The position numbers and the translations under genes are program-made. The notes beneath the pieces are model-generated. The model saw only the letters and a program-made list of their open reading frames with translations. It was not told the DNA's origin and searched no databases. This document shows positions 1 through 64,000 of a stretch of DNA of 64,000 bases, piece after piece. Origin of the DNA: an uncultured archaeon (GTDB lineage: Archaea > Thermoproteota > Nitrososphaeria > Nitrososphaerales > Gagatemarchaeaceae); NCBI GenBank assembly GCA_963817525.1, contig CAWFOU010000001.1, forward strand, positions 32,001 to 96,000, given 5' to 3'. Positions within the stretch are counted from its first letter, which is position 1. Each line of letters starts with the position of its first letter.

Positions 1-3
1 CCG

Positions 4-375
4 TCAGATCCCCAGGACGCCCTTCGCGCGGAGGATGAGCCTATCCCTGATCGGCAGGTTGGCGACGGGCCCCGCGACCGGGATGAACCTTCCGTCCCGG
101 AGCTCGAAGACTTGCTTGCCCGCAGACAGGGCGTGGTCCGCCTCCGGCTTCACCCCTTCGGTCACGTTCCCATAGTGCCTGGAGAAGACGAGGCAGTCAC
201 ACGAGTCGACGAGCCCCATATAGAACTCGGTCTCCCGCCCTGGCTGGGGGGTCGTCTTCAGGGCGCTCGGGTCGACGACCTCGCAACCCGGGAAGCGGCC
301 CGCGATCAAGGTCAAGTCCCTCCTCTCAGCCGAGCTCCCGTATGTCTTCATGGGATGGGAGTAGAAGACCCGCAT
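4..375 (-). CDS. hypothetical protein, nucleoside 2-deoxyribosyltransferase-like fold
   Basis: ORF MRVFYSHPM...VDSCDCLVF...TEGVKPEADHA resembles the NDT/SLOG-like pattern; start moved to the ATG at 375. Confidence 0.5.
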   Translation of the reverse strand: MRVFYSHPMKTYGSSAERRDLTLIAGRFPGCEVVDPSALKTTPQPGRETEFYMGLVDSCDCLVFSRHYGNVTEGVKPEADHALSAGKQVFELRDGRFIPVAGPVANLPIRDRLILRAKGVLGI

Positions 376-401
376 AGAATCTGAAGTGGCCTTCAAATTA
401 G

Positions 402-1226
402 TTAAGGGTTTGGTGGGCCGCGAGCCTCCCGTCCAACCTCAACGAGGTCGATGATCTGGCCGTAGGTCCGCCCGCACCTTTGGCACCGCCCCTCGACTAT
501 CCTCCCGCCGCAGCCACAAAGGACGCGCGGCTCGTTCTTCCCTTCGCCCTTCCTGACCCGGTATCTCGCGAACAGCATCGGCTTCACGGGCCAGAGACGC
601 GAGGTCTCAAGGTCAAGGGTTGCGAGGGGCGTCAGCCTCTCCGCCTTGCGCCCGAACCTGTTGTCGAATGCGCCGACACCGAGGACATCGACCCGCTCCA
701 GCCCGGGGTGCGCGAACCTGCCTAGTGGCGTCGAGTATATCCTGTGTCCTTCCGCCGTCACCCTGATGAGCGGGCTGGGCCTCTCCACGCCCCTTCCGAG
801 CTGGTTGGCGACCCCGAGCACGAAAGTCCCCCCGTGCCTCGACACCCTCACCACCTCGTCGAGGATGGGGTCGGGGTCGGGGAGGTGGTGGATCACCCTG
901 ATCATCGCGACGAAGTCGAAGACGCTGTCGTCGAACGGCAGCCTATCGAGCTCGCTCCGCACCAGAGTGGTGTTGGAAAGCCTCGCCGACGCCATGCGAA
1001 GGTTGTTGAGAGAATAGTCCAGCATGAACATCTTCCCGATGCGCCTCTCCAGCACCTGGGTTATCCTACCGAACCCGCCCCCCAGCTCGATGCCGGTCTT
1101 CCCGACCGCCCATCGGGAGACGAGTTCCTTCTCCGCCCTGTCCTCGATACTCCTCCCCTTCCAGACCGTGGAGTAGTCGTAGCCCTCGTAGTCCGGGATG
1201 GTGGCCGATTCAGTCAAGACGCTCAT
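402..1226 (-). CDS. class I SAM-dependent methyltransferase with C-terminal Zn-ribbon
   Basis: ELGGGFG motif I, LPFDDSVFD, VIHHL; C-terminal CGC...CQRC. Confidence 0.85.
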   Translation of the reverse strand: MSVLTESATIPDYEGYDYSTVWKGRSIEDRAEKELVSRWAVGKTGIELGGGFGRITQVLERRIGKMFMLDYSLNNLRMASARLSNTTLVRSELDRLPFDDSVFDFVAMIRVIHHLPDPDPILDEVVRVSRHGGTFVLGVANQLGRGVERPSPLIRVTAEGHRIYSTPLGRFAHPGLERVDVLGVGAFDNRFGRKAERLTPLATLDLETSRLWPVKPMLFARYRVRKGEGKNEPRVLCGCGGRIVEGRCQRCGRTYGQIIDLVEVGREARGPPNP

Positions 1227-1257
1227 CTTCGTCGCCTTCGGAGCACATGGGCCGTGG

Positions 1258-2229
1258 CTACCGTTTTTCCAGGGCCTGATACATCTTCCCCAGCTCCGCG
1301 TACCTCCGTGAGGCGTACTCCAGCCGGCCCGGCTCTATCCAGGTCTGAAAAACGGAGTCTTGCTTTCCCCGCTTTGCTAGCCGTCGGTTCAGGACCCAAG
1401 CCTTGAGCGCGAGATACGGTCCTATCGTGTGAAACAACCAGAGGTTGGCGAGGTATAAGATGCGAGACCCCGTCTCGGAGGACGGGTACGTCTCGTCCCT
1501 CGTGCCAGTCTCCTTCAGCCTCCGCTCGTAGATGGCTGGGAAAAAAGCCCTCATCCAGGGTGAGCCTTCGAGGACCGCGTGGTAGGTGGCTTCGCCGGAG
1601 ATCAGCTTCGCGGTCAGAGTGTCACGGGCGCGGACGGCAGTCTTCGGGCTGCTGGGGTCTTCGATGGCCTGTCTCTTGTCCATCACGTAGCTGAAACAGA
1701 AGGGCGGGGCAGACCTATTTGAGAGAGTGCGGATCCTCGAGAGGATGAGGGCTTTGAGCATGAACAGCCACATTCCGTCGGTCTCCGTGATGCAATAGTA
1801 GTCGATGTCGTCGCTGTCGGCGGCAGAGAGGTAGGAGTTCGTCCCCGCGACGGCAGTGAATATGGTGTCCCTCCTGAACAGCCCTGAGAACGCCTTGGCG
1901 GCCTCGATGTTGGAGAGAGCGCGCCTTCTCCTCCTTTCGGCCTCCTCGATCGCCTTCCTCGCGGCTTCACGGTCAGACCCCGGCGCCACCAGCGCCATCA
2001 GCCCTTCCTCGACGTAGACCTTCGAGGCGAGCCACTCATCCGAGGCGAGGCTCTGTTCAAGCTCCTCTTCCGTCGCGTCGATCGCCAGCAGCCCTACCAG
2101 GTCGTCGATGGCCAGCGGCGCCCCCGACACCGCCGCTATCCTGCAGTACCCGAGCACCGCTTCCCTCTGCGCATCGTCCAAGGAGAATGGGACGCCTCCC
2201 GTCCTGCCTCGTCCAATCAGCGCCGTCAT
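1258..2229 (-). CDS. hypothetical protein with Pol-beta-like nucleotidyltransferase motif
   Basis: VAGTNSY...DDIDYYCI matches the hG[ST]x(9-13)DhD signature; start uncertain. Confidence 0.55.
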   Translation of the reverse strand: MTALIGRGRTGGVPFSLDDAQREAVLGYCRIAAVSGAPLAIDDLVGLLAIDATEEELEQSLASDEWLASKVYVEEGLMALVAPGSDREAARKAIEEAERRRRRALSNIEAAKAFSGLFRRDTIFTAVAGTNSYLSAADSDDIDYYCITETDGMWLFMLKALILSRIRTLSNRSAPPFCFSYVMDKRQAIEDPSSPKTAVRARDTLTAKLISGEATYHAVLEGSPWMRAFFPAIYERRLKETGTRDETYPSSETGSRILYLANLWLFHTIGPYLALKAWVLNRRLAKRGKQDSVFQTWIEPGRLEYASRRYAELGKMYQALEKR

Positions 2230-2415
2230 TCCTTGATGGGCCTTCGGACGACCATATGGATGAAGGCGGGGTGGCCGTGTTGCGCGCATCCTGTCGCGGC
2301 TCGCGTAGTTGCCCCGACGTCCACACGTGATTCCAACGGGCCTGACCATATCGTCCTGATAGATAAGCTGTGAATTTCACGATACGTTGAATAATTCGCT
2401 TGAGGGTCGAAAGCC

Positions 2416-3636
2416 GTGGGGGCAGCAGGCAGCTTCTTCGCGGACATCACCCGCGTCGACAGGTCGAGCCTGAGCGTCCAGACGGGGTTCAGGGCAGCCA
2501 TCTTGGCGATAACCCCCCTTGTACTCGGGCTCGCGATCGGCCAGCCTCAGTGGGTCTACGCCACCCTGGCCGCAATGATTCTCCTAAACACCGAGGGCCC
2601 GCCTGCCACCGCGCTCCCGCTCAGTGTCGTGCTCCTCGCATGCTTCACCGAGCCCCTCGCATTCTCGCTGGGCACTCTCGTGGGCCTCAGCGGGCTTTTC
2701 GCCGTCCCACTGGTCGGCGTCGGGGTCTTCATCGCGCGACTGTCGGTTGGGAACCCCCGACTCGCGCCCGTGGGGACTTTCACGGCGATCTTCTTCGCCG
2801 TGGGCGTGGGCCTGCCAGGCGGCTCGGTCCCCGACGCGTGGGTGCGGCTCTGGATCTGCCTCGCGGGTGCCTTCTGGGCGCTGCTGGGTGCCTGGGCCCA
2901 CCGGACCCTGGTCTCGAAGTGGCACATCGCAGGATCTCGGGGCGCCTTATCTGGGTCGTTCGGTCCGCGGGTGAGGGGCTATTTCCGGCTCCCTTCGACA
3001 CGGTCCGATGAGTTCCGCCTTGCCGCGGCGGTGGGTGCGGCTTCGGCGGCCGGCCTCGCGATAGGCTTGTCGCTGGGGTTCCCTAGGGACTTTTGGATAA
3101 TCGTGACTCTGCTCCTGGCGACTCGGCCTAGGCTAGGCCCCACCGTCTCCTCGGCGGCGATGTTGGTCCTCGGCACCATAGCTGGGGCTATTGTTGCGGC
3201 CGCGATAACTCTCGAGATCCACGAAGCCTACATCCTAGAACTTCTGCTTTTCGCCTTCGGGGTCGGCATGTTCGCCGCCAGAGGCGTGAACTTCGGGCTG
3301 GTGCAGATGTTCTTCACGCCGTTCCTGATAATCCTCCTCAACCTCCTGTATCCGGGGGAGTGGTATCTTGCGGGGGTCCGGATCCTGGACGTTGCGATAG
3401 GAGGCGCGCTGGCGGTCGCCACGGTCTATTTCTTGGGGGAGATCGGCGTAGAGCTGCACAACTTCGCGCGACGGGACCGGCGAGGGGCTGGTGGGGCGGG
3501 GGCTCCAGGAGAAGGCACGTCCCGGGGCCCACCGTCCTCCCAAAGCGCCTCAAGTGAAGCTATGGCCACGGACGGATCGTGTCGATGCGTCACTCTAGGC
3601 GGAGCTGAAGGCCCAGTTGCTTTGACAGGTTCCTGA
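2416..3636 (+). CDS. FUSC-family membrane protein
   Basis: multiple TM segments, FWIIVTLLLATRP, RILDVAIGGALA. Confidence 0.8.
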   Translation: MGAAGSFFADITRVDRSSLSVQTGFRAAILAITPLVLGLAIGQPQWVYATLAAMILLNTEGPPATALPLSVVLLACFTEPLAFSLGTLVGLSGLFAVPLVGVGVFIARLSVGNPRLAPVGTFTAIFFAVGVGLPGGSVPDAWVRLWICLAGAFWALLGAWAHRTLVSKWHIAGSRGALSGSFGPRVRGYFRLPSTRSDEFRLAAAVGAASAAGLAIGLSLGFPRDFWIIVTLLLATRPRLGPTVSSAAMLVLGTIAGAIVAAAITLEIHEAYILELLLFAFGVGMFAARGVNFGLVQMFFTPFLIILLNLLYPGEWYLAGVRILDVAIGGALAVATVYFLGEIGVELHNFARRDRRGAGGAGAPGEGTSRGPPSSQSASSEAMATDGSCRCVTLGGAEGPVALTGS

Positions 3637-4543
3637 GGTCCTGGGCGACGTAGAAGAAGGCCATCCAGCTCCACTCGCCCCACCGCCGCAACCCCTCCTC
3701 CTTCACCTTCTCGATCGCTTCCCTCTTGTTCTCCGGCTCCTTCCCGAAGAAGAGGAGCCCGAAGACGTCGACCGACCACGCGTCGATGGGGAACCCTGCG
3801 TGCGGGTTGATGATGTCCGCCGCATAGTCCCCTATCCCGGGGAGCTCGACGAGCTTGTCCTTCGCCGCGCTCGGCGGCATTCCCATTATCTCTCGGATGT
3901 CCGGGAATCCCGCCTCGATCATCTTCGCCGACGCGACGATATACTTGCCCCTGTACCCGAGCTTGCACTTCTTCGCGAACTCCCCAGGGTCTAGCATGGC
4001 GATCCTCCGAGCGGTCGGCTGCAGGAGGACCCGCTTCCCGTCGAACTCGATTGTCTCGCCGTAGATGCGGTTGATCGCCTCCATCATGTCGTTGCTCCTC
4101 TTCAATCTGGCCATCTGGAGGCAGATGGCGAGGATGACGGAGTTGAAGAGGGTCGCCGCCTGGGTGTCGTGCATGCCGTAGAGGCTCTCGACCGCGTGCT
4201 TCAGTATCTCGTCATTCATCGCGAACCCGTAGAACCCCCGCAGGTCCTGCTCCGCTCCCAGGCACACTGACAGGGTCTCGCGAAGCGTCTCGGTCTCGGC
4301 GCGGGTGACGGGACTCCGAGAGTAGACCTCTACCGACACCCGGGGCTTCGCTATCGTGCCCCGCGAAGAGATCCTCAGCCCGAAGGTCCTTCCCTTGAGA
4401 CGGATGCCGGTCCAAAGCGTCCCCTCCTCGAAGACCTCGCCTGAGGTGAACAGGTCCCAGCCAGCCGGCTTCCTGACCGTCAGATGGAAGTTGAACGGCG
4501 GAAGAGGGGCGATATCGAGGCTCCCCACCCGCCGCAGTCTCAT
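3590..4543 (-). CDS. HhH-GPD DNA glycosylase (AlkA/Ogg-like)
   Basis: LGYRGKY, LVELPGIGDYAAD helix-hairpin-helix, FPID. Confidence 0.85.
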   Translation of the reverse strand: MRLRRVGSLDIAPLPPFNFHLTVRKPAGWDLFTSGEVFEEGTLWTGIRLKGRTFGLRISSRGTIAKPRVSVEVYSRSPVTRAETETLRETLSVCLGAEQDLRGFYGFAMNDEILKHAVESLYGMHDTQAATLFNSVILAICLQMARLKRSNDMMEAINRIYGETIEFDGKRVLLQPTARRIAMLDPGEFAKKCKLGYRGKYIVASAKMIEAGFPDIREIMGMPPSAAKDKLVELPGIGDYAADIINPHAGFPIDAWSVDVFGLLFFGKEPENKREAIEKVKEEGLRRWGEWSWMAFFYVAQDLRNLSKQLGLQLRLE

Positions 4544-4609
4544 GTCGAGCCCTCAGGCGAAGGCTGATTTAATCAGGCGCCAGGGTCGCGGCTGGCGGCC
4601 GGACTAGCG

Positions 4610-5014
4610 TTACTTCTTGGATTTTGACTTCTTCTTCTTTTTCGGTGGAGGCGGCGCGCTCTGGAAGAGTGCGATGAGGTTCCCCTCGGGGTCGGCTCCG
4701 ATGAAGGACCAGCCTATCGTCGGTATCTCGGCCTTGGCCACGACCTCCCTGCCTCCCGCTTTCTGGAATGTCTCAATCGCCTTGTCGATCTTGTCGACGG
4801 CGATGTAGTTCCTGGGAACGTCGCCCGCCCCTGTCCTCTTGTACATCCCTCCAAAGACGCCCTTCCCCCTCGGGCCGGTGATGATCGTCCAGTAGTCCAT
4901 GTCTTGCATCTGCTGCTTGTCGAACTTCCATCCGAAGACGTCGGAGTAGAACTTCGACAGCCGTTCGACATCGTTCGCGGGTATCTCAAAATGCACTACA
5001 GTCTTTATGACCAT
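4610..5014 (-). CDS. VOC/glyoxalase family protein
   Basis: VVHFEIPANDVERLSKFYSDVFGW, DPEGNLIAL. Confidence 0.9.
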   Translation of the reverse strand: MVIKTVVHFEIPANDVERLSKFYSDVFGWKFDKQQMQDMDYWTIITGPRGKGVFGGMYKRTGAGDVPRNYIAVDKIDKAIETFQKAGGREVVAKAEIPTIGWSFIGADPEGNLIALFQSAPPPPKKKKKSKSKK

Positions 5015-5275
5015 GCTCTCACCGTTAGTCGACTGATATTTAATCGCCACCTCTATACTTACTATAGCCAATCAGCACGTTCGCGGAGGGTTGATGGCCT
5101 TCATCCCGTTCTCAAGTCATCCGGGGGCACGAAGGTATATGCAGGGCGGCCCTAAGCCAGGGGAGGGCCTCCATGTCGAAGAGAACGCGCAGGATAGTCA
5201 TCTTGTTCATGCTTTTCCTTCTGCTCGTCTCCGGGTTCTTTGGATTCATACTCACCTCGCTCTGAGGCGAGGCAC

Positions 5276-5527
5276 TCACCCCATCGTCCCGTGCTCGGCA
5301 TAGAGGTGCTCGTCCATCTTGGCCGAGTCCACCCGCGCCCCGCAGGTCTGGCACACGATGGGTTGGTCGTCGAGCTCCGGCTGGCTGGTGAGGGCCGGGA
5401 AGCCCTCGTCCATGTCGGCGGTCGTCGGAAGCATGTGCCTCTCGAAGCAATCGATGCACAGGTCCCTGCGGCAGAGCAAGCACCCGACTTCAGCTTTCTT
5501 CTTGCCGCATGACTGGCAGACGCTCGT
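5276..5527 (-). CDS. small Cys/His-rich zinc-finger protein (B-box-like plus C2H2-like), probable ACG start
   Basis: frame reads TSVCQSCGKKKAEVGCLLCRRDLCIDCFERH...CQTC...HLYAEH; in-frame TAG two codons upstream, no ATG/GTG/TTG before the first CxxC. Confidence 0.55.
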   Translation of the reverse strand, partial: TSVCQSCGKKKAEVGCLLCRRDLCIDCFERHMLPTTADMDEGFPALTSQPELDDQPIVCQTCGARVDSAKMDEHLYAEHGTMG

Positions 5528-5636
5528 GGCCTACTTCCTCTGGTGAGGCGAGCAACCTCGTCGCTCAAATGCCTTTTCGAGGTCTAGCTGCAAAGATTGG
5601 TGACCTATTTAACGCCCGAGGAAGATTAGGCTTGAT

Positions 5637-6422
5637 TTGGCTATCGTAGCAGTCTCGGACCAGCATCTAGGAATCGAGACCGCGGACAAGGCAGCTTTCA
5701 TCCGCTTCCTCGACCAGCTTCAATCCGACGCGAGCGTGACGGACCTGGTCCTTCTCGGCGACGTCGTCGACATGTGGAGAAGGGACGCCTCCGGGGTCTT
5801 CCTCGAGAACAAGGACGTCGTGGACAGGGTCATCCTGCTCCAGAAAAGGATGCGCGTCTACTACATCGCCGGCAACCACGACTTCCACGTCCTGAAGCTT
5901 CAAGGCCGGGGGTACCCTCTCAGCTTCATGAGGAACCTCACGCTTCAGCAAGATGGGGTGTCGTGCAGATTCATGCACGGCTGGGAGTTCGACGAGATGC
6001 AGAGGGAGCACTTCATGGAGTCGCTCTGCCACGGCATGTCCGACGAGAAGGGCGACCGGGACACGAGCATCTGGGCCAATCTCAGCCGAGACAAAGGCGA
6101 CCTGCAGCACCTCCTCTCGATCATCTTCAACAAGGACAGCTACGAGCGCACAATGAAGACGCTCCAACTAGACCCTCAGGAGAGGCTCGAGGGCAAGCTC
6201 GAGGGACTGGAGAAGAAGGCCTGCTCCACGGTCCAGCCTGGCGAGGTCCTCGTCTTCGGGCACACTCACAGGCCTTTCGTCAACCAGGCGGAGAACGCCG
6301 CGAACACCGGCTCTTGGATCACCACCGCGCCCATCCACAACACGTACGTGCGGCTGGAGGGTGGGAAACCGAGGCTGTTCGTCTTCGAGGGCGCGGAGCT
6401 TACCGAGAGAGAGCACAGCTGA
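5637..6422 (+). CDS. calcineurin-like metallophosphoesterase (LpxH-like)
   Basis: SDQH, LGDVVD, GNHD, HG, GHTH, NTGSW. Confidence 0.9.
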   Translation: MAIVAVSDQHLGIETADKAAFIRFLDQLQSDASVTDLVLLGDVVDMWRRDASGVFLENKDVVDRVILLQKRMRVYYIAGNHDFHVLKLQGRGYPLSFMRNLTLQQDGVSCRFMHGWEFDEMQREHFMESLCHGMSDEKGDRDTSIWANLSRDKGDLQHLLSIIFNKDSYERTMKTLQLDPQERLEGKLEGLEKKACSTVQPGEVLVFGHTHRPFVNQAENAANTGSWITTAPIHNTYVRLEGGKPRLFVFEGAELTEREHS

Positions 6423-6481
6423 TTCCGCTGCGTGTTGTCGAGCCTTGACGGCTCGATTGCGGGTATAGTGGAAGTGTGAAG

Positions 6482-6601
6482 CGGCGTCGGACCGACTCGA
6501 ACGGTCGACCAACTGGTTAACAGCCAGTTGCTTTTGGCGAGCTCCTTATCGGAGTTCTACCATGCCCCCCGGCACTCTCAGTGCCTCTGAGCTACGACGC
6601 C
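6482..6601 (-). tRNA. tRNA-Asn(GTT) with two D-arm introns (15/16: 6565-6586, 22 nt; 22/23: 6533-6556, 24 nt)
   Basis: removing both inserts gives GGCGTCGTAGCTCAG CATGGTAG AGCAACTGGCTGTTAACCAGTTGGTCGACCGTTCGAGTCGGTCCGACGCCG, a canonical cloverleaf; both inserts contain hairpins in BHB-like context. Confidence 0.9.
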
Positions 6602-6784
6602 AGGTAGCGCCGGCTTCCCTTTCTTCCGTATTTGGCCTTTGCGCTGAACGTGTAGGCTTTCGGGAGGCTGGAATCAAAAACGTGGACAATAACGTCGCGA
6701 GCGCCACCTGGCTAGAAAGTGAAGTTTTGCACGGGCGCCCTCGGAGTGGGCGCTTAAGTTTGCATGTAACGTCTAGCTTGCTTG

Positions 6785-7242
6785 ATGAAGAAGAGGGTCC
6801 TAGTAGCGCTCCTCAAGCGACGCATCTCGACCGAAAAGATTGCAAAGAGACTCAATCGTAGTCCTGGCAACGTCTTGTATTGGGAGCGAAAGTATGGACT
6901 CCGGCCGGCGTTTGCCTCCATGGGAAATGGGCGAAGAATTCGATCGCCCGAAGAAATGTCCGCATACATGATCAGCAACCCCACGCTTCGCCGTAGGGAA
7001 CTGAAAGCGAAGGCCATCGCCTACAAAGGAGGTAAATGCGTATTTTGTGGCTACACCCGATGCAACGCCGCATTGGAGTTTCACCATCTTGATAGGAAAG
7101 CGAAATCTTCGGCCTCTCCAGGAAAGGTATTATCAGGTCGTGGAATTCAATACAGACTGAGCTCGACAAATGCGTGCTCATCTGCGCAGATTGCCATCGC
7201 GAGGTCGAAGTCGGTGTGAGGACCTTTCCTCCCGGCGCCTAG
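6785..7242 (+). pseudogene. HNH endonuclease with N-terminal HTH, frameshifted near 7106-7108
   Basis: GGKCVFCGYTRCNAALEFHHLD in one frame continues as FGLSRKG...ELDKCVLICADCHREVE in the -1 frame; lower GC than flanks. Confidence 0.85.
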
Positions 7243-7334
7243 GTTCTCCCATTCCAAAGAGTCTCGCCAACGACTCAAGGGCCTTGCCTGTCTGCTTGGT
7301 CCAGAGTTCCTCATAATCGCCCTTCGATAGTTGC

Positions 7335-8057
7335 TTACAACCCCCGTCGATTGCCCCAGAGCAGAATGTGAAGGCGGAGAGAGAATCGGAACCCTCTCTC
7401 CTTGCATACCTCAACAAGCCATCTGCTCCTCTCGAGGAGGATAGCCGCGTCGATCCCCTCCGGCATCAGTATCACCGTGCCCCTTGGAATCACGAACCGC
7501 GAAATCATCGCCTCGACCTCGTCGAGGTCCTTCTTGTCGCACACGACGAACTTGAACCATGCCTTCCCGGACCCCACAAAGGCCCGCAGCGCATCCGGTC
7601 GCGTCCTCACGCCCTCCTCGTCGAGGCTGTTGGAGATCTTGGGTGAGACGTTGAAGCATTCGACCGACCTCGCAAAGTCAGCGCTCGGCGCTATCGTCCC
7701 GTTGGTCTCGACCTCGATGAAGAACCCCTCGCTCCTAAGGGTCGCGAGGAGAGGCGCTAGCACCCTCTGGTGCAGGAGCGGCTCGCCCCCCGTAAGGACC
7801 AGGTGTTTGCAGCCGAGGCTGGTCACCCTCTCAATCACCGCTGCGACGGACATGGGGACGTACTCCACGCCCGCCTTCGCCTTGTCTTGGTCCAGCCAGG
7901 TGTACTTGCTGTCGCACCACGTGCACGTCAGGTTGCAACGATAGGTGCGCAGGAACACGCTCGGGGTCCCCGAGTGGACCCCCTCCCCCTGGATGCTGAG
8001 GAAAATCTCCGATACCGGCAACTGCTCTTCTGCTGTTTGCACTCTTTTCTCCTCCAA
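7335..8057 (-). CDS. queE: 7-carboxy-7-deazaguanine synthase (radical SAM)
   Basis: EIFLSIQGEG, CNLTCTWCD, TGGEPLL, ETNGT, VSPK, RLH. Confidence 0.92.
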   Translation of the reverse strand: MEEKRVQTAEEQLPVSEIFLSIQGEGVHSGTPSVFLRTYRCNLTCTWCDSKYTWLDQDKAKAGVEYVPMSVAAVIERVTSLGCKHLVLTGGEPLLHQRVLAPLLATLRSEGFFIEVETNGTIAPSADFARSVECFNVSPKISNSLDEEGVRTRPDALRAFVGSGKAWFKFVVCDKKDLDEVEAMISRFVIPRGTVILMPEGIDAAILLERSRWLVEVCKERGFRFSLRLHILLWGNRRGL

Positions 8058-8195
8058 CTCCGGGATTTTTTAGAGGCGGAACGGACGGAGGCCCGCTCAA
8101 CCCGCCTATGTCATGCTGCCGCGCCCGTCGCTATTTAGCTTTCGCCCGATCGACGCTTGGCAGCTCTGGAAATCCGCCTCGGGCGGTGTGCGACC

Positions 8196-9137
8196 CTAGG
8201 TCACCGTGAGAGAGGTGACGCTGATCGTGGTGTCGTATGGCGTCGCAACCCCATTCACCGTCGACGATCCGGCTATCGCCAGGTATGTGACTAGCTTGGT
8301 GCTGCTCCCGGAGGGGGTTCCCACGGAGAGCGCGAAGTTCGTTAGAGTGGTGGGGGTGCCGTTGCAAGGCGTTATCGTCTGCGGAAGCGTGTTCGCGACG
8401 TAGTTCGTCACCTTGAATGTGTTGGTCCCGAGCGTCACGCTAGATGTCCCTGTCGACTTGAAGTACTGGTTGGAGGTATAGGTGGAGAGCTGGTTAGCGG
8501 CCTGTATCTCCGCCGAGAAGCCCGCGAAGAGGCCTACCACCATGCTCCCGCTGATGGAGCTTGTCAGGTTGTATCCGGCCTCATTTATGGCGATAGCGGT
8601 CCCATTGCTCCTAAGGATCCACGCTGTGGAATTCATGTTCTGGCCCTCTCCTTGGAAGTTCAGGTTGACCTTGAAGGTAGTCGCGCTGGCGTACACGACG
8701 CTATATGACTCCGTGATGCTCACCGCCTGTCCGCCGGACGTGCCGTTGAACTGCAGCCCCAGCGCGGAGAACGCGCTGAGGAGAGGCACGACGCTCGCCT
8801 CCGTGGAGGTGGTAGACGTGCTCGACGAAGTGCAGGAAGTCGAGACCGCGCTTGCCGTGCTGCTCGAAGTCGTGGAGCTACTAGAGGACTTTGTGGAGCT
8901 ACTGGAGCTCGAGATCATGGCCGAGCTTGTCGAGGACGACGAGGAGCTCGTCACCATGGCGGACGAGAGGGAAGATGAACTCATGGAGCTTGAGACCATC
9001 AAGGAAGAACTCGAAGTAGTCGAGGAGGACGACTTGGCCGACAAGGCTTCGTACGCCCCAATCCCTACAACGCCGATTACAACTATAGCAATTACCGCGA
9101 TGGCCAGCGGGGCCATCCCCTTTGACTTGTGATACAT
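8196..9137 (-). CDS. Ser/Thr-rich surface protein with class III (prepilin-type) signal peptide
   Basis: KSKG/MAPLAIAVIAIVVIGVVGIGAY, long Ser/Thr linker, beta-rich C-terminal domain. Confidence 0.7.
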   Translation of the reverse strand: MYHKSKGMAPLAIAVIAIVVIGVVGIGAYEALSAKSSSSTTSSSSLMVSSSMSSSSLSSAMVTSSSSSSTSSAMISSSSSSTKSSSSSTTSSSTASAVSTSCTSSSTSTTSTEASVVPLLSAFSALGLQFNGTSGGQAVSITESYSVVYASATTFKVNLNFQGEGQNMNSTAWILRSNGTAIAINEAGYNLTSSISGSMVVGLFAGFSAEIQAANQLSTYTSNQYFKSTGTSSVTLGTNTFKVTNYVANTLPQTITPCNGTPTTLTNFALSVGTPSGSSTKLVTYLAIAGSSTVNGVATPYDTTISVTSLTVT

Positions 9138-9298
9138 CAGTATGTGGCAACGACTGAGACTATATAAGCGCGCGGAGGATTGTTCGCGCAGACGAAGCTA
9201 ACAAAGTCCGCCTGGTCGCCCAGCGCTCAAGCCTAGTAAGGATGATTCTAACACTAACCATATAACGGAGATAATGCGGAATATTCGACAGTGAACCG

Positions 9299-10228
9299 AT
9301 GTTGGACACAATGAAAGTAAAGAACTCTTACATCCCGTGGTCCTTCCTGGACATAGCAGCGAAGGAAGAGGGGCTTTTCGAGAAGCGGGGCCTCGACGTG
9401 GAATTCTTCGCGGTGGGCCGCTCTGAGGCCGAGCCAGCCGACAAGGTCGCCTGGTATGGGAACCTCGTGAGGGACGGGAACCTCGACGCCTATTCCGTTT
9501 GCGCCTGGGGGGCCATCGACAGGCTCGCAGAGAAGGAGCGGGAGAAGATCGTGGCCGCAACGACCTCCTCTGGCTATGCTTTCTCCATACTGGTCGCGCC
9601 GGGTCTCGGAATCAAGACCGCGGCGGACCTCTCTGAGATACCGATCGCCGTCAACATGAAGACCGGCTCCCATTACTGCATCCTGAGCGACCTCGAGAGG
9701 GTGCTGCCATACAGCAAGATTAAGGTCATTCACGGAGGGGAGCCCCACAACAGGCTGAAGGGCCTCTTGGAAGGCAAGTTCCAAGCGGTCGCGCTCATCA
9801 GTCCCTACACGGAGCTCGCCGTCCAGCTCGGCTTCGTCAAGGTCGCCGAGACCAAGACCGTAGACGTCCTGGCATTCGTGGCCCGGGACGACATCCCGAT
9901 GGATGTCCTGACCCGCTATCTGGCCGCCCTAGACGAGGCTGCCAAGATGATGAAGAATGACCCGGAGAGGTTCAGGGACCTCTACGTGAGGACCCTGAGG
10001 GAGACGTTCCTCGGGTTCCCAGACGAGTGGAAGACGAGGATCAACAAGCTGATCGACAAGATCGCCCCGACCATCCCCATCACCACCTGGGGCGAGCTGA
10101 CGGAGTACCCGAGGGAGTCGTTCAACTCGCTCAGCACCTGGATGACCAAGCACAACCTGCTTCAGGCCAACGTCCAGTATGAGAACATGGTGATGAGCCA
10201 GCCCCTAGAGAACGTCCAGAGCGGCTAG
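9299..10228 (+). CDS. NMT1/THI5/SsuA-like PBP2-fold protein, no signal peptide
   Basis: AAKEEGLFEKRGLDVEF, DLSEIPIAV...GSHY; the fold starts at the N-terminus (possible start 9311). Confidence 0.75.
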   Translation: MLDTMKVKNSYIPWSFLDIAAKEEGLFEKRGLDVEFFAVGRSEAEPADKVAWYGNLVRDGNLDAYSVCAWGAIDRLAEKEREKIVAATTSSGYAFSILVAPGLGIKTAADLSEIPIAVNMKTGSHYCILSDLERVLPYSKIKVIHGGEPHNRLKGLLEGKFQAVALISPYTELAVQLGFVKVAETKTVDVLAFVARDDIPMDVLTRYLAALDEAAKMMKNDPERFRDLYVRTLRETFLGFPDEWKTRINKLIDKIAPTIPITTWGELTEYPRESFNSLSTWMTKHNLLQANVQYENMVMSQPLENVQSG

Positions 10229-10245
10229 AGGGAGGCGAGTCGTCA

Positions 10246-11175
10246 ATGGCGCAGAAGCTGACAACAATCTCGCACGGCTACTACCAGCCGTACTTCTACT
10301 GGATGTTCCCGATAGTGGTGGCTAGGGAGGAGGGCCTTTTCGAGAAGGAAGGGGTCGCCCTTGACGTCCACGACATCGTGCAAGGGGGGCAGCCAGAGAA
10401 CAAGGCGGAGTGGTATAGGGAAGCGCTCGACGAGCGGTCCCGGGACTTTTACTTCTGCTGCGCGTGGCAGGGCGTCTACAGCACCTGCGAGACGGGCAAG
10501 GGCAAGATAGGCGCGGCGATAAAGTCCACGCTAATCAAGACCTTCGGGATCTACACAAAGCCCGACTCCCCCATCCGCAACATACTCGACATCACCGAGA
10601 ACGGAGTGCAGATAGCGGTGAATAAGAACGCGGACGCGCACTACGTGACCTTGGAGAACCTCGCCGAATTCGTGCCCGCCTCGCAGATCAAGCTCAAGCA
10701 CCTGGGCGGGATCGACGGGTGCTTCGAGGCCCTGGCGAGAGGAGAAGTCCAGGCCGCGACGCTGGCAGGGCCGTACGCCGAGGCCGCAGAGGCGATAGGC
10801 TACAGGAGGGTGATGGCGCTCTCGCGGACCCTCCCTACGCTCATCGTGTTCAACGATGCCGTCGAGACTTCGGCGGCGAACTCGTTCCTGGCGGCCGTCA
10901 ACAAGGCGGTGGACAAGGTGAACGGCGACAGGACCAAGTATCGCGCAAGGTACCTGAAAGAGTTCGAGGAGGTCGTGAACAAATACATTCCCGAGCTCAA
11001 GGCCGACCTGCCAAAGATAAAGGCGAGGATTAGCCTCCCCACTTGGGCAGAGACCAAGGTGCTTGGCGAGCCCGAATTCAACGAGATTCATGACTTCCTG
11101 GTGGCGCACGGCCTCTCGTCCAAGGGGAAGGGATACGAGGGGACGGTCAAGACGAACCTCGCCATAGCGCACTGA
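10246..11175 (+). CDS. NMT1/THI5/SsuA-like PBP2-fold protein, no signal peptide
   Basis: VAREEGLFEKEGVALDV, ALARGEVQAATL; paralogue of the upstream gene (shared CAW). Confidence 0.75.
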   Translation: MAQKLTTISHGYYQPYFYWMFPIVVAREEGLFEKEGVALDVHDIVQGGQPENKAEWYREALDERSRDFYFCCAWQGVYSTCETGKGKIGAAIKSTLIKTFGIYTKPDSPIRNILDITENGVQIAVNKNADAHYVTLENLAEFVPASQIKLKHLGGIDGCFEALARGEVQAATLAGPYAEAAEAIGYRRVMALSRTLPTLIVFNDAVETSAANSFLAAVNKAVDKVNGDRTKYRARYLKEFEEVVNKYIPELKADLPKIKARISLPTWAETKVLGEPEFNEIHDFLVAHGLSSKGKGYEGTVKTNLAIAH

Positions 11176-11194
11176 CCTCGCGAGTGTGGGCTAG

Positions 11195-12574
11195 ATGGTA
11201 ACCAGAATGGAGAGGGCAATAGAGATTCCGCGCCGGTGGTACAACATCGCCCCAGACCTCCCGAGCAAGCTCCCCCCGGTGATAGACCAGAACACGCACG
11301 GCATCGCGGACAAGAAGATACTCCACAGGCTCTTCGTCAACGAGGTCGCAAAGGCCGAGTACTCCGGCGAGCGCTTCATCACCATCCCGGAGGAGCTCAG
11401 GGACGTATACTCCATCTGGAGGCCCACTCCCCTGGTGAGGGCGAAGCGGCTCGAGAGATACCTCAACACTCCGGCCAGGATCTACTACAAGAACGAGACC
11501 GTGAGCCCGCCGGGGTCCCACAAGGCCAACGCGGCCGTGGCCCAGGCCTACTACGCGAAGCAGGAGGGGACGGACAGGCTCGTGACCAGCACGACGGCGG
11601 GCCAGTGGGGCACCGCGCTCGCCTTCGGCTGCACCATCTTCGGGGTAAAGTGCACGGTCTACATGTCAAAGTCAAGCTACGACAGCAAGCCCTATCGGAA
11701 GGACCTAGCGGAGGCCTGGGGCGCCGAGATAATCTCCAGCCCCAGTACGAGGACGAAGGTGGGCAGGGACATCCTGAAGGAGGACCCGAACTCCAGCGGG
11801 TCGATGGCGGTCGCGAAGAGCGAGGCCCTCGAGGACACCGAGAACGACCCCACTGCAAAGGACGCCGTGGGGAGCATCATGAACTTCGTCCTCGCAACGC
11901 AGACGGTGATAGGCCAGGAGGCGCAGGCGCAGATGGAACCCTACGAAGACTACCCTGACATGGTGATCGGCTGCGTCGGAGGAGGAAGCAACTTCTCCGG
12001 GATATTCTGGCCGTACTACTACGAGATGGTCAACAAGATCAGCCCCAAGCAGGTCGAGTTCCTCGGCGTGGAGTCGTCCGCCGTCCCGAAGCTGACGCAG
12101 GGCCAATACATCTACGACCACTCCGACGTGATGCGGATGAGCCCGCTCTTCAAGATGTACACCGCCGGGCACACGTACAACCCTCCCGAGATCCACACGG
12201 GCGGCTTGAGGGTCCACGGCACGGCCCCGACGCTCAGCCTCCTGCACGCCGCGGGCATCGTCAAGGCCGTCGCGTACAACCAGGTGGAGGTGTTCGAGGC
12301 CGGCGCCCTGTTCGCGAGGACCGAAGGCATCCTCCCCGCTCCAGAGTCCGCCCACGCGATAAAGGCCACGATAGACGAGGCCAAGCGTTGCAAGGCGCAG
12401 AACAAAGAGAAGGTCATACTCTTCAGCCTGTGCGGACACGGCATCCTGGACATCGAAGGATACCGCGAGTACTTCTCGGGCAAGATGACGGAGAACAACG
12501 CCGACCCAGCGGAGCTGAAGAGGTCCCTCGACGAGGTGAAGGGCCTCTATCCCTGGCTCCAGGGCAGCGACTAA
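11195..12574 (+). CDS. TrpB2-like PLP-dependent enzyme (divergent active site)
   Basis: IPRRWYNI, WRPTPLVRA, GSHK (PLP Lys), AGQWG, GGGSNF, PAPESAHA. Confidence 0.88.
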   Translation: MVTRMERAIEIPRRWYNIAPDLPSKLPPVIDQNTHGIADKKILHRLFVNEVAKAEYSGERFITIPEELRDVYSIWRPTPLVRAKRLERYLNTPARIYYKNETVSPPGSHKANAAVAQAYYAKQEGTDRLVTSTTAGQWGTALAFGCTIFGVKCTVYMSKSSYDSKPYRKDLAEAWGAEIISSPSTRTKVGRDILKEDPNSSGSMAVAKSEALEDTENDPTAKDAVGSIMNFVLATQTVIGQEAQAQMEPYEDYPDMVIGCVGGGSNFSGIFWPYYYEMVNKISPKQVEFLGVESSAVPKLTQGQYIYDHSDVMRMSPLFKMYTAGHTYNPPEIHTGGLRVHGTAPTLSLLHAAGIVKAVAYNQVEVFEAGALFARTEGILPAPESAHAIKATIDEAKRCKAQNKEKVILFSLCGHGILDIEGYREYFSGKMTENNADPAELKRSLDEVKGLYPWLQGSD

Positions 12575-12609
12575 GCATCAAATACACGGACGGTTGAGCT
12601 AGCGAGCCC

Positions 12610-13446
12610 ATGGCCAAGCGAAGACCTCTCTCCTACGGAGAGTACCTTGGCCTCGACGAGCTCCTGGACCTCCAGCGCCTCGTCTCGAAGCCCAGGCAGC
12701 ACGACGAGGTGCTGTTCCTCATCGCCCACCAGGCCTACGAGCTCTGGTTCAAGCTGATGCTCAACGAGCTGGAGACCGCCATCTCGCACATGCTGGCCGA
12801 CAACCTCGCCGAGGCGACCAGGCTGATACGCAGGGTCGTCCCGGTCCAGAGGGTCCTGATAGACCAGCTCGAGGTCCTCGAGACGATCAGGCCGACGGAT
12901 TTCTTGAAGTTCAGGAGCATACTCCATCCGGCGAGCGGCTTCCAGTCGCTCCAGTTCAGGGAGCTCGAGTTCATCTCCGGGCAGAAGGACGAGAGGTTCC
13001 TCAAGCTCCACGCCGGGAACGAGAAGGACTACGAGCAGCTCCTGAAGAGGTGGGAGGCGCCCTCGCTCTGGGACGGGTTCAGGACGGTCCTCGAGGAGAG
13101 GGGGTTCGACGTCGGGGGGAGGGCGAAGGGGAAAGAGGCCGAGGTCTTCGAGCTCGAGGTCCAGGCGTCCCTCAAGATATTCACGGAGAGCAAGTACCTG
13201 CACGTCGCCGACCTCGCCGAAGCCATGCTGGAGTACGACAAGTACTTCCAGCTCTGGCGCAGCCACCACATCATGATGGTGGAGCGCGTGATAGGCGGGA
13301 GGCCGGGCACGGGCGAACGTGAGGTCAAGAAGACGATGGGGCCGACCTCATTCCGTCCCTCAGGCGTCAACTACCTCCAGACGACGATGGGCAAGAGGTT
13401 CTTCCCGGCGCTCTGGGCTGCCCGGACAAGGATCGGGGCGTACTGA
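12610..13446 (+). CDS. kynA: tryptophan 2,3-dioxygenase family protein
   Basis: YGEYLGLDELL, HDEVLFLIAHQAYELWFK, SGFQSLQFR, WRSHH..MVERVIG, FFPALW. Confidence 0.9.
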   Translation: MAKRRPLSYGEYLGLDELLDLQRLVSKPRQHDEVLFLIAHQAYELWFKLMLNELETAISHMLADNLAEATRLIRRVVPVQRVLIDQLEVLETIRPTDFLKFRSILHPASGFQSLQFRELEFISGQKDERFLKLHAGNEKDYEQLLKRWEAPSLWDGFRTVLEERGFDVGGRAKGKEAEVFELEVQASLKIFTESKYLHVADLAEAMLEYDKYFQLWRSHHIMMVERVIGGRPGTGEREVKKTMGPTSFRPSGVNYLQTTMGKRFFPALWAARTRIGAY

Positions 13447-13462
13447 GCCTCTAGGGCTCGGC

Positions 13463-14416
13463 TCACGGAAGCCGAAGCTTGGAGAAAGTCTCCAGCGTCC
13501 CCGGGAGGGTCGAGAGGTCTTCCGCGTCCGGATGGAAGGAATCCTTCGCGGAGTACTCGACCTCGAAGGGGTACCCCGCCTTCACGCCGGGGAGTGAGGG
13601 GGATATCCCTGTGATCTTCCCGAGGAGCCTCTGACCCTCCTTGCTCAACAGAAAGTCCAGGAAGTTGCGCGCCGACTTGTTGTCCTTCGCCGTCTTCAGG
13701 AGTCCCGCGGTGGTGAACGTGAGCATCCGTGGTATCCGCTCGCTCGCGAACGACCTGACCGGGGAGCCCGCGGTCCTCTCACGGAAGTAGGCCAGCGAAT
13801 ACACTGTCAAGGACAGGTCGTGGTCGCCGTCGATGAGGCCCTGCAACAGGTGGTCGATGCAGTCGTAGGTCAGGGGCCTGTTGGGGCCTGCCAGGCTCTC
13901 GAGGAACGCTGTCCACTTCTTCTCGGAGACCCTCCTTTTGAGGAAGTTCATGTAGTGGGCGCCGATGTTGCCGAACTTGCTCGTTGTGAGAGACTGCATC
14001 CCGAGCCTCCCCCTCCATTCGGGGGACGCTATCTCCTCGAGGCTCTCCGGCAGGTCCTTGGCGGCGAGCCTCTTCGGGTTGTGGGCCATCGTCATGAACG
14101 TGACGCCCGCCGCGAACCAGTTGAGCCCCCTATCGTAGAACTCCTGGGGATAGGCGCCGATGTCCTTCGCGTCGTGTGGTGTGAAGAGCCCCTCAGCGTT
14201 CATTTGCAGGGCGACGTAGTGCGGGACCAATACGATGTCCGCCGTCCTCATGCCGTTCTTCATCTCCTCGCGAATCCGCTCCCGCACCTGGAAGGGGTGG
14301 TCGTCGAGGTAGACAGGAAACTCCTCCAGGGTGTTCTTCTTCCTGAACTCCCAAAGGAGGTCGGACGTACCGGACCGGAGCCCGAGCGAAGCGTAGATTA
14401 TCACGCGCTCAGGCAT
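13463..14416 (-). CDS. FbpA/ThiB-like substrate-binding-fold protein, no signal peptide
   Basis: LPESLEEIASPEWRGRL, ARNFLDFLLSKEGQ. Confidence 0.75.
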   Translation of the reverse strand: MPERVIIYASLGLRSGTSDLLWEFRKKNTLEEFPVYLDDHPFQVRERIREEMKNGMRTADIVLVPHYVALQMNAEGLFTPHDAKDIGAYPQEFYDRGLNWFAAGVTFMTMAHNPKRLAAKDLPESLEEIASPEWRGRLGMQSLTTSKFGNIGAHYMNFLKRRVSEKKWTAFLESLAGPNRPLTYDCIDHLLQGLIDGDHDLSLTVYSLAYFRERTAGSPVRSFASERIPRMLTFTTAGLLKTAKDNKSARNFLDFLLSKEGQRLLGKITGISPSLPGVKAGYPFEVEYSAKDSFHPDAEDLSTLPGTLETFSKLRLP

Positions 14417-14487
14417 TCGATTTTCGTGCTTGTCTCCAGTTATTTATCGGTTGTTCCTCCGTTAGGAGGTTAGGCGGCGTGCTCCCT

Positions 14488-15006
14488 TCATTTCGGATAG
14501 GCCGCGATTACTTTCACCATGGAGCTTATCAAGGCGCTGGCGTCCTCCGGCTCGACGTTCGAGCCCAGTCTCGCTCCCTGCGATGCACCATCGTCAGTGG
14601 CAGAGTCGTATTCAATGGTCTCAGTGTCGGCCAATCCATCTTTCCCGATGAGCGCGTCGATGTGTCGGTCGTCTCCCAATTCTCTTAACCTATCGAATGC
14701 AGCGAGGATGATGGTTTCGTGTCCGTTCTCATGGATCCGGGCAGCCTGCAAATACCTTTTCCATTCCAGAGCATCTTGATTCGACGCTCCTTTTCCATCC
14801 CATTCGGGCAAGGTCGTAAGGACGCTATAGGTAACCAGTTTGCCCTCCCGGCCATCGACAGATTGCCAAGAGTAGGTTGTGAAAGATGGATGCCCGTCTT
14901 TGTTCGGCGTCAGCTCTCTCATGCTTTCTCTTATCTTCTCGAGGCTTCCTCCTGCTACCGAGTACGTTTTGACAGACGAGCTTCCGTGGACTTCCAGATA
15001 GGTCAA
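14488..15006 (-). CDS. DUF922-like Zn-dependent protease
   Basis: YSVAGGSLEKIRESM, TTLPEW, RIHENGH; lower GC; TTG start assumed. Confidence 0.6.
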   Translation of the reverse strand: MTYLEVHGSSSVKTYSVAGGSLEKIRESMRELTPNKDGHPSFTTYSWQSVDGREGKLVTYSVLTTLPEWDGKGASNQDALEWKRYLQAARIHENGHETIILAAFDRLRELGDDRHIDALIGKDGLADTETIEYDSATDDGASQGARLGSNVEPEDASALISSMVKVIAAYPK

Positions 15007-15070
15007 GGCGCCAGGCCGTAAGGCTGCGGCGAGGGATAAAAGTTCTGGGTCACCCAGTTTTCGAGGACAA

Positions 15071-16210
15071 TTAGCCGGAGCCCCGGAAGAAGTCGCCGAG
15101 CCTGCGCGTCCCCTCCACGATGGTCTCGGGGGGGCTGCCGAAGGAGATCCTGAGGTGCTTCTCGCCCGAGGGGCCAAAGATGACGCCGGGGAGCACCGCG
15201 ACATTGTGTTCGTCGAGGAGCCGGCGGGCGACCGTCATCGAGCTCAGTCGCCCCTCAAACTTCGGGAACCCGTAGAACGCCCCCTCCACCTTCCCGCTCT
15301 GTAGGGCGGGGATCTTCGAGAGCCCCTCCTCGAGGAGCCCCCTCCTCTTCCTGAGCTCCTCCCTGAACTCCGCGGTGTAGCGGTCACAGTTTCGGATTGC
15401 GTAGGCCGAGGCAGCCTGGATGAACGGCGGGAAGCAGGTCACGGCGGTCTCGAGGAACCTGTTGACCCTCAGGATCGTCTCCTTGTCGGCGACGACGTAG
15501 CCGGCGCGCCAGCCGGTCATCGCGAAGCTCTTCGAGAGGCTGAAAAGAGAGATGACGGCCCGCGGGGATCCCTCCATCGAGCCGATCGAGAGGTGCTTCT
15601 TCTCGTAGACCAGGTCCTCGTACGCCTCGTCGCTGATGACCTTTATCCCGCGCCCTACGCAGAGATCGAGCAGCTCCTTCAGCTCGCTCCTCCCGAAGAC
15701 CTTCCCTGCAGGGTTCGAAGGCGTGTTGACGATGATCGCACGCGTCCTTGGGGTGATCTTGGACTTGACCTCGTCGACGTCCAGGGAGAAGTCTTCGGCG
15801 AGCTTGTACCTCACCGGCTTGCCTCCCGAGAGCAGCACTGGCTCGGAGTAGTAGTATCCCGGGTCTGGGACCAGCGCCTCGTAGCCCTGCTTGTACAGCG
15901 AAAGCAGCGACGCGTAGATGGATAACTTGGTCGTGATGAAGATGACGTTCTCCAGCCCTGCCTTGAGGTGGTTCTTCCGCCTCACCTTATCCGCTATCGC
16001 CTCCCTGAGGTCGTCCGACCCCCAAGACGAGCTGTAGTGCCCACCCCCGCTCTTCATGCTCTGGTAGGCCGCCTCGACTATCGGGAGCGGGGTGTCGAAC
16101 GACGGCTCCCCTATGGAAAGGGTGAACACCTTCTCGCCCGCGGCTCTCTTCTTCGCCGCGAGGTTGAATATCTCAAAGGCGGGCGAGTCTTGAATCTCGT
16201 CTAGGGGCAT
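15071..16210 (-). CDS. class I/II PLP-dependent aminotransferase
   Basis: IGEPSF, NTPSNPAG, SDEAY, SLSKSFAMTGWRAG. Confidence 0.92.
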   Translation of the reverse strand: MPLDEIQDSPAFEIFNLAAKKRAAGEKVFTLSIGEPSFDTPLPIVEAAYQSMKSGGGHYSSSWGSDDLREAIADKVRRKNHLKAGLENVIFITTKLSIYASLLSLYKQGYEALVPDPGYYYSEPVLLSGGKPVRYKLAEDFSLDVDEVKSKITPRTRAIIVNTPSNPAGKVFGRSELKELLDLCVGRGIKVISDEAYEDLVYEKKHLSIGSMEGSPRAVISLFSLSKSFAMTGWRAGYVVADKETILRVNRFLETAVTCFPPFIQAASAYAIRNCDRYTAEFREELRKRRGLLEEGLSKIPALQSGKVEGAFYGFPKFEGRLSSMTVARRLLDEHNVAVLPGVIFGPSGEKHLRISFGSPPETIVEGTRRLGDFFRGSG

Positions 16211-16370
16211 CCCCTTCGCGCGCTGAGCGTCCGGATTTAAGCGTGCAAGGAGGCTCGCCCTACTGCATGTTTACGAACGCACGCCAGAAGCCGGTCATTC
16301 TGGACAATTGGACGCTTCCTTGCGGACAGACTTATATATAATATAGCCTGACTAGGTCTCCGTCAACCGC

Positions 16371-16706
16371 TTGAAGAAAGTCCAAGCCGAGGTCAGAAAG
16401 GAGAGGTTCCCAGAGGTGGATTTCGCGCTGAAGAGGCTCGGAGTCCCCGGGCTCACCGTGGCCGAAGAGCAGCGCGCAGGCAGGGGAATGTGGACCTATC
16501 CGCTCGAGAACGTAAAGCACGTCATCCTCACCGTCGTGGTGGAGGACGAGAGCGCCAGCAAGGTGGTGGAGTCAATCTGCGGGACCGCCTCGACAAAGTC
16601 CTGGGGCGATGGCCGGATAGCGGTGAGCACGGTCGAGAACGTCTACGACATTGGCTCTGGAAGATTCGACCGAAGCGAGCTGGCGATGCCGACGCTGGGT
16701 CCCTGA
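16371..16706 (+). CDS. P-II family regulator
   Basis: MKKVQAEVR, GLTV, STKSWGDGRIAVSTVE. Confidence 0.8.
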   Translation: MKKVQAEVRKERFPEVDFALKRLGVPGLTVAEEQRAGRGMWTYPLENVKHVILTVVVEDESASKVVESICGTASTKSWGDGRIAVSTVENVYDIGSGRFDRSELAMPTLGP

Positions 16707-16728
16707 AATTCTTAGTTTTCCTAAGGCG

Positions 16729-16971
16729 TTATTCCGTCGGACCGCCGCTGGCCTTGTACTTTGAGATCAGCGCGGCCACGCCTGCTATCACGAGCATCAA
16801 CGAGCAGAGGTATAGCACAGGGACGAGCGGCGGCTGGAGGCCGTCTCCGCCGGCGTTGACGAACGTCTCGTAGGTCATTAGGCTCCCTATCGCGAGGAAC
16901 GCCACCCCGACCATCCGAATCAGGACGTTCACCCTGGAGTCGTCGGCGTTAATCGTCTTGCCCTTGCTCAT
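16729..16971 (-). CDS. small two-TM membrane protein
   Basis: two hydrophobic segments. Confidence 0.6.
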   Translation of the reverse strand: MSKGKTINADDSRVNVLIRMVGVAFLAIGSLMTYETFVNAGGDGLQPPLVPVLYLCSLMLVIAGVAALISKYKASGGPTE

Positions 16972-17049
16972 CTTCGACTCTTCTCCCGACCGCAGAAAAG
17001 GAGTAAATAAGTTATCCAGTCGCCGCCATGAGCGACGCCCCGCTTGGGG

Positions 17050-18147
17050 CTAGTTGCTCTTGAGGAGCTCGAGCTTCTCAGGGAGGTAGGTGTCCACGAT
17101 GTAGCTAAGGCCGTACCTGGAGAATGCCTCCTGCTCGCTCTTCCTCTTGTTCTTCAGGAAGGTGTCGAGCTCGTCGTGCCAGAGCTTCTCCTTGTATCGG
17201 GGGTCCGCCTTTAGCTCGTAGACGCGCTTGATGTCTATCTCTGTGAGCGGGTCCGAGGGAAGCTTGTACTTTACAATGTCACTTGCCCACACGCCTAGCC
17301 AGACCCCGGACGGCGTCGTGAGGTCCCTGAGGTGTGCTGCATTAGCACTGCCTGATTTTATCACCATCGCGATGTGGGCGCCCCAGGGGTCTGCGTCGCA
17401 GAGTATCCCGATGGGCAGCTTCATCTCTTGGTGGAGCCTCCTCAGCAGGTATCTGGTTGCCCTCGGCGGCTGGCCGGCCGTGTTGATGAGTATCGCCTTG
17501 TACTTTGAGTGGACCTTCTCCTCGATGAACCTAGTGAAGAGGCCGCCCTTCTCGATGGCGAGGACAATCTCGGCGTCCGTGTCCGCGAACTCCGCGGTGG
17601 TCATGGCAGGCCCTATCATCATACCGTCAGGGTGGGCCGACAGGTCGAGCTTCTTCCCCTCGTAGCCGGGGACGGTGTACTCTATCGTGAGGTTCCCGAA
17701 TATCGCGCTCCTCTCCTCTGGGTAGACGTTGAACTCCTCCCTCGCCCCTCCCAGGAGCACCTCGAGGTCGGTGATGAGCTCGTCCGACTCGGCCTGGTCC
17801 TGGAACTCCACGTCGAAGGCCTGGGCGGAGTAGTAGACGTCTCTCAGCGTCGAGGTCTTCTTCTCCTCAACCAGCTTCTTGGAGAAGTACGCCAGCCACA
17901 GGAGCTGCGTGAACGGCCTGATGTGCTTGATGTTCCCTGCCGACCTCTTCACGGAGGACGACCCGAGGATGAACTGCTGGAGCTTCTTGTCGTAGACTAT
18001 GTTGCTGACCGACCTGCTCGCGAACGTGACCGAGGGGAACCTCGAGTTGTCCAGGTCTTCGTAGACCTCGTGCCCTATCACGCCGAGGGCCTTTTCGATC
18101 TTCTCCTTCCTGGCCTCAGCTGTAGTCTTCGATTTTTGCTTGCTCAT
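17050..18147 (-). CDS. top6A: DNA topoisomerase VI subunit A
   Basis: TLRDVYY catalytic Tyr, AIEKGG, GQP, DADPWG. Confidence 0.97.
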   Translation of the reverse strand: MSKQKSKTTAEARKEKIEKALGVIGHEVYEDLDNSRFPSVTFASRSVSNIVYDKKLQQFILGSSSVKRSAGNIKHIRPFTQLLWLAYFSKKLVEEKKTSTLRDVYYSAQAFDVEFQDQAESDELITDLEVLLGGAREEFNVYPEERSAIFGNLTIEYTVPGYEGKKLDLSAHPDGMMIGPAMTTAEFADTDAEIVLAIEKGGLFTRFIEEKVHSKYKAILINTAGQPPRATRYLLRRLHQEMKLPIGILCDADPWGAHIAMVIKSGSANAAHLRDLTTPSGVWLGVWASDIVKYKLPSDPLTEIDIKRVYELKADPRYKEKLWHDELDTFLKNKRKSEQEAFSRYGLSYIVDTYLPEKLELLKSN

Positions 18148-19750
18148 GTTGAACTGTCACTGCCACGCTCCCGCCGGTCTCGACGGTCACTTCCTGGGCC
18201 ACCCGCTCCTCCTCGTCGGCGATCTCCTGCTCCTCGCGGATGAGCTGCTTGTACTTCGGGGGGCGCTTCTCACCGGCCAGGTCCTGGGAGAACTTGGCGA
18301 TGAGCGGGAGGTACTTGCCGTATATGCCCATCTTCCGCTGGACAGCCTCCATGCTCCCCTTCTTCGAGAGGTAGAGGCTGAGCCTCCTCAGCGCCTCGCG
18401 GACCGCGTTCCTGATCTCGCTCTCGATCTCGGGCCTGTCTGCGATGTACTCCTTCCCGACCGTCTTGTACGGGACCTTGGTGGAGCAGATGTGGGTGATG
18501 ACCGCTACCGGGGCCTCGTCGGGGACGTGGTACCTCCTCCAATCTATCTCCTCGTTGAGGACCTTGAACGATACGTCGCTGCTCTCGTCGTAGAGGAGGG
18601 GGATCCTGTTCGCGAACCTGAAGAGCTTCCTTCCCGGCTCGAGGACCTTGCCTCCGTAGACCAGCCCCACCTCTATGAGGAACGGGAACCCCGAGTACGA
18701 GGAAGGGGGCCTCTCCACGACGGTGGAGAACTCGGGCTCGAGCTCCTTCAGGATCCCGGCGCTCAGGATCTGCTCGCCCACGGGAGAGAGGCACGACGAG
18801 TCAGGAGGCAGGAACTCCGGGAACCTCTGGAGCGCGTCTACGATCCTCACGACTATCTGGTTCGCCTGAGGGTTGTCCTTGTCGTTGGCCAGCTTCTCGG
18901 GTGACATGTCCGGCTTGACCCCCGCGAACTCAAGGAACTTGACCGCGGTCCTGTCCCCTATCCTGTGGAAGTGGGTCGTCATGAACTTCTTGAGGGTCTT
19001 CTCGTCCGTGACCTTGAGCATGCGCTTGAACGCCTCGACGTCCACACCGTGTGGGTGGGGGAGCGTCTCCTTGGGGGCCGAGGGGAGGGCCTCCGTCGCC
19101 CTCTCGTAGGTCGATATCCTCCCGATCGGGTCTACGAACGTGAGGTTCGCGTAGGACCCGACGAGGGCTGTCTGCTTGAAGTAGTCGTTGATCTTCTGGG
19201 CCGACCGGGCAAAGTCGCCCTCGAGCATGACGTCGACGCGCGTCCCCGTCTTCCCGTTCGCCTCCTCCGTGTCCCTCCTGAGGATTATCGGCTTGTTCTC
19301 GCCGATGTCGATAAGCATCTCGAAGATGTGCTTTGTCGTCCCGTCTACGGACGTGGTGATCTTGACCGGCTTGTTCGTGGTGATCTGCCCGTAGAGGACC
19401 GCCATCGTGCCGCCCATCCCGAACATCCCCCTTGACTGCCGGAGCACGTACTTGGACCCGTAGAAGACCTTCCCAAAGGCCTTGGGCACGTGGTGCGGGT
19501 CGACCCCGGGGCCGTTGTCCGCGACCGTGAGCCTGTACGCGCGCGGCTCGGACGTGTCCCCTCCCTGGTCGTCGGCCACTATCCTGACGTAGACGTCGGG
19601 CAGCATGCCCGCCAGCTCGCAGGCGTCCAGGGAGTTCTCCACGAGCTCTCTCACCGCCATGTAGAGCGCCCTCGCCGGGTTCGTGAAGCCTGCGAGGTCA
19701 CGGTTGCGGTAGAAAAATTCCGATGGTGAAATCTCAGAGAAGGTCGCCAC
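18116..19750 (-). CDS. top6B: DNA topoisomerase VI subunit B
   Basis: EFFYRN, ELVENSLDA, DNGPG, QSRGMFGMG, RFANRIPL. Confidence 0.97.
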   Translation of the reverse strand: MATFSEISPSEFFYRNRDLAGFTNPARALYMAVRELVENSLDACELAGMLPDVYVRIVADDQGGDTSEPRAYRLTVADNGPGVDPHHVPKAFGKVFYGSKYVLRQSRGMFGMGGTMAVLYGQITTNKPVKITTSVDGTTKHIFEMLIDIGENKPIILRRDTEEANGKTGTRVDVMLEGDFARSAQKINDYFKQTALVGSYANLTFVDPIGRISTYERATEALPSAPKETLPHPHGVDVEAFKRMLKVTDEKTLKKFMTTHFHRIGDRTAVKFLEFAGVKPDMSPEKLANDKDNPQANQIVVRIVDALQRFPEFLPPDSSCLSPVGEQILSAGILKELEPEFSTVVERPPSSYSGFPFLIEVGLVYGGKVLEPGRKLFRFANRIPLLYDESSDVSFKVLNEEIDWRRYHVPDEAPVAVITHICSTKVPYKTVGKEYIADRPEIESEIRNAVREALRRLSLYLSKKGSMEAVQRKMGIYGKYLPLIAKFSQDLAGEKRPPKYKQLIREEQEIADEEERVAQEVTVETGGSVAVTVQHEQAKIEDYS

Positions 19751-20000
19751 GCCTATCTACCTCCGCCCACTTTCAACTGCTGATTCTGCAAGACTGGAGG
19801 ATTTGAGGCCCGGTTGGGCATAAACCCACACCCCTCCTCTCTGAAACTATTCTTGAACAATTACCGCTATGACACCCTCGCTCGGTGTTAGGGTTGGACA
19901 TGATGCATTAATAACCAATCGCCCTGTTTATCGCCGTTTTGGCCGAGCCTCACCGTTCGATTGCGCTCTTTTGGCAGAATGGAGGCGTTTGCGGCGGATT

Positions 20001-20573
20001 TCAGCCTCTAATCTCCGGTGACTGGTCTTCCCAGAGGAGTATGCGCTCCATCTTCCTCTTGGTCCGCTCCCGCTGGAGCATGTTGTAGACCGACTTGTGC
20101 TGGCTACCCGACGCGAGCTTCTCGATGGCGTCCTTGGCCAACCTGAGCCTGTCGGGGTCGCCGATTATGGCCACCGTCTTCCCGTAGACAGAGACGTCGC
20201 ACTTTGTCAGCTCCTCTATGACCCTCCTCGATTTGCCGTGGAGCCCGATTATCCTCCCCTTTATCCTCTCGAGGTTGTTCTCGCTCTTCCCCGCAAAGTC
20301 CCTGAGGTCGAGGATCTCCAGCGAGACCTCTGGGTCCAGCAGCTTCAGCGCTCTCGGAGGGGAGAACCCCCTGGCGATCGCCTCGACCACATTGGCGGCC
20401 CTGAAGGGGTCTGCCTCGACCGAGGTGGACCTGACGGTGACCTCGCCGCTCTGCCCGTCAACCGCGACCGTCACCGCACAAGACTCCTCGATGCGGGCCT
20501 TCGTCTCTCCCTTCTTGCCGATGAGAACCCCGACCCTGTCGAGCGGGATGCGCAGTAGCCTTTCGAAGCTCAA
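20001..20573 (-). CDS. KH-domain rRNA processing protein (Dim2/Pno1)
   Basis: RVGVLIGKKG, AIARGFSP, KGRIIGLHGK; TTG start overlaps the rio1 stop. Confidence 0.92.
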   Translation of the reverse strand: MSFERLLRIPLDRVGVLIGKKGETKARIEESCAVTVAVDGQSGEVTVRSTSVEADPFRAANVVEAIARGFSPPRALKLLDPEVSLEILDLRDFAGKSENNLERIKGRIIGLHGKSRRVIEELTKCDVSVYGKTVAIIGDPDRLRLAKDAIEKLASGSQHKSVYNMLQRERTKRKMERILLWEDQSPEIRG

Positions 20574-21352
20574 GCTAGAACCGTCTCGAGTATCTGCTCT
20601 GGCTCCTTCTGATAAACCCCTCTCTTCTTGAAGAACGTCACGACGTTCGTGATGTCCCGGAGCAGCAGCTCCTTGGACTCGGGGTGGGAGGACAGCACGG
20701 CCGAACCCATGTCGAAGAGCACCCTCTTCCCAGGGGCGGGCTTGAAGATGTTGTACTCGGAGAGGTCGGCATGGACGAGGCCCGCCTTTTTGTAGAGCTG
20801 GCGTATCATCTTCATTGTCCACTTGTAGTCATCGGCGTCGACCTCGGCCTCCGCGAAGATGGGGGCAGGGGCGGGAGGCTTGCCGATGAACTCCATCACT
20901 ATGATGTTCTCGTTGAAGGCGAAGGGCTCGGGGACGCGTATCCCAGCCTCCGCTGCGAGCCTCAGGTTCTTGAACTCCTTCTGGACCCAGAGCTTGATCA
21001 TCTGCCTTATCGACGAGGGCAGCTGCTTGAACCTCTTGTCTCCCGCGACGTACCTCATCCTCTTCTTGAACTCGGCCGATGCGGTCAGGTAGATCTTGAC
21101 GGCTCGAGGGCTCCCGTCGGCGGCCACCCCCCAGTAGACGCGTGCCTCCTTCCCCGCCCTCACCACCCCGTTGAGGTAGGAGAGCTCCCCGCGCGCGATT
21201 AGCTCGTGGAGGGCGAAGTTCGTCGCCTTGTCGAATACCTCCTCCACTGTCTTCCTCTCGTTAGAGTCGTGCCTTAGGCGCCTGTTCTCCCTCTCGTTCC
21301 TTCGGATGCGCTCTCTGAGGCCAGACCCCTGCTCGACGTCCCCCTCCGTCAT
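20570..21352 (-). CDS. rio1: RIO1 serine/threonine kinase
   Basis: GKEARVY, AVKIY, KEFKNL, LVHADLSEYNI. Confidence 0.93.
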   Translation of the reverse strand: MTEGDVEQGSGLRERIRRNERENRRLRHDSNERKTVEEVFDKATNFALHELIARGELSYLNGVVRAGKEARVYWGVAADGSPRAVKIYLTASAEFKKRMRYVAGDKRFKQLPSSIRQMIKLWVQKEFKNLRLAAEAGIRVPEPFAFNENIIVMEFIGKPPAPAPIFAEAEVDADDYKWTMKMIRQLYKKAGLVHADLSEYNIFKPAPGKRVLFDMGSAVLSSHPESKELLLRDITNVVTFFKKRGVYQKEPEQILETVLA

Positions 21353-21598
21353 CGAGCCCCTTTCGGCAGCGAGGCTGTCCCGCCTCGCCTCGTCTCCCGC
21401 CTCCTCCTCTGGTCCTTCCACGTCTCGCCGCCGGAGGGGAACTCCTTTAGGGTTGTGATTGGCCCAAGGGGAGCTAGCTCGGCCCGGGCGTGTTGGCCCA
21501 TTGGTGTGTTGCCCGGCGATAATCCGTAATCTAGCTAAAGGGGTGAATTAGCGCTCCATAACGCTCTTATCGGTTGCGCCTAGTCATGACTACCTCAA

Positions 21599-22006
21599 TT
21601 GGTCTCGCTTGCGCCCACTTTATGGAACCTCGCGACAGCTCTTTTCCTCGTTGCGGCGCTAGTATACGGAAATCGACTCCGCCTGGCCTTCAAGGGCTCG
21701 ATGATGGCCAGCGTATACACCCTCTCGTTCTGGGCGTTCGCGGTCCTGTTCGTCACCTTTTCAGCCTCGTTCGTCTTCGACCTGATGAACTTCTCTCCCG
21801 TCGCCATGTACGGGGTCTCGGTGAAGGACATGGGCTCTCTCTTCTCTGCCGCGCTCTTCATGGGATCCCTGAGAGCCGCCGCAGGATTCTGGCTCCGGAG
21901 GCGAGACAGCTCGGTCAGGTCAGAGCCAAAGACCGCGGACCCCGTCCTCACCAGGTCGATGCGGATGATGAACTCGGTCGAGCCTGACCGGGACATCCCG
22001 AGATAG
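21599..22006 (+). CDS. membrane protein, unknown function
   Basis: three hydrophobic helices, codon usage like neighbours. Confidence 0.6.
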   Translation: MVSLAPTLWNLATALFLVAALVYGNRLRLAFKGSMMASVYTLSFWAFAVLFVTFSASFVFDLMNFSPVAMYGVSVKDMGSLFSAALFMGSLRAAAGFWLRRRDSSVRSEPKTADPVLTRSMRMMNSVEPDRDIPR

Positions 22007-22832
22007 CCCAGGGCAGACCAGCCGCGACCCGGCCCTGTCCTCATTACTAGACATCTGGCCGCTAGTGCACAGACCATTTGGGCTTCTGATCGCCCCCGAG
22101 GCCTCGCAGCCGCGGCCGCCTTTTTTCGCCTAGTTGACGCGAAGATGTGTTGACGAGGGGGTATTTAGTCGACCCGACGGACGCGTTCGAGCCAGAGGGC
22201 CGACCCTCTTGAATTCGCGTTCAAGGCCCGGCTCTATCCCAAACGAGAGAGTGGACCCGTCAAAGCCCTGAGCGAGGTCTCTTGGAATGAAGAACGTCTC
22301 CTCCAGACGAACCCCTTTAAGGTGTGGACGTAGTGTGTTTCCACCGCCCTGACCTTCCCAAGATTAAGCCCGTGGAGCCCCTCTGCCTTTTTCCTTATCG
22401 TCTGACTCCAAGCAATGGTGATGAACTTATCAGGATAGTTCCAGAACGAGAGATGTCGAAACGAACGCCTTTCCCCGGCCGCACCCGAATGATCAGGTGC
22501 ATCGGTCTTGGAACTCCCCAATCCGTTGTCTAATCCGTACAGATTCTGAGCCAAACTGCGATTCCCACGGGAGGGGAAGTGCGATGCGTTATAGGCAATG
22601 TGAATCCAGAATCTATAGATAGCTCTAGAAAAACATCGCCACATGAGGAATTCACAGGAGTATATAGAGGCCGACTTCGTCCCCGATGATCAATTGGTTC
22701 CGCGAGTGGACTTATGGCTGGATGAGGCCTGGCGACCACCCTAGGCCATTCGGTTGTCCAGGACACGTGACCTAGGGTTATGAGCCTTGGCGGGGCGGGT
22801 CGCGACGATTCTTGAGGCAATCTTTATTTAGG

Positions 22833-22853
22833 TATACAACATAAAGTTGTATA
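22833..22853. promoter_or_regulatory. palindromic operator upstream of grpE-dnaK-dnaJ
   Basis: TATACAAC-ATAAA-GTTGTATA perfect 8-bp inverted repeat next to TATA-like TTTATTTA (22823-22830). Confidence 0.65.
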
Positions 22854-22962
22854 GTGATAAGAATGAAGGCTGAAGCAACGACGAAGATTCGCGTAGCAGT
22901 CTCTCAAAGGGTTTTTGTAAATCCCCCTCAGCGGGGTCAATCGGGACTTCGGTGACCTCTAG

Positions 22963-23559
22963 ATGGCATCAGGTAGCGAAAAAGCAAAACAGGAAGATGA
23001 TAATGATTTGAAAACCACGACGATGGCAAAGGAGCAGGAGGCGAAGGCCCTTAAAGAGGACCTCACCAACCTCGAGAAGACGCTCGAGGAGGAGCGCAAG
23101 CGCAACGAGGAGTACCTCACCAACCTGCGATACCTACAGGCCGACTTTGAGAACTACCGCAAGAGGGTGGACAGGGAGATCCGGGAGCTGGAGGAGTTCT
23201 CCACCCTCGGGCTGGTCAGGAAGCTTGTCCCCGTCCTGGACGACCTCGAGCTCGCCGTCGCGTCGGCCAGCAAGGCTGAGGACGCGGGGCTGGTGGAAGG
23301 GGTCAAGATGGTCCAGAAGAACCTCACCTCCGCCCTCGAGACTGAGGGCCTCCAGACGATAAGGGCGCTCGGGAAGCCCTTCGACCCGTCCTCCCAAGAG
23401 GCGGTGGACAAGGTCCAGGGCAAGGACAACTCCGAGGACATCGTGGTTGAGGAGATCAGGAAGGGCTACACCTTCAAGGGCAAGGTCCTCAGGCCCAGTG
23501 CGGTGAAGGTCGAGATGGCGGCGAGGCAGGAGAAGGCCAAGGGAGACGGGCAGGCATGA
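22963..23559 (+). CDS. grpE: nucleotide exchange factor GrpE
   Basis: [31 protein letters not shown]. Confidence 0.95.
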
Positions 23560-25487
23560 GCTCCGGTACTACCACAAAGGCTCCCACGTCCTCGGCGAGG
23601 GAGAAGATAATCGGGATCGACCTCGGTACCACGAACTCGGCGGCCGCCGTCATGGAGGCCGGGCGCCCCGTTGTCATCCCAAGCGCCGAAGGACAGACCG
23701 TGGCGGGGAAGATGTTCCCCTCGGTGGTCGCCTTCGCCAGCGACGGGCAGCTACTCGTGGGCGAGCCCGCCAAGAGACAGGTCGTGACCAACCCCGACGG
23801 CACGATATTCGAGATAAAGCGCAAGATGGGGACCGACTACAAGGTCAGGATCGCGGGCAAGGAGTTCACCCCCCAGCAGATCAGCGCTTTCATTCTCCAG
23901 AAGATTAAGAAGGACAGCGAGACCTTCCTCGGCTACCCCGTGAAGAAGGCCGTCATCACCGTCCCAGCGCACTTCAACGACAACCAGAGGCAGGCCACCA
24001 AGGACGCGGGGGAGATAGCGGGCCTCGAGGTAGTGAGGATAATCAACGAGCCCACCGCCGCGTGCCTCGCCTACGGGCTGGACAAAGCGGACAAGGAGAT
24101 GAAGGTGCTCGTCTTCAGCTTCGGGGGAGGGACCCACGACGTCACCGTGATGGAATTCGGCGGCGGGGTATTCCAGGTGCTCGCCACGAGCGGCGACACG
24201 CAGACCGGGGGGACCGACGTCGACTACGCGATAGTCAACCTCATCGCCGGGGACTTCAAGTCCAAGACTGGCATCGACCTCAGGAACGACAAGACCGCAA
24301 TGACGCGCCTGAAAGAGGCCGCGGAGAGGGCGAAGATCGAGCTCTCCAACATCATCTCGACCGACATCGACCTCCCGTTCATCGCCAGCGACTCGACGGG
24401 GACGAAGAACCTCCACTTCACGCTCACCAGGGCCAAGCTCGAGGAGCTCGCAGGCCCCATAGTGGGCAGGGTCGAGGAGCCGATTACCCGCGTCGTCAGC
24501 GACGCCAAGCTCACGACCAAGGACATCGACAAGGTCATACTCATCGGAGGGATGACCAGAATGCCCCTAGTGAGGCAGAAGGTGGAGCAGGTGATGGGCA
24601 AGCCAGCGGAGCGCGGAGTCGACCCCATGGAGGCCGTCGCCATAGGCGCCTCGATACAGGGCGCCGTGCTCGCGGGCGAGGTCAAGGACATACTCCTCCT
24701 CGACGTCACGCCCCTCTCGCTGGGAGTGGAGACCCTCGGCAACATCACCGCCAAGGTCATCGAGAGGAACACGACCATCCCGGTCAAGAAGAGCCAGACG
24801 TTCACCACTGCGGCCGACATGCAGACCGCCGTGACGATTCACGTCGTCCAGGGGGAGAGGACCATGGCCCCCGACAACATCTCGCTGGGGATGTTCAACC
24901 TCGAGGGGATACCGCCCGCCCCAAGGGGAGTCCCCCAGATCGAGGTCACCTTCGACATCGACGCCAACGGCATACTCAACGTCACCGCCCACGACAAGGG
25001 CACGGGCAAGGAGGCGAGGATAACCATCTCCGCGTCCACGAAGCTCTCCAAGGACGACAAGGAGAAGATGGTCCACCAGGCCGAGCAATACGCGGAGGAG
25101 GACAAGAAGAGGGCGGAGGAGGCGCAGCTGATGAACGATGCCGACTCGCTCCTCTACACCTCGGAGAAGACTAAGAGCGACCTCGCGGGCAAGATAAGCA
25201 AGGAGTCCGAGGACAAGATAACCGCGGCGGCCTCCGAGTTGAGGAAGGCCGTGGACTCGAAGAACGTCGACGAGGTCAAGGCCAAGTCCGACGCCCTGAG
25301 GAAGGTCCTCCAGGACGTGGGCACCGCGGTCTACCAGCAGCAGGGCCAGGCCGCCCAGGCCACCGCGGGCGGGGGTGCGGGCCCGACAACGTCGGGCGGT
25401 CCGGGACCAGCGGAGGGAGAGACCCAGCCGGGCGACGGCCCCATGACCGACGCCGACTACAAGGTCGTCGATGAGGATAAAAAGTAA
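23556..25487 (+). CDS. dnaK: chaperone DnaK (Hsp70)
   Basis: [49 protein letters not shown]. Confidence 0.98.
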
Positions 25488-25507
25488 CCACGAAGTGACG
25501 TCTCGAA

Positions 25508-26611
25508 GTGAGCAGCACGTCGGCACGGGACTTTTACGAAGTCCTCGGGGTCAAGAAGGACGCCAGCAAGGACGACATCAAGGCCGCCTACAGGAAGCTG
25601 GCCCTCCAGTTCCACCCTGACAGGAACAAGTCGCCCGAGGCCGAGGAGAAGTTCAAGGAGCTCTCCGAGGCCTACGCTGTCCTTTCGGACGACGAGAAGA
25701 GGAAGCAATATGACACCTACGGCAAGGAGGGAATAGACCAAAGATACACCCAGGAGGACATCTTCAGGGGCGCCGACTTCCAGGACGTATTCCGGGGGCA
25801 GGGCTTCGGCTACGGGGGCGGCTTCGAGGACATCCTCGGGGCGTTCTTCGGCAACGCCGGAAGGGGACGAGGGCCGAGAAGGGGCGCGGACCTGCAATAC
25901 CGCATCCAACTGAACCTCGCGGAGGTCGTGAACGACGTCACCAAAGAGATCGAGATACCCAGGACCGAGCTCTGCGGCATCTGCAGGGGGAGCGGGGCCT
26001 CCCCAGGGACCAGCATCAGGACTTGCCAGCAATGCGGGGGGACGGGCCAGGTCCAGAAGATGCAGAACGCCGGCTTCGCGAGGTTCATCCGCGTTGAGAC
26101 GTGCAACAAGTGCCGCGGGACCGGGAACATAGTAGAGTCGCCTTGCAAGGAGTGCAGGGGCACGGGGCACGTGCAGAGGCAGCGGAAGATCCGTATCCAG
26201 GTGCCCGCGGGGGTCGACGACGGGCACACGCTGAGACTCAGAGGGGAGGGCGAGGCGGGAGAGCCTGGCATGTCGCCGGGCGACCTCTACGTGGTGGTGC
26301 ACATCCCCGAGAACCCGATGTTCAAGAGGAGGGACAGCGACCTCTTCGTCGAGGCCCGGATCAACGCGATAGACGCGATCCTCGGGACCGAGCTGAGGGT
26401 GCCCACCCTCTACGGCGACACGATGCTCGACATCCCATCTGGGACCCAGCCGGGGACCCAGTTCAAGATCAAGGGCAAGGGCCTGCCCAGGCTGAACTCC
26501 TTCGGAAAGGGGGACGAGTACGCCATCGTGAGGGTGGACGTCCCGAAGAGCCTCAACGGGCGGCAGAAGGACCTGCTGAAGCAGGTCCAGCGGGAAGGAA
26601 AGGTCCAATAG
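25508..26611 (+). CDS. dnaJ: chaperone DnaJ
   Basis: J-domain HPD, four CxxCxGxG repeats. Confidence 0.98.
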
Positions 26612-26741
26612 CCGGGAAGAACCTAGCACTGTCTCTTCAGTTCTGCGACTTCGACCTTAAGCCTCTCCATGTCTTTGAGGAGGTGACTCTGCTGCGTCTT
26701 CGGGATATGGGCGCTCATATCGCAAAACCGCCCTTCAAGTC

Positions 26742-26870
26742 ATGGAGTCGGTCAGGGCTATCCGCTTCCGGTACGAGACCTCCGAGGAGCTCTCGTCCCT
26801 CTCCGAATGGTTCCGACTCATGTCGCCCAAACCGGGTTCAGCACCACCGGTTTGGTTCAGCAGAATCTGA
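26742..26870 (+). pseudogene. possible N-terminal remnant of an IS200/IS605 TnpB gene
   Basis: MESVRAIRFRYETSEELSSLSEWFRLM resembles TnpB N-termini from memory; 9-bp hairpin CCAAACCGG/CCGGTTTGG at 26827-26855. Confidence 0.3.
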
Positions 26871-27545
26871 CCCAACACTTTCGAACACCCAACGAAGGCT
26901 TGACACGCTCGTTCGTTTACAACACGGAAGTCCATATTGAAATCGTGCCCCTTTCCAATGCGCATTCGAAATATGCCAACACGCTGAAGTATACGGGCCT
27001 GTTTAGATGGCTTTTCTCCCAGCCTGTCAACGCAAGAAGGGAATTAATCAGTGCGGTCAAGCAGTTGAAGGCGAATTCGGAGGGCACGCCATTTTCGTAG
27101 CACGCGATTTAACTCTGATAGTCACGAATCCTTGGGCGCTCCATGAGCTGACATGGATTACTTTCACTTTCGTCCCGGGTTCAACGTAAATCGGAAGAAT
27201 CCGTGTCAAGGAAGTGGACCCTATGGTTCAATATAGTGACGCGCGGTCCCAGGGATTCGAACAGAGTCGAGTTGCTTTCCCTTCGGATTCGCTTAATGAT
27301 TCAAACGCATCCTGCCGGGCCCGCCACCAATACTCCCCTAGATGGTGACGCAAGCAGGTGATTTTACCCCCTAAGGCGGGTCACCCCCCTGGCCGGGCTG
27401 CGCGCATCCACGCCCGCGGGGGGCCGCTTCGGGTCAGAAACCTGGACTGAGTAGATAGCCGGCGATGTCTGCTTTTGAGGGCCGACTTGAGTGACCAGGG
27501 GAGAGGAACTCAATCCACACCGGCAAACCCCCGGGCGGCTCGTCG

Positions 27546-27848
27546 TCAGAACTTGTAGATCATCAGGAAGGGCACGCCCTCTATCTCCCTGACGGCCTGG
27601 GGCGAGCCCAGCTTGTGCGCAAGGGCGACGCCGACCGACCTGACACCCGCGAGGCTGAGCATCGCCGACCCCTTGATCATCCTGACGACCTCCTCCTCCT
27701 CGACCAGCGCCCCGCCGAAGAACTCATTCGAGATGTGCATCTTGAGCTTCCCCTCGACGAGAGTCCTCCCTATGAGCTCGGAGTCGCAGACGTTCACCAT
27801 GCTTGCGTTTTTCCAAGCGATGCTATGTACGGAGAACGGCGCGCCCAA
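27546..27848 (-). CDS. DUF424 family protein
   Basis: VNVCDSELIG, FFGG, IEGVPF. Confidence 0.88.
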   Translation of the reverse strand: MGAPFSVHSIAWKNASMVNVCDSELIGRTLVEGKLKMHISNEFFGGALVEEEEVVRMIKGSAMLSLAGVRSVGVALAHKLGSPQAVREIEGVPFLMIYKF

Positions 27849-27853
27849 CCGCG

Positions 27854-28270
27854 TCAGTTCACCCTCGCGCTAGACCTAGCGCCGCAAGCCTCGCAGACGC
27901 GGAAGTGGAGCCGGCTCTCGGTGACGATGTGGGTGTCAGGGCTCCCGCAGACCGGGCACGTTACGTTGTCGACCATGTAGCGCTGGAAGAGCTGCGCGAA
28001 GGAGGTCTTGTCCTTCCTCCCGATGAATATCGCCCTGTCCGCGTCGAGGGACGCCGCTGTGGCCAGCTCCTTGGCCAGGTACATCAGGAGCCTGTCTGGG
28101 TCCCTCCTCATGAGCTTGGGGTATTCCGAGTAGTTTCGGAGTATCGTCTTGTTGCCCACCCATATCACCTGGGGCTCGGGGATCTCCAGCCTATCCTGGG
28201 TCGACTTGTGCGCGGTCTTCTCCAGGGTGGACTGGGCCCTCGCAAGCAGCTCGTCGTATGTCCCGGTCAA
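27854..28270 (-). CDS. eif2b: translation initiation factor aIF2 beta subunit
   Basis: YDELLARA, GNKTILRN, YLAKELAT, CPVCGSPDT...CEACGA. Confidence 0.95.
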   Translation of the reverse strand: MTGTYDELLARAQSTLEKTAHKSTQDRLEIPEPQVIWVGNKTILRNYSEYPKLMRRDPDRLLMYLAKELATAASLDADRAIFIGRKDKTSFAQLFQRYMVDNVTCPVCGSPDTHIVTESRLHFRVCEACGARSSARVN

Positions 28271-28522
28271 CCTATGTTTCGTCCAAAACGACTTTTCGAG
28301 GTATTTCAACTCTTCTGGGATGGCGCACGGGTTTTGCCACCATGTCGGACATCCTCGCCGTCTTGGGACATCAGACAAAAGGCGGCGCTATGAATTGGCG
28401 ACGGCTGCTTGCTCTCGACTCGGGGGGAATCAATTGGCCGCGGAGGCGCACGACCTTCACAGCGAGGGTCCTGAGACCCGGTCGTTTCAAAGATTTTAAG
28501 GCCAAAGCCAAGCGGGTCGAAC

Positions 28523-29332
28523 GTGAGCAGCAAGCCCGCCGGAATCGGGGTCATCGGAGGCTCAGGGTTCTACAAGTTCCTGCAGACCAAGGAGGCTTCC
28601 AAGCTGGAGACCCCCTACGGCAGCCCCAGCGCGAGCGTGAGGGTCTCCGACGTCAAGGGGAAGCGGGTAGCCTTCATCCCCCGGCACGGTGAGCACCACG
28701 AGTTCCCTCCCCACGTCGTCCCCTACAGGGCGAACCTCTACGCGCTCAAGCAGCTGGGGGTGGAGAGGGTCTACGGCCCGACCGCGGTGGGCAGCCTGAA
28801 GCCTGGCATCAAGCCGGGCGATTTCGTGATATCCGACCAGTTCGTCAACTACACCAACGGCAGGAAGGACACCTACTTCGAAGGCCCCGAGACCGCCCAC
28901 GTGGGCTCCGCGGACCCCTACTGCCCCGAGCTGCGGGAGATCGTCATCGAGGCGTCGAAGGACCTCGGGATAAAGATCCACAAAAAGGGGACGGTGGTGG
29001 TAATCCAGGGGCCGCGCTTCTCGACGAGGGCCGAGAGCAAGTTCTTCCGCTCCCAGGGCTGGGACATCATCAACATGACCCAGTACCCGGAGGCGATCCT
29101 CGCGAGGGAGCTCGAGATGTGCTACGTCAACATCTCGCTCGTTACCGACTATGACGTCGGGCTGGAGGGCGACCCCAAGGTCAAGCCTGTGAGCAACGAC
29201 GAGGTGATGCGCGTGTTCAACGCCAACCTCGAGAAGCTCAGGACGCTCCTCCTCATGGCCATACAGACGACGCCGGCCAAGCGCTACTGCCAGTGCGGCT
29301 CGGCGATGAAGAACGCGAGGATCAGCGTATGA
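28523..29332 (+). CDS. mtaP: S-methyl-5'-thioadenosine phosphorylase
   Basis: GVIGGSG, PRHG, QGPRFSTRAES, NMTQYPE, TDYD. Confidence 0.95.
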   Translation: MSSKPAGIGVIGGSGFYKFLQTKEASKLETPYGSPSASVRVSDVKGKRVAFIPRHGEHHEFPPHVVPYRANLYALKQLGVERVYGPTAVGSLKPGIKPGDFVISDQFVNYTNGRKDTYFEGPETAHVGSADPYCPELREIVIEASKDLGIKIHKKGTVVVIQGPRFSTRAESKFFRSQGWDIINMTQYPEAILARELEMCYVNISLVTDYDVGLEGDPKVKPVSNDEVMRVFNANLEKLRTLLLMAIQTTPAKRYCQCGSAMKNARISV

Positions 29333-29892
29333 CCAAGGCGAAGGACAACGAGAAGAAGGCTGCGGCGGAGTTCAGGGCCGCGATCAGGAGGATACCCAAC
29401 TTCCCCAAGAAGGGTGTCGTCTTCAGGGACATCACTACACTCTGGAAGGATGGGCGGCTCCTCAGGCGGAGCACCGACGTGCTCTACGAGCACTACAGGA
29501 GCAAGAAGATAGACGCCGTCCTGGGGATCGAGGCGAGGGGCTTCGTGGTGGGCGCCCCCCTAGCCGAGCGCCTCGGCGTGGGCTTCGTCCCCCTCAGGAA
29601 GGTGGGAAAGCTCCCCGGCGAGAAGGTCTCGGAGAGCTACGACCTCGAGTACGGGACCGCGACCCTCGAGATGCATAGGGACGCCGTCGTGAAGGGGGAG
29701 AGGATACTCATCGTCGACGACCTCATAGCCACCGGCGGGACGGCCCTCGCAGCGGCCAAGCTCGTGGAGGTCCTCAGGGGGGAGGTCACCGGCTTTGCGT
29801 TCGTCGTGGAGCTCTCGTTCCTAAAGGGACGCGAGGCGCTGAAGGGCTACGAGGTCTTCTCCATCGTGAAGTACGCCTCCGAAGAAGAGTGA
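29329..29892 (+). CDS. apt: adenine phosphoribosyltransferase
   Basis: FPKKGVVFRDI, EARGF, LEYG, IVDDLIATGGT. Confidence 0.96.
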   Translation: MTKAKDNEKKAAAEFRAAIRRIPNFPKKGVVFRDITTLWKDGRLLRRSTDVLYEHYRSKKIDAVLGIEARGFVVGAPLAERLGVGFVPLRKVGKLPGEKVSESYDLEYGTATLEMHRDAVVKGERILIVDDLIATGGTALAAAKLVEVLRGEVTGFAFVVELSFLKGREALKGYEVFSIVKYASEEE

Positions 29893-29947
29893 GCCCGGCA
29901 GCCTCGACGAATTTAATAATGCAACTCCGAACGGAGGCCCGAACCAC

Positions 29948-31183
29948 TTGGGAAAGATAGCAGACGCCGACCTCGCCCCCGAAGGCGAGAAGAACTTCCT
30001 CTGGGCCAAGGGCCACATGACCGCCCTTTCGAGCATCGCCTCGAAGTACGCGAAGGAGAAGCCGCTCAAGGGCCTGAAGGTGGGCGTCTGCCTGCATGTC
30101 ACCAAGGAGACCTCCGTCCTGATCGACTCGCTCCTCCTCGCCGGGGCAGAAGTTAAGCTCGCCGACGCGAACCCCCTCTCCACCCAGGACGACATCGCCG
30201 CGTACCTCGCCACCCGCGCCGAGGTCTGGGCATGGCGCGGGCAGACCGGGAACCAGTACGACTGGTGCATCGACCAGGTGCTCGCCTCGAGCCCTGACCT
30301 CATCATAGACGACGGCGCCGACCTCCACGTGGCAGCGAACCTGAGGAAGGTAAAGTCCATCAGGGGCGGCTGCGAGGAGACCACCACGGGCGTGATGAGG
30401 CTGAAGGCGCTCGAGAAGGACGGGAAGCTCGGCTACCCAATCATCGCGATCAACAACGCAAAGACGAAGTACCTCTTCGACAATCGCTTCGGGACCGGGC
30501 AGAGCACCTTCGACGGCATCCTGAGGGCGACCTCGCTGCTGATAGCGGGAAAGAAGGTCGTCGTCGTGGGCTACGGCTGGGTCGGGAAGGGCGTGGCGAA
30601 GAGGGCGAGGGGGCTAGACGCCAACGTCACCGTGGTGGAGGTCGACCCCATCAAGGCTCTCGAGGCCTACCTCGATGGCTTCACGGTCACTAACATCGGC
30701 GAAGCGGCAAGATATGGCGAGGTCTTCATCACGTGCACGGGGCAGAAGCACGTCATCTCCTACGCCGCCGTAAAGTCGATGAGGGACGGGGCGATACTCT
30801 CGAACGCGGGGCACTTCGACGTGGAGATTGACGTAAAGTCGATAATGAAGGAGGCGAAGTCGGTGAAGCAGGTCCGCCCGAACACCGACGAGATTATGCT
30901 CCCCGGCGGGAAGAAGGTCTACCTCTTGGGCAAGGGGCGCATTGTCAACCTGGTCGCGGCGGAGGGGCATCCGCCGGAGGTCATGCAAATGTCCTTCGCG
31001 AACCAGTTCATGTCGGCCTTGTACGTCAACAAGAACCACTCAAAGCTCAAGAGCAAGGTCCTCGACGTCCCGCTCGAGATAGAGGAAGAGGTGGCCATGT
31101 CGACGCTGCACTCTCTCGGAATCACGATCGACAGGGCGACGACGGAGCAGCTGAAGTATGCCGAGAGCTGGGCGCTTGAGTAG
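29948..31183 (+). CDS. ahcY: adenosylhomocysteinase
   Basis: STQD, DDGAD, EETTTG, FDNRFGTGQS, NAGHFD, EGHP. Confidence 0.97.
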   Translation: MGKIADADLAPEGEKNFLWAKGHMTALSSIASKYAKEKPLKGLKVGVCLHVTKETSVLIDSLLLAGAEVKLADANPLSTQDDIAAYLATRAEVWAWRGQTGNQYDWCIDQVLASSPDLIIDDGADLHVAANLRKVKSIRGGCEETTTGVMRLKALEKDGKLGYPIIAINNAKTKYLFDNRFGTGQSTFDGILRATSLLIAGKKVVVVGYGWVGKGVAKRARGLDANVTVVEVDPIKALEAYLDGFTVTNIGEAARYGEVFITCTGQKHVISYAAVKSMRDGAILSNAGHFDVEIDVKSIMKEAKSVKQVRPNTDEIMLPGGKKVYLLGKGRIVNLVAAEGHPPEVMQMSFANQFMSALYVNKNHSKLKSKVLDVPLEIEEEVAMSTLHSLGITIDRATTEQLKYAESWALE

Positions 31184-32921
31184 CAGGCCCAGAACCACAG
31201 CGAACGAGAAGCCTTCGGGCCCCAAGAAGAGGAGGGTCCTCGTGTGCTGCGCCCTCCCCTACACCAACGCAGTCCCACACGTGGGGAACATCGTGGGGTC
31301 GCACCTCCCCGCGGACATATTCGCGAGGTATTGCAGGCTTAAGGGGTACGAGACCCTCTTCATAGGGGGCGCGGACGAGAACGGGACCCCAACCGAGGTC
31401 GCCGCCATAGAGCTCAAGGTGACCCCGAGGAGGCTGACGGACGTCTTCTACCAGGTACACAAGTCCATCTACGAGTGGTTCGAGATCTCCTACGACAACT
31501 TCTCGAGGACCTCCCTCCCGGTCCACCACAAGACAACCCAGGAGATGTTCCTCAAGATCTACGAGCACGGGTACGTCACCAAGGGGGTGATGCGCCTCCC
31601 CTATTGCGAGACCGACAAGCTCTTCCTCGCAGACCGATACGTTGTGGGCAAGTGCCCCGTCTGCGGCTACGAGTTCGCCCGGGGGGACCAGTGCGAGAAC
31701 TGCGCGACCCTGCTCGAGCCGGAGCAGCTCATCGACCCAAAGTGCAAGATCGACGGGAGCGTCCCCGTCTTCAAGGACAGCGACAACCTCTTCCTCGAAC
31801 TCGAGAAGCTCCAGCCCCAACTAGAGGCCTGGATAACCAGCCAAACGCATTGGAGGAAGCAAGTCAGCTCGCTCGCCCTCGCGTGGATCAAAGAGGGCCT
31901 CAAGCGGCGGAGCATCACCCGCGACCTGAAGTGGGGCGTCCCCGTCCCCCTGAAAGGGTTCGAGAGCAAGATCTTCTATGTCTGGTTCGACGCCCCCATA
32001 GGCTACGTCTCCTCTACCAAGGAGTGGGCGGAGAGGTCAGGCAACCCCGACAAGTGGGAGGACTTTTGGCTCGACCCCGAGACGAGAATCTACAACTTCC
32101 TCGGGAAGGACAACATCCCCTTCCACACGATATTCTGGCCGGGGATGATGATGGCGAGCGGGGGCTTCAACCTCCCCTATGACGTTGTCGGCCTCCAGTA
32201 TTGCAACTACGAGGGGGACAAGATATCAAAGTCCAAGAACTGGGGCATCTTCTGCGAGAAGGTCGTCCAGTCCGGGCTAGACCCAGACATCTGGCGCTAC
32301 TACCTCGTGTACCTTATCCCCGAGACAAAGGATTCTGAGTTCAAGTGGGACGACTTCCAGTCAAGAATCAACAACGAGCTGGTCGCAGCGATAGGGAACT
32401 TCGTCCATAGGACCCTCACCTTCGCCTCCAACTTCCTCGACGGGGAGATAGGGAAGAGGGAGCTCATGGACGAGGAGCGGCAGGTCGAGTCGAGGGTCGC
32501 GGAGCAGGTCGCCCAGGCCGACGCGGCCCTCCAGGAAGCAAGGCTCAAGGATGCCCTCAAGAACGTCCTGCAGATAGCGATAATCGGGAACGAATACTTC
32601 CAGAAGATGAAGCCTTGGGTCCTCGTCAAGGAGGACCCCGAGACGTGCAAGCGGGTGATCTACTGCTGCGCGAACATCTGCAAAGTGCTCGCCGTGACCA
32701 TGGCGCCCTTCCTCCCCGGGTCGACGGCGAAGATCTACGGCTTCCTCGGCCTCGAGGGAGGCCCCTCGTGGGACGACGCCCTGGGCTTCTCGCTGCGGAG
32801 CGTCAAGATGCCGGGCAAGCCGGACGTCCTCTTCAAGAAGATCGACGACAAAGAGGTGGCCCGCCTAAAGTCGACGGTGACGAAGAGCTCCGACGCCGCC
32901 GAGTTCTTCAAGAAGCCGTGA
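31176..32921 (+). CDS. metG: methionine--tRNA ligase (no C-terminal Trbp domain)
   Basis: LPYTNAVPHVGN, two Zn knuckles, YVWFDA, GKDN, KISKS. Confidence 0.96.
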   Translation: MSSRPRTTANEKPSGPKKRRVLVCCALPYTNAVPHVGNIVGSHLPADIFARYCRLKGYETLFIGGADENGTPTEVAAIELKVTPRRLTDVFYQVHKSIYEWFEISYDNFSRTSLPVHHKTTQEMFLKIYEHGYVTKGVMRLPYCETDKLFLADRYVVGKCPVCGYEFARGDQCENCATLLEPEQLIDPKCKIDGSVPVFKDSDNLFLELEKLQPQLEAWITSQTHWRKQVSSLALAWIKEGLKRRSITRDLKWGVPVPLKGFESKIFYVWFDAPIGYVSSTKEWAERSGNPDKWEDFWLDPETRIYNFLGKDNIPFHTIFWPGMMMASGGFNLPYDVVGLQYCNYEGDKISKSKNWGIFCEKVVQSGLDPDIWRYYLVYLIPETKDSEFKWDDFQSRINNELVAAIGNFVHRTLTFASNFLDGEIGKRELMDEERQVESRVAEQVAQADAALQEARLKDALKNVLQIAIIGNEYFQKMKPWVLVKEDPETCKRVIYCCANICKVLAVTMAPFLPGSTAKIYGFLGLEGGPSWDDALGFSLRSVKMPGKPDVLFKKIDDKEVARLKSTVTKSSDAAEFFKKP

Positions 32922-33189
32922 CGCCGGTGGAGCGACGGACTCCGGCCGATGTGTCGTCAAGGGGACCACTCGCCAAAAGCCCAGAGCATGAGAAGGACAA
33001 AGAACACAACGACGACGATCAAGGGGATGATAAGGATCGTGTCTCCTCAAGGCGAAAGTAGTCCCTCCTGAAGAAGGGCCTTTGGCGCTCGTCCAGCCCT
33101 TCGTCTTCTTCTCCCAGACCCTTTTGGCTGGCGTCTAGTATTATCATTATCATCCGGACGACGAGGGCTCGCGCCCTCGGGAGCACCTG

Positions 33190-34230
33190 TCACTGGTCGC
33201 AGGAGGGGAGGATGTCCAGCCCGCCGACGAGGGCGCACTCTAGCGAGTCGTCGATGTTGTTCTTCGCGCCGAGGATCGCGTCGATAGGGTCGTACGTGTC
33301 GTATTTCGTCTGCGTGAACCCTGAGGCGAGCACGCTCACCTGGAGCTGGGAGCCCGCGCCGCTGCGGTAGCTGACCGCGTACTCCACGTCGAGCGAGGGG
33401 TTCCCTAACATTGAGCCCAGCCGTCTCACCGCCGTGGCGGTGTCGCCCGCCGAGAAGCTAGAGTCCCCGGAGAGGACGACCACCGCGTGGCTCGCATCCT
33501 TCATCTGGGCCTTCTTCCCGATGCCTATGATCGCGCGCGAGAGCGCCTCCTCGGTCTTGTCCACCGACCCGGACGAGGCGCTCGTGAGGAACGAATAGCC
33601 GGCCTGGGCCACCGTCCCGAGGACCTTGTTGAGACCGACTGGGATGGAATCCTGTGACTGCGTCGCGAGGAGCGAGCCCAGTGCCTTGACCGCCTCCTTG
33701 TTCGCCACCTCGTGCAGCTCCTTCAGGGTCGACTCGCTCCCGGTGTTGAAGAGTGAGCCGTTGTCGACCACCACCACGCCGTTCGAGACCGCCCTGAGCT
33801 TCTTGAGCGCGAGCCCCGCGTAGAACCTGAGCCTCTCCTCAAAGTCGAAGGGCATTACTGCTATGCTGACCGCGTCGGAGCCGGCCTCCCTCGCGAGACC
33901 GGCGACCACGGGCGCGAGCCCTGACCCGGTCGCCCGCCCCAGCCCCGCCACCACGAAGACCACCTTCGCGTCCTGCACAAGGGCCCTCAGCTCTGCGTGA
34001 TGGGACGCCGCGAAGCCCCTCACCATCGAGGGGCTGGGCTTGTGCACCAGGGGGGTCTCGATCAGCATCTTCTGGCCCTCCCCCGAGGATTCGAGGTCCT
34101 GCGGGTCGCACGTCACGTACGCGAACCGATTCACCAGGGTTGTCTCCCTGCTAAGGGCGGACACTATCCTGATTCCTGCGCTGCCTATCCCGATTGCGAC
34201 GACTTCTGACGTGGAGATTGAGCCAGACAT
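33190..34230 (-). CDS. divergent FtsZ/tubulin-family protein
   Basis: IGIGSAG, AGLGRATGSGLAP, MPFDFE, VVDN. Confidence 0.85.
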   Translation of the reverse strand: MSGSISTSEVVAIGIGSAGIRIVSALSRETTLVNRFAYVTCDPQDLESSGEGQKMLIETPLVHKPSPSMVRGFAASHHAELRALVQDAKVVFVVAGLGRATGSGLAPVVAGLAREAGSDAVSIAVMPFDFEERLRFYAGLALKKLRAVSNGVVVVDNGSLFNTGSESTLKELHEVANKEAVKALGSLLATQSQDSIPVGLNKVLGTVAQAGYSFLTSASSGSVDKTEEALSRAIIGIGKKAQMKDASHAVVVLSGDSSFSAGDTATAVRRLGSMLGNPSLDVEYAVSYRSGAGSQLQVSVLASGFTQTKYDTYDPIDAILGAKNNIDDSLECALVGGLDILPSCDQ

Positions 34231-34426
34231 GGACTTTTGACAGGGTCCATTAGCGGATTGGATTAATGAGCCAACGCACGAAAAAAGTGGACCAATGGTT
34301 ACGGAATGTTCACCTGTAACAAATTTCTGAAAAAATCCTACGTAGGACGACTCCATCTGAGGCTAAGAGATCTCGCTCGCGGAACGGAGCAAGAGCATCG
34401 TCCGCCCCGCCGAACCGGCGGCGGCT

Positions 34427-35923
34427 TCACCACTTGACCTTGAGGGTGAGCGGGTGCGAGGCCTTCACCTCGTCGATCCTCCCGACGCTCGTGTTCTTCG
34501 GCTCGTCCTCGAGCTCTCCCGCCTTTAGCTTCTCGAAGAGCGCGTTCAGGATCTCGGCGTAGTCGTCGAGGGACTCTATCGTCTCCGTCTCGGTCGGCTC
34601 GATCATCAGCGCCTCCTCGACTGTGAGCGGGAAGTACACCGTTGGGGAGTGGACCCCGTAGTCGAGCAGGGCCTTCGCGACCTTGCCCGCGCCGCCGTGC
34701 CCCCCCTTCACCGAGACGATGGCCTCGTGCTTCCTCCTGATGCCTCCCCCTACGGGGATGGAGTACCCCTGCGTGTTCAGCCTCGAGAGGAGGTAGTTCG
34801 CCCCGAGGACCGCGAGGCTCGAGACGTTGTCCAGCCCGTCCGCCCCGAGTAGCCTGATGTAGCAGTACGCCCTAAGCAGTATCGCCGAGTTCGCATAGAA
34901 GCCCTTGAGCCTCCCTATGCTCTTGGGGCGGGCGTAGTCGAGCACATACCCCTCTCCCGCCTTCTCGACCATCGGGACAGGCAGGTAGTCCTCGAGCTCC
35001 TTCGAGGCGCCCACCGGACCCGCGCCGGGCCCGCCGCCCCCGTGGGGGGTCGCGAAGGTCTTGTGAAGGTTGAGGTGGACGACGTCGAACCCCATGTCGC
35101 CCGGCCTCGCCTTGCCCAGAAGGGCGTTCATGTTGGCCCCGTCGTAGTACATCAGCCCGCCCGCGTCGTGCACTGCCTTTGAGATCTCGCTGACGTCCGG
35201 CTCGAAGAGCCCCAGGGTATTGGGCACCGTCAGCATCATCCCCGCGGTCCTCGGCGTGAGCTTCTCCTTCACGGCCTCGAGGGTCACCAGGCCGCTCTCG
35301 TTCGAGGGCACCTTGACCACCTCGAACCCCGCCATCGCCGCGCTCGCGGGGTTGGTCCCGTGGGCCGAGTCCGGGACGAGGATCTCCGTCCTGTCTCTCC
35401 TCCCATTGTCGCGGAGGTACTTCCTCATCATGAGCACACCCGCGAACTCGCCCTGGGCGCCCGCCGCGGTGCTGAGCGCGAACCTCCTCATCCCAGTTAT
35501 CTCGCAGAGCATGCCCGAGAGCTCGTAGAAGACCTGGAGGAGCCCCTGGACGGTCGAGTCGTGCTGGAGGGGGTGGGCCTCCCTCATCCTCGGGGACGAG
35601 GCTATCGCCTCGGAGACCTTGGGGTTGTACTTCATCGTGCAGCTCCCCAGGGGATACATGCCCGTCTCCACGGAGAAGTTCATCTGGGAGAGACGGTTGA
35701 AGTGCCTGAGCACCTGGAGCTCCGAGAGCTCCGGGAGCGGCGCGTCCGCGGACCTCCGCACGCCCTTCGGGAGGAGGCTGTCGCCCTTCCCCTTCGCCCA
35801 CTCCTTGACCTTGGCGTCCTCGGGGACGGTGAACCCGAGCCTCCCCTTCCTCCCTATCTCGGAGAGGAGCGGCTCGTCCCAGTAGGCCTGCCTGAACCTG
35901 CGCTTGGGCTTCTCGTCTCCCAT
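34427..35923 (-). CDS. gcvPB: glycine dehydrogenase (decarboxylating) subunit 2
   Basis: PLGSCTMKYNP, SAHGTNPASA, HLNLHKTF, GGGGPG, IEPTETE. Confidence 0.97.
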   Translation of the reverse strand: MGDEKPKRRFRQAYWDEPLLSEIGRKGRLGFTVPEDAKVKEWAKGKGDSLLPKGVRRSADAPLPELSELQVLRHFNRLSQMNFSVETGMYPLGSCTMKYNPKVSEAIASSPRMREAHPLQHDSTVQGLLQVFYELSGMLCEITGMRRFALSTAAGAQGEFAGVLMMRKYLRDNGRRDRTEILVPDSAHGTNPASAAMAGFEVVKVPSNESGLVTLEAVKEKLTPRTAGMMLTVPNTLGLFEPDVSEISKAVHDAGGLMYYDGANMNALLGKARPGDMGFDVVHLNLHKTFATPHGGGGPGAGPVGASKELEDYLPVPMVEKAGEGYVLDYARPKSIGRLKGFYANSAILLRAYCYIRLLGADGLDNVSSLAVLGANYLLSRLNTQGYSIPVGGGIRRKHEAIVSVKGGHGGAGKVAKALLDYGVHSPTVYFPLTVEEALMIEPTETETIESLDDYAEILNALFEKLKAGELEDEPKNTSVGRIDEVKASHPLTLKVKW

Positions 35924-35926
35924 CCT

Positions 35927-37312
35927 CTAAATCACCCCTGCGAGGGCCTCGACCAGCCGCTCGACATCCTCGCCCGAATGGACCTCGGTGACGCAGAACG
36001 CGCCCGCCTCGCGGATCTGCGAGTAGTGCTCCACGAGCGGGTAACCGCCCATCACGCCTCTCTTGGCGAGCTCGGCGAAGACCCACGGGGCCTTGCGCCT
36101 GTCATAGCCAACCGTGAACTCGTTGAAGAAGGGCCCGCTGAAGAGGGGGGACTTTACGCCGTTGAGCTTACCAATCCTCTCCGCCGCGTAGTGGGCGTTG
36201 GCGAGGTTCACCTCACCCAGCTTCCGAAAGCCGTTCTTCCCCAGCAGGGACATGTACGCCGCCGCGGCGAGCGCGAGGAGGGCCTGGTTGGTGCAGATGT
36301 TGGAGGTGGCCGCCTCCCTCCTGATGTGCTGCTCCCTCGTCTGGAGGACCATGCAAAAGGCCTTCTCGCTCCCCTCCTTCGTGGTGGTCATCCCGATCAA
36401 CCTCCCGGGCATGCTCCTCGCGAGACCGATGTCCTTGACCGCGAAGATCCCCATGTGAGGCCCGCCGAAGTTCATGGACACGCCGAGGGGCTGCCCCTCG
36501 CCCACCACGACGTCGGCTCCGTAGCTCCCCGGGTCCCGCAGCACCGAGAGCGAAATCGGGTTCAACCCTACGACCGCGAGCCCTCCGGCCGCGTGGACCA
36601 TCTCGACGGCCGAGTCCGCGCCCTCCTCTATCACCCCGAAAACGTTCGGGGTCTCGAAGTAGAGGGCCGCGACGTCTCCCGCGCCATCCGCGAGCTTGGA
36701 CTTGAGCGACTCGAGGTCCAGCCCCCCCGTCTCAGTGTTGAAATCAACCATCCGTAGTTTCACCCCCATCGGCTCGGCGTACGTCTTGATGACCTCAAGC
36801 CTCCCCAGGCCCACGTTCTTCGCGACGAGGATGGTCTCCCTCTGCTTCACGCGCGCCGCCATCCTCACGGCCTCTCCGGCGGCCGAGGCCCAGTCGTACA
36901 TCGAGCTGTTGCAGACCTGCATCCCGAGCAGGTCGCACATCATGCTCTGGTATTCGAAGAGCGCCTGGAGCATCCCCTGGCTTATCTCCGGCTGGTAAGG
37001 AGTGTACGCAGTGTAGAACTCCTGCCGCGAGAGTATCGAGTCGACCGCGGCGGGGATGTAGTGAGGGTACACGCCGCCACCCAGGAAGCACAGCTGGTCT
37101 GGCGGGGTTTTGTTCTTCGCGAGCCTCCCGTGCAGCTCCCTCCTCACGAGGGCCTCCCCCTGACCGTCGGGGATCGCTAGCTTCCTCCCGAGGCGGAGCC
37201 CTTGGGGGATGTCCGAGAAGAGATCCGCTATGGAGTCCGCCTTCACCTGCTTCAGCATCCTCTCGATCGTCTCGTCCTCGAGGTTGGGCAGGAACGGATG
37301 GGCTTCTACCAT
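35927..37312 (-). CDS. gcvPA: glycine dehydrogenase (decarboxylating) subunit 1
   Basis: YTPYQPEISQG, GGPHMG, TREQHIRRE, TSNICTNQ. Confidence 0.97.
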   Translation of the reverse strand: MVEAHPFLPNLEDETIERMLKQVKADSIADLFSDIPQGLRLGRKLAIPDGQGEALVRRELHGRLAKNKTPPDQLCFLGGGVYPHYIPAAVDSILSRQEFYTAYTPYQPEISQGMLQALFEYQSMMCDLLGMQVCNSSMYDWASAAGEAVRMAARVKQRETILVAKNVGLGRLEVIKTYAEPMGVKLRMVDFNTETGGLDLESLKSKLADGAGDVAALYFETPNVFGVIEEGADSAVEMVHAAGGLAVVGLNPISLSVLRDPGSYGADVVVGEGQPLGVSMNFGGPHMGIFAVKDIGLARSMPGRLIGMTTTKEGSEKAFCMVLQTREQHIRREAATSNICTNQALLALAAAAYMSLLGKNGFRKLGEVNLANAHYAAERIGKLNGVKSPLFSGPFFNEFTVGYDRRKAPWVFAELAKRGVMGGYPLVEHYSQIREAGAFCVTEVHSGEDVERLVEALAGVI

Positions 37313-37457
37313 TTCTTGGAGCGCCCGTCCTACCCCGCGGGTTTGTTAACCCTTCGGCTCGCAACGCTGGGCCAAATTGATTCTATCGATTCGGAGGATT
37401 GGGGAATTTGTGCCGCGAACGCTTAAAATACGCTCCCGGACTGGCTAACCAAATCCT

Positions 37458-39122
37458 TTGAACTGGAAAGTCTTGGCGGTGGCAGGCCTGGTAGCATGCC
37501 TGGCTTTGGGCTTCGCGCCCGCGTTCTCGCAGGCGGGGTCAAGCTCCTCCGGCGTGGCCACCATAACGCTCGCCCATTCTTACGCCCTGAACTCCCTGGG
37601 CTTCGGTGTTCTTAATGACACCTTCACGTTCTCCAACAACGGGACCTCGCCGGTCCAGATCCCCACGCTGCAGGTGGGCTTGCCCGCGAAGATCTCCGCT
37701 AGGGCCACCGGCCTGATACTGAGCCCCAGCTCCCAGTTCACCATGTCCCAGTCCCTGGTCAACGGCAACACATCGGTGACAATCACCCCCAACGAGCCCA
37801 CCCTGAACGCGGGCGCGAACGCCACGGTCGCGCTAAAGGGGATTCTCAACAATGTCCTCAACATCACGAGCCCGGGATTCTCGGGGCTCGCCCCGGTCCT
37901 GGTGATGTTCAGCCCCTCACTAAACGTGAACGTCAGCAGCCTGAGCTCGGTAGTCGGGCTCCCGTCAGGGGGCGAGTTCACGAACGTCCAGCCGGGCTTC
38001 ACGCCCAGCTCGACGGGTCAGCAGATCGTGGAGACCCAGAAGGCGATCCGCCCCGTCGCCTCCGAGGGCTACCTGCAGTTCAACTCCACTGTCCAGACCG
38101 CCTTCTCTCCGATAACCGTCACTAGCATCGTCAGGACCATAGTCCCGAGCTCCAACGGCTCCCCTGTAGTCCAGGACGAGTTCACGATCCACAGCCTCGC
38201 CAACTACAACATCGAGGACATCCACCTGAAGCTCATCAACAACGTCGGGTCGGTGACCGAAATCGCCAGCACGAGCCCCCCGCTGATCAATCCGCAGGTG
38301 GTGACGGTCAACGGCGGCGAAGTCACGTTCACGACGACGAACATCGGGAGCCCGCTCTACCCCAACAGCAGCGTGTCGCTGACGTTCACATACCCCTTCC
38401 CCACGAACATGACGAGCGTCTCCGGGAGCTCGGTGAAGCTCACCGTCCCGTACTCGCCCGTGATCCAGGCCCCCACGGACAACTACACGCTCATCCTCGC
38501 CTCCGCCAAGGGCATCTCCCCGTCCGGGCAGACCTCGTACAAGTTCCAGTCGGTCACGCCCCTCACCACCGGCGACGTGCAGTTCACCTACTCGGTGAGC
38601 GTGGGCTGGGCCGCCGACCAGGCCCTCCCCGCGGGCGTGCTCATATTCGCAGTCGCCTTCGCGATGTTCGCGATCCAGAACCCCTCGTCCAAGGAAGAGA
38701 GGGACGAGAAGGCCATTCGGACCGGCGACGTGCTGCGGGCATTCGAGGAGAAGACGGGCCTCGAGACGACCTACATGCAGCAGCTCGCCTCCGCCCCGAA
38801 GGGGTCCATCAGCAGGGCCGACTTTGACCGCATGAGGACCGAGGCAAGCGAGCTCAGGTCGCGCGCCATCCAGAGGCTCAAGGAGATGCAGCAGGTCCTC
38901 GGCTCGGGCAGGCAGTATGACGTGCTCTCTCGGGTAGCCGACGCCGAGAAGGACGAGGACAGGGCCTTCAAGGACCTGCTCAACCTGTACGCGCAGTTCC
39001 ACGGGAACAGGATGAACGAGGAGACCTTCAGGAGGCTCCAGCCCAACTATCGGAAGCGTGTGGAGACTTCGATCAACCACCTCTCCGACCTCCTCCACGA
39101 GACCCAGTCAGAAGAGAAGTAG
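37458..39122 (+). CDS. single-pass membrane protein, ribophorin-I-like architecture
   Basis: signal peptide, two beta-rich external domains, TM helix, charged helical cytoplasmic tail. Confidence 0.6.
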   Translation: MNWKVLAVAGLVACLALGFAPAFSQAGSSSSGVATITLAHSYALNSLGFGVLNDTFTFSNNGTSPVQIPTLQVGLPAKISARATGLILSPSSQFTMSQSLVNGNTSVTITPNEPTLNAGANATVALKGILNNVLNITSPGFSGLAPVLVMFSPSLNVNVSSLSSVVGLPSGGEFTNVQPGFTPSSTGQQIVETQKAIRPVASEGYLQFNSTVQTAFSPITVTSIVRTIVPSSNGSPVVQDEFTIHSLANYNIEDIHLKLINNVGSVTEIASTSPPLINPQVVTVNGGEVTFTTTNIGSPLYPNSSVSLTFTYPFPTNMTSVSGSSVKLTVPYSPVIQAPTDNYTLILASAKGISPSGQTSYKFQSVTPLTTGDVQFTYSVSVGWAADQALPAGVLIFAVAFAMFAIQNPSSKEERDEKAIRTGDVLRAFEEKTGLETTYMQQLASAPKGSISRADFDRMRTEASELRSRAIQRLKEMQQVLGSGRQYDVLSRVADAEKDEDRAFKDLLNLYAQFHGNRMNEETFRRLQPNYRKRVETSINHLSDLLHETQSEEK

Positions 39123-39154
39123 CGGCCCCAGTTCTAAGAACCTGATTCTGGGCT

Positions 39155-40618
39155 CTACGACTTCACCACAATGGTCCCGGTCATCCACGGGTGGATGCTG
39201 CAGTGGTATTGGTATGTGCCCGGAACTGTGAAGCTCATGGAGAAGGTGGCTCCTGGGGCTAGACTCCCGTCATTGAACGACTGAGCTCCCGCGGGGACGC
39301 TGAGCGACGTCACGGTGTGGGCAGCGACGTCATTATTCGTCCACGTCACAGTGTTGTTGACTCCGATGACTACCGTGACGCTGCTTGGGCTGAAGTTCAG
39401 GCTCTCGTTCGCCCCCGTGCCGCTGGGTATCGAAACGTTGACTGCCGCGGCCCCGGGGTTTGCAGAACCCAAGCCTGGCGGGACCGTCTGACCGATGTAG
39501 TCGCCTATCACTTGGGCCGAGTATGGCCAGTTGAGCTGGTCAGGGCCGTTACCGGGGGCGTTGGTCATCCCGTACTGGTAGACCGTCTGGTTGGCGTTGT
39601 TGACTATTATGACGCGGTCGTTGAGCGTGTCGGCGATGCTTGTGTCACCATTGGCGAGTCGGAATGCGTTGGAGGGGTATGGCGTGGGGTTGCTGTTCTC
39701 GGTGTCGTTGGTGAAGTACTGCCACACGACCTGTCCCGCCGGATTCACCTCTACGATGCGGGAATGTCCTGCGTCCGCAATGAGGGTGTCGTTGTTGGGG
39801 AGCCGGCTGGCGAACGCAGCGGTCTGAAGGCCTTGGCTGTACTGCCAGACGATGCCGCCACTCTGGTTGACCTCTATTACCCGGTTGTTGTCCTGGTCAG
39901 CGATGAGAATGTCGCCGTTGGGGAGTTGCTCCGCGCTGTTGGGGTTGTTGAGCGCTCCGGGTCCAGAGGCAGGTCCGTATGACCAGGTGATCTGCTTCGT
40001 CGAGTTGACCTCGATCACGCGATTGTTGCCCTGGTCGGTTATCAGGACGTTCCCATTCGTCAGTTGGACCGCGAAGACGGGAACGCTCAGCTGGTTAGGG
40101 CCAGAGCCGGTGACCCCCGCCTGCCCGTACTGCCAGACTATGCTCCCCGCCTGATTCACAATTATCACACGGTTGTCGACACAGGCAGCAACGGGCGGGA
40201 AGCCTGCGGGATTGCCCGTCCCCGCAATTAGTGTCAACCCGCCGGGTAGGCGCTCCGCGTCGTTGGGCCCTATCACCGAACCGGGACCTGGATTGCACAG
40301 CGACCCGTTCCCGGAGCCAAAGCTCCACACGATCTGGTTCGTAAGCGGGTCAAGCTCTATCACTCGGTTGTTGAACTCATCAGTGATTAACAGATTCCCG
40401 GGAGTGTTGAACGGGCCTCCGGACAGAGCAGACGTCGACATGTTGCCGATAGACGAAGCGACAGAGGAGCTGATGGCGGCAATGCTGGATGTGGTCTTCG
40501 AGCCGCTCTCGAGACTATAGGCTGCCAAGGCGCCGACCACCAGGATCAAGAGCACTACCGTGCCAGCGACAATCCGCACTCGGCTTTTCTTCAACTGGGT
40601 CGATTGTCCTACGCTCAA
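39155..40618 (-). CDS. membrane-anchored NHL-like beta-propeller fused to a C-terminal cupredoxin
   Basis: repeated LIADxxNNRVIEV...IVWQY; HTV...YHCSIHPWM type-1 Cu ligands. Confidence 0.85.
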   Translation of the reverse strand: MSVGQSTQLKKSRVRIVAGTVVLLILVVGALAAYSLESGSKTTSSIAAISSSVASSIGNMSTSALSGGPFNTPGNLLITDEFNNRVIELDPLTNQIVWSFGSGNGSLCNPGPGSVIGPNDAERLPGGLTLIAGTGNPAGFPPVAACVDNRVIIVNQAGSIVWQYGQAGVTGSGPNQLSVPVFAVQLTNGNVLITDQGNNRVIEVNSTKQITWSYGPASGPGALNNPNSAEQLPNGDILIADQDNNRVIEVNQSGGIVWQYSQGLQTAAFASRLPNNDTLIADAGHSRIVEVNPAGQVVWQYFTNDTENSNPTPYPSNAFRLANGDTSIADTLNDRVIIVNNANQTVYQYGMTNAPGNGPDQLNWPYSAQVIGDYIGQTVPPGLGSANPGAAAVNVSIPSGTGANESLNFSPSSVTVVIGVNNTVTWTNNDVAAHTVTSLSVPAGAQSFNDGSLAPGATFSMSFTVPGTYQYHCSIHPWMTGTIVVKS

Positions 40619-40648
40619 CTGATGGAACAGCTCCTGAGGCTCTCCATG

Positions 40649-40706
40649 CTACTATCGCAGTAGTATCTTCCCCCGACATATATAAAAGCTACTATCGCGA
40701 TAGTAG
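40649..40706. promoter_or_regulatory. tandem palindromic operators around a TATA box between divergent genes
   Basis: perfect CTACTATCGCGATAGTAG (40689-40706) and imperfect CTACTATCGCAGTAGTAT (40649-40666) flank TATATAAA. Confidence 0.8.
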
Positions 40707-41138
40707 ATGTGGCCAGCGAGGAGAGCGACAGTTTCAAGCAGAGACCCTGAGATAGGCGACCTTGAGGCAGACGTCCTCAAGACCCTGAAGCGGCTTGGCG
40801 GTGCCTCAGCGGGCGAGATAGTTGAGGAGCTCAAGCCAGGCAGGGTCCTCGCTTACACCACAGTGAGCACGACGTTGGACAGGCTTCACAGGAAGGGCTT
40901 GATCGCGAGGAAGTCTATATCAGGGAGGACCGGCCAGAAATACGTCTATTCCTTCCCGGGCAACCCTGGCCTCGAGAAACAAATGGTCAACAAGATGGTA
41001 GACAAGCTCGTGAGCGCGTTCGGTCCCTCGGTAGCCTCGACGATCTACGACAGGCTGAGCGAGGTCTCGCCTGATGAGGCCGCCAAGCTCAGGGAGGCCA
41101 TCGACGGCAAACTTAAGGCTCAGAAGGAGCGCCGATGA
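40707..41138 (+). CDS. BlaI/MecI/CopY family repressor
   Basis: GDLEADVL, LAYTTVSTTLDRLHRKG. Confidence 0.9.
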   Translation: MWPARRATVSSRDPEIGDLEADVLKTLKRLGGASAGEIVEELKPGRVLAYTTVSTTLDRLHRKGLIARKSISGRTGQKYVYSFPGNPGLEKQMVNKMVDKLVSAFGPSVASTIYDRLSEVSPDEAAKLREAIDGKLKAQKERR

Positions 41139-41144
41139 TCTAGC

Positions 41145-42083
41145 TTGGGCCTCCTTGACTTCGCCTCTGATTACTTCACCAGCCAGCCGATTCTCGAGAC
41201 TCTCGCCCTGATGTATTCCTTGCTCGCCCTGCTTTTCGTCGTCTTCAAGCTCGAAAAGCACCGGCCGCACACGAGGGTGCGGATACTCTTCGCCTCCTTC
41301 GCCGTCGTGATATCGATGTGGAGCTTCGTCGCGTCGAGCCTTCTCATCTGCAACGCCTTCCTCGGCCTTTACCAGAGCAACGAGGACCTCGCCGTCGGGA
41401 CCGTCTTCGGCCTCGCTCTCTTGGCGAGCTTAGTGATCGCCCTTCCCCTCTCTGCCTTCGTGACGTTCAGGGTGCCCGGAGTGATGACCGGAAGGCTCCT
41501 CGAGAGGCTCTCGGAGCCAGAGGTCGCGGTGACAGAGATGGCCGACAGGATTGCCAAGACCCTACGCGTACCCGCGCTCAGGATCCTCCAGTCACCGAGC
41601 GGGGTCGCGTTCGCCTATTCGGTGGAGAGCGCCGAGAGCGTGGTGGTCGTCTCGAAGGGCCTGACAGCCCGACTCGACGGAGACGAGCTCGAGACCGTGG
41701 TCGCCCACGAGCTGGCTCACCTCAAGAACCATGATTCCCTGCTGAATACCATTATGGCGGTCTACAGAAGGGTCCTCTTCTTCGACCCTTTCATCCGCGC
41801 CCTCCAGCGGGCGACCTACGGCGAAAACGAGTTTTCTGCGGACGAGCTTTCTGCACGCGTGACCGAGAAGCCTCTTTCGCTCGCGTCCGCCCTCCTGAAG
41901 ATCAGTTCCGCGCAGTCCGGCAGCCCGCCTTCCTCGGAAAGGGCAGAAGGTCTCTCCATCCTCGCGAACGGCAAGAGCCTAAGACCACCCAGCGTAAAAG
42001 AGAGGATCGAGAGGCTCATCAGCCTCTCGGGCGAATTCGCGCGCGACCGAGTCCATGCCAAGACCGCCCTCAGCGTCGGCTGA
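41145..42083 (+). CDS. M48/M56 membrane metallopeptidase (BlaR1/HtpX-like)
   Basis: N-terminal TMs, AHELAH, EFSADE, LASALLKI, PSVKERI. Confidence 0.88.
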   Translation: MGLLDFASDYFTSQPILETLALMYSLLALLFVVFKLEKHRPHTRVRILFASFAVVISMWSFVASSLLICNAFLGLYQSNEDLAVGTVFGLALLASLVIALPLSAFVTFRVPGVMTGRLLERLSEPEVAVTEMADRIAKTLRVPALRILQSPSGVAFAYSVESAESVVVVSKGLTARLDGDELETVVAHELAHLKNHDSLLNTIMAVYRRVLFFDPFIRALQRATYGENEFSADELSARVTEKPLSLASALLKISSAQSGSPPSSERAEGLSILANGKSLRPPSVKERIERLISLSGEFARDRVHAKTALSVG

Positions 42084-42094
42084 GGGGATCAGCT

Positions 42095-43024
42095 TCAAAG
42101 AAATATCGGGCTGCTCGTCTTGCTCGAGGCGAGCACGGCCTCCGCTATCCGCGTCACCATGAGGCCGTCCTTCCCTGTGATGAGGGGCTGCCTCCCTTCG
42201 TCGATGGCTGACGTGTACCCCTTCAGCTCGAGCATCAGGGGCTCCCCGAAGGTGTGTTTCGGGACGCTCGTCCCCGACTCCTCGTGCACCTGTATCTCCT
42301 GAGAGATGAAGTCCAGGGTCACGACCGCCTTCTCGAACACCGCGCTCAGCTGCCTTACCCTGCTGGGCGTCACCCAGTTCGTGGTGATGAACGCGGTCCT
42401 TTCGTCGCCGAACCCGAGGAGGATGGTCGCGAAGTCCTCGTTCTTGCCCATCACGCTCCCCACCCGCGCGTAGACCGTCTTCGGCTCCTCCCCGAAGAGC
42501 CACCTCGCAGTGTCGATGTCGTGGACCGAGGCGTCCTTGACCACGCCCACGTCGACTATGTTCTCGCCTCTCCTGTTCTCTCGATGGTACTCGAAAAGGA
42601 TAGGCCTCCCTAGAGTCCCCTGGGTTATCATCTTCTTCAGCTCCGTGATGGCCGGGTTGAAGCGCTCGATGAACCCGACGGTCAGGATCTTCTTGACCTT
42701 CTCGGCCTCCTTGATGAGGTCCTGCGCCTCCCCCACGGTGCTCGTCATGGGCTTCTCCACGAAGGCGTTGACACCCGCCCTCAGCACCTTGCTCGCGACG
42801 GCGAAGTGCGTCGACGCGGGGGTGCATATCGTGACCCCGTCGGGCTTCTCCTTCTCGAGGAGGTCGTCGACGCTGGAGTATCCCTTGACGCGGAACTTCT
42901 CCGCGTAGGCGGCGGCCCTCGACGCGTCCAGGTCGCACACGGCGACGAGGCTCCCCAGCTCGCTGAGGACCCTCACGTGGTTCTTGCCCCAGCCGCCCGT
43001 GCCAATGACGGCGATTCTAGCCAT
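42095..43024 (-). CDS. Gfo/Idh/MocA oxidoreductase (nucleotide-sugar dehydrogenase-like)
   Basis: IGTGGWG, VEKP, GFIERFNPA, DASVHDID. Confidence 0.92.
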   Translation of the reverse strand: MARIAVIGTGGWGKNHVRVLSELGSLVAVCDLDASRAAAYAEKFRVKGYSSVDDLLEKEKPDGVTICTPASTHFAVASKVLRAGVNAFVEKPMTSTVGEAQDLIKEAEKVKKILTVGFIERFNPAITELKKMITQGTLGRPILFEYHRENRRGENIVDVGVVKDASVHDIDTARWLFGEEPKTVYARVGSVMGKNEDFATILLGFGDERTAFITTNWVTPSRVRQLSAVFEKAVVTLDFISQEIQVHEESGTSVPKHTFGEPLMLELKGYTSAIDEGRQPLITGKDGLMVTRIAEAVLASSKTSSPIFL

Positions 43025-43077
43025 GAGGTAGACTTTGGCCACTTTCTGGCGGTTTTAACGGTTTATGGAAAGCCGAC

Positions 43078-44214
43078 TCATGCTCGAACGATCCCGCTGG
43101 TCGCCCTGAGTATGGTGATCTCGGAGCTCCTGAACGTCTTCTTGAGGCCCTTGAACCACTCGTAGTCAGCGGGGGTGCAGACTATCGCGAGCGTGTGCTT
43201 GTACCCGTCAATGATGTCGTCCGTCCTGGACCTGACGTCCACCTGCCTCACGTCGGTGACGTAGTCCCTCAGCTTCTCGGTGAGAGAGAGCGCGGTGGCC
43301 AGCCTGTCGGCGCGCATCTCGTATTTGTCTGCCGACCAGGCCACGAGCACTCGGGTCCTGCTCGCCTTGAGCTGGAGCTGCCTCAAGAGGTCCCGCGTCT
43401 CCTCGACGACGTAGCGCTCGTAGTTCTCCACGCTCTTGACCGCCGCGCCCGCAAGGTAAGTTATCGGCTCGCCCACGTCCTCGCTCGACTGGATGGCTGT
43501 AAGGTCGAAGATGAGCGAGGCCAGCTGGTCGACGTACCTCTCCGGCTCGGCCGCCCTCTCCACCTTCAGCTCTCGGGCCTTGCGCATGAGCTCGACCTCG
43601 GCAGCCATCGAGGTGCACAAGGCCAGGACGAGCGAAATGTACTCGAGCTCCGTCGCAGGGATGCCCCCGTAGCTCACCTTGAACCCAAGGTCCTCCAGCG
43701 AGACGAACTCCTTCGACGCGGCCTTCGACCCGAGGACCGCTACCTCGGAGCCATGCGCTTGGATCGGGCCGGTCGGGAGATAGGCGTAGTTGATCTTCTC
43801 CCCTGCCCTCATGCCCGTCTGCTTCTCGAGCATTGCGACGTTGTCCGCGTTCCCCCCCACCCCGGTCGGGAGGAGGTTGATCACCGTCGACCCCGTGGCC
43901 GCGTACTTCGAGACCTCCCTGAGCTTCGAGCTGGCCTCGATGACGGACTCGTCCCCCACCTTCCTAAGCTTGGGGGTGAACACGATGACGCCCGCCTCCG
44001 AGAGCACCTGCGAGACAGGCTTCAAGCCCATGAGGATCTCGTCATCGACGAGGTCCTGGACCGTCTTGTGCGCCTTCACCATCCCAGGCTCGAGGTCCAT
44101 GGCCATCTGGAGGGTCTCGTCCACAAGGGTGACGGAGGCCTTCTCGATGAGGCGGCCGGCCACGGAGTAACCTTCGCTGGTCATGCCGTAGACCGCAACC
44201 TTCGGCTTTGGCAA
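43078..44214 (-). CDS. degenerate UDP-glucose/GDP-mannose dehydrogenase-like protein
   Basis: overall layout of the family, but VYGMTSEG replaces GxGxxG and no catalytic GGxC. Confidence 0.55.
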   Translation of the reverse strand: MPKPKVAVYGMTSEGYSVAGRLIEKASVTLVDETLQMAMDLEPGMVKAHKTVQDLVDDEILMGLKPVSQVLSEAGVIVFTPKLRKVGDESVIEASSKLREVSKYAATGSTVINLLPTGVGGNADNVAMLEKQTGMRAGEKINYAYLPTGPIQAHGSEVAVLGSKAASKEFVSLEDLGFKVSYGGIPATELEYISLVLALCTSMAAEVELMRKARELKVERAAEPERYVDQLASLIFDLTAIQSSEDVGEPITYLAGAAVKSVENYERYVVEETRDLLRQLQLKASRTRVLVAWSADKYEMRADRLATALSLTEKLRDYVTDVRQVDVRSRTDDIIDGYKHTLAIVCTPADYEWFKGLKKTFRSSEITILRATSGIVRA

Positions 44215-44315
44215 AATGGGGGGCTCTGCGCCTCACGTGGCCTGCGTGAGATTATAGACTTGATGCCCCACGAGAGTCGTGTTTTTATCATATCTCAGGC
44301 GAGCGAGTTTTCGCC

Positions 44316-45377
44316 TTGAGGATCTGGATCGAAATAGTGACGCCGAAACAGGTCCTTTTCTTTCGACCCGTGATCGACATCCTGCGAAAGGAGGGCCACG
44401 AGGTCCTCGCGACCTCCAGGAGGTATCGGGAAGTGGAGCAGCTAGCGTCCATGCACAGGCTAGACCTCTCCTTCGTCGGCTCCAGGGGCGGGAAGGACCC
44501 GCGCGAGCAGCTCGCGAGAAGCATCGAGCGTATGGAGCTTCTCCTCCCCGTGGTCGCGGGATTCTCCCCGGACGTCTCGGTCTCGGTCGCGTCCGCGGAC
44601 TGCGCCAGGATCTCCTTCGGGCTCAGGGTCAGGCACGTCGCCGTCAACGACTCCCCCCACTCCCTCGTCGCAGGGAGGCTCTCCCTCCCTCTCTCTTACC
44701 ACCTGATTACCCCCTGGATAATCCCCTACTCCGCGTGGTCGGTCTTCGGGGTTTCCAGGAAAGAGATCTCAAGATACAAGGCCCTCGACCCCGCAGCGTG
44801 GCTCAAGCGCAGGCCGAGAGCCGCGCCGCGAAGGGACACGGGGAGCGGGGGGAGGGCGACGATCCTGGTGAGGCTGGAGGAGTCCTACGCCCCTTACTTG
44901 GCGGGCAGCGACGAGTCGTGGACCGAGAGGGTTCTGGTGCGCCTGGCGCGAGACTTTCAGGGGCACGAGCTCGTCGCGCTCTGCAGGTACGAGGACCAGC
45001 TCGCCAGCGTCAGGGAGAAGTTCGGCGATTCGTTCGAGGTGCCCACGAAGGCCGTGGACGGGGCGGGCATGATCGAGCGCTCCGACGTGTTCGTGGGCAT
45101 GGGCGGGACGATGACCGCCGAGGCCGCGCTGTTGGGGGTCCCGGCGGTCTCCGCGTTCCAGGGCGCGGAGCTATACACCGAGAAGTACCTGCTCTCCAAG
45201 AGGCTGCTCCTCAGGGCGAGGAGCGTCGCCGAGGTCTCAAAGTGCGTCAGCGCGTCCCTCGAACGCAGATACAGGGACGGCTATCAACGCAGGGGGCGAG
45301 CCGCCCTCGATTGGATGGAGGACCCCGCCGCTAACGTAGGAGGATACCTCAACGCTCTCGGGCCCGGCCGCCCCTGA
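44316..45377 (+). CDS. DUF354 family protein (GT-B-like)
   Basis: MRIWIEIVTPKQVLFF, GMGGTMTAEAALLGVP. Confidence 0.88.
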   Translation: MRIWIEIVTPKQVLFFRPVIDILRKEGHEVLATSRRYREVEQLASMHRLDLSFVGSRGGKDPREQLARSIERMELLLPVVAGFSPDVSVSVASADCARISFGLRVRHVAVNDSPHSLVAGRLSLPLSYHLITPWIIPYSAWSVFGVSRKEISRYKALDPAAWLKRRPRAAPRRDTGSGGRATILVRLEESYAPYLAGSDESWTERVLVRLARDFQGHELVALCRYEDQLASVREKFGDSFEVPTKAVDGAGMIERSDVFVGMGGTMTAEAALLGVPAVSAFQGAELYTEKYLLSKRLLLRARSVAEVSKCVSASLERRYRDGYQRRGRAALDWMEDPAANVGGYLNALGPGRP

Positions 45378-45473
45378 TTCCTGGCTCAAGATATTGCGCC
45401 TCTATATTCCCTAGGACGCCCAATATACCCCATCGATAATCAATAAATCGCGATTCTGGGAAAACAGACGCAA

Positions 45474-45773
45474 GTGAATAGAGAAATGGAAAACCTAGTA
45501 GTGCGAAGAGAGGTCGAGGAGTCTGGCTCGTTAGCCAAGAAGCTCCCAATCATGAAGACGCTCGCCAGCCAGCACCAGTGCGACGTGGAGACGCTATACA
45601 GCAGCGTAGACGCGAGCGAGGTGGACGTCCACGACATCCTCACGGAGATGCTCTCCGAGAAGGAGGTGGAGTCCTCGTCCGGGAACGCGCGAGGAGGGAG
45701 GTTCGCCCTCACCCTCAAGGGCTGGGCAGAGTACCTGAAGGTCCTGGGCTCCATCTACGAGCTCCCGGAATAG
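45474..45773 (+). CDS. small winged-helix-like hypothetical protein
   Basis: FALTLKG wing-like motif. Confidence 0.55.
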   Translation: MNREMENLVVRREVEESGSLAKKLPIMKTLASQHQCDVETLYSSVDASEVDVHDILTEMLSEKEVESSSGNARGGRFALTLKGWAEYLKVLGSIYELPE

Positions 45774-45955
45774 CCAATCGGCGCGACCGAGGCCGAACGA
45801 CGCCTTTGTTTTTGCTTTCCCAGGACTGGGGCCTCGGCGCCGAGAAACCGGCAAGACCCCCAGATGATTTATATTGCAACCAAGGGCGAGACCACAAGGA
45901 TGCCTCGGAGCGGACCCTCACGCCCCCGAAGGGCAATCTGAGCGCGCGCTAGACC

Positions 45956-46453
45956 ATGGATATCTACTTGTTCAGACACGCGGAGGCGGGGAAGAGGATA
46001 CCTGCCCGCGCGAGGGACATCGAGCGCTCCCTGACGGTGGAGGGAAAGGAGGAGCTGGAGGACATCGCCCGCTCGCTTGCGAGGCTGAAGATAAAGCCCG
46101 ACCACATCGTCTCGAGCCCGCTGAAGCGGACGCGCGAGACCGCGGACATCGTCGCGAAGGCGCTGAAGCAGCGAGGCAAGGTGGAGATCTGGGACGAGCT
46201 AAAGCCCGAGGGGAGCAAACTGGATCTCTTCAAGAGGCTCTCGAAGCTAAAGCCGGAGGCGACCGTACTCTGCGTCGGCCACGAGCCCTACCTCTCGCAG
46301 GCGATCAACGAGGTGATGGGGCACCAGGGGCCGCCGAGGATACTGTTGAGGAAGTGCGGCTTGGCGCGGCTCTCGGTCAAGGCGTTCAGTCCGAAGGTGG
46401 AAGGAGAACTTAGATGGCTGTTGACACCAAGGCTCCTGAAGCGGATGTCGTAG
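45956..46453 (+). CDS. sixA: phosphohistidine phosphatase SixA
   Basis: RHAEA, SSPLKRTRETA, VGHEP. Confidence 0.92.
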   Translation: MDIYLFRHAEAGKRIPARARDIERSLTVEGKEELEDIARSLARLKIKPDHIVSSPLKRTRETADIVAKALKQRGKVEIWDELKPEGSKLDLFKRLSKLKPEATVLCVGHEPYLSQAINEVMGHQGPPRILLRKCGLARLSVKAFSPKVEGELRWLLTPRLLKRMS

Positions 46454-48018
46454 GCTACGGTCCCGAGGGGTTCGCCCCCTCGACCGGCTTCACGGCCTCC
46501 GTCCTCGACCTCGGATTCAACTCCGCGAAGCTTGCGACATACCACGTGGGCGGGAGGACCAGCTACAGGATAGTCTCGCAGGAGGACGCCAAGGTGAAGC
46601 TGGGCGAGGAGCTGGACGAGACGGGCTTCCTCGCGGTCCCGCCGATGGAGAGGACGCTCAGGGTCCTGAAGATGTTCAGGGAGATCGTCGACTTCGAGTC
46701 GCCCAGGTACGTCCTTCCCGTAGCCACCAGCGCAGTGAGGGAGGCCGCCAACAGGGGCGAGTTCCTGCACCTCGCCGAGGAGACGTCCAAGTTCAAGTTC
46801 AGGGTCCTCTCGGAGCAGGAGGAGGCGCTCCTCTCGTACTTCGGGGCCGTCCAGGCGCTGAGGATCCCCACCGGGGTGTTCTTCGACCTCGGCGGAGGGA
46901 CCCTCGCCATGGTCTACGCGGAGGACTTCAGGGTCAAGAAGGTGATCTGCCTCCCGCTGGGGGCGAGGAGGCTCACCTACCTCTACGGCAACCCGAAGAA
47001 GGGAGGACTGTTCGTGCGGAAGGATTACGAGAGGATGAGGGAGCACATCACCGAGCTCCTGCCGAGCAGGAAGGAGCTCCGCCTTTCCAAGAAGACGCAG
47101 CTCATTGGGGTGGGAGGGACGGTCAGGGCCATCGCGAGCTACCACGCTGACAAGTCGAAGTACCCCTTCGAGAAGCTGCACAACTACGTGATGGACTACG
47201 ACGAGGTCGCCTGGACGACGTCGCAGTTCTTCAGGATGAAGAGGCGCCAAATGAGGGCGCTCAGGTCGATGGGCCAGGCGAGGGCGGAGACCATGGCCGC
47301 GGGCTCCTGCGTAGTGAGGCTGCTGATGAAGTCCCTCGGGGTCTCAGAGCTCGTGGCGAGCACCCACGGCCTCCGCGAGGGGACGCTCGCGCTCTTCCTC
47401 CATGACCACCGCTGGTTCAACGCGAGGAGCTTCGAGCCCGCGACGATAGACAGGCAGCTGAGCTCCGGCGGCAGGGCCTGGATGACCACCTGGGAGCGCC
47501 TCGTGGGCGAAGTCTTCTCCGCGCGGATGATCACCGAATACGAGCGCAGCCTGCTCCTGGAGGCGCTCAAGATAGTGAGGAACGCCCCCCAGGCCGCTGA
47601 CCTGAAGGCGAGGTTCCACGAGCTCATCGGCGTCGACTCGTCGCTGAGCCACGTCGACCAGCTGAAGGTCGTGATAGCGATCATGGTCGCCGCGAGCGGG
47701 AGCTACGCGAACGTCCTCGTCGACCAGTTCATGCCGCCGCTGAGACGGAAGGACAAGGAGACGATCAAGAGGCTCGCGGCAGCCTACCAGCTGCTCGAGC
47801 TCATCGAGCTGATGAAGGCCGGCCTTTCGATATCGGGCTCGGCGGACTCGGGGAGGCCGGTCAAGATGGAGATAGTCGTCAGAGGGGTCTACGCGGAGGA
47901 GCTCCTCGCCCGTGCCATCTCCACCGTCAGGGAAGACCTCAAGATAGACGTCGACTACTCGGTTATCAAGGAGCGCAAGGCCACCCCGCCCGGGGCCGAA
48001 CAGGTGATCGCATCGTGA
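46414..48018 (+). CDS. ppx: exopolyphosphatase Ppx/GppA family
   Basis: DLGFNS, ATSAVREAAN, DLGGGT, GVGGT, GLREG. Confidence 0.9.
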   Translation: MAVDTKAPEADVVGYGPEGFAPSTGFTASVLDLGFNSAKLATYHVGGRTSYRIVSQEDAKVKLGEELDETGFLAVPPMERTLRVLKMFREIVDFESPRYVLPVATSAVREAANRGEFLHLAEETSKFKFRVLSEQEEALLSYFGAVQALRIPTGVFFDLGGGTLAMVYAEDFRVKKVICLPLGARRLTYLYGNPKKGGLFVRKDYERMREHITELLPSRKELRLSKKTQLIGVGGTVRAIASYHADKSKYPFEKLHNYVMDYDEVAWTTSQFFRMKRRQMRALRSMGQARAETMAAGSCVVRLLMKSLGVSELVASTHGLREGTLALFLHDHRWFNARSFEPATIDRQLSSGGRAWMTTWERLVGEVFSARMITEYERSLLLEALKIVRNAPQAADLKARFHELIGVDSSLSHVDQLKVVIAIMVAASGSYANVLVDQFMPPLRRKDKETIKRLAAAYQLLELIELMKAGLSISGSADSGRPVKMEIVVRGVYAEELLARAISTVREDLKIDVDYSVIKERKATPPGAEQVIAS

Positions 48019-48794
48019 TGGACCAGGCAAAGCGCTCGGGGAACGGCGGGACCAAGGCCCGCAAGTCCGGAGGCACCACATCCAGAAGGGTGACAAACCA
48101 CGCCTGGGATCCGGCGGCGGGAAGGCTGATCGCCGTGGAGGGCGTCGACGGGTCGGGCAAGTCAACGCAGCTGCACCTCCTAGAGCAGTGGCTGAGGCAC
48201 CAGAACCTCAAGGTCTTCAAGACGGAGTGGAACTCCTCCGAGACGGTCAAGGAGATAACGTCGCGGGGAAAGAAGAAGGGCCTCCTCACGCCGACGACCT
48301 TCAGCCTCCTTCACGCGACGGATTTCGCGGACAGGTACGAGAGGAACATCCTCCCGCTGTTGGAGGCGGGATACTTCGTCCTCGCCGACCGATACGTGTT
48401 CACCGCGTACGCCAGAGACATCGTCCGCGGTTGCCACCCGGGATGGGTGAGGAAGATCTACAGCTATGCCGCGAAGCCTGACCTGACGCTATACTTCCGG
48501 GTCCCAGTGGAGGTCGCCGTCTCCCGCATACTTGCGGGGCGGCCGAAGCTAAAGTACTACGAGGCGGGGATGGACCTCAACCTGTCAAACGACCCCTACG
48601 AGAGCTACAGGATCTTCCAGGGGAGGATAGTCGAGCAGTACGAGTCGATGGTCGAGACGGAGGGTCTCGTGGCGATCGACGCCAACCGCGGGATCGAAGA
48701 GCAGCAGATAGAGGTCAGAGAGCGCGTAAAGAAGCTGTTCGGCGATAGCAAGCTGGGGCCAGTCACGACACAGCCGGCGAGAGCACATGGCTAG
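48015..48794 (+). CDS. thymidylate-kinase-like protein, probable PPK3 subunit with intact P-loop
   Basis: EGVDGSGKSTQ, ADRY, YYEAGMD; sits in a ppx/sixA/CHAD operon. Confidence 0.8.
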   Translation: MMDQAKRSGNGGTKARKSGGTTSRRVTNHAWDPAAGRLIAVEGVDGSGKSTQLHLLEQWLRHQNLKVFKTEWNSSETVKEITSRGKKKGLLTPTTFSLLHATDFADRYERNILPLLEAGYFVLADRYVFTAYARDIVRGCHPGWVRKIYSYAAKPDLTLYFRVPVEVAVSRILAGRPKLKYYEAGMDLNLSNDPYESYRIFQGRIVEQYESMVETEGLVAIDANRGIEEQQIEVRERVKKLFGDSKLGPVTTQPARAHG

Positions 48795-49587
48795 CGAGAG
48801 CCCCGAGTTCGACGACGACGACCAGGAGGCCGTCCCAAGGCCCTACTCGGTCCAGCAGCCCTTGCCTCCCGCGTCTGGCAAGGAGGGCGGGAAGAGGAGG
48901 CTCAAGTTCTACGGCCACGGGATGCCCTACCTCAAGGACCTCGAGGTGAAGGGGCACCTCATCGTGATAGAGGGGCCTGACGCCTCGGGGCGGAGCACCC
49001 ACACCCAGAGGATACAGGCCAAGCTCGAGGCCGACGGGCACGCCGTCCTGGGGACGGGACTGAAGCGCTCCGAGCTCATCAGCGAGGGGATCATCGAGGC
49101 GAAGGGCAACCTCGGGGTGGGGAAGCGCACCCTGTCGCTCTTCTACGCCGCGGACTTTGCAGACCAGCTCGAGAACAAGATAATCCCAGCGCTCGAGGCC
49201 GGGTACGTCGTGCTGGCTGACCGCTACATCTACACCCTCATAGCTAGGAACAACGTGAGGGGGATCGAGCGGCGGTGGTCGAGGAGCCTCTTCGGTTTCA
49301 CCCTCGTCCCCGACCTCATCTTCTACCTCGACGTGAGGCCTGAGGAGCTCGTCCACCGCGTGTTCCAGAAGAACTCCATCCTGGACTACTACGAGTCGGG
49401 GATGGACATCGGGCTCTCCGACGACATGTACAAATCCTTCCTGATCTATCAGGGCAAGATGGCGAAGGAGTTCGAGAAGATGAAGAAGCTCTTCGGGCTC
49501 CAGTTCGTCGACGGGAACCGCGCCATCGACAAGGTCGACTCTGACCTCCAGGCGCGCATAGACGAGTTCCTGAACCGGCCGAGATGA
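48787..49587 (+). CDS. thymidylate-kinase-like protein, probable second PPK3 subunit (P-loop K to R)
   Basis: EGPDASGRST, ADRY, YYESGMD. Confidence 0.8.
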   Translation: MASESPEFDDDDQEAVPRPYSVQQPLPPASGKEGGKRRLKFYGHGMPYLKDLEVKGHLIVIEGPDASGRSTHTQRIQAKLEADGHAVLGTGLKRSELISEGIIEAKGNLGVGKRTLSLFYAADFADQLENKIIPALEAGYVVLADRYIYTLIARNNVRGIERRWSRSLFGFTLVPDLIFYLDVRPEELVHRVFQKNSILDYYESGMDIGLSDDMYKSFLIYQGKMAKEFEKMKKLFGLQFVDGNRAIDKVDSDLQARIDEFLNRPR

Positions 49588-50399
49588 ACCCCACGCACAT
49601 CGCTTCGCAGCAGCTTGCCAAGGCCTTCAACCGAAACATCGCCACGGTCGACGCGCGCCTTGAGGAGTTCCTGAAGGCAGGGGACTCGCCAACCACCGCC
49701 TCCCTGAGGAAGGCCATCGCAAGGCTCAGGACGACCTATTCCGTACTTCCAAAGAGCGAGAGGCAGGAGGCGCAGACCGTGGGATACCTCTCGGCCGCCA
49801 AGAAGCTGTCCAAGGCGGTCGGTAGGGTGAGGGACATCGACACGATAGCGGCCTGGACGATGCAGCTCTCCGAAGGCAAGGACCAAAAGTCCTTCATCGC
49901 CGACCTGGGCAGGCTCAGGGGCATGGCGCTCCGGACTGCGATCGAGAGGGGCAGGAAGCTCCGGAAGAAAAGGTCGCCCTTCCTAGACCTCCGCGAGCTC
50001 GACGGGCACGGCGATGGGAGGCGCGTGGCGAAGGTCGAGAGGCGGCTCTCCAGGAGGGTCGACAAGGAGTTCGAGGAGTTTCTTTCGTCCCAGGAGGTGG
50101 AGGTCATGCACTCGTTGAGGAAGGACGCAAAGCGCCTCAGGCACCTGCTCGAGCTCACTGAGAGGGGGGAGGCCACGCCCCTGCTCGTGAGGCTCAGGTC
50201 GATCCAAGATGACCTTGGGGCGATACGCGACCACGACCTGGTGATCGACTACCTCCGCAGCAGGGTCAGGCTTACGAGCACGCGCTCCCTGATTCGGGAG
50301 GAGATAGCGAAGAGGCACGCTAGGCTCGAAGACTTTGTCACCAAGAACAGAGGGCAGGGGCACCTCGTCCCCCTCCCCGCAAAGCAGAGGTCTAGTTAG
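49584..50399 (+). CDS. CHAD-domain polyphosphate-binding protein
   Basis: GRVRDID, HSLRKDAKRLRH, QDDLGAIRDHD. Confidence 0.88.
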   Translation: MNPTHIASQQLAKAFNRNIATVDARLEEFLKAGDSPTTASLRKAIARLRTTYSVLPKSERQEAQTVGYLSAAKKLSKAVGRVRDIDTIAAWTMQLSEGKDQKSFIADLGRLRGMALRTAIERGRKLRKKRSPFLDLRELDGHGDGRRVAKVERRLSRRVDKEFEEFLSSQEVEVMHSLRKDAKRLRHLLELTERGEATPLLVRLRSIQDDLGAIRDHDLVIDYLRSRVRLTSTRSLIREEIAKRHARLEDFVTKNRGQGHLVPLPAKQRSS

Positions 50400-50452
50400 C
50401 CCGAATCGCCTGACTATCCTTTTTAACATTGCAAGGGGCGGCAAGTCGCAAC

Positions 50453-50470
50453 AGCCCGGTGGTGAAGCAC
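50453..50470 (+). repeat. intron-less, internally deleted copy of the tRNA-Gln 5' end
   Basis: AGCCCGGTGGTG-AAGCAC versus mature AGCCCGGTGGTG[TAGTGGTC]AAGCAT; preceded by TTTTTAAC (50420-50427) like the functional copy. Confidence 0.6.
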
Positions 50471-50508
50471 TGCCATGGGCCTCTAAATACTGACCCGTCT
50501 TATCCAGC

Positions 50509-51285
50509 GTGGAAAGGTCTAACCTTGAGGGCGCATTCTCTCGAGTCGTTCGAATCGCCAAGATCAAACCTCGAGGTAAAGGGTTCGGTGTCAAAGGGTC
50601 TGCGCATACCGTGCTGTGGTCGAGATACGACGACTTCAGGCTTGGCATTCTCATCGGTATGACATATGGTGACGGTAATCTCATCAAGAGAAGCGCTGGA
50701 ATGAGAACTGGAAGATGGCGGGTGGAGTTCTGCGAGGGTGACCTCTCACTAGTAAGAAAGTATGCTACTCTCACCAGACGACTGTTCAATCTCCAACCGA
50801 GGATAAGGAATCGTGAAACCTGGTTTGAGATGTATTACAGTAGCAGAATCGCATACGAGTTCCTTACTTTCGTAGGGGAGCATCCTAACGGGAAAAAAGC
50901 AGGGCACCTGAGGATACCCGAAGTAGCGAGATTGTACCCGGAAACCCTTAGAGGGTTTCTGTGTGGTTTGTTTTCAGTCGAGGGGTATGTAAAGGGAGGG
51001 AGATATCTCAGGTTAACTGTGGAAATGCTCGAGCGGCGGCTTTTATGGTCGGTCGCGGATGAGCTGAGGAAGCTCGGCTTCCAACCACACTCGTATGCAT
51101 ACATGAAAGACGGGAAGAGAATGTTCGGAGTCTACTTGTATGGCTTTGAAGATTGCGGCAGATTCTTGGACAAGGTGGGCCTGTTAGGGAAGAGGAGAAT
51201 AAAGTTGAGCAGGTTTTTAACCACGACACTGCAGCCGAGGTTAGCTCGGAAGCAGCCCGGTGGAGGATTGGTCCGCCGAATGTAG
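50509..51285 (+). CDS. free-standing two-motif LAGLIDADG endonuclease
   Basis: GILIGMTYGDG and FLCGLFSVEG motifs; lower GC; no intein splice motifs; 3' end overlaps tRNA-Gln; start uncertain. Confidence 0.85.
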   Translation: MERSNLEGAFSRVVRIAKIKPRGKGFGVKGSAHTVLWSRYDDFRLGILIGMTYGDGNLIKRSAGMRTGRWRVEFCEGDLSLVRKYATLTRRLFNLQPRIRNRETWFEMYYSSRIAYEFLTFVGEHPNGKKAGHLRIPEVARLYPETLRGFLCGLFSVEGYVKGGRYLRLTVEMLERRLLWSVADELRKLGFQPHSYAYMKDGKRMFGVYLYGFEDCGRFLDKVGLLGKRRIKLSRFLTTTLQPRLARKQPGGGLVRRM

Positions 51286-51369
51286 TGGTCAAGCATGCTG
51301 GCCTTTGGAAGAGGCGGAAACGTCTCGAGAGGACAGCCGGCGACCCAGGTTCGAATCCTGGCCGGGCTA
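51254..51369 (+). tRNA. tRNA-Gln(TTG) with introns at 10/11 (51264-51280, 17 nt) and 37/38 (51309-51334, 26 nt)
   Basis: spliced sequence AGCCCGGTGG TGTAGTGGTCAAGCATGCTGGCCTTTGG AGCCGGCGACCCAGGTTCGAATCCTGGCCGGGCTA; first intron has helix CGGT/GCCG, 3-nt bulges and GGA/TCC stem. Confidence 0.92.
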
Positions 51370-51488
51370 CCTATCTCAATGGAATCCTTTGCACCCAACT
51401 GGCCCTTGAAGCCAATGACCCAGGTTAGAATGCTGGATGGGCTACAGGTTTATGTACTAGCGGGAAAGTAAATGGGATGGGAATTCTG

Positions 51489-51728
51489 ATGGGCGAGGCA
51501 GTCATAGACGAGCGAGGAAGGATAGTGATTCCGAACGAGATAAGGTCAGAACTCAAACTGAGACCCGAGCAGAAACTCAGGATATCCAGGAAAGGGAAGG
51601 ATCTGCTGCTTTCGCCGGAGGTAAGTGCGGACGAGTTCATTTCAGAGCTGAGAGGCTGCGTGCACGGCTCGAAGATCAAGCCCGCCGACCTCAAGAACAT
51701 CTGGGGTGTCGGCCATGCTCACCATTGA
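51489..51728 (+). CDS. vapB: AbrB/MazE-type antitoxin
   Basis: IDERGRIVIPNEIRSEL. Confidence 0.85.
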   Translation: MGEAVIDERGRIVIPNEIRSELKLRPEQKLRISRKGKDLLLSPEVSADEFISELRGCVHGSKIKPADLKNIWGVGHAHH

Positions 51729-52128
51729 CACGAACATCTGGGCCTACTACTTGGACAGTGACTGTTCGGAGCATCGATCGGTCGTCGGACCGGTGGAGAA
51801 GGCACTCAGGTCAGAGCAGATAGCGATAAACACAATAATCGTGATGGAATTGGCCCACTTTCTCGTCAAGAGCCTTGGAGCTCCGATAGGCGGAGAGAAG
51901 TTGGACGAGTTCCTTCGATTCCCGCTGGTCATCACGGACTTTGATTACCGGCACGCCCTCGGCGCAATAGAGATGCTGAAGAAGTACTCGCACTTGGGCA
52001 TCGGGGGCAGGGACGCAACGCTCTTGGCCATGATGGACGGCGCCGGCGAAAAGAGGATAATGACTCACGACGAACCGCTGAAGAAGGTCGACTGGATCGA
52101 ATCTATCGACCCAGTCAAACTGGCCTGA
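51715..52128 (+). CDS. vapC: PIN-domain toxin
   Basis: IDTNIW, E, RDATL, THD. Confidence 0.88.
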   Translation: MLTIDTNIWAYYLDSDCSEHRSVVGPVEKALRSEQIAINTIIVMELAHFLVKSLGAPIGGEKLDEFLRFPLVITDFDYRHALGAIEMLKKYSHLGIGGRDATLLAMMDGAGEKRIMTHDEPLKKVDWIESIDPVKLA

Positions 52129-52284
52129 GACGGCGCCAAATTCCCGCCTGAAAACCCCTAAACAGGTGCGGCCCTGGACGGGCTATCTCCTCATTTTTGT
52201 GCCCTGTTGCGTCAACGGAGTCGAATACTTCTGTGTTGATTATCTTGCTCGGCAAGCAGATGCTTGGCGAAGACCCTGGCCTGA

Positions 52285-52718
52285 CTATTTAGCGGGACTA
52301 CCGCGTAGCACGCGACCGACTGGCCTACCGTAAAGATAGCCAATCACCATTGCAAGAGCCAGAAACCTTGGTAGGTTGATTATCGCACCGACCAAATTGA
52401 AGACAGAGAGATTGTTGAGATTGACAAGAGTTGAAAAGGCTTCGATGATCAGTAGGGCAGCAAAGCTGAGAATCACCGACTTCACAATCGAATTCTTAGA
52501 TGGGATCCTGTCATAGGCGCGAACTAAGGAATAGCTGACGAAGCATCCTATGACCAACCCACCGACCAAAGGCGACCTTGTTGGCCGTTGCAGTTGCATC
52601 TCCGGAGACAATGAACGTTGAGCGAAAGTATGACGCAAGAGCAAATGTCCCAATGAAGACCAGATAGAAGAAGCCAGCCATTCTTGCGGCTAGCATCCCT
52701 TGCGATTTTAAGGGGCAT
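52285..52718 (-). pseudogene. chimeric membrane-protein remnants (DUF4386-like N-terminus out of frame with another fragment)
   Basis: ARMAGFFYLVFI...IVSGDATATANK, then a frame change into hydrophobic GGLVIG...LPRFLAL. Confidence 0.5.
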
Positions 52719-52734
52719 AATGCTCCCTTCGGTC

Positions 52735-53457
52735 ATGGGTCAGAAAGAGCGGAAAGCGAGAACAACGTCATCGCCCATCAAGGGAAAGCTAGTGACTAAG
52801 ACCTTCAACTACGACGGTGGTCGGCAGGCGACGGTGTACGTCCCGCCAGTTCCGGCCGAGGCAGTCGTGTTCGCCGGTGACGGCCAGTTGATCTCGCAGT
52901 GGGGCGGTGTCCTTGAGGCCGCCGGCGTACCGCCGACCATGATTGTCGGCATCCACCGGCTGGACGACGAGATGCTCAGGCTCCACGAGTACTCGCCGGC
53001 CTTTGACGCGGAACGGTTCGCGGCGCACGAGAAGTTCTTCGTCGAAGACGTCCGCAAATGGGCGCGGAAACGTTTCGGAGTCGCGCTGCCCGCCGAGCGC
53101 ACGGCGGTGTTCGGCGTCTCCGCGAGCGGAGAGCTCGCCCTCGCCATGGGGCTTCGCCATCCCGACATCTATGGTTCGGTCTTCTGCGCATCGCCGGGCG
53201 GAGGATACCGACCGCCTGTCGTGATGCCGGATTCACTCCCGCGCGCTTACCTCGTCGCCGGCACGTTAGAGCCGTTCTTTCTCGAGAACGCGACCCGTTG
53301 GGCGGTCGCATTGCGCGACGCAGGTGCGGAGGTTGTCATGACCGAGCGGGTTGGGTCGCACGGCGACGCGTTTTGGAGAGAAGAGTTCCCGCTGATGGCG
53401 GCCTGGACGTTCGGACGCTTAGGGACTTCTCGGACAAATCGAACCGCGAGCCTCTAA
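52735..53457 (+). CDS. alpha/beta hydrolase esterase (Fes/IroE-like)
   Basis: VYVPP, GVSASG nucleophile elbow, SHG. Confidence 0.8.
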   Translation: MGQKERKARTTSSPIKGKLVTKTFNYDGGRQATVYVPPVPAEAVVFAGDGQLISQWGGVLEAAGVPPTMIVGIHRLDDEMLRLHEYSPAFDAERFAAHEKFFVEDVRKWARKRFGVALPAERTAVFGVSASGELALAMGLRHPDIYGSVFCASPGGGYRPPVVMPDSLPRAYLVAGTLEPFFLENATRWAVALRDAGAEVVMTERVGSHGDAFWREEFPLMAAWTFGRLGTSRTNRTASL

Positions 53458-53528
53458 TCCTGGACGCGCTATCTCTCCGAGCCAAACTCTTATATCGTTG
53501 CCGGCATCGTTGAACGGTAGTGGTATCG

Positions 53529-53738
53529 ATGGAAACCGTCAAGGTCTCAAAAAAGTATCAAGTCGTCATCCCTGAGAAATTGCGCGATGACGCCAAGATA
53601 AGACCAGGAGACAAAATGCTCGTGATAACCAAGCACGGTATCCTTCAGTACATACCGGTTCGCCCGATCGAGAAGACCAAGGGAATGGTGAAGGGTTTGG
53701 ACACTAAGGTCATTCGTGACGAGCACGACCGTCCTTGA
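53529..53738 (+). CDS. vapB: AbrB/MazE-type antitoxin
   Basis: VKVSKKYQVVIPEKLR...PGD. Confidence 0.88.
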   Translation: METVKVSKKYQVVIPEKLRDDAKIRPGDKMLVITKHGILQYIPVRPIEKTKGMVKGLDTKVIRDEHDRP

Positions 53739-54106
53739 TCTCTATCGATAGCTACGGCTGGATAGAGCGATTCACAGATGGTCCGAAGGCGAAGCACTAC
53801 AACGCCGTAATCGACCAAAGACCCGGTGAAGAGATAGTCACAGCCCCTGTCATACTATACGAAGTCTACCGGAGGATCAAGCAGTTCAAAGGAGAAGAAA
53901 TGGCTCTCGAATCCGTCGCGGCCTTGAGCGGAACGAACGTCGTTTCTCTTGATCAGACCATTAGCCTCGAGGCCGCGGATTTCAGTTTTGAACACCACTT
54001 ACACATGGCGGATGCACTTGTCTACGCGACAGCACGCCACTACGACGCGGAACTCTACACTTGCGATGAAGACCTGCGTAAGCTAAGGTCTGTGACCTTC
54101 ATCTAA
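53735..54106 (+). CDS. vapC: PIN-domain toxin
   Basis: IDSYGWIE, YEVY, MADALVYATA, TCDED. Confidence 0.9.
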   Translation: MISIDSYGWIERFTDGPKAKHYNAVIDQRPGEEIVTAPVILYEVYRRIKQFKGEEMALESVAALSGTNVVSLDQTISLEAADFSFEHHLHMADALVYATARHYDAELYTCDEDLRKLRSVTFI

Positions 54107-54231
54107 ATCGCTAGCATCGCGGCCGGATCGACGGCCCAGAAGTAGCAGGCACCCGCGAGGCAAGTCTTCGGTCGTGGAGCTCCCAACGTAGGATTGGTAC
54201 AAAATCGGGCGCGGAACCCTTGACGCCTGCC

Positions 54232-54687
54232 CTAGCGCTTCGCTTTCTTTGATTCTTCTTCTCTGATTTGCGCGGCGAGCTTGCGCGGGTCGATCCTCGT
54301 GATTCTGGGGATTCTATCGTAGGCATCGTCGGTCGAGACCATCTTGTGCTCAGGATCTTCCAGCAGGCACGTGGCTGCGTGGTAGGAGTCGAAGATGGAG
54401 GACAATCCGTACGTCGTGACAAGCGAGAGGGCGAGCAAGTCGTGGTCAGTTGTTGTTGAGGCCCAGGATAGGTTCGAAATCCTCGTCAGTGCCCCGACCT
54501 TGGAAAGGATGTCCGCAGGAGGATGGCCTGTCCTGGCGAGGAGGTAGTAGAGCTCGTGAATGGCCTCTCTGCTCACCTGTACTTTGCCAAACCTGCCAGC
54601 GACAACATGCCTCAGAATCATCTCGGCATCCTCCTTGAGCCAATCCTCGTCCTTGATGTGTGAGAAGAGGATGTCCGTCTCAATCAT
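54232..54687 (-). CDS. vapC: PIN-domain toxin
   Basis: MIETDIL, HELYY, FDSYHAAT, STDDAYD. Confidence 0.88.
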   Translation of the reverse strand: MIETDILFSHIKDEDWLKEDAEMILRHVVAGRFGKVQVSREAIHELYYLLARTGHPPADILSKVGALTRISNLSWASTTTDHDLLALSLVTTYGLSSIFDSYHAATCLLEDPEHKMVSTDDAYDRIPRITRIDPRKLAAQIREEESKKAKR

Positions 54688-54935
54688 CAAAGCTGCTTCC
54701 GCCTCGTTGCCCTGTTTCTCGCGTCTTCGCCCGCGCCGTCCTCTGCCGCTCGCTTCAGCTCCTTCACGTCTCGATCCTCCTTCAGCCAAGATCCAGAGGA
54801 CAGAAGAGGATCCGAGGGGATCGGGATGCCGAGAAAGTACGAATTCGCGTCGATGATGATCACGGATTCTCCAGGAAAGACCATCTCTCGAGGCAGCTTG
54901 ATTCTCCCTCTGTCATCGACCTTGGTAACGGCCAT
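54687..54935 (-). CDS. vapB: AbrB-type antitoxin
   Basis: KVDDRGRIKLP; TGATG coupling to the toxin. Confidence 0.82.
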   Translation of the reverse strand: MAVTKVDDRGRIKLPREMVFPGESVIIIDANSYFLGIPIPSDPLLSSGSWLKEDRDVKELKRAAEDGAGEDARNRATRRKQL

Positions 54936-55162
54936 TCTTACCCCAAATGCCAGAATCTGCCCCAATTATTATATCTTCCCCCACATTAGTGAATTTGCCC
55001 ACGGGCGGGCGACGGATTCGAACCTGTTTGGTGGCGGGCCCTCAACCGGCTGTTTTTCTCCCAATTCGCCAGCCGTGCCCAGAGGTGTTTCTCGGCCGGG
55101 TCACTGATGCCCAACGCGGCTGTTAAATAACTCACGGCCGAGAGACGCCACTCGACCACCCG

Positions 55163-55642
55163 ATGCCCGAATTTCGCATCCGGCGCGCTTCCATCCGGGA
55201 CCTGCGCACGATGGTCCACCAGCGCCGCGCGATGTTCGTCGACATGGGGCCCGCGACACAGGAGCAGCTCGCCGCACTCGACAGGACGTATGCAAGGTTC
55301 GTGCGGCGGGAGATGAAGGCAAGGCGCCTCTCCTGCTACCTTGCCGAGACGAAGGAAGGGAAGGTCGTGGCCGGCGGCGCGATCTGGCTCAGGGAGACTC
55401 CCCCTCGCGTCAACTTTCCAGGCGGCAGGATACCCTACCTCATGTCCTTTTACACCGAGCCAGCGTTTCGAGGCAAGGGTCTCGCCACCCGAATCGTGAA
55501 GGAGGCCATGAAGTGGGGCAGCGAGAGGGGATATCCGTGGATGATGCTCCACGCCACCGCGGCGGGGAGGGGCGTCTACGAGAAGCTCGGCTGGGAGCCG
55601 ACGAGCGAGATGCGATACAAAATCACGATGGCGGGGAATTGA
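55163..55642 (+). CDS. GNAT N-acetyltransferase
   Basis: YTEPAFRGKGLA, LHATAAGRGVYEKLGW. Confidence 0.92.
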   Translation: MPEFRIRRASIRDLRTMVHQRRAMFVDMGPATQEQLAALDRTYARFVRREMKARRLSCYLAETKEGKVVAGGAIWLRETPPRVNFPGGRIPYLMSFYTEPAFRGKGLATRIVKEAMKWGSERGYPWMMLHATAAGRGVYEKLGWEPTSEMRYKITMAGN

Positions 55643-55679
55643 GGGCGCCTACGGACGATGGAACTGTTCGGGCTTTTGA

Positions 55680-55845
55680 GGAAGAGCCTGAAGGGAATCA
55701 ATCACCGGTCTTAGCTGCTTCTCCTTCTCGGTCAGCGAGTACCGCATTGAAAGGGCCGCGCGCTCCGCACGTCTCTTTTCACGATTTCCTCCGACTCTAG
55801 GTACTTCAAGACCCTAGAGAGAGTCTTGGGCTCCATGCCTACCCC
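55680..55845 (-). pseudogene. 5'-truncated, frameshifted HxlR-type wHTH regulator
   Basis: GMEPKTLSRVLKYLESEEIVKRDV, then shifted RYSLTEKEKQLRPVIDSL. Confidence 0.6.
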
Positions 55846-55898
55846 GAGCTTGGCCTTAGCCCAGGAGGGGCTAGTCCGCAATCCGAGCCCGAGGCCTT

Positions 55899-56447
55899 CT
55901 AGTCGAACAATTCGAGGCCGCAGGTGGCGAGGCTAGTCTTGACCGTCTCGACGTCCCGAGGGATCAGCTCCGTCCCGATCTGCGTTCGCGCCATGAGCTG
56001 GTTGGGCGGCCTGTCTGGAGGCGCGGGAGGGGGATGGTCGAGCCAGTGCTCGAGGCCGAAGAAGTGGCCCATCTCGTGCGCGACCGTGCGGTAGTCGGGC
56101 ATTTTCGTGTCGTCGACTATCACGAACGTCTTCTTGGGCCGGAACACCTTCCCATTCGACCCTCCGATCGAGCGCACGAAGATCCCCGTTATCTCATGAG
56201 GCTCTGGGCCTGTGAGGTCGAGGAGCGCGTCGGTGTCCCCCAGCCGGTCGTGGGCTGTTTGGACCAGGTGTTCGAGCCTCACTGGGTCGAACTCCCACTC
56301 CGACACTGACGCTTCGAAGCGGATGTCCGCCTGACGCCATATCTCGTTCGCCCGCCGGAAGATCTCGACAACCTCCTTGACCGTCCTTGATGAAGAGTGG
56401 ACAGGGTCGTTCTTTGCGATAAGGGCTCTGACCTTCAGCGTCGGCAT
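55899..56447 (-). CDS. small metzincin-type Zn metalloprotease
   Basis: HEMGHFFGLEH plus downstream LM Met-turn. Confidence 0.8.
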   Translation of the reverse strand: MPTLKVRALIAKNDPVHSSSRTVKEVVEIFRRANEIWRQADIRFEASVSEWEFDPVRLEHLVQTAHDRLGDTDALLDLTGPEPHEITGIFVRSIGGSNGKVFRPKKTFVIVDDTKMPDYRTVAHEMGHFFGLEHWLDHPPPAPPDRPPNQLMARTQIGTELIPRDVETVKTSLATCGLELFD

Positions 56448-56569
56448 CCGAGGAGTCGTCTGTCAAGGGCGGAGATCTTGCCGGTAAAAATTTTGTGATG
56501 GCTGAGGAAGACCCCGTGCGTCCGGTCGACTTGACTTTATGAGCAAGACCTCCTCGGGGGAGCAGGGCC

Positions 56570-57535
56570 ATGCCGAAGCCATACGGGGCAGACGACCCTA
56601 TCGCGGACCCGCAAGCCGTAGGCGCGCCCATAACTCGCACGGCGATCTTTCTTGTGGTCACCGTTAACCCAGGGGCCGCAAGCCGAGCCGCGGTCCGCTC
56701 CTTGTGCCACGACCTCTCCGCCCTCGTCCGCGCGGTGGGCCACCGCGTTCCCGAGGGGGAGCTCTCCTGCATCGCGGCTTTCGGGTCGGAGGCGTGGGAC
56801 TCGCTCTTCGGGAATCCACTGCCTGCGGAGTTGCACAAGTTCAAGGAGATAGCGAGCGGGAACCGCCGCGCGGTCTCGACCCCGGGCGACATCCTCTTCC
56901 ACATCCGCGCGGAGACGATGGACCTCTGCTTCGAGCTCGCGACCGAGGTGATGGCCAGGCTAGGTGAAGCGGTCTCCGCCGTCGACGAGGTCCACGGCTT
57001 CCGCTTCTTCGACCTTCGCAGCATCGTCGGGTTCGTCGACGGGACGGAGAACCCCCAGGACGATGAGTCCGTCAGGGCGACCCTCGTTGGGGACGAGGAC
57101 AAGGCCTTCGCGGGGGGCAGCTACGTGCTAGCGCAGAAGTACCTCCACGACATGACCGCGTGGAACGCGCTGACGACCGAGGAGCAGGAGGGGGTGATCG
57201 GACGCACGAAGCTCACGGACATCGAGCTCGACGACTCTGTGAAGCCGGCGTACGCCCACAACGCCGTGAGCAAGCTCGTGGAGGACGGGGTCGAGATAAA
57301 GATACTCAGGGACAACATGCCCTTCGGGGAGGCGGGTAAGGGGGAGTTCGGGACATACTTCATCGGGTACAGCCGGTCGCCCCGCACGACCGAGAAGATG
57401 CTGCAGAACATGTTCGTCGGAAAGCCGCCGGGCAACTACGACAAGCTCCTGGACTATAGCCGCGCGGTCACCGGGGGCCTGTTCTTCGCACCCTCCTCGA
57501 CCTTCCTGGACGCGGTCGCCGTCGACGAAGTGTGA
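56570..57535 (+). CDS. dye-decolorizing peroxidase (actinobacterial-type)
   Basis: GFVDGTENP, QKYLHD, AH, ILRDNMPFG, GTYFIGY. Confidence 0.93.
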   Translation: MPKPYGADDPIADPQAVGAPITRTAIFLVVTVNPGAASRAAVRSLCHDLSALVRAVGHRVPEGELSCIAAFGSEAWDSLFGNPLPAELHKFKEIASGNRRAVSTPGDILFHIRAETMDLCFELATEVMARLGEAVSAVDEVHGFRFFDLRSIVGFVDGTENPQDDESVRATLVGDEDKAFAGGSYVLAQKYLHDMTAWNALTTEEQEGVIGRTKLTDIELDDSVKPAYAHNAVSKLVEDGVEIKILRDNMPFGEAGKGEFGTYFIGYSRSPRTTEKMLQNMFVGKPPGNYDKLLDYSRAVTGGLFFAPSSTFLDAVAVDEV

Positions 57536-57646
57536 CCCGGAAAGACTTTCTACGGCCAGGGCGCCCGGCTGAGCGACGACGGTCTGTGACAATAATCGAC
57601 GCGTGGGTCTTGCTAATCGAGATAAACCGCTGAGGGTCGACGGGGC

Positions 57647-58196
57647 CTAGGCGCTCTGTTTCTTCCTTGCCTTCGGGTGGAAGTTCTTCCCTGCCCACGC
57701 GTCCGGGTACCTCTCAGGATGAAGGGCAAAGGCAACAAGGTGCGCGGCGTCTACGCGGATGAGGAGGTCAACCTTGAGCAAGGCGTCCCTCCCTCCCTCG
57801 AACGCCTCGACCCACTCATGCCCTAGCTCCTTGAAGCCCGAGGTCCCCTTCCGGAGCGGGACGGGGGTCCCGTGGCCGATTATCACGAGGTGGTTCTCAT
57901 AATACGTGAACCCCATGGTGGGGTTCATGAACAGCCGCTTGACCGTCGTCGACCGCGAGTCGGTGGCGAGGATGAACTTCCCGTGGAGGAACGCGGCCGA
58001 CCGGGGCGCTGCCCTGGGCTCACCCTTAGTTCACGGTCGCCACCGCTACGAGGTTTATCCCTTGGAAGCCAGCGAGCTGCCCCGCCGAAAGCCTGTGGCT
58101 GGCGTCGAAGCCCGAGTAGCGGATGTTCGGGGACTTTTCGTAGCTGGAGTCAAGCAGATCCTGAAGCTCGTCCAGCTCCGCCTTGGTCTCGAACAC
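57647..58196 (-). pseudogene. pyridoxamine 5'-phosphate oxidase-like protein with two frameshifts
   Basis: MFETKAELDELQDLLDSS... / INLVAVATVN / KGEPRAAP...LHGKF...NPTMG found in successive frames. Confidence 0.7.
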
Positions 58197-58279
58197 GGGG
58201 TCGATGACCTCCGAACGATATTTATCCGTTGGGCGCTTTTGGGAGACCTTCCGACGCCGACTAGAGGGTCACCCTACAG

Positions 58280-59449
58280 CTAGTGCGCCGCATAGTACGC
58301 GGCCACCGCCCTGAAGGATTCCTTCGGCTCCCACGGCAAATCCGGATATGTCACACCGTGCTCGCCCGTCGGACCTGAGAAGCCGTCCAGGACGTGGGGG
58401 TCGAGGTCAATCCCCATCATTTCCCTGGCCCCCTGAACGGCCTGTCTCCTGAACTCTTCCACCGTTTCTGCCTCGGGGAAGCTCTTCACCAGGCTGAAGT
58501 TCGCCATGTCGGTGTCGTACCTCGGATCCGAGCGGTATGGGGAGTTAGGAACCACGAAGGTTTGCACGAAGGCGCCTTCAACCCCCGCTGCGTCGAGCAC
58601 CCCCAACTGATCGACCAGCTCGCGCGCCTGGAGCCCCTCGTCGCGGATGTAATGCCCGTCGGCCCTGGGCGGGACGTGCGCCATATCCAAGAACATCTTG
58701 GGAAGCTTCTTGTTCGGCCCCAGCAGGCCTTCTATCATCCCGAAGCTTATCATGAAGCCGCTGCCTCCGAGCAGGTCCGCGCCCCTGAAGGTGCAGCATC
58801 CGAACTCCCCTACGATGACGGGCTTGCCAAAGGCTTTGTACTTGATCATCGTCTGGCCATAGGAGTCTTTGATTCGTGCGTCTCTGTAATGGTCTACCCC
58901 CACGAAGTCGAAGGGTCTCCAGTCGACGACTTCGAAGGGTAGGGAGAAGTAGGTCAGCGGGCCGCGGAACGGCTTCGCGGCCTGGCTCAGGTTCGACAGG
59001 TACGCATTGAGCGGGCCGTTCTGCTTCCCAGCCATTATGTTGCCCCAGAACGAGGGGCGGGACATCCGGTCAAAGACGTGCTTGCCCTCGATCATCCCCT
59101 GGGAGAAGAGGGTGAGCTCGGAGCCCACGCTGAAGACCAGCTTTCCTGGCCACTTCCGACGGAGCTCCTCTGCCCGCTCCGCCGCGCTCGCGATGTATTC
59201 GAGAGTCTCCTCCTGGCTGCTGTCCCACATCTCGGGGCAGAACCAGACCTCCAGTCCCGCGTCCAGCGCGGCCTCGCTCGCGACGGCAAGCCGGTCGATG
59301 TCGAGGCCGCAGATCCTCACGGCGTTGCAGTGAAGGTCTTCCTTGATTATGCCCAGCTCCCGCGTTGCGAGAGCCGCGTCAAACTTCGGGCGCCACGATG
59401 CCCCCATCATCACGCGCCCCGCGTCGTAGCAGACCCCCTTGCGGTTCAA
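58280..59449 (-). CDS. TIM-barrel glycoside-hydrolase-like protein (family often labelled abortive infection protein)
   Basis: KGVCYD, DLHCNAVRI, SVGSE, GVDHY, VGEFG, PWEPKESF; TTG start overlaps the TetR stop. Confidence 0.7.
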   Translation of the reverse strand: MNRKGVCYDAGRVMMGASWRPKFDAALATRELGIIKEDLHCNAVRICGLDIDRLAVASEAALDAGLEVWFCPEMWDSSQEETLEYIASAAERAEELRRKWPGKLVFSVGSELTLFSQGMIEGKHVFDRMSRPSFWGNIMAGKQNGPLNAYLSNLSQAAKPFRGPLTYFSLPFEVVDWRPFDFVGVDHYRDARIKDSYGQTMIKYKAFGKPVIVGEFGCCTFRGADLLGGSGFMISFGMIEGLLGPNKKLPKMFLDMAHVPPRADGHYIRDEGLQARELVDQLGVLDAAGVEGAFVQTFVVPNSPYRSDPRYDTDMANFSLVKSFPEAETVEEFRRQAVQGAREMMGIDLDPHVLDGFSGPTGEHGVTYPDLPWEPKESFRAVAAYYAAH

Positions 59450-60069
59450 TTCGCGACCGCCTCCTTCGGGTCCGGCCTGACCATCCTCATGACGACCCTG
59501 GCGTCGGGGATGGACCCTCTCGCCTCGTCCGGGCTGAGGGTGAGCATCGCTCTGGACAGCCCGTCCAGGCAAGCCATCAACGCGCCCAGCAGCTGGTCAG
59601 GGTCGTCCTTGGCGATCTCCCCGGTTATCTGACCCTGCGCGATCAGCTTCCTCATCTCCGCTCGGACGACCCCCCCGCTCTTCCGGACGACGTCCCGGAG
59701 CTCGTTCGGAGCCTTGTAGTCGGTGAGCACCTGGTATAGCAGCTGATAGAACTCGGGCTCCCGCCGCCTCGCCGCCAGGATATACGAGATGAGAAGATAC
59801 AGCCTCTCTCCGGGGGTGCCTTTTATGGCCTTTAGGCGGGCGTTGAATCCCCCGCCCGCCTCGGTCGATTGCGCCACGAGAGTGGTGAGAATCGCCTCCT
59901 TGCTCGGGAAGTAGCGGTACGCCAGCCCCTGGCTGATACCCGCCTCCTCGGCGACCTCCGACATCGTGGCTGCCGTCCCCTTCCTGGCGAAGACCTTCCC
60001 AGCGGCCTCAAGGATCCTCGCTCTCGCCTCATCGCGCATCTCCTTACTCGCTTGCTTGCTTCTGGGCAC
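59446..60069 (-). CDS. TetR/AcrR family regulator
   Basis: ILEAAGKVFARKG, EVAEEAGISQGLAYRYFPSKE; start could also be 60081 or 60102. Confidence 0.93.
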   Translation of the reverse strand: MPRSKQASKEMRDEARARILEAAGKVFARKGTAATMSEVAEEAGISQGLAYRYFPSKEAILTTLVAQSTEAGGGFNARLKAIKGTPGERLYLLISYILAARRREPEFYQLLYQVLTDYKAPNELRDVVRKSGGVVRAEMRKLIAQGQITGEIAKDDPDQLLGALMACLDGLSRAMLTLSPDEARGSIPDARVVMRMVRPDPKEAVAN

Positions 60070-60085
60070 TGCTCCCGGCACCTTT

Positions 60086-60106
60086 ATGAATGAACGATTC
60101 ATTCAT
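60086..60106. promoter_or_regulatory. probable TetR operator
   Basis: ATGAATGAA-CGA-TTCATTCAT perfect 9-bp inverted repeat between a TATA-like TTATAG and the TetR start. Confidence 0.8.
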
Positions 60107-60178
60107 CTATAAGCCTATCTGCCTCACCGGAAGCGCCACGCGTGGGGCGCAAGGCGTAATATTCCGTCTTTCGGGACC

Positions 60179-60454
60179 ATGCTCATGTCGTCGCAAGGGC
60201 AGTCTTGGATTGACTTCCTCCCCCTCGTCCTCATAGTCTTCGCGGCGGTGGTCGTGATGCTCGCGGGAAGGGGCAAGATGCTAAAGTGCCCGGAGTGCGG
60301 AAACGTCTTTGCCCCGCCCTACTTCGACCTCAAGAGGTCGGGCATCGGATGGACGCTCCCCCGTCTGGGCGTGGTGAAGTGCCCAAAGTGCGACCAGACC
60401 CGCGCCAGGCGGGACTACATCAAAGGGCCGCCGATCTCGCAGGCCACTACCTGA
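60179..60454 (+). CDS. small membrane-anchored Zn-ribbon protein
   Basis: N-terminal TM, CPEC...CPKC. Confidence 0.7.
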   Translation: MLMSSQGQSWIDFLPLVLIVFAAVVVMLAGRGKMLKCPECGNVFAPPYFDLKRSGIGWTLPRLGVVKCPKCDQTRARRDYIKGPPISQATT

Positions 60455-61304
60455 AGAGCTCCTCGAGGGGGTTCTCCATCTCGCGGACCTCCCTGATCTT
60501 CACGCCCTGGGCGACCAGGCTCGCGATCAGGGCCGGGACCTCTTCCGGCCCCTTTAGCTCGTAGACGTAAAAGTCGCCATCCTTCTTGATCGAATCTAGC
60601 ACGAGCTCTGGCGCCAGGGTCCGCACGCCCACGGTGTACGTCTGGGTCCGGATCTCGTCTATTCTGCCGAATAGCGCGAGCTTCCCTCCCTTGATGGCGA
60701 TTACCTGGGTCCCGATCTCCCTCGCCTCGAAGAGGTTGTGGGAGGAGTAGAGCACGACCTTGTCCTTGCTGAGCCTGAGGACCAGCTCCCTGATCTCCCT
60801 CGCGATCTTTGGGTCGAGGTTGCTCGTGGGCTCGTCCAGTAGGTATACGCTCTTCTCCTTCAGGAATATCCTCGCCACCGAGACCCTCTTCTTCTGCCCC
60901 TGGCTGAGCTGTCCGAAGCGCATGCTGGCGAGCTCCTTGAGGTCGAGCAGCTCGATGACCCTCTTCACGTCCTCCTCGCTCCCGCCTTCGACGTCCGCGT
61001 AGAACTTGAGGCCGTCGTGCACGTCCATCCCCTCGGGGATGCCGTCCAGGTGCGTGATGTAGTCGATCTGCCTCCTCGCCTCCTTGTTCTGGCTAGGGAT
61101 GCCGTTGATCTCCACCCTCCCGCTGTACGGCCTGAGGATCCCGGCCAGCGTCCTGAGGAGGGTGGTCTTGCCCGCGCCGTTAGGGCCCAGGACTATGTAG
61201 ACCCCGGGCTCCGAGATGGAGAACGAGACGCCGTCGAGGACCTTTTTGCCGTAGTATCCAGAAGCGACGTCCTCCACGAGGATCGCTTGCGGCGGAGTCG
61301 TCAG
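60447..61304 (-). CDS. ABC-2 type exporter ATP-binding protein
   Basis: GPNGAGKTT, LSQGQ, LLDEP, SSH; CTG start inferred from GGAGG SD. Confidence 0.92.
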   Translation of the reverse strand: MTTPPQAILVEDVASGYYGKKVLDGVSFSISEPGVYIVLGPNGAGKTTLLRTLAGILRPYSGRVEINGIPSQNKEARRQIDYITHLDGIPEGMDVHDGLKFYADVEGGSEEDVKRVIELLDLKELASMRFGQLSQGQKKRVSVARIFLKEKSVYLLDEPTSNLDPKIAREIRELVLRLSKDKVVLYSSHNLFEAREIGTQVIAIKGGKLALFGRIDEIRTQTYTVGVRTLAPELVLDSIKKDGDFYVYELKGPEEVPALIASLVAQGVKIREVREMENPLEELFR

Positions 61305-61325
61305 CTCCTCCTCCCTCCCGTGCGG

Positions 61326-62843
61326 TCAGCCATTCGAAAGGAACCTCTCTCTTTGCATCTTGCTTCCGGCCACAGAGGCCATCGCCGCGACCGCAAGTAT
61401 CATGGCAGCCGATGCCCCGCCGACGACATAGAGTATGTGTCCCGAGCCAGGGCCCACCGCCAAGATCAGGACGGCGAGCACCGGCGCCATCCCCAACAGG
61501 GGCGCTATCCCGACGGGGCTGTTTACGCCAGGGCGGCGAGCAGTGAGCTGAGACCACAGCATCCCCGCCATCGTCATGAACATCGCAGCGGCGAAGCTGA
61601 GCGGCAGCGTGTAGAAGACCACCAGCTCTCCGAACACTGGCGTGAGCGCCCCCGCGTTCGTAAAGGCTAGGACCCCCACGGAGACCGCGAGGGAGACGAC
61701 CAAGACGAGGGCGACTAGGCCCATCGTCGCCGCTATCATCGACCAGAATATCGTAGAGACGTCCACCCCGTAGGCGAGCGTGTACTCGTAGACTCCCTTG
61801 TCCCTGTCGCTAGCGAAGATCATCAGCGCCCCGCTCGCACCCAGCACGGTGAACACCGGTAGCAGAAGTGGGAAGATCTGGCTCAGCAGCGGTCCGCCCG
61901 CCGTGCCCGCCTGGGTTGCCGCGCTCCCCGCGACGGAAAGCTCCGCGATGAGGAGCAACGGGAGGACCATCCCGATTCCGACGTAGATTTTCCCGAAGCT
62001 GAGGGCCCTCCTGAAGTTGGTGGAGACCAGAGCGCCGAGGCGCGCGCCGCCCTCCGGAGGAGGGGGGCTCGTGAAGCTCGTGCTCGCTCGTCTGTAGTCG
62101 CCGCGAGTGATCCCCAGGGCCACCGCCGCGGACGCCACACCTATGACGAACACGATGCCCTCGAAGGCTCCAAGGCTGAACGAGCTTTCGAAGGGGACGA
62201 GGAAGTCGACCAGGCCCATCGGAAGGGCGGCCAGGAGGAAGACCCTCTTGTCGTAGACCGCGGCGAGGACGCAGAGGTAGCCCCAAGAGAAGTGAAGGAG
62301 CAGCGACGAGACCCTTTCGAGTATTTCGTACCCAACGAGGGGAAGCGCGTTCGATGACGAATAGAATAGCGAGGGCGCGCCCTGGCTGAGCGTGGTGAAC
62401 AACTGCTGGGCCGTGGCCCCGGGGCCAGAGAGCGTGGCGTAGTAGACGGCGTAGTCTATCGCGGCGATGCCGCCGATGAGCACACCGTTCTCCCAAAGCG
62501 CCAGGCTGATGCCATACCCCTCCGCGTCGTTCGCTCGGAAAAAGCCGTGGGTGACGGCGTACCTGGCGAAGAGATATGCGAACCCCACCTCTATGAAAAC
62601 GGTCTGCAACCCAAAGTACGGCCCCAGCACCCAAGGGTTTCCGCTGACAGCGGAGTCGAGCGGCGCGTAGGTGACGGCCTGTATGAGGGCCTTCGTCCCT
62701 ATCGCTCCGAAGTAGGCTACCACGGAGAAGAGGATGACCCAGCCGGTGAGCCTCCTCTGCCGGCGCCAATATGCGGCAAGGCCGAAGCTGAATGCGACGA
62801 CTACTATGGGTCCAACAAAGTAGATCGGGTCGATGTTCTCCGT
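61326..62843 (-). CDS. YhfC/PrsW-like intramembrane protease domain fused to an ABC-2 permease domain; probable ACG start
   Basis: QTVFIE, LALWENG, ERVSSLLLH in the N-half; SDRDKGVYEYTLA permease motif in the C-half. Confidence 0.72.
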   Translation of the reverse strand, partial: TENIDPIYFVGPIVVVAFSFGLAAYWRRQRRLTGWVILFSVVAYFGAIGTKALIQAVTYAPLDSAVSGNPWVLGPYFGLQTVFIEVGFAYLFARYAVTHGFFRANDAEGYGISLALWENGVLIGGIAAIDYAVYYATLSGPGATAQQLFTTLSQGAPSLFYSSSNALPLVGYEILERVSSLLLHFSWGYLCVLAAVYDKRVFLLAALPMGLVDFLVPFESSFSLGAFEGIVFVIGVASAAVALGITRGDYRRASTSFTSPPPPEGGARLGALVSTNFRRALSFGKIYVGIGMVLPLLLIAELSVAGSAATQAGTAGGPLLSQIFPLLLPVFTVLGASGALMIFASDRDKGVYEYTLAYGVDVSTIFWSMIAATMGLVALVLVVSLAVSVGVLAFTNAGALTPVFGELVVFYTLPLSFAAAMFMTMAGMLWSQLTARRPGVNSPVGIAPLLGMAPVLAVLILAVGPGSGHILYVVGGASAAMILAVAAMASVAGSKMQRERFLSNG

Positions 62844-62951
62844 CTTCTCACCTCACGACGGCGCTCTCGCACCAGCTGTTGCCGACCCGCGCATGCCGAT
62901 GGAGGCCAATGCAACCTTCATATATATAATCGATGAAACCGCTTTCATCGT

Positions 62952-63458
62952 ATGAAAGTCCTCCGGGTGCTCGACCAATCAGAGACGAGGCTCCTCACAG
63001 ACCTCCTCAACCAGATGATTCTGAGGGAGCTCGTGCTCTCCGAGCGCTCAGTCACCGGACTCGCGAAGAAACTCAACTCCTCGACCCTGAAGCTCTGGCG
63101 GAGGATGCAGAAGCTCGAGTCGTCGGGCTTGATCGAGCTGTCGCGGGTCAAAAGGTCGGGAAACATCGAGACCAAGCTGTATCGTGCTACCGCGGCGAGC
63201 TACGTCCCTGACCAGTTCCTGCGGTTCAGGCCCACAAATCCCCGGCTGATGGATGCATTCGCCGTCTTCTCGGAGTTCCAGCGGAGGCTCGCGGCCGTGA
63301 TGCAGGAGTCGAATAAGATCCCGGAGGGCGCCGACCCTGTGGACTATTCCCTCTATGTGACCATGAGGTCATTCGTCCGAGTCTACGACGAGCCAAGAGC
63401 CCAGGAGAGGATGACTGAACTCAAGAGAAAGCTGGAAGAGTTCGAGCGACCTGTGTAA
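62952..63458 (+). CDS. ArsR-like winged-helix regulator
   Basis: ILRELVLSERSVTGLAKKL, LESSGLIE, KLYRA. Confidence 0.8.
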   Translation: MKVLRVLDQSETRLLTDLLNQMILRELVLSERSVTGLAKKLNSSTLKLWRRMQKLESSGLIELSRVKRSGNIETKLYRATAASYVPDQFLRFRPTNPRLMDAFAVFSEFQRRLAAVMQESNKIPEGADPVDYSLYVTMRSFVRVYDEPRAQERMTELKRKLEEFERPV

Positions 63459-63464
63459 GCGAGC

Positions 63465-64000
63465 TCAGCCCACGCTTCTGCTGAGTTGGAACTCGCAGTA
63501 GGGGTCGCCCATCGCGACACACCGCGTCTCCTCGCACCGCATCTGGGTGTCGAGCGTAACCGTGGCGCCACCCTTGAGATGTCCCCGTATCCACTGGCTG
63601 TTCGGCTTGGCGGTCCGCTTGCCCTGACACTCGATGCTGTCTGTGATCTGCACGACGAAATGCATCAGGTCGAAGTTCATCTCGACGAACTGACACCTGC
63701 CCACGCCCGTCGCCCCGTAGAGCTTCGCGAGCTGGCCCAAGAAGCGGCGAATGTCGCCCCTAAGGAGGCTGCGAAGACCCCCGGCGTAGATCGACCCCAG
63801 CGCCTCCCCTTCCTGGTAAGCGATCACGCTCTCTCCCGTGCCTAGCATCTGCCCCATGGCACCCAGCATCCTCTGGAAGGAGTCCTGCGAGATGAGCATC
63901 ACCCTGCTCCCCAGTCCCGACAGCGTCAGGGGGAAGAAGAGCTCCTCCACTACGAGCTCCTCGCCCGCTGACATCCTGACGTCCTTGAGGTTGCTTTGGG
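63465..64000 (-). CDS. V4R-domain protein (5' end outside the window)
   Basis: IEC, IRG, CEETRCVAMGDPYCEF. Confidence 0.8.
   Translation of the reverse strand, partial: QSNLKDVRMSAGEELVVEELFFPLTLSGLGSRVMLISQDSFQRMLGAMGQMLGTGESVIAYQEGEALGSIYAGGLRSLLRGDIRRFLGQLAKLYGATGVGRCQFVEMNFDLMHFVVQITDSIECQGKRTAKPNSQWIRGHLKGGATVTLDTQMRCEETRCVAMGDPYCEFQLSRSVG

Follow-up and report, generated by a model that had tools for sequence, protein, structure and literature searches.

A conserved soil-archaeal gene cluster uniting a Glu-less TrpB2, a tryptophan dioxygenase homologue and signal-less binding-protein-fold proteins: a candidate pathway for a tryptophan-like compound

Biocatalysis relies heavily on TrpB, and removal of its catalytic glutamate is a laboratory trick that opens the enzyme to non-indole nucleophiles. 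In plant TSB-like, loss of the indole-activating Glu abolishes Trp formation, and the protein is a pseudoenzyme whose sole action is to activate a partner (PMC12727527). Here we describe an archaeal gene cluster in which a natural clade of TrpB2 proteins has fixed the loss of the catalytic Glu and is kept together with a dioxygenase and three cytoplasmic binding-protein-fold proteins. No description of this cluster was found in the literature searched.

The cluster lies within the window, which is the whole 64-kb stretch of DNA that was analysed (Table 1). Four genes on the plus strand are separated by gaps of 17, 19 and 35 nt, a layout that reproduces the original prediction in coordinates, shared strand and spacing. 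The four genes of that prediction stand, but it missed another binding-protein-fold gene, the third without a signal peptide, which is encoded on the opposite strand, as well as the usual aminotransferase, and a metallo-beta-lactamase (MBL)-fold hydrolase that is linked in other genomes and not in the source genome. The conserved unit is five genes, PBP-A, PBP-B, TrpB2*, TDO* and PBP-C, to which the aminotransferase is often linked. The DUF922 ORF occupies its place in none (0/20) of the related genome loci and so probably lies outside this unit. As predicted, no ABC permease or ATPase is nearby by Pfam scan of the 25 ORFs between 402 and 26611, and there is no transporter gene within the conserved set across 61 loci.

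Table 1. Features of the cluster, in positions of the window
Feature	Position	Strand	Length	Description
PBP-A	9299..10228	+	309 aa	cytoplasmic SsuA/NrtA/ThiY/Thi5-fold protein
PBP-B	10246..11175	+	309 aa	PBP-A paralogue, very rich in aromatics
TrpB2*	11195..12574	+	459 aa	PLP enzyme of the TrpB2 clade
TDO*	12610..13446	+	278 aa	heme protein of the tryptophan 2,3-dioxygenase family
PBP-C	13463..14416	-	317 aa	ferric-binding-protein-like (FbpA-like, SBP_bac_6), cytoplasmic
DUF922 ORF	14488..15204	-		between PBP-C and aminotransferase in source genome
Aminotransferase	15071..16210	-	379 aa	class I, aromatic-type

Every locus was recovered from a soil, peat or freshwater metagenome or MAG, and the hosts are non-ammonia-oxidising soil archaea (Thaumarchaeota). 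Among the 61 loci, PBP-B is present in 59, PBP-A in 54, PBP-C in 43 and TrpB2* in 41, while TDO* is detected in 37 by script, or 38 counting L005, where it is masked by an overlapping MBL ORF. The aminotransferase is linked in 17 loci and the MBL-fold hydrolase in 12. All five genes are found in 23/26 loci of at least 9 kb, and the remaining three loci end at the cluster. Lack of conservation of the gene order elsewhere would have refuted the original prediction; this test did not refute it, the set being kept together through five different orders and orientations. Within this variety, TDO* comes after TrpB2*, the two sharing a strand, in 15/15 loci measured (gap -19 to +35 nt), and PBP-C after the aminotransferase in 6/6 (gap -4 to +35 nt). 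The TDO Pfam family occurs in only 3/401 sampled genomes of the class, and the same three hold true PBP-A orthologues. Recurrence in 61 loci argues that the linkage is not due to chance, and its persistence through five architectures, together with this strict co-occurrence, supports functional coupling of the cluster genes. No fused forms of the cluster proteins were found, which is weak evidence against a dedicated pathway.

TrpB2* belongs to the TrpB2 family, scoring 613 bits against NF009057 (cut-off 366) and 560.7 bits against TIGR01415 (cut-off 518.85), and matches Sulfolobus TrpB2 (6hul_B) at 415 bits. Its PLP motifs are retained: the Schiff-base lysine K110 (in GSHK), GGGSN (262-266) and E384 are invariant in 14/14 rows. 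Where canonical TrpB2 reads ETGAGQWG, however, TrpB2* reads STTAGQWG, which is the alteration that had been anticipated. For the role of the catalytic Glu we follow PMC12727527, and for TrpB residue roles in general the literature on the Salmonella enzyme. At the Glu position, 17 of the 18 readable orthologues (19 examined) carry Ser and one carries Asn, against Glu in 18/18 canonical TrpB2 proteins; TrpB2* thus lacks the catalytic-Glu motif of tryptophan synthase (ETGAGQ). E132S and G134T are the sole positions that are invariant in the clade and yet another residue in at least 85% of the 18 canonical proteins. The clade is separate (SH-aLRT 100) on a long stem (0.58), and TrpB2* carries Cys413 and, at about 431-455, a C-terminal extension that is conserved. 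The source genome also holds a canonical TrpB2 and a canonical TrpB1, the latter adjoined by TrpA at C1:131618, about 87 kb from the cluster. The sequence supports the assignment of TrpB2* as a putative non-canonical PLP enzyme.

TDO* scores 164.6 bits against PF03301 (gathering cut-off 34.9) and 218.9 bits against the NCBIfam equivalog TIGR03036, below its cut-off of 390.7, and aligns to Xanthomonas TDO (2nw7) at E 5.7e-46. In the alignment with 2nw7, H220, H40, R102 and T234 fall on what we take to be the proximal and distal His, the carboxylate-binding Arg and the ammonium-binding Thr of the Xanthomonas enzyme; the first three are invariant, and T234 nearly so (at least 90%), in 13 TDO* orthologues. 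The Tyr beside the Arg, presumably also carboxylate-binding, is replaced by Phe98, which is invariant in 13 rows, and a conserved insertion of 10-13 residues follows the GTG loop.

The absence of kynB and kynU from the window, claimed in the original prediction, is borne out. Nor was a kynureninase found genome-wide in 3/3 cluster genomes (G000, G299 and G319; 95-96% complete), with a control search that gave a match in 10/14 genomes. As for the formamidase KynB, one Cyclase-family gene is present in G000, on another contig, and in other genomes an orthologous MBL-fold hydrolase adjoins TDO* (L005, L007, L009, L011 and L028), with no orthologue in the source genome. No route onward from kynurenine and no other downstream catabolic gene was found.

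PBP-A and PBP-B are paralogues (30% identity) with no Pfam family match and only weak matches to SsuA_fam (TIGR01728; 33.2 and 28.3 bits, respectively, versus a cut-off of 163.5). The predicted model of PBP-A (pLDDT 91.6) has the SsuA/NrtA/ThiY/Thi5 fold (highest Z 24.6). Matches at Z 22.6-24.6 come from transport proteins and regulatory domains, among them SsuA (3ksj; Z 24.6, rmsd 2.7, 271 residues aligned) and the cytoplasmic NrtA-fold regulatory domains of CmpC/NrtC (Z 23.1-23.9), and Thi5, DszB and MqnD match at Z 21.4, 19.2 and 19.0. At the sequence level, searches of the PDB gave no Thi5 match, the best being SsuA at E 0.067. A hidden signal peptide, the other finding that would have refuted the original prediction, is not there: PBP-A and PBP-B contain no signal peptide or hydrophobic segment, with maximal 19-residue Kyte-Doolittle means of 1.25 and 1.01, respectively, versus 2.84 for a neighbouring membrane-anchored protein, and N-terminal extension is impossible, since an in-frame stop lies just 8 and 21 codons upstream of the respective starts. 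The hallmarks of ABC substrate-binding function (a signal peptide or anchor, with a neighbouring permease and ATPase) are thus missing, supporting the view that the binding-protein-fold proteins are cytoplasmic and have no transporter partner.

Conservation of this pair is unusually high, with mean column identities of 68-72%. The shared CAW motif that had been noticed proved invariant in both families (C68-A-W70 in PBP-A and C72-A-W74 in PBP-B, 17 rows each). Other invariant residues include K8-N9-S10, W14, N119, T122-G123-S124, C127 and H145 in PBP-A, and H10, C71 (directly before the CAW motif), H132, H152 and C159 in PBP-B, whose invariant core is extremely aromatic. Both proteins were found solely in Thaumarchaeota-type records, and riboswitches, of the TPP or any other class, were not detected.

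PBP-C, which also has no signal peptide, scores 56.5 bits against SBP_bac_6 (cut-off 24.6), and its model (pLDDT 78.5) resembles HitA and FbpA (TM 0.75-0.78); its YLDDHP and DCIDH (C186) motifs are invariant. In other genomes the aminotransferase gene is immediately upstream of PBP-C; the closest solved relative of the protein is 1dju, the aromatic aminotransferase of Pyrococcus horikoshii (E 7.7e-68). In L009, its position is taken by another aminotransferase with only 29% identity.

From the observed gene content, linkage, co-occurrence, residue changes and folds, we infer every chemical step and the binding-protein role in what follows. The reading that we favour, with a probability of roughly 40%, is a dedicated route that would make, ring-open and often transaminate a tryptophan-like amino acid and in which the binding proteins would be partners that handle ligands. 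This would be a cytoplasmic pathway of five to seven genes in non-ammonia-oxidising Thaumarchaeota. TrpB2* would convert serine or O-phosphoserine to the PLP-aminoacrylate and add a nucleophile other than plain indole, one able to react without the indole-activating Glu. TDO* would then cleave the indole-type ring of this product to give an N-formylkynurenine-type compound, from which the MBL-fold hydrolase, where present, could take off the formyl group. The aromatic-type aminotransferase would convert the product to a keto acid, and cyclisation of this would give a quinoline acid of the kynurenate type. The three signal-less proteins would bind small-molecule substrates or products, deliver them or generate them; PBP-A and PBP-B would probably work on the nucleophile side, and PBP-C with the aminotransferase, whose gene it follows. 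Conceivably, though we consider this bolder version unlikely, PBP-A and PBP-B replace TrpA, forming a heteromer that makes a non-indole nucleophile or hands it to the Glu-less TrpB2; the result would be a natural non-tryptophan amino-acid synthase whose product a dedicated dioxygenase opens, so that heterotrophic Thaumarchaeota would have a new metabolite or cofactor of the kynurenine or quinoline type.

Several features argue against a dedicated pathway. The aminotransferase and hydrolase are missing from many loci, and TDO* keeps the ordinary L-tryptophan-binding residues, all but the one Tyr, so its substrate could be plain Trp, making a dedicated synthase unnecessary. A Glu-less TrpB can, moreover, be a catalytically dead regulator, as is the plant TSB-like pseudoenzyme (PMC12727527). 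The last two points would suit tryptophan catabolism to kynurenine or kynurenate, in which TDO* acts on L-Trp, TrpB2* is a dead or re-purposed allosteric or scaffolding subunit, and the binding proteins are cytoplasmic ligand sensors, a role in line with the CmpC/NrtC regulatory domains among the best PBP-A matches. We regard this as possible but improbable: all PLP-binding motifs of TrpB2* are invariant (although plant TSB-like proteins may keep them too), TrpA is beside TrpB1 rather than in the cluster, three separate sensors would be unusual for a two-enzyme route, and downstream catabolic genes, kynureninase among them, were not found. Scavenging or detoxification of environmental indoles, in which the binding proteins capture (substituted) indoles from soil organic matter for TrpB2* and TDO* destroys the resulting amino acid, seems rather improbable. 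It would fit the aromatic core of PBP-B and the environments sampled, and TrpB2 enzymes are known for indole salvage, to judge from titles cited in PMC12727527. However, a canonical TrpB2 for indole is already in the genome, kynurenine would again have no onward route, and loss of the indole-activating Glu, as portrayed in PMC12727527, is the opposite of what a scavenger needs.

The folds of PBP-A and PBP-B also allow for Thi5/DszB/MqnD-like chemistry, in which the two proteins would be enzymes that act, possibly for one turnover only, through their invariant Cys and His and make a heterocycle or cofactor precursor for the PLP and heme enzymes. Their high conservation is consistent with this. 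Thi5 chemistry requires iron, and PBP-C resembles iron-binding proteins. Yet transport proteins and regulatory domains match the PBP-A model at least as well, and with neither a sequence-level Thi5 match in the PDB searches nor a riboswitch, we give this scheme only a slim chance. The JGI label of PBP-A and PBP-B (NitT/TauT transport substrate-binding proteins) might suggest instead that the binding-protein genes are the decayed remains of a transporter and only happen to adjoin TrpB2 and TDO. This is contradicted by the conserved linkage, which outlasts five rearrangements, by intact reading frames with strong conservation in 54-59 of 61 loci, and by the absence of signal peptide, permease and ATPase; we consider it very nearly negligible.

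Overall, the cluster has the look of a pathway, so far undescribed, that deals with a tryptophan-like compound in abundant, uncultured archaea of acid soil and peat. If the favoured function is true, it would provide a natural non-canonical amino-acid synthase, a new intracellular role for binding-protein folds, and the first tryptophan-dioxygenase-based pathway defined in Thaumarchaeota. The five gene products are small and soluble, and so the function is directly testable by heterologous expression.

Each component can be set beside a described relative. TDO* is of the same length class as KynA (PF03301; Xanthomonas campestris 2nw7 and Cupriavidus 2nox) and conserves its heme His and substrate-binding His, Arg and Thr, but differs in the Tyr to Phe change and the insertion in an active-site loop, and is archaeal, confined to the cluster and without a kynB or kynU partner. 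PBP-A and PBP-B share the fold of SsuA/TauA/NrtA/ThiY and offshoots (Z 19-24.6 over 270-286 residues), and Thi5, DszB, MqnD and the CmpC domain are likewise cytoplasmic; unlike this whole set of relatives, to which they are only 11-18% identical with no family-level HMM match, they form a paralogous pair with a common CAW motif. PBP-C has the fold of FbpA/HitA/SfuA/FutA (SBP_bac_6), a likeness of fold and family, but is signal-less, with its own invariant motifs and a gene right after that of the aminotransferase. TrpB2* matches TrpB2 (NF009057/TIGR01415; 6hul_B, 4qys_B and 6hte_B) over its full length and shares the catalytic Lys, the GGGSN loop, AGQWG and a Trp of the TrpB2 type that replaces His. 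Relative to the canonical enzyme, it has Ser (Asn in one orthologue) for Glu, Thr for the next-but-one Gly, Ala on both sides of the Lys, Cys413 where Ser is most common, and the C-terminal extension, and its gene never adjoins trp genes but always has a dioxygenase gene after it. Plant TSB-like (PMC12727527) is also a TrpB paralogue that coexists with a normal TrpB and in which the same Glu is replaced (by Ala, or by Ser or Pro in Solanaceae); it is of the TrpB1 type, however, and works by binding TrpA, whereas TrpB2* has no linked TrpA and is instead partnered by binding-protein-fold proteins and a dioxygenase.

The conserved unit is larger than the four genes of the original prediction, which had proposed a candidate tryptophan/indole-related pathway comprising two signal-less binding-protein-fold proteins (here PBP-A and PBP-B), an altered TrpB2 (here TrpB2*, a TrpB2-clade PLP enzyme of 459 aa) and TDO (here TDO*, a 278-aa protein of the tryptophan 2,3-dioxygenase family). 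The co-orientation and tight spacing of these genes are borne out, with gaps of 17, 19 and 35 nt. Directly downstream of TDO* is a third signal-less gene of binding-protein fold (PBP-C), with an aminotransferase gene beyond it.

Features of the cluster region and of related loci (window positions unless a contig or locus is named)
Feature	Position	Strand	Remark
Membrane-anchored ORF	8196-9137	-	divergent from PBP-A
PBP-A gene	9299-10228	+	ORF
PBP-B gene	10246-11175	+	ORF
TrpB2* gene	11195-12574	+	ORF
TDO* gene	12610-13446	+	ORF
PBP-C gene	13463-14416	-	SBP_bac_6 match
DUF922 ORF	14488-15204	-	wedged between PBP-C and aminotransferase
Class I aminotransferase gene	15071-16210		beyond PBP-C
P-II signalling protein gene	16371-16706	+	stand-alone, divergent from aminotransferase
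Third TrpB2-type gene of the window's genome	C3:24595-25945		outside the window
Distant SsuA-like genes	L021:6968-7894; L022:6980-7903; L023:6974-7888		27-31% identical to PBP-A
Two adjacent divergent PBP-C paralogues	L070 (G000:C7:456000-472000) 6897-8901		adjoin fumarylacetoacetate-hydrolase-family gene
PQQ-dehydrogenase genes, examples	C1:1023937-1029983; C7:400-14042		outside the window

The gene set was followed through 61 loci (20 from a one-genome-per-species scan, 40 from a metagenome scan and one, L028, from a class search), which are not all independent, L028 and L058 being a single 148,602-base contig reached twice; left out of this number are L021-L027 (loci of distant paralogues), L070, and L029, which shares its contig with L017. 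PBP-B is present in 59 of the 61 loci, PBP-A in 54, PBP-C in 43, TrpB2* in 41 and TDO* in 37 by script, or 38 counting L005, where an overlong ORF masks it; an aminotransferase accompanies them in 17 and a metallo-beta-lactamase-fold hydrolase in 12. Among loci of 9 kb or more, 23 of 26 have all five core genes; the remaining three (L036, L043, L065) are cut off by the end of their contig.

In the notation used here, A, B and C are the three binding-protein-fold genes, T is TrpB2*, D is TDO*, M is the hydrolase and N is the aminotransferase; the five architectures are A+B+T+D+[M+]C-N- (the window's type), [N+]C+B+A+T+D+, [N+]C+B-A+T+D+[M+], C-B+A+M-D-T- and D-T-A-B+C-. Two sub-operons are never broken: TrpB2* followed by TDO* and, where present, the hydrolase (gaps of -19 to +35 nt, 15/15 loci measured), and the aminotransferase followed by PBP-C (-4 to +35 nt, 6/6 loci). 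In G319, one of the two other sampled genomes with the cluster, rRNA methylase and ribosomal-protein genes flank the six genes and thus mark the edges of the module. The best solved relative of the window's aminotransferase is the aromatic aminotransferase of Pyrococcus horikoshii (1dju, E 7.7e-68), and in L009 a different aminotransferase, 29% identical to it, occupies a slot between the hydrolase and TDO*, which suggests that such enzymes have been recruited more than once. There is no Rfam match at E up to 1 in window 8000-17000, and a look for RNA sequencing runs covering the stretch found none.

PBP-A and PBP-B are paralogues (30% identity) that match SsuA_fam weakly and no Pfam family. 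The predicted model of PBP-A (pLDDT 91.6) has the SsuA/NrtA/TauA/ThiY fold (Z 22.6-24.6), with the cytoplasmic regulatory domain of CmpC/NrtC matching at Z 23.1-23.9 and further resemblance to Thi5 (Z 21.4), DszB (19.2) and MqnD (19.0). SsuA is also the best match in PDB sequence searches with PBP-A, PBP-B and a PBP-A profile (E 0.067), and the ESM Atlas gives generic NMT1 clusters and nothing more specific. As originally proposed, both proteins are devoid of a signal peptide or anchor: neither has a hydrophobic segment, and a missed signal peptide is excluded because just 8 and 21 in-frame codons, respectively, lie between the upstream stop and their starts. Likewise, the CAW motif that they were said to share is invariant in both families, and the stated lack of a neighboring ABC permease or ATPase holds in Pfam scans of 25 ORFs (window 402-26611).

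The PBP-C model (pLDDT 78.5) resembles the ferric-ion-binding proteins HitA, SfuA and FbpA (TM 0.75-0.78), and its YLDDHP and DCIDH motifs are invariant. Conservation of the binding-protein-fold proteins equals that of the enzymes, with a mean column identity of 68-72%, and the invariant residues of all three are mostly polar or aromatic; by analogy with their structural relatives, these residues would line the cleft. We read the three proteins as ligand-handling partners, which could be carriers, sensors (compare the CmpC/NrtC domain) or enzymes themselves (compare Thi5, DszB and MqnD). For the suggested heteromeric pairing of PBP-A with PBP-B, one run of complex prediction from row-matched alignments gives scores of 0.00 and 0.01, the mark being 0.32, which is evidence neither way. 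No fused forms are seen among longer proteins, a weak line of evidence. In related genomes, the more distant SsuA-like type (L021-L023) has PQQ-dependent dehydrogenases or an unassigned ~520-aa protein as immediate neighbors, with PBP-C-like paralogues ~7 kb away or nearer in several of those loci. No transporter gene directly adjoins the paired PBP-C paralogues of L070.

TrpB2* scores above curated TrpB-like cut-offs and aligns over its full length to Sulfolobus TrpB2 structures. Across 14/14 orthologues there is no variation in the GSHK motif bearing the Schiff-base lysine, in the GGGSN phosphate loop or at E384. The catalytic loop, ETGAGQWG in canonical TrpB2, reads STTAGQWG in TrpB2*, and the position of the catalytic glutamate is occupied by Ser in 17 and Asn in 1 of the 18 orthologues readable there (19 examined). 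In a comparison with 18 canonical TrpB2 proteins, E132S and G134T alone combine invariance within the clade with at least 85% conservation of a different residue outside it; less strict differences particular to the clade include A111 and A113 next to the lysine, F231, A234, C413 and a conserved C-terminal extension. According to a study covering plant TSB-like proteins, this glutamate activates indole, and TSB-like loses tryptophan formation through the exchange of the glutamate for Ala, or in Solanaceae for Ser or Pro (PMC12727527).

A quick maximum-likelihood analysis (55 rows) places all 14 cluster copies in a single clade (SH-aLRT 100, stem 0.58), beside a group (support 88) that holds the canonical TrpB2 of the window's own genome (G000). 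That genome encodes, besides this TrpB2, a canonical TrpB1 adjoining TrpA and a frameshifted TrpB2 remnant. This remnant, a third TrpB2-type gene on contig C3, has the canonical ETGAGQWG and is broken into at least three frames, being probably a pseudogene or an assembly error. Among the best 150 family representatives, the catalytic motif is visible in 98, with Glu in 77 (ETG 75, ENG 1, ETV 1) and Asp (9), Gly (5), Ala (2), Cys, Ser, His and Arg (1 each) as other natural replacements; the Ser-Thr-Thr form appears in these 150 as a single fragment, 79% identical to the query. The TrpB2-like representatives without Glu, which include P0070, P0075, P0084, P0085, P0124, P0132 and P0133, are possibly a pool of non-tryptophan synthases.

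TDO* lies above the Pfam TDO threshold and below the NCBIfam equivalog cut-off. Its alignment with 2nw7 from Xanthomonas (E 5.7e-46) shows that both histidines (distal and proximal), an Arg, a Thr and the aromatics of the N-terminal segment are retained, with little or no variation at these positions across 13 orthologues; the Arg and Thr we take, from the literature on the bacterial enzyme, to hold the amino-acid end of the substrate. Unlike the Xanthomonas protein, which has Tyr beside this Arg, TDO* always has Phe, and it contains a conserved insertion of 10-13 residues after the GTG loop.

Contig C1, which holds the window, belongs to a 2.82-Mb assembly (95% complete, 8.75% contamination), and GC content is even over the cluster region (0.57-0.63). 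Topoisomerase VI, RIO kinase and KH/PNO1-type genes are present in the window, and the labels on homologues of its proteins read Thaumarchaeota, Nitrososphaerales or Nitrososphaerota MAGs. Archaeal AmoA is not found in the three sampled cluster-bearing genomes (G000, G299, G319) and is matched in 3/3 control genomes from the large families f2, f3 and f4; the hosts are thus non-ammonia-oxidising members of the class. PBP-A has matches at E up to 1e-20 in 8 of 401 genomes sampled from the class, true orthologues with partner genes being confined to the same three genomes and the others being paralogues of 27-31% identity. The TDO Pfam family occurs among the 401 in exactly these three, at the cluster loci, and in 0/223 and 0/78 genomes of two large families. 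A collection of 5.8 billion proteins yields 62 relatives of PBP-A, the most distant at 44% identity, all of those with an organism name being from Thaumarchaeota or Nitrososphaerales; for TDO*, identity is 56% or higher throughout the best 120 relatives, and those with a name bear the same type of label.

Around the cluster, the ORF divergent from PBP-A matches no family; its product combines an N-terminal membrane anchor with a Ser/Thr-rich stretch of ~100 residues. The position of the P-II gene is kept in five close relatives (L001, L003, L004, L006, L007) and not in the other architectures. The longest DUF922 frame overlaps the 3′ end of the aminotransferase gene by 134 nt and has no counterpart at the same place in 20 related genome loci.

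Because the two recognizable enzymes are always ordered TrpB2* then TDO*, the genes may constitute a dedicated pathway in which a tryptophan-like amino acid is made and its indole-type ring then opened, a reading to which we assign a probability of roughly 0.4. TrpB2* would make the amino acid and TDO* would directly open the ring. The nucleophile used by TrpB2* would be something other than plain indole, since the indole-activating glutamate is lost while the genome keeps two ordinary TrpB genes. An indole-scavenging route is rather unlikely, being weakened by the same loss of Glu and by the canonical TrpB2 in the genome. It is also conceivable, if doubtful, that TrpB2* is a regulatory protein or pseudoenzyme and that TDO* acts on ordinary tryptophan; a plant TSB-like protein without the glutamate acts as an allosteric activator (PMC12727527), and in TrpB2* the Schiff-base lysine is invariant. 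Thi5-like chemistry by the PBP-A/PBP-B pair, which share their fold with Thi5 and more closely with SsuA-type proteins, seems improbable, and the idea that the binding-protein-fold genes are decayed transporter genes, contradicted by their conservation, is very improbable indeed.

In the synthesis-then-ring-opening pathway, the hydrolase beside TDO* would carry out deformylation and the aromatic-type aminotransferase would transaminate the kynurenine-type product, which would then cyclise to a kynurenate-type acid. Kynureninase is not found in the three cluster genomes, so that nothing points to the classical route leading to anthranilate or NAD; a search for 3-hydroxyanthranilate dioxygenase is uninformative, with no match in these genomes or in any control.

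Two further roles were considered and rejected. NadA (quinolinate synthase) is not found in G000 and is absent from 12/12 sampled genomes of the window's family, f1 (88-100% complete), but 10 of these 12 lack the cluster and G319 has both, so the cluster is not a NadA replacement. In the large ammonia-oxidiser families, NadA is present in 221/223 and 78/78 genomes; the class tallies for NadA include five unpublished genomes (G365, G132, G283, G327, G231), of which the rejection is independent. Hints toward PQQ come from the linked hydrolase, whose resemblance to "quinoprotein relay" hydrolases stays below the cut-off (168 against 280 bits), and from the dehydrogenases beside distant SsuA-like paralogues. 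Nothing ties PQQ to the cluster, however, and a PqqC-like gene of G000 (220 bits, cut-off 240) lies beside one group of that genome's PQQ dehydrogenases. The dehydrogenases of G000 comprise 34 family matches in ~17 or more genes, often adjacent.

Searches of the literature on TrpB2, dioxygenases, Thaumarchaeota kynurenine, Gagatemarchaeaceae and binding-protein-fold enzymes turned up no description of the cluster, nor of a TrpB2 clade lacking the Glu or of cytoplasmic proteins of binding-protein fold like these, and the words tryptophan, kynurenine, dioxygenase and indole are absent from the main text of the paper on the family's genomes (PMC10640624). Public annotations name the parts "tryptophan 2,3-dioxygenase", "hypothetical protein" and "NitT/TauT substrate-binding protein". 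The enzymes are variants of known families, and it is the combination of genes, together with the binding-protein-fold partners, that is new.

What the first reader, a model, noticed from the sequence alone, without database searches (positions are those of the whole stretch)
50420..51369. LAGLIDADG endonuclease wedged between a dead intron-less tRNA-Gln 5' end and an intron-containing replacement
Seen: promoter-like TTTTTAAC + AGCCCGGTGGTG..AAGCA (exon junction joined, 8 nt missing), then a lower-GC two-motif LAGLIDADG ORF, then a second TTTTTAAC inside the ORF's 3' end + AGCCCGGTGG[17-nt BHB intron]TGTAG. The ORF reads through exon 1 and the intron and stops on the TAG in the D-arm. Known: archaeal LAGLIDADG enzymes normally sit inside rRNA introns or inteins, and in phage collaborative homing a separate intron protects the site cut by a free-standing nuclease. 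Inference: a mobile cassette that cuts intron-less tRNA-Gln alleles and delivers a new promoter and 5' exon made immune by a tiny intron. This would be a DNA-level route for tRNA intron gain at non-canonical positions.
Basis: partly seen in the sequence, partly recalled or inferred. Interest (0 to 1): 0.85.

Follow-up and report, generated by a model that had tools for sequence, protein, structure and literature searches.

The report
Homing-endonuclease cassette carrying tRNA-Gln mini-intron
A selfish DNA-cutting enzyme gene has inserted into the only glutamine (UUG) tRNA gene of a soil archaeon, bringing its own promoter, a replacement start of the tRNA and a 17-base intron; relatives show untouched, invaded, decaying and enzyme-lost stages, which suggests how archaeal tRNA genes gain introns at unusual positions.

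Summary

**Layout in the window**
- 50453-50464: a 12-nt orphan copy of tRNA-Gln positions 1-12, behind the original promoter.
- 50509-51285: an intact two-motif LAGLIDADG gene. Its 3' end holds a second TTTTTAAC box.
- 51254-51369: the functional tRNA-Gln(UUG), with a 17-nt bulge-helix-bulge (BHB) intron at 10/11 and a 26-nt canonical intron.

**Comparison with relatives**
- The intron-less allele of a same-genus genome shows that 50465-51282 (818 nt) is one insertion after tRNA position 12.
- Of 18 UUG alleles in the genus, 6 carry the whole cassette, 3 have lost the ORF but keep the promoter, leader, exon 1 and intron, and 9 are intron-less. One of those 9 (G018) has a second, distantly related LAGLIDADG gene upstream.
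- All 10 metagenome loci that reach the tRNA repeat the layout.
- The intron is never found without the cassette's promoter and leader.
- In all 17 intron alleles the intron keeps exact 3-4-3 BHB geometry, with compensatory changes.

**Evidence for mobility**
- The ORF is under strong purifying selection.
- The cassette keeps its TTTTTAA promoter in hosts whose native promoter is of another type.
- Endonuclease divergence is out of proportion to host divergence.

Cleavage, splicing and transcription starts are untested. The closest precedent in print is an unrecognised look-alike in Caldiarchaeum (PMC3293823). This scan has noted the same layout before on other DNA.

The parts
50420..50427 (+). 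Original tRNA-Gln promoter box (TTTTTAAC), 25 nt before the orphan 12-mer
   Evidence: The same box and spacer precede the intact intron-less tRNA in G012 and G006.
50453..50464 (+). Orphan copy of tRNA-Gln positions 1-12 (AGCCCGGTGGTG): the old 5' end left upstream of the insertion
   Evidence: It is exact (12 of 12) in G000, G019, G007, G013, L127 and L134, and has 1 to 4 changes at scattered positions in the other loci.
50465..51282 (+). The inserted cassette (818 nt) relative to intron-less alleles. The boundary is ambiguous by 2 nt because TG is repeated.
   Evidence: Comparison of L001 with L040 (G012) and L048 (G006), which share the upstream promoter and, for G012, the downstream flank.
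50482..50489 (+). TCTAAATA, a candidate promoter box of the endonuclease gene itself, about 20 nt before the GTG start (inference only)
   Evidence: GCGTCTAAATA is conserved in G022, G019 and most metagenome loci, but not in G013 or G020.
50509..51285 (+). LAGLIDADG homing endonuclease gene, 258 aa, with motifs GMTYGDGNL and GLFSVEGYV. It reads through exon 1 and the mini-intron and stops on the D-arm TAG.
51214..51221 (+). Cassette-borne tRNA promoter box (TTTTTAAC) inside the ORF codons for SRFLT
   Evidence: By my reading of the printed sequences, TTTTTAA is present in all 17 intron-bearing alleles, including the four without an ORF.
51243..51253 (+). Leader AGCTCGGAAGC, a partial repeat of the acceptor 5' strand directly before tRNA position 1. 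Its function is unexplained.
   Evidence: AGC.CGG is conserved in all 8 aligned alleles, ORF-less ones included, and in the metagenome loci.
51254..51263 (+). Functional exon 1 of tRNA-Gln(UUG), positions 1-10
   Evidence: It is invariant in the 17 alleles.
51264..51280 (+). 17-nt BHB mini-intron at tRNA position 10/11
   Evidence: GGA bulge, 4-bp helix CGGU/GCCG, AAU bulge, inner stem GGA/UCC.
51281..51308 (+). Exon 2, positions 11-37, with anticodon UUG at 51305-51307
51309..51334 (+). 26-nt intron at the canonical position next to the anticodon. It is also present in the cassette-free allele of G012, so it is not part of the cassette.
51335..51369 (+). Exon 3, positions 38-73

Best explanation
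This is a mobile homing-endonuclease cassette that lives in the tRNA-Gln(UUG) gene of a genus of soil Nitrososphaeria.

**Proposed mechanism**
1. The LAGLIDADG enzyme is inferred to cut intron-less tRNA-Gln genes in the D-arm, near position 12/13.
2. Repair copies the 818-nt cassette from an invaded allele, using the old promoter plus positions 1-12 as the left homology arm and position 13 onward as the right arm.
3. The cassette is not spliced out as a whole. It makes the insertion harmless by carrying a replacement promoter (inside the ORF's 3' end) and a replacement exon 1.
4. A 17-nt BHB intron at 10/11 interrupts the rebuilt target, so the new allele is immune. The host splicing endonuclease removes this intron.
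5. The old promoter and the first 12 nt stay behind as an orphan.
6. Later the ORF decays or is deleted. What remains is an ORF-less tRNA gene with a new promoter and a new non-canonical intron.

**Shown:** the anatomy, the insertion boundaries, the stages in relatives, the BHB covariation, the selection on the ORF, and signs of non-vertical descent.

**Inferred:** cleavage and its site, immunity through the intron, use of the inner promoter, and splicing.
For: **1. One insertion.** Naive alleles in G012 and G006 have the same promoter followed by AGCCCGGTGGTG|TAG. Invaded alleles in G000, G022, G019 and G020 have that promoter, the 12-mer, then the cassette, then TAG. The pair G015 (naive) and G007 (invaded) shows the same in a second synteny group.

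**2. All stages of a homing-endonuclease life cycle.** 18 UUG alleles were recovered from 23 genomes of the genus.
- 6 carry the ORF. It is intact in G000, G022 and G007. In G020 it is interrupted only at masked NN. G019 has a frameshift and G013 an internal TGA.
- 3 are ORF-deleted: G005, G009 and G010. G009 keeps a 35-aa ORF tail (profile i-E 4e-7) and aligns with the G020 cassette end.
- 9 are intron-less.
- In other genera, 1 of 9 UUG alleles (G035) has the intron with the cassette promoter and leader, and 0 of 11 CUG genes have it.

**3. The inner copy is the working gene.** G000 has only this UUG gene plus one CUG gene. The four ORF-less alleles lack the orphan and the old promoter yet keep the inner promoter, leader, exon 1 and intron.

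**4. The intron is a real BHB.** On 9 alleles, 98.5% of 66 cells pair, 4 pairs have changes on both sides, and 0 of 500 shuffles reach the percentage paired or the covariation score; for pairs changed on both sides, 1 of 500 does. In my own parse, all 17 alleles have a GGA bulge, a 4-of-4 central helix, an A(A/U/C)U bulge and an inner stem of 2-4 bp. G000 encodes two splicing-endonuclease paralogues. [quoted passage not shown]

**5. The enzyme looks active.**
- D55 and E158 are invariant in 14 sequences.
- The AlphaFold model has pLDDT 80.9.
- Foldseek's top hits are intein endonucleases, I-Tsp061I and I-DmoI, with E 5e-11 to 3e-8.
- dN/dS between G000 and G022 is 0.066, with dS 2.9.

**6. Signs of mobility.**
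- On an aEF-2 tree of 18 genomes, cassette alleles sit in three clades interleaved with naive ones.
- The ratio of endonuclease to aEF-2 distance is about 31 for G000-G020, against 4.5 for G000-G007 and 4.9 for G000-G013.
- In G007 and metagenome locus L132 the orphan sits behind a CTTATCT-type box, the kind that the naive alleles of G015, G016, G004 and G003 use. The cassette's inner promoter is TTTTTAA in all 17 intron alleles.
- The orphan 12-mer is exact or nearly so, while the sequence just after it is unalignable between loci. This is what is expected if the orphan is renewed from the recipient at each invasion.

**7. The layout recurs in a second tRNA.** In a tRNA-Leu(UAA) gene of G001 and G003, an orphan 5' part ending in the anticodon loop is followed by a LAGLIDADG_3 ORF (E 5.8e-13 and 6.7e-9), a repeated promoter and a full tRNA with an intron at the break. 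G000's own tRNA-Leu(UAA) has no such insert.
Against: - No nuclease activity, cleavage site, transcription start or spliced tRNA was observed. No RNA data were available.
- The endonuclease tree does not contradict the host clades: G000, G022, G019 and G020 group apart from G007 and G013. Long vertical descent with repeated loss is therefore not excluded.
- The distance-ratio argument rests on one marker, which is partial in G020. The endonuclease distances are near saturation, and G013's copy is a pseudogene.
- aEF-2 was missing from five key genomes: G022, G019, G012, G006 and G005.
- On its own, the exon 1/intron RNA folds best as a plain 7-bp hairpin, not as a BHB. That fold is no better than shuffles (z -0.2).
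- The inner stem has only 2 bp in 4 of the 17 alleles.
- The orphan 12-mer is better kept than neutral decay would predict if the insertions are old. It may have a function of its own, for example as the start of the endonuclease transcript or as a binding half-site. The model does not require this.
- All genomes are metagenome bins. G000 is rated at 8.75% contamination.
Confidence: 0.75

Rival explanations
1. The insertion is ancient and fixed. The cassette entered the genus ancestor once and has been inherited vertically. The patchy distribution comes from repeated loss, and the enzyme no longer homes. It may be kept for another role.
For: The endonuclease groups G000, G022, G019 and G020 apart from G007 and G013, as the hosts do. 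Purifying selection could reflect a host function. The junction after position 12 is the same in all loci, which fits a single founding event.
Against: - Returning to an intron-less gene behind the original promoter needs a precise loss of 818 nt, and 9 such alleles exist.
- The orphan is 12 of 12 in lineages whose ORFs are saturated at synonymous sites.
- G000 and G020 are 96.8% identical in aEF-2 but only about 60% in the endonuclease.
- Two ORFs are broken (G019, G013), and four alleles have lost the ORF without losing the tRNA.
- The cassette carries a TTTTTAA promoter into hosts whose native promoter is of another type.
Confidence: 0.14
2. This is a classical ORF-containing archaeal BHB intron, as in rRNA genes. 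The upstream 12-mer is the real exon 1, and about 820 nt including the ORF are spliced out.
For: With its intron option, ARAGORN joins the upstream copy to the 3' half across 838 nt. Archaeal rRNA introns with LAGLIDADG ORFs are well known (I-DmoI and I-Tsp061I are among the fold matches).
Against: - That ARAGORN model is a tRNA-Glu(CUC) with a defective D-arm and is not the tRNA-Gln.
- The bases after the 12-mer differ in every genome. By my inspection they cannot pair with the strand before GCCG to form the inner BHB helix.
- Four alleles have no 12-mer and no old promoter, yet keep the inner promoter, exon 1 and mini-intron.
- The 12-mer carries substitutions that would break the acceptor stem, whereas the inner exon 1 is invariant in 17 alleles.
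Confidence: 0.03
3. This is the scar of an integrase-type element (plasmid or virus) that integrated into the tRNA gene and duplicated part of it. That is the model proposed for the Caldiarchaeum tRNA-Thr locus.
For: Partial tRNA duplications flanking insertions are typical of such elements (PMC3293823, Results and Discussion read). Orphan 3' ends of tRNA-Gln genes occur in several of these genomes, and a degenerate 3' half lies at 51399-51444.
Against: The 818-nt insert is filled by the LAGLIDADG gene, with no integrase. The repeat is at the 5' end and is only 10-12 nt long. The same small unit recurs at the same nucleotide in 6 genomes and 13 metagenome loci.
Confidence: 0.03
4. The layout is an assembly artefact that joins two alleles.
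For: The genome is a metagenome bin with 8.75% estimated contamination.
Against: The locus lies in a 1.17-Mb contig. Unitigs of four runs bridge both junctions. The layout recurs in five other genomes and 13 metagenome contigs.
Confidence: 0.01

Closest known systems
Caldiarchaeum subterraneum tRNA-Thr(GGU) locus (Sugahara et al. 2012, PLoS One, PMC3293823; abstract, Results and Discussion read)
   Same: The gene order is the same: a 5' tRNA fragment (positions 1-27), then a 1,868-bp insertion with an 813-bp ORF directly upstream of and on the same strand as the tRNA, then a tRNA that has gained an extra non-canonical intron (24/25) at the break. An intron-less-at-that-site allele exists in the same population. 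The authors also conclude that a mobile element delivered the intron.
   Different: They read the ORF as a putative recombinase, from an SVM classifier, and proposed pNOB8-type site-specific integration. Here the ORF is a LAGLIDADG endonuclease and the inferred route is double-strand-break repair. I could not test whether their ORF is also a LAGLIDADG protein, because no sequence was at hand and supplements are closed.
Collaborative or trans homing in phages: a free-standing endonuclease next to an ORF-less group I intron (F-CphI with the cyanophage psbA intron; T4 mobE with the I-TevIII intron). PMC6083498 and PMC2790892 were seen only as search listings with abstracts; the details are recalled.
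   Same: A free-standing endonuclease gene sits beside the gene it targets. An ORF-less intron interrupts the recognition site and protects the carrier allele. Nuclease and intron are inherited together.
   Different: Here the intron is a 17-nt protein-spliced BHB intron in an archaeal tRNA. The unit also carries a replacement promoter and exon 1 and leaves the old 5' end as an orphan.
Archaeal rRNA BHB introns that encode LAGLIDADG enzymes (I-DmoI, I-Tsp061I and relatives)
   Same: Monomeric two-domain LAGLIDADG fold (Foldseek E about 1e-9 to 1e-8). Archaeal stable-RNA gene target. BHB splicing.
   Different: The ORF lies outside the intron. The intron is far too small to hold it. The insert is made harmless by duplicating the promoter and exon, not by splicing.
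[quoted passage not shown] 2010), as summarised in the review PMC4090602 (passages read)
   Same: DNA-level gain of similar introns at non-canonical tRNA positions.
   Different: The review states that the mechanism is unknown. No nuclease gene or exon duplication is described in the passages I read.

Membership tests
LAGLIDADG homing endonuclease (monomeric, two-domain) | Two LAGLIDADG motifs, each with a conserved acidic residue | tested here: met
   GMTYGDGNL (D55) and GLFSVEGYV (E158). Both acidic residues are invariant in 14 sequences. Pfam LAGLIDADG_3 E 7.4e-8.
LAGLIDADG homing endonuclease (monomeric, two-domain) | Alpha-beta-beta-alpha-beta-beta-alpha double-domain fold | tested here: met
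   Model pLDDT 80.9, pTM 0.81. Foldseek probability 1.00 to intein endonucleases, I-Tsp061I and I-DmoI. Profile against PDB: PI-PfuI E 2.9e-6, I-DmoI E 0.007.
LAGLIDADG homing endonuclease (monomeric, two-domain) | Site-specific cleavage of the empty allele | not testable with these tools
   Needs an in vitro assay.
Homing (mobile) genetic element | Presence/absence polymorphism at one identical site in an otherwise homologous locus | tested here: met
   Same promoter and flanks with and without the 818-nt insert.
Homing (mobile) genetic element | Copies at different stages of decay (invasion, degeneration, loss) | tested here: met
   Of the 6 ORFs, G000, G022 and G007 are intact, G020 is interrupted only at masked NN, and G019 (frameshift) and G013 (TGA) are broken. 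Four alleles are ORF-deleted.
Homing (mobile) genetic element | Horizontal spread (element history differs from host history) | tested here: inconclusive
   The distance ratio is about 31 against 4.5-4.9, and the distribution on the aEF-2 tree is interleaved. The cassette promoter type is foreign to the host in G007 and L132. But this rests on one partial marker, and the topologies do not conflict.
Archaeal bulge-helix-bulge intron | Two 3-nt bulges separated by a 4-bp helix, with splice sites at symmetric places in the bulges | tested here: met
   All 17 alleles fit this geometry. Covariation on 9 alleles.
Archaeal bulge-helix-bulge intron | Removal by the splicing endonuclease and ligation | not testable with these tools
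   Two endonuclease paralogues are present. No RNA run was listed as holding the stretch.
Intron-encoded endonuclease (ORF inside the intron it mobilises) | ORF lies within the spliced intron | tested here: not met
   The intron is 17-19 nt and the ORF lies upstream of exon 1. Alleles without the upstream 12-mer still have the complete inner gene.
Integrase-mediated integration into a tRNA gene | Integrase or recombinase gene, with attachment-site repeats flanking the element | tested here: not met
   The only ORF with a family match in the insert is the LAGLIDADG gene. The repeat is 10-12 nt at the 5' end.
Group I intron | Match to the catalytic RNA core | tested here: not met
   Rfam gave no match at gathering thresholds anywhere in the window.

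The most novel reading that the evidence does not exclude
Cassettes of this design (a free-standing homing endonuclease, a replacement promoter and exon, and a tiny BHB intron that serves only as an immunity device) are a general engine of intron gain in archaea. On this reading, many ORF-less tRNA introns, canonical ones included, and the micro-introns of archaeal protein genes are scars left after the endonuclease gene decayed.

Support here:
- The ORF-less intron alleles of G005, G009, G010 and G035 are such scars caught in the act.
- The tRNA-Leu case shows the same design at the canonical position.
- A second, distantly related LAGLIDADG gene occupies the same spot before tRNA-Gln in G018.
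- Its family is multi-copy in 62 of 97 genomes of this archaeal family.
Probability: 0.4. Interest if true: 0.9.

Novelty: new variant of a known kind. Interest (0 to 1): 0.78.

Why it matters
How archaeal tRNA genes acquire introns at non-canonical positions has been an open question. [quoted passage not shown]

This locus and its relatives lay out a complete, testable DNA-level route. A homing endonuclease cuts the intron-less gene. Repair installs a unit whose mini-intron protects it. Loss of the nuclease gene then leaves an ordinary-looking tRNA gene with a new intron and a new promoter.

It also shows a third way for a homing endonuclease to avoid killing its host gene, besides self-splicing introns and inteins: carry a spare promoter and first exon.

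On the practical side, standard tRNA finders miss or mis-call such genes. The enzymes are also candidate new specificities for tRNA-gene sequences.

Tried and rejected
**tRNA finders**
- ARAGORN by default and Rfam at gathering thresholds found no tRNA in the window.
- ARAGORN with its intron option gave a false tRNA-Glu(CUC) spanning 50453-51371 with an 838-nt intron. I rejected it as an artefact of the repeated 5' end.

**Large-intron reading.** Rejected; the reasons are given under the rival explanations.

**RNA evidence**
- No RNA holder was listed.
- Reads were laid on four DNA runs kept as contigs. No joints appeared and several parts had no cover, so nothing can be said about population polymorphism.

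**Host tree.** aEF-2 was missing or only weakly matched in G005, G006, G012, G019 and G022. The tree therefore has 18 of 23 genomes and lacks five informative ones. I did not add further markers.

**CHAD as a host yardstick.** It gave erratic identities to G000: G018 95% over 81 aa, G022 81%, G012 73%, G019 61%, G009 46%. G009 is 95% identical in aEF-2. I did not use CHAD for rates.

**Structure and fold checks**
- MAFFT alignment A3 (17 alleles) puts the length variants out of register. I did not run the pair counter on it and parsed each intron by rule instead.
- The single-sequence fold of exon 1 plus intron gives a hairpin, not a BHB. The fold of the whole precursor has z -2.0 and is not informative about the leader.

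**tRNA-Leu locus.** A brute-force deletion scan was useless: 1094 of 1470 deletion variants were 'recognised', so ARAGORN is too permissive. The same script picked the wrong start in L085 and gave nothing for that locus. The tRNA-Leu reading rests on my manual parse.

**ORF-less alleles.** A search for orphan-like 12-mers upstream found only chance matches inside neighbouring genes.

**Literature.** Five searches found no paper describing a free-standing LAGLIDADG gene with a duplicated tRNA exon and BHB mini-intron. Subscription journals are not covered. The supplementary figures of PMC3293823, which may show the ORF 'b' sequence, are closed, so I could not test whether that ORF is a LAGLIDADG protein.
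Full report
**What is in the window**

Reading 50100-51700 shows, on the + strand and in this order:
- The end of a CHAD-domain gene (49584-50399; Pfam E 1.8e-14).
- TTTTTAAC at 50420-50427.
- 25 nt later, AGCCCGGTGGTG at 50453-50464.
- An ORF at 50509-51285 (258 aa, GTG start) with the motifs GMTYGDGNL and GLFSVEGYV. It matches Pfam LAGLIDADG_3 (E 7.4e-8).
- A second TTTTTAAC at 51214-51221, inside that ORF's last codons.
- AGCCCGGTGG again at 51254-51263.
- 17 nt (51264-51280), then TGTAGTGGTCAAGCAT and the rest of a tRNA.

Both short words occur exactly twice in 64 kb, against 0.23 and 0.26 expected.

ARAGORN by default and Rfam at gathering thresholds see no tRNA here. When the 17 nt are removed in silico, ARAGORN returns a regular 75-nt tRNA-Gln(UUG) with a 26-nt intron beside the anticodon. 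The exons are 51254-51263, 51281-51308 and 51335-51369. The ORF stops on the TAG of the D-arm (51283-51285).

G+C is 0.47-0.55 from about 50300 to 52700, against 0.61-0.67 before.

The ORF is single-copy in the 2.8-Mb genome. That genome has only one other tRNA-Gln, with anticodon CUG. The interrupted gene must therefore work.

**What relatives show**

A protein search of 61 related genomes found strong matches only in five genomes of the same genus: G022 71%, G019 69%, G020 60%, G007 53% and G013 47% identity. All five have the same layout: the 12-mer, the ORF, TTTTTAA inside its end, exon 1, a 17-19-nt intron and TGTAG. After the 12-mer the sequences differ in every genome. The AAGCA seen in this window is therefore not a D-arm remnant.

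I located tRNA-Gln genes by their 3' end in 97 genomes of the family and fetched every site in the genus. 18 of 23 genomes yielded a UUG allele.
- 6 have the full cassette.
- 3 (G005, G009, G010) have the intron, exon 1, leader and TTTTTAA box, but no ORF, no 12-mer and no old promoter.
- 9 have no intron at 10/11.

Three intron-less alleles matter most:
- G012 and G006 carry the same CCTTTTTAACATTGGAATG promoter that precedes the orphan 12-mer in G000, G022, G019 and G020. There it runs straight into AGCCCGGTGGTG|TAG.
- G012 also shares the canonical intron and the downstream flank.
- G015 plays the same role for G007.

Relative to these alleles, 50465-51282 (818 nt) is one insertion after tRNA position 12.

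Among the ORF-less alleles:
- G009 keeps a 35-aa ORF tail (profile i-E 4e-7) and aligns closely with the G020 cassette end.
- G005 and G010 keep only a few bases before the box.
- G035, in another genus, keeps none. There a neighbouring gene ends about 35 nt before TTTTTAAC.

In a sample of 20 tRNA-Gln loci from 12 genomes of other genera, 1 of 9 UUG alleles (G035) and 0 of 11 CUG genes have the 10/11 intron.

A metagenome scan added 13 loci. All 10 that reach the tRNA have the inner box, the leader and the mini-intron. Of the 11 that reach upstream:
- The 12-mer is exact in 2.
- It has one change in 5 (two of these are the same sequence).
- It has two changes in 2 (the same sequence).
- It has three changes in 1.
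- It is decayed in 1, which equals G022.

The inner exon 1 never varies in 17 alleles.

The record titles of the relatives name Thaumarchaeota, Nitrososphaeria and Nitrososphaerales bins.

**The mini-intron**

With exon bases C5-U8 paired to the four intron bases that precede its last two, every one of 17 alleles gives:
- a GGA bulge holding the 5' splice site;
- a 4-bp helix, always 4 of 4, with GCCG, GUCG, AUCG or GCUG opposite CGGU;
- an A(A/U/C)U bulge holding the 3' splice site;
- an inner stem of 2-4 bp, such as GGA/UCC, AAGG/CCUU, GGAC/GUCC, GGAG/UUCC or AGGG/CCCU.

On the nine genomic alleles, 98.5% of 66 cells pair and four pairs change on both sides. No shuffle of 500 reaches the percentage paired or the covariation score. 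Sliding the partners drops pairing to 18-52%.

Against this, the single RNA folds best as a plain 7-bp hairpin that uses the same strands. Four alleles have only two inner pairs.

The genome has two splicing-endonuclease paralogues. That fits the heteromeric type which, according to the abstract of PMC5829648, can cut non-canonical introns. This last step is inference.

**The protein**

- Only 30 close database homologues exist (55% identity or more), and all are unnamed.
- In an alignment of 14, the acidic residues D55 and E158 are invariant. By my reading, nine C-termini read ..QPGG.., the translation of exon 1, and a tenth reads exon 1 in another frame. The family is therefore tRNA-Gln-linked throughout.
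- The AlphaFold model (pLDDT 80.9) matches intein endonucleases, I-Tsp061I and I-DmoI. By sequence the nearest solved chains are PI-PfuI (E 2.9e-6) and I-DmoI (E 0.007).
- Between G000 and G022, dN/dS is 0.066 and dS is 2.9. More distant pairs are saturated.
- Of the six genomic ORFs, three are intact, one is interrupted only at masked NN, one is frameshifted and one has an internal TGA.

**Is it mobile?**

An aEF-2 tree of 18 genomes places cassette or remnant alleles in three clades: G000/G020/G009, G007/G010, and G013. Each is interleaved with intron-less alleles: G008 and G018, G002, and G003, G016, G004 and G015.

Endonuclease distances are 1.02 (G000-G020), 1.46 (G000-G007) and 1.81 (G000-G013). 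The aEF-2 distances, summed by me from the tree, are 0.033, 0.32 and 0.37. The ratios are about 31, 4.5 and 4.9. The two close hosts G000 and G020 therefore carry endonucleases that parted long before the hosts did.

In G007 and metagenome locus L132 the orphan 12-mer sits behind a CTTATCT-type box, the same kind as in the intron-less alleles of G015, G016, G004 and G003. In G013 that box has decayed. The cassette's inner box is TTTTTAA in all 17 intron alleles, the type native to G012, G006 and G008.

The orphan is near-perfect, while the bases just after it cannot be aligned between loci. That is what is expected if each invasion keeps the recipient's own left end and copies the rest. In G020 the orphan has T at position 7, as does the intact allele of G006 with its compensating A66, whereas G020's working tRNA has G7:C66. 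This is one base only, so it is merely suggestive.

None of this proves transfer. There is one marker, partial in G020. The distances are near saturation. The tree topologies do not conflict.

**How it most likely works**

The enzyme cuts intron-less tRNA-Gln(UUG) genes around positions 11-14. The break is repaired from an invaded allele, which copies the 818-nt unit. The insert is harmless because it brings a promoter and a new exon 1. It is immune because the rebuilt target is split at 10/11 by the mini-intron and, at the orphan, lacks its right half. The ORF later decays and is deleted, leaving a tRNA gene with a new promoter and a non-canonical intron.

The anatomy, boundaries, stages, intron structure and selection are shown. 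Cleavage, immunity, promoter use and splicing are inferred.

**Rivals**

- **A classical ORF-bearing BHB intron.** Excluded by the ORF-less alleles that lack the 12-mer, by substitutions in the 12-mer, and by the lack of any partner for an inner helix.
- **Integrase-type integration.** This has no integrase and does not fit a 10-12-nt 5' repeat.
- **Purely vertical history with losses.** This remains possible; I put it at about 0.14.

**Generality**

- In G018, the nearest relative by CHAD (95% over 81 aa), a different 323-aa HTH-LAGLIDADG gene (LAGLIDADG_3 E 5.7e-7) shares only 30% identity over 57 aa with ours. It fills the same gap and also ends on the D-arm TAG of an intron-less tRNA-Gln whose body resembles the other clade's.
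- The family of that gene is multi-copy in 62 of 97 genomes. Only one of five G000 copies I looked at has a tRNA nearby.
- In G001 and G003 a tRNA-Leu(UAA) gene shows the same layout. An orphan 5' part ends in the anticodon loop. A LAGLIDADG_3 ORF follows (25-28% identical to ours). Then come a repeated TCGAAACGCTTTT promoter and a full tRNA with an intron at the break (my manual parse). G000's own tRNA-Leu(UAA) has no insert.

**What is known**

The closest case in print is the Caldiarchaeum tRNA-Thr locus (PMC3293823; abstract, Results and Discussion read). It has a 5' fragment, a 1.87-kb insert with an 813-bp ORF next to the tRNA, and a new intron at the break. The authors explained it by plasmid integration.

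Phage collaborative homing is the closest mechanism. Those papers were seen only as listings with abstracts.

The review PMC4090602 (passages read) calls the mechanism of archaeal tRNA intron transposition unknown.

Five full-text searches found no description of this design.

Earlier notes of this scan report the same design on other DNA and, unverified, elsewhere in this genome. I did not test them, and they do not count as support.

**Verdict**

This is a new variant of known kinds (free-standing homing endonuclease plus protective intron; archaeal BHB intron). Interest is high because it makes intron gain in archaeal tRNA genes directly testable.

Noticed in passing
L042:292-1263 (G018), same gap between the CHAD gene and tRNA-Gln: A second, distantly related LAGLIDADG gene (323 aa, with an N-terminal HTH) sits directly upstream of an intron-less tRNA-Gln(UUG). 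It also ends on the D-arm TAG. There is no orphan 12-mer. The tRNA body resembles the other clade's. Its family is multi-copy in 62 of 97 genomes of the archaeal family.
   Followed up: partly
L008:1215-2292 (G001) and L085:1216-2282 (G003): tRNA-Leu(UAA) has the same design: an orphan 5' part ending in the anticodon loop, a LAGLIDADG_3 ORF, a repeated promoter, then the full tRNA with an intron at the break and a further short intron near 26/27. G000's own tRNA-Leu(UAA) (contig C8, near 109586) has no insert.
   Followed up: partly
window 51243-51253: The leader AGCTCGGAAGC, a partial repeat of the acceptor 5' strand, abuts tRNA position 1. AGC.CGG is kept in all intron alleles, even the ORF-less ones. 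A similar AGCCCGGA repeat precedes the tRNA-Gln(CUG) of G028 (L105). No explanation so far.
   Followed up: partly
window 51399-51444: A degenerate, intron-less copy of the tRNA-Gln 3' half (anticodon stem to discriminator) lies 30 nt after the real gene. It sits where the flank shared with G019 and G012 ends. A MazE/PIN toxin-antitoxin pair (51477-52128) follows, within the low-G+C stretch. G019 has an orphan 3' end about 245 nt downstream of its tRNA-Gln. In genus g1, seven further fetched loci (L014, L020, L023, L031, L035, L036, L046) show 3' ends of tRNA-Gln with no tRNA body before them. These are probably old attachment-site scars.
   Followed up: partly
window 50453-51371: With its intron option, ARAGORN calls a false tRNA-Glu(CUC) with an 838-nt intron, by joining the orphan 12-mer to the real 3' half. 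Annotation pipelines may mis-call such loci.
   Followed up: yes
window 6481-6601, minus strand: A tRNA-Asn(GUU) is found only with the intron option, and the 45-nt insert it reports sits at an odd place. The true intron structure was not worked out.
   Followed up: no
L105 (G028), tRNA-Gln(CUG): This CUG gene appears to carry two other short inserts: one after the D-arm and one after the anticodon loop.
   Followed up: no
window 49584-50399 and its orthologues: The CHAD gene next to the tRNA diverges erratically. It is 46% identical in G009, whose aEF-2 is 95% identical, but 95% identical in G018. This may reflect exchange of flanking DNA near the homing site or non-orthology.
   Followed up: no
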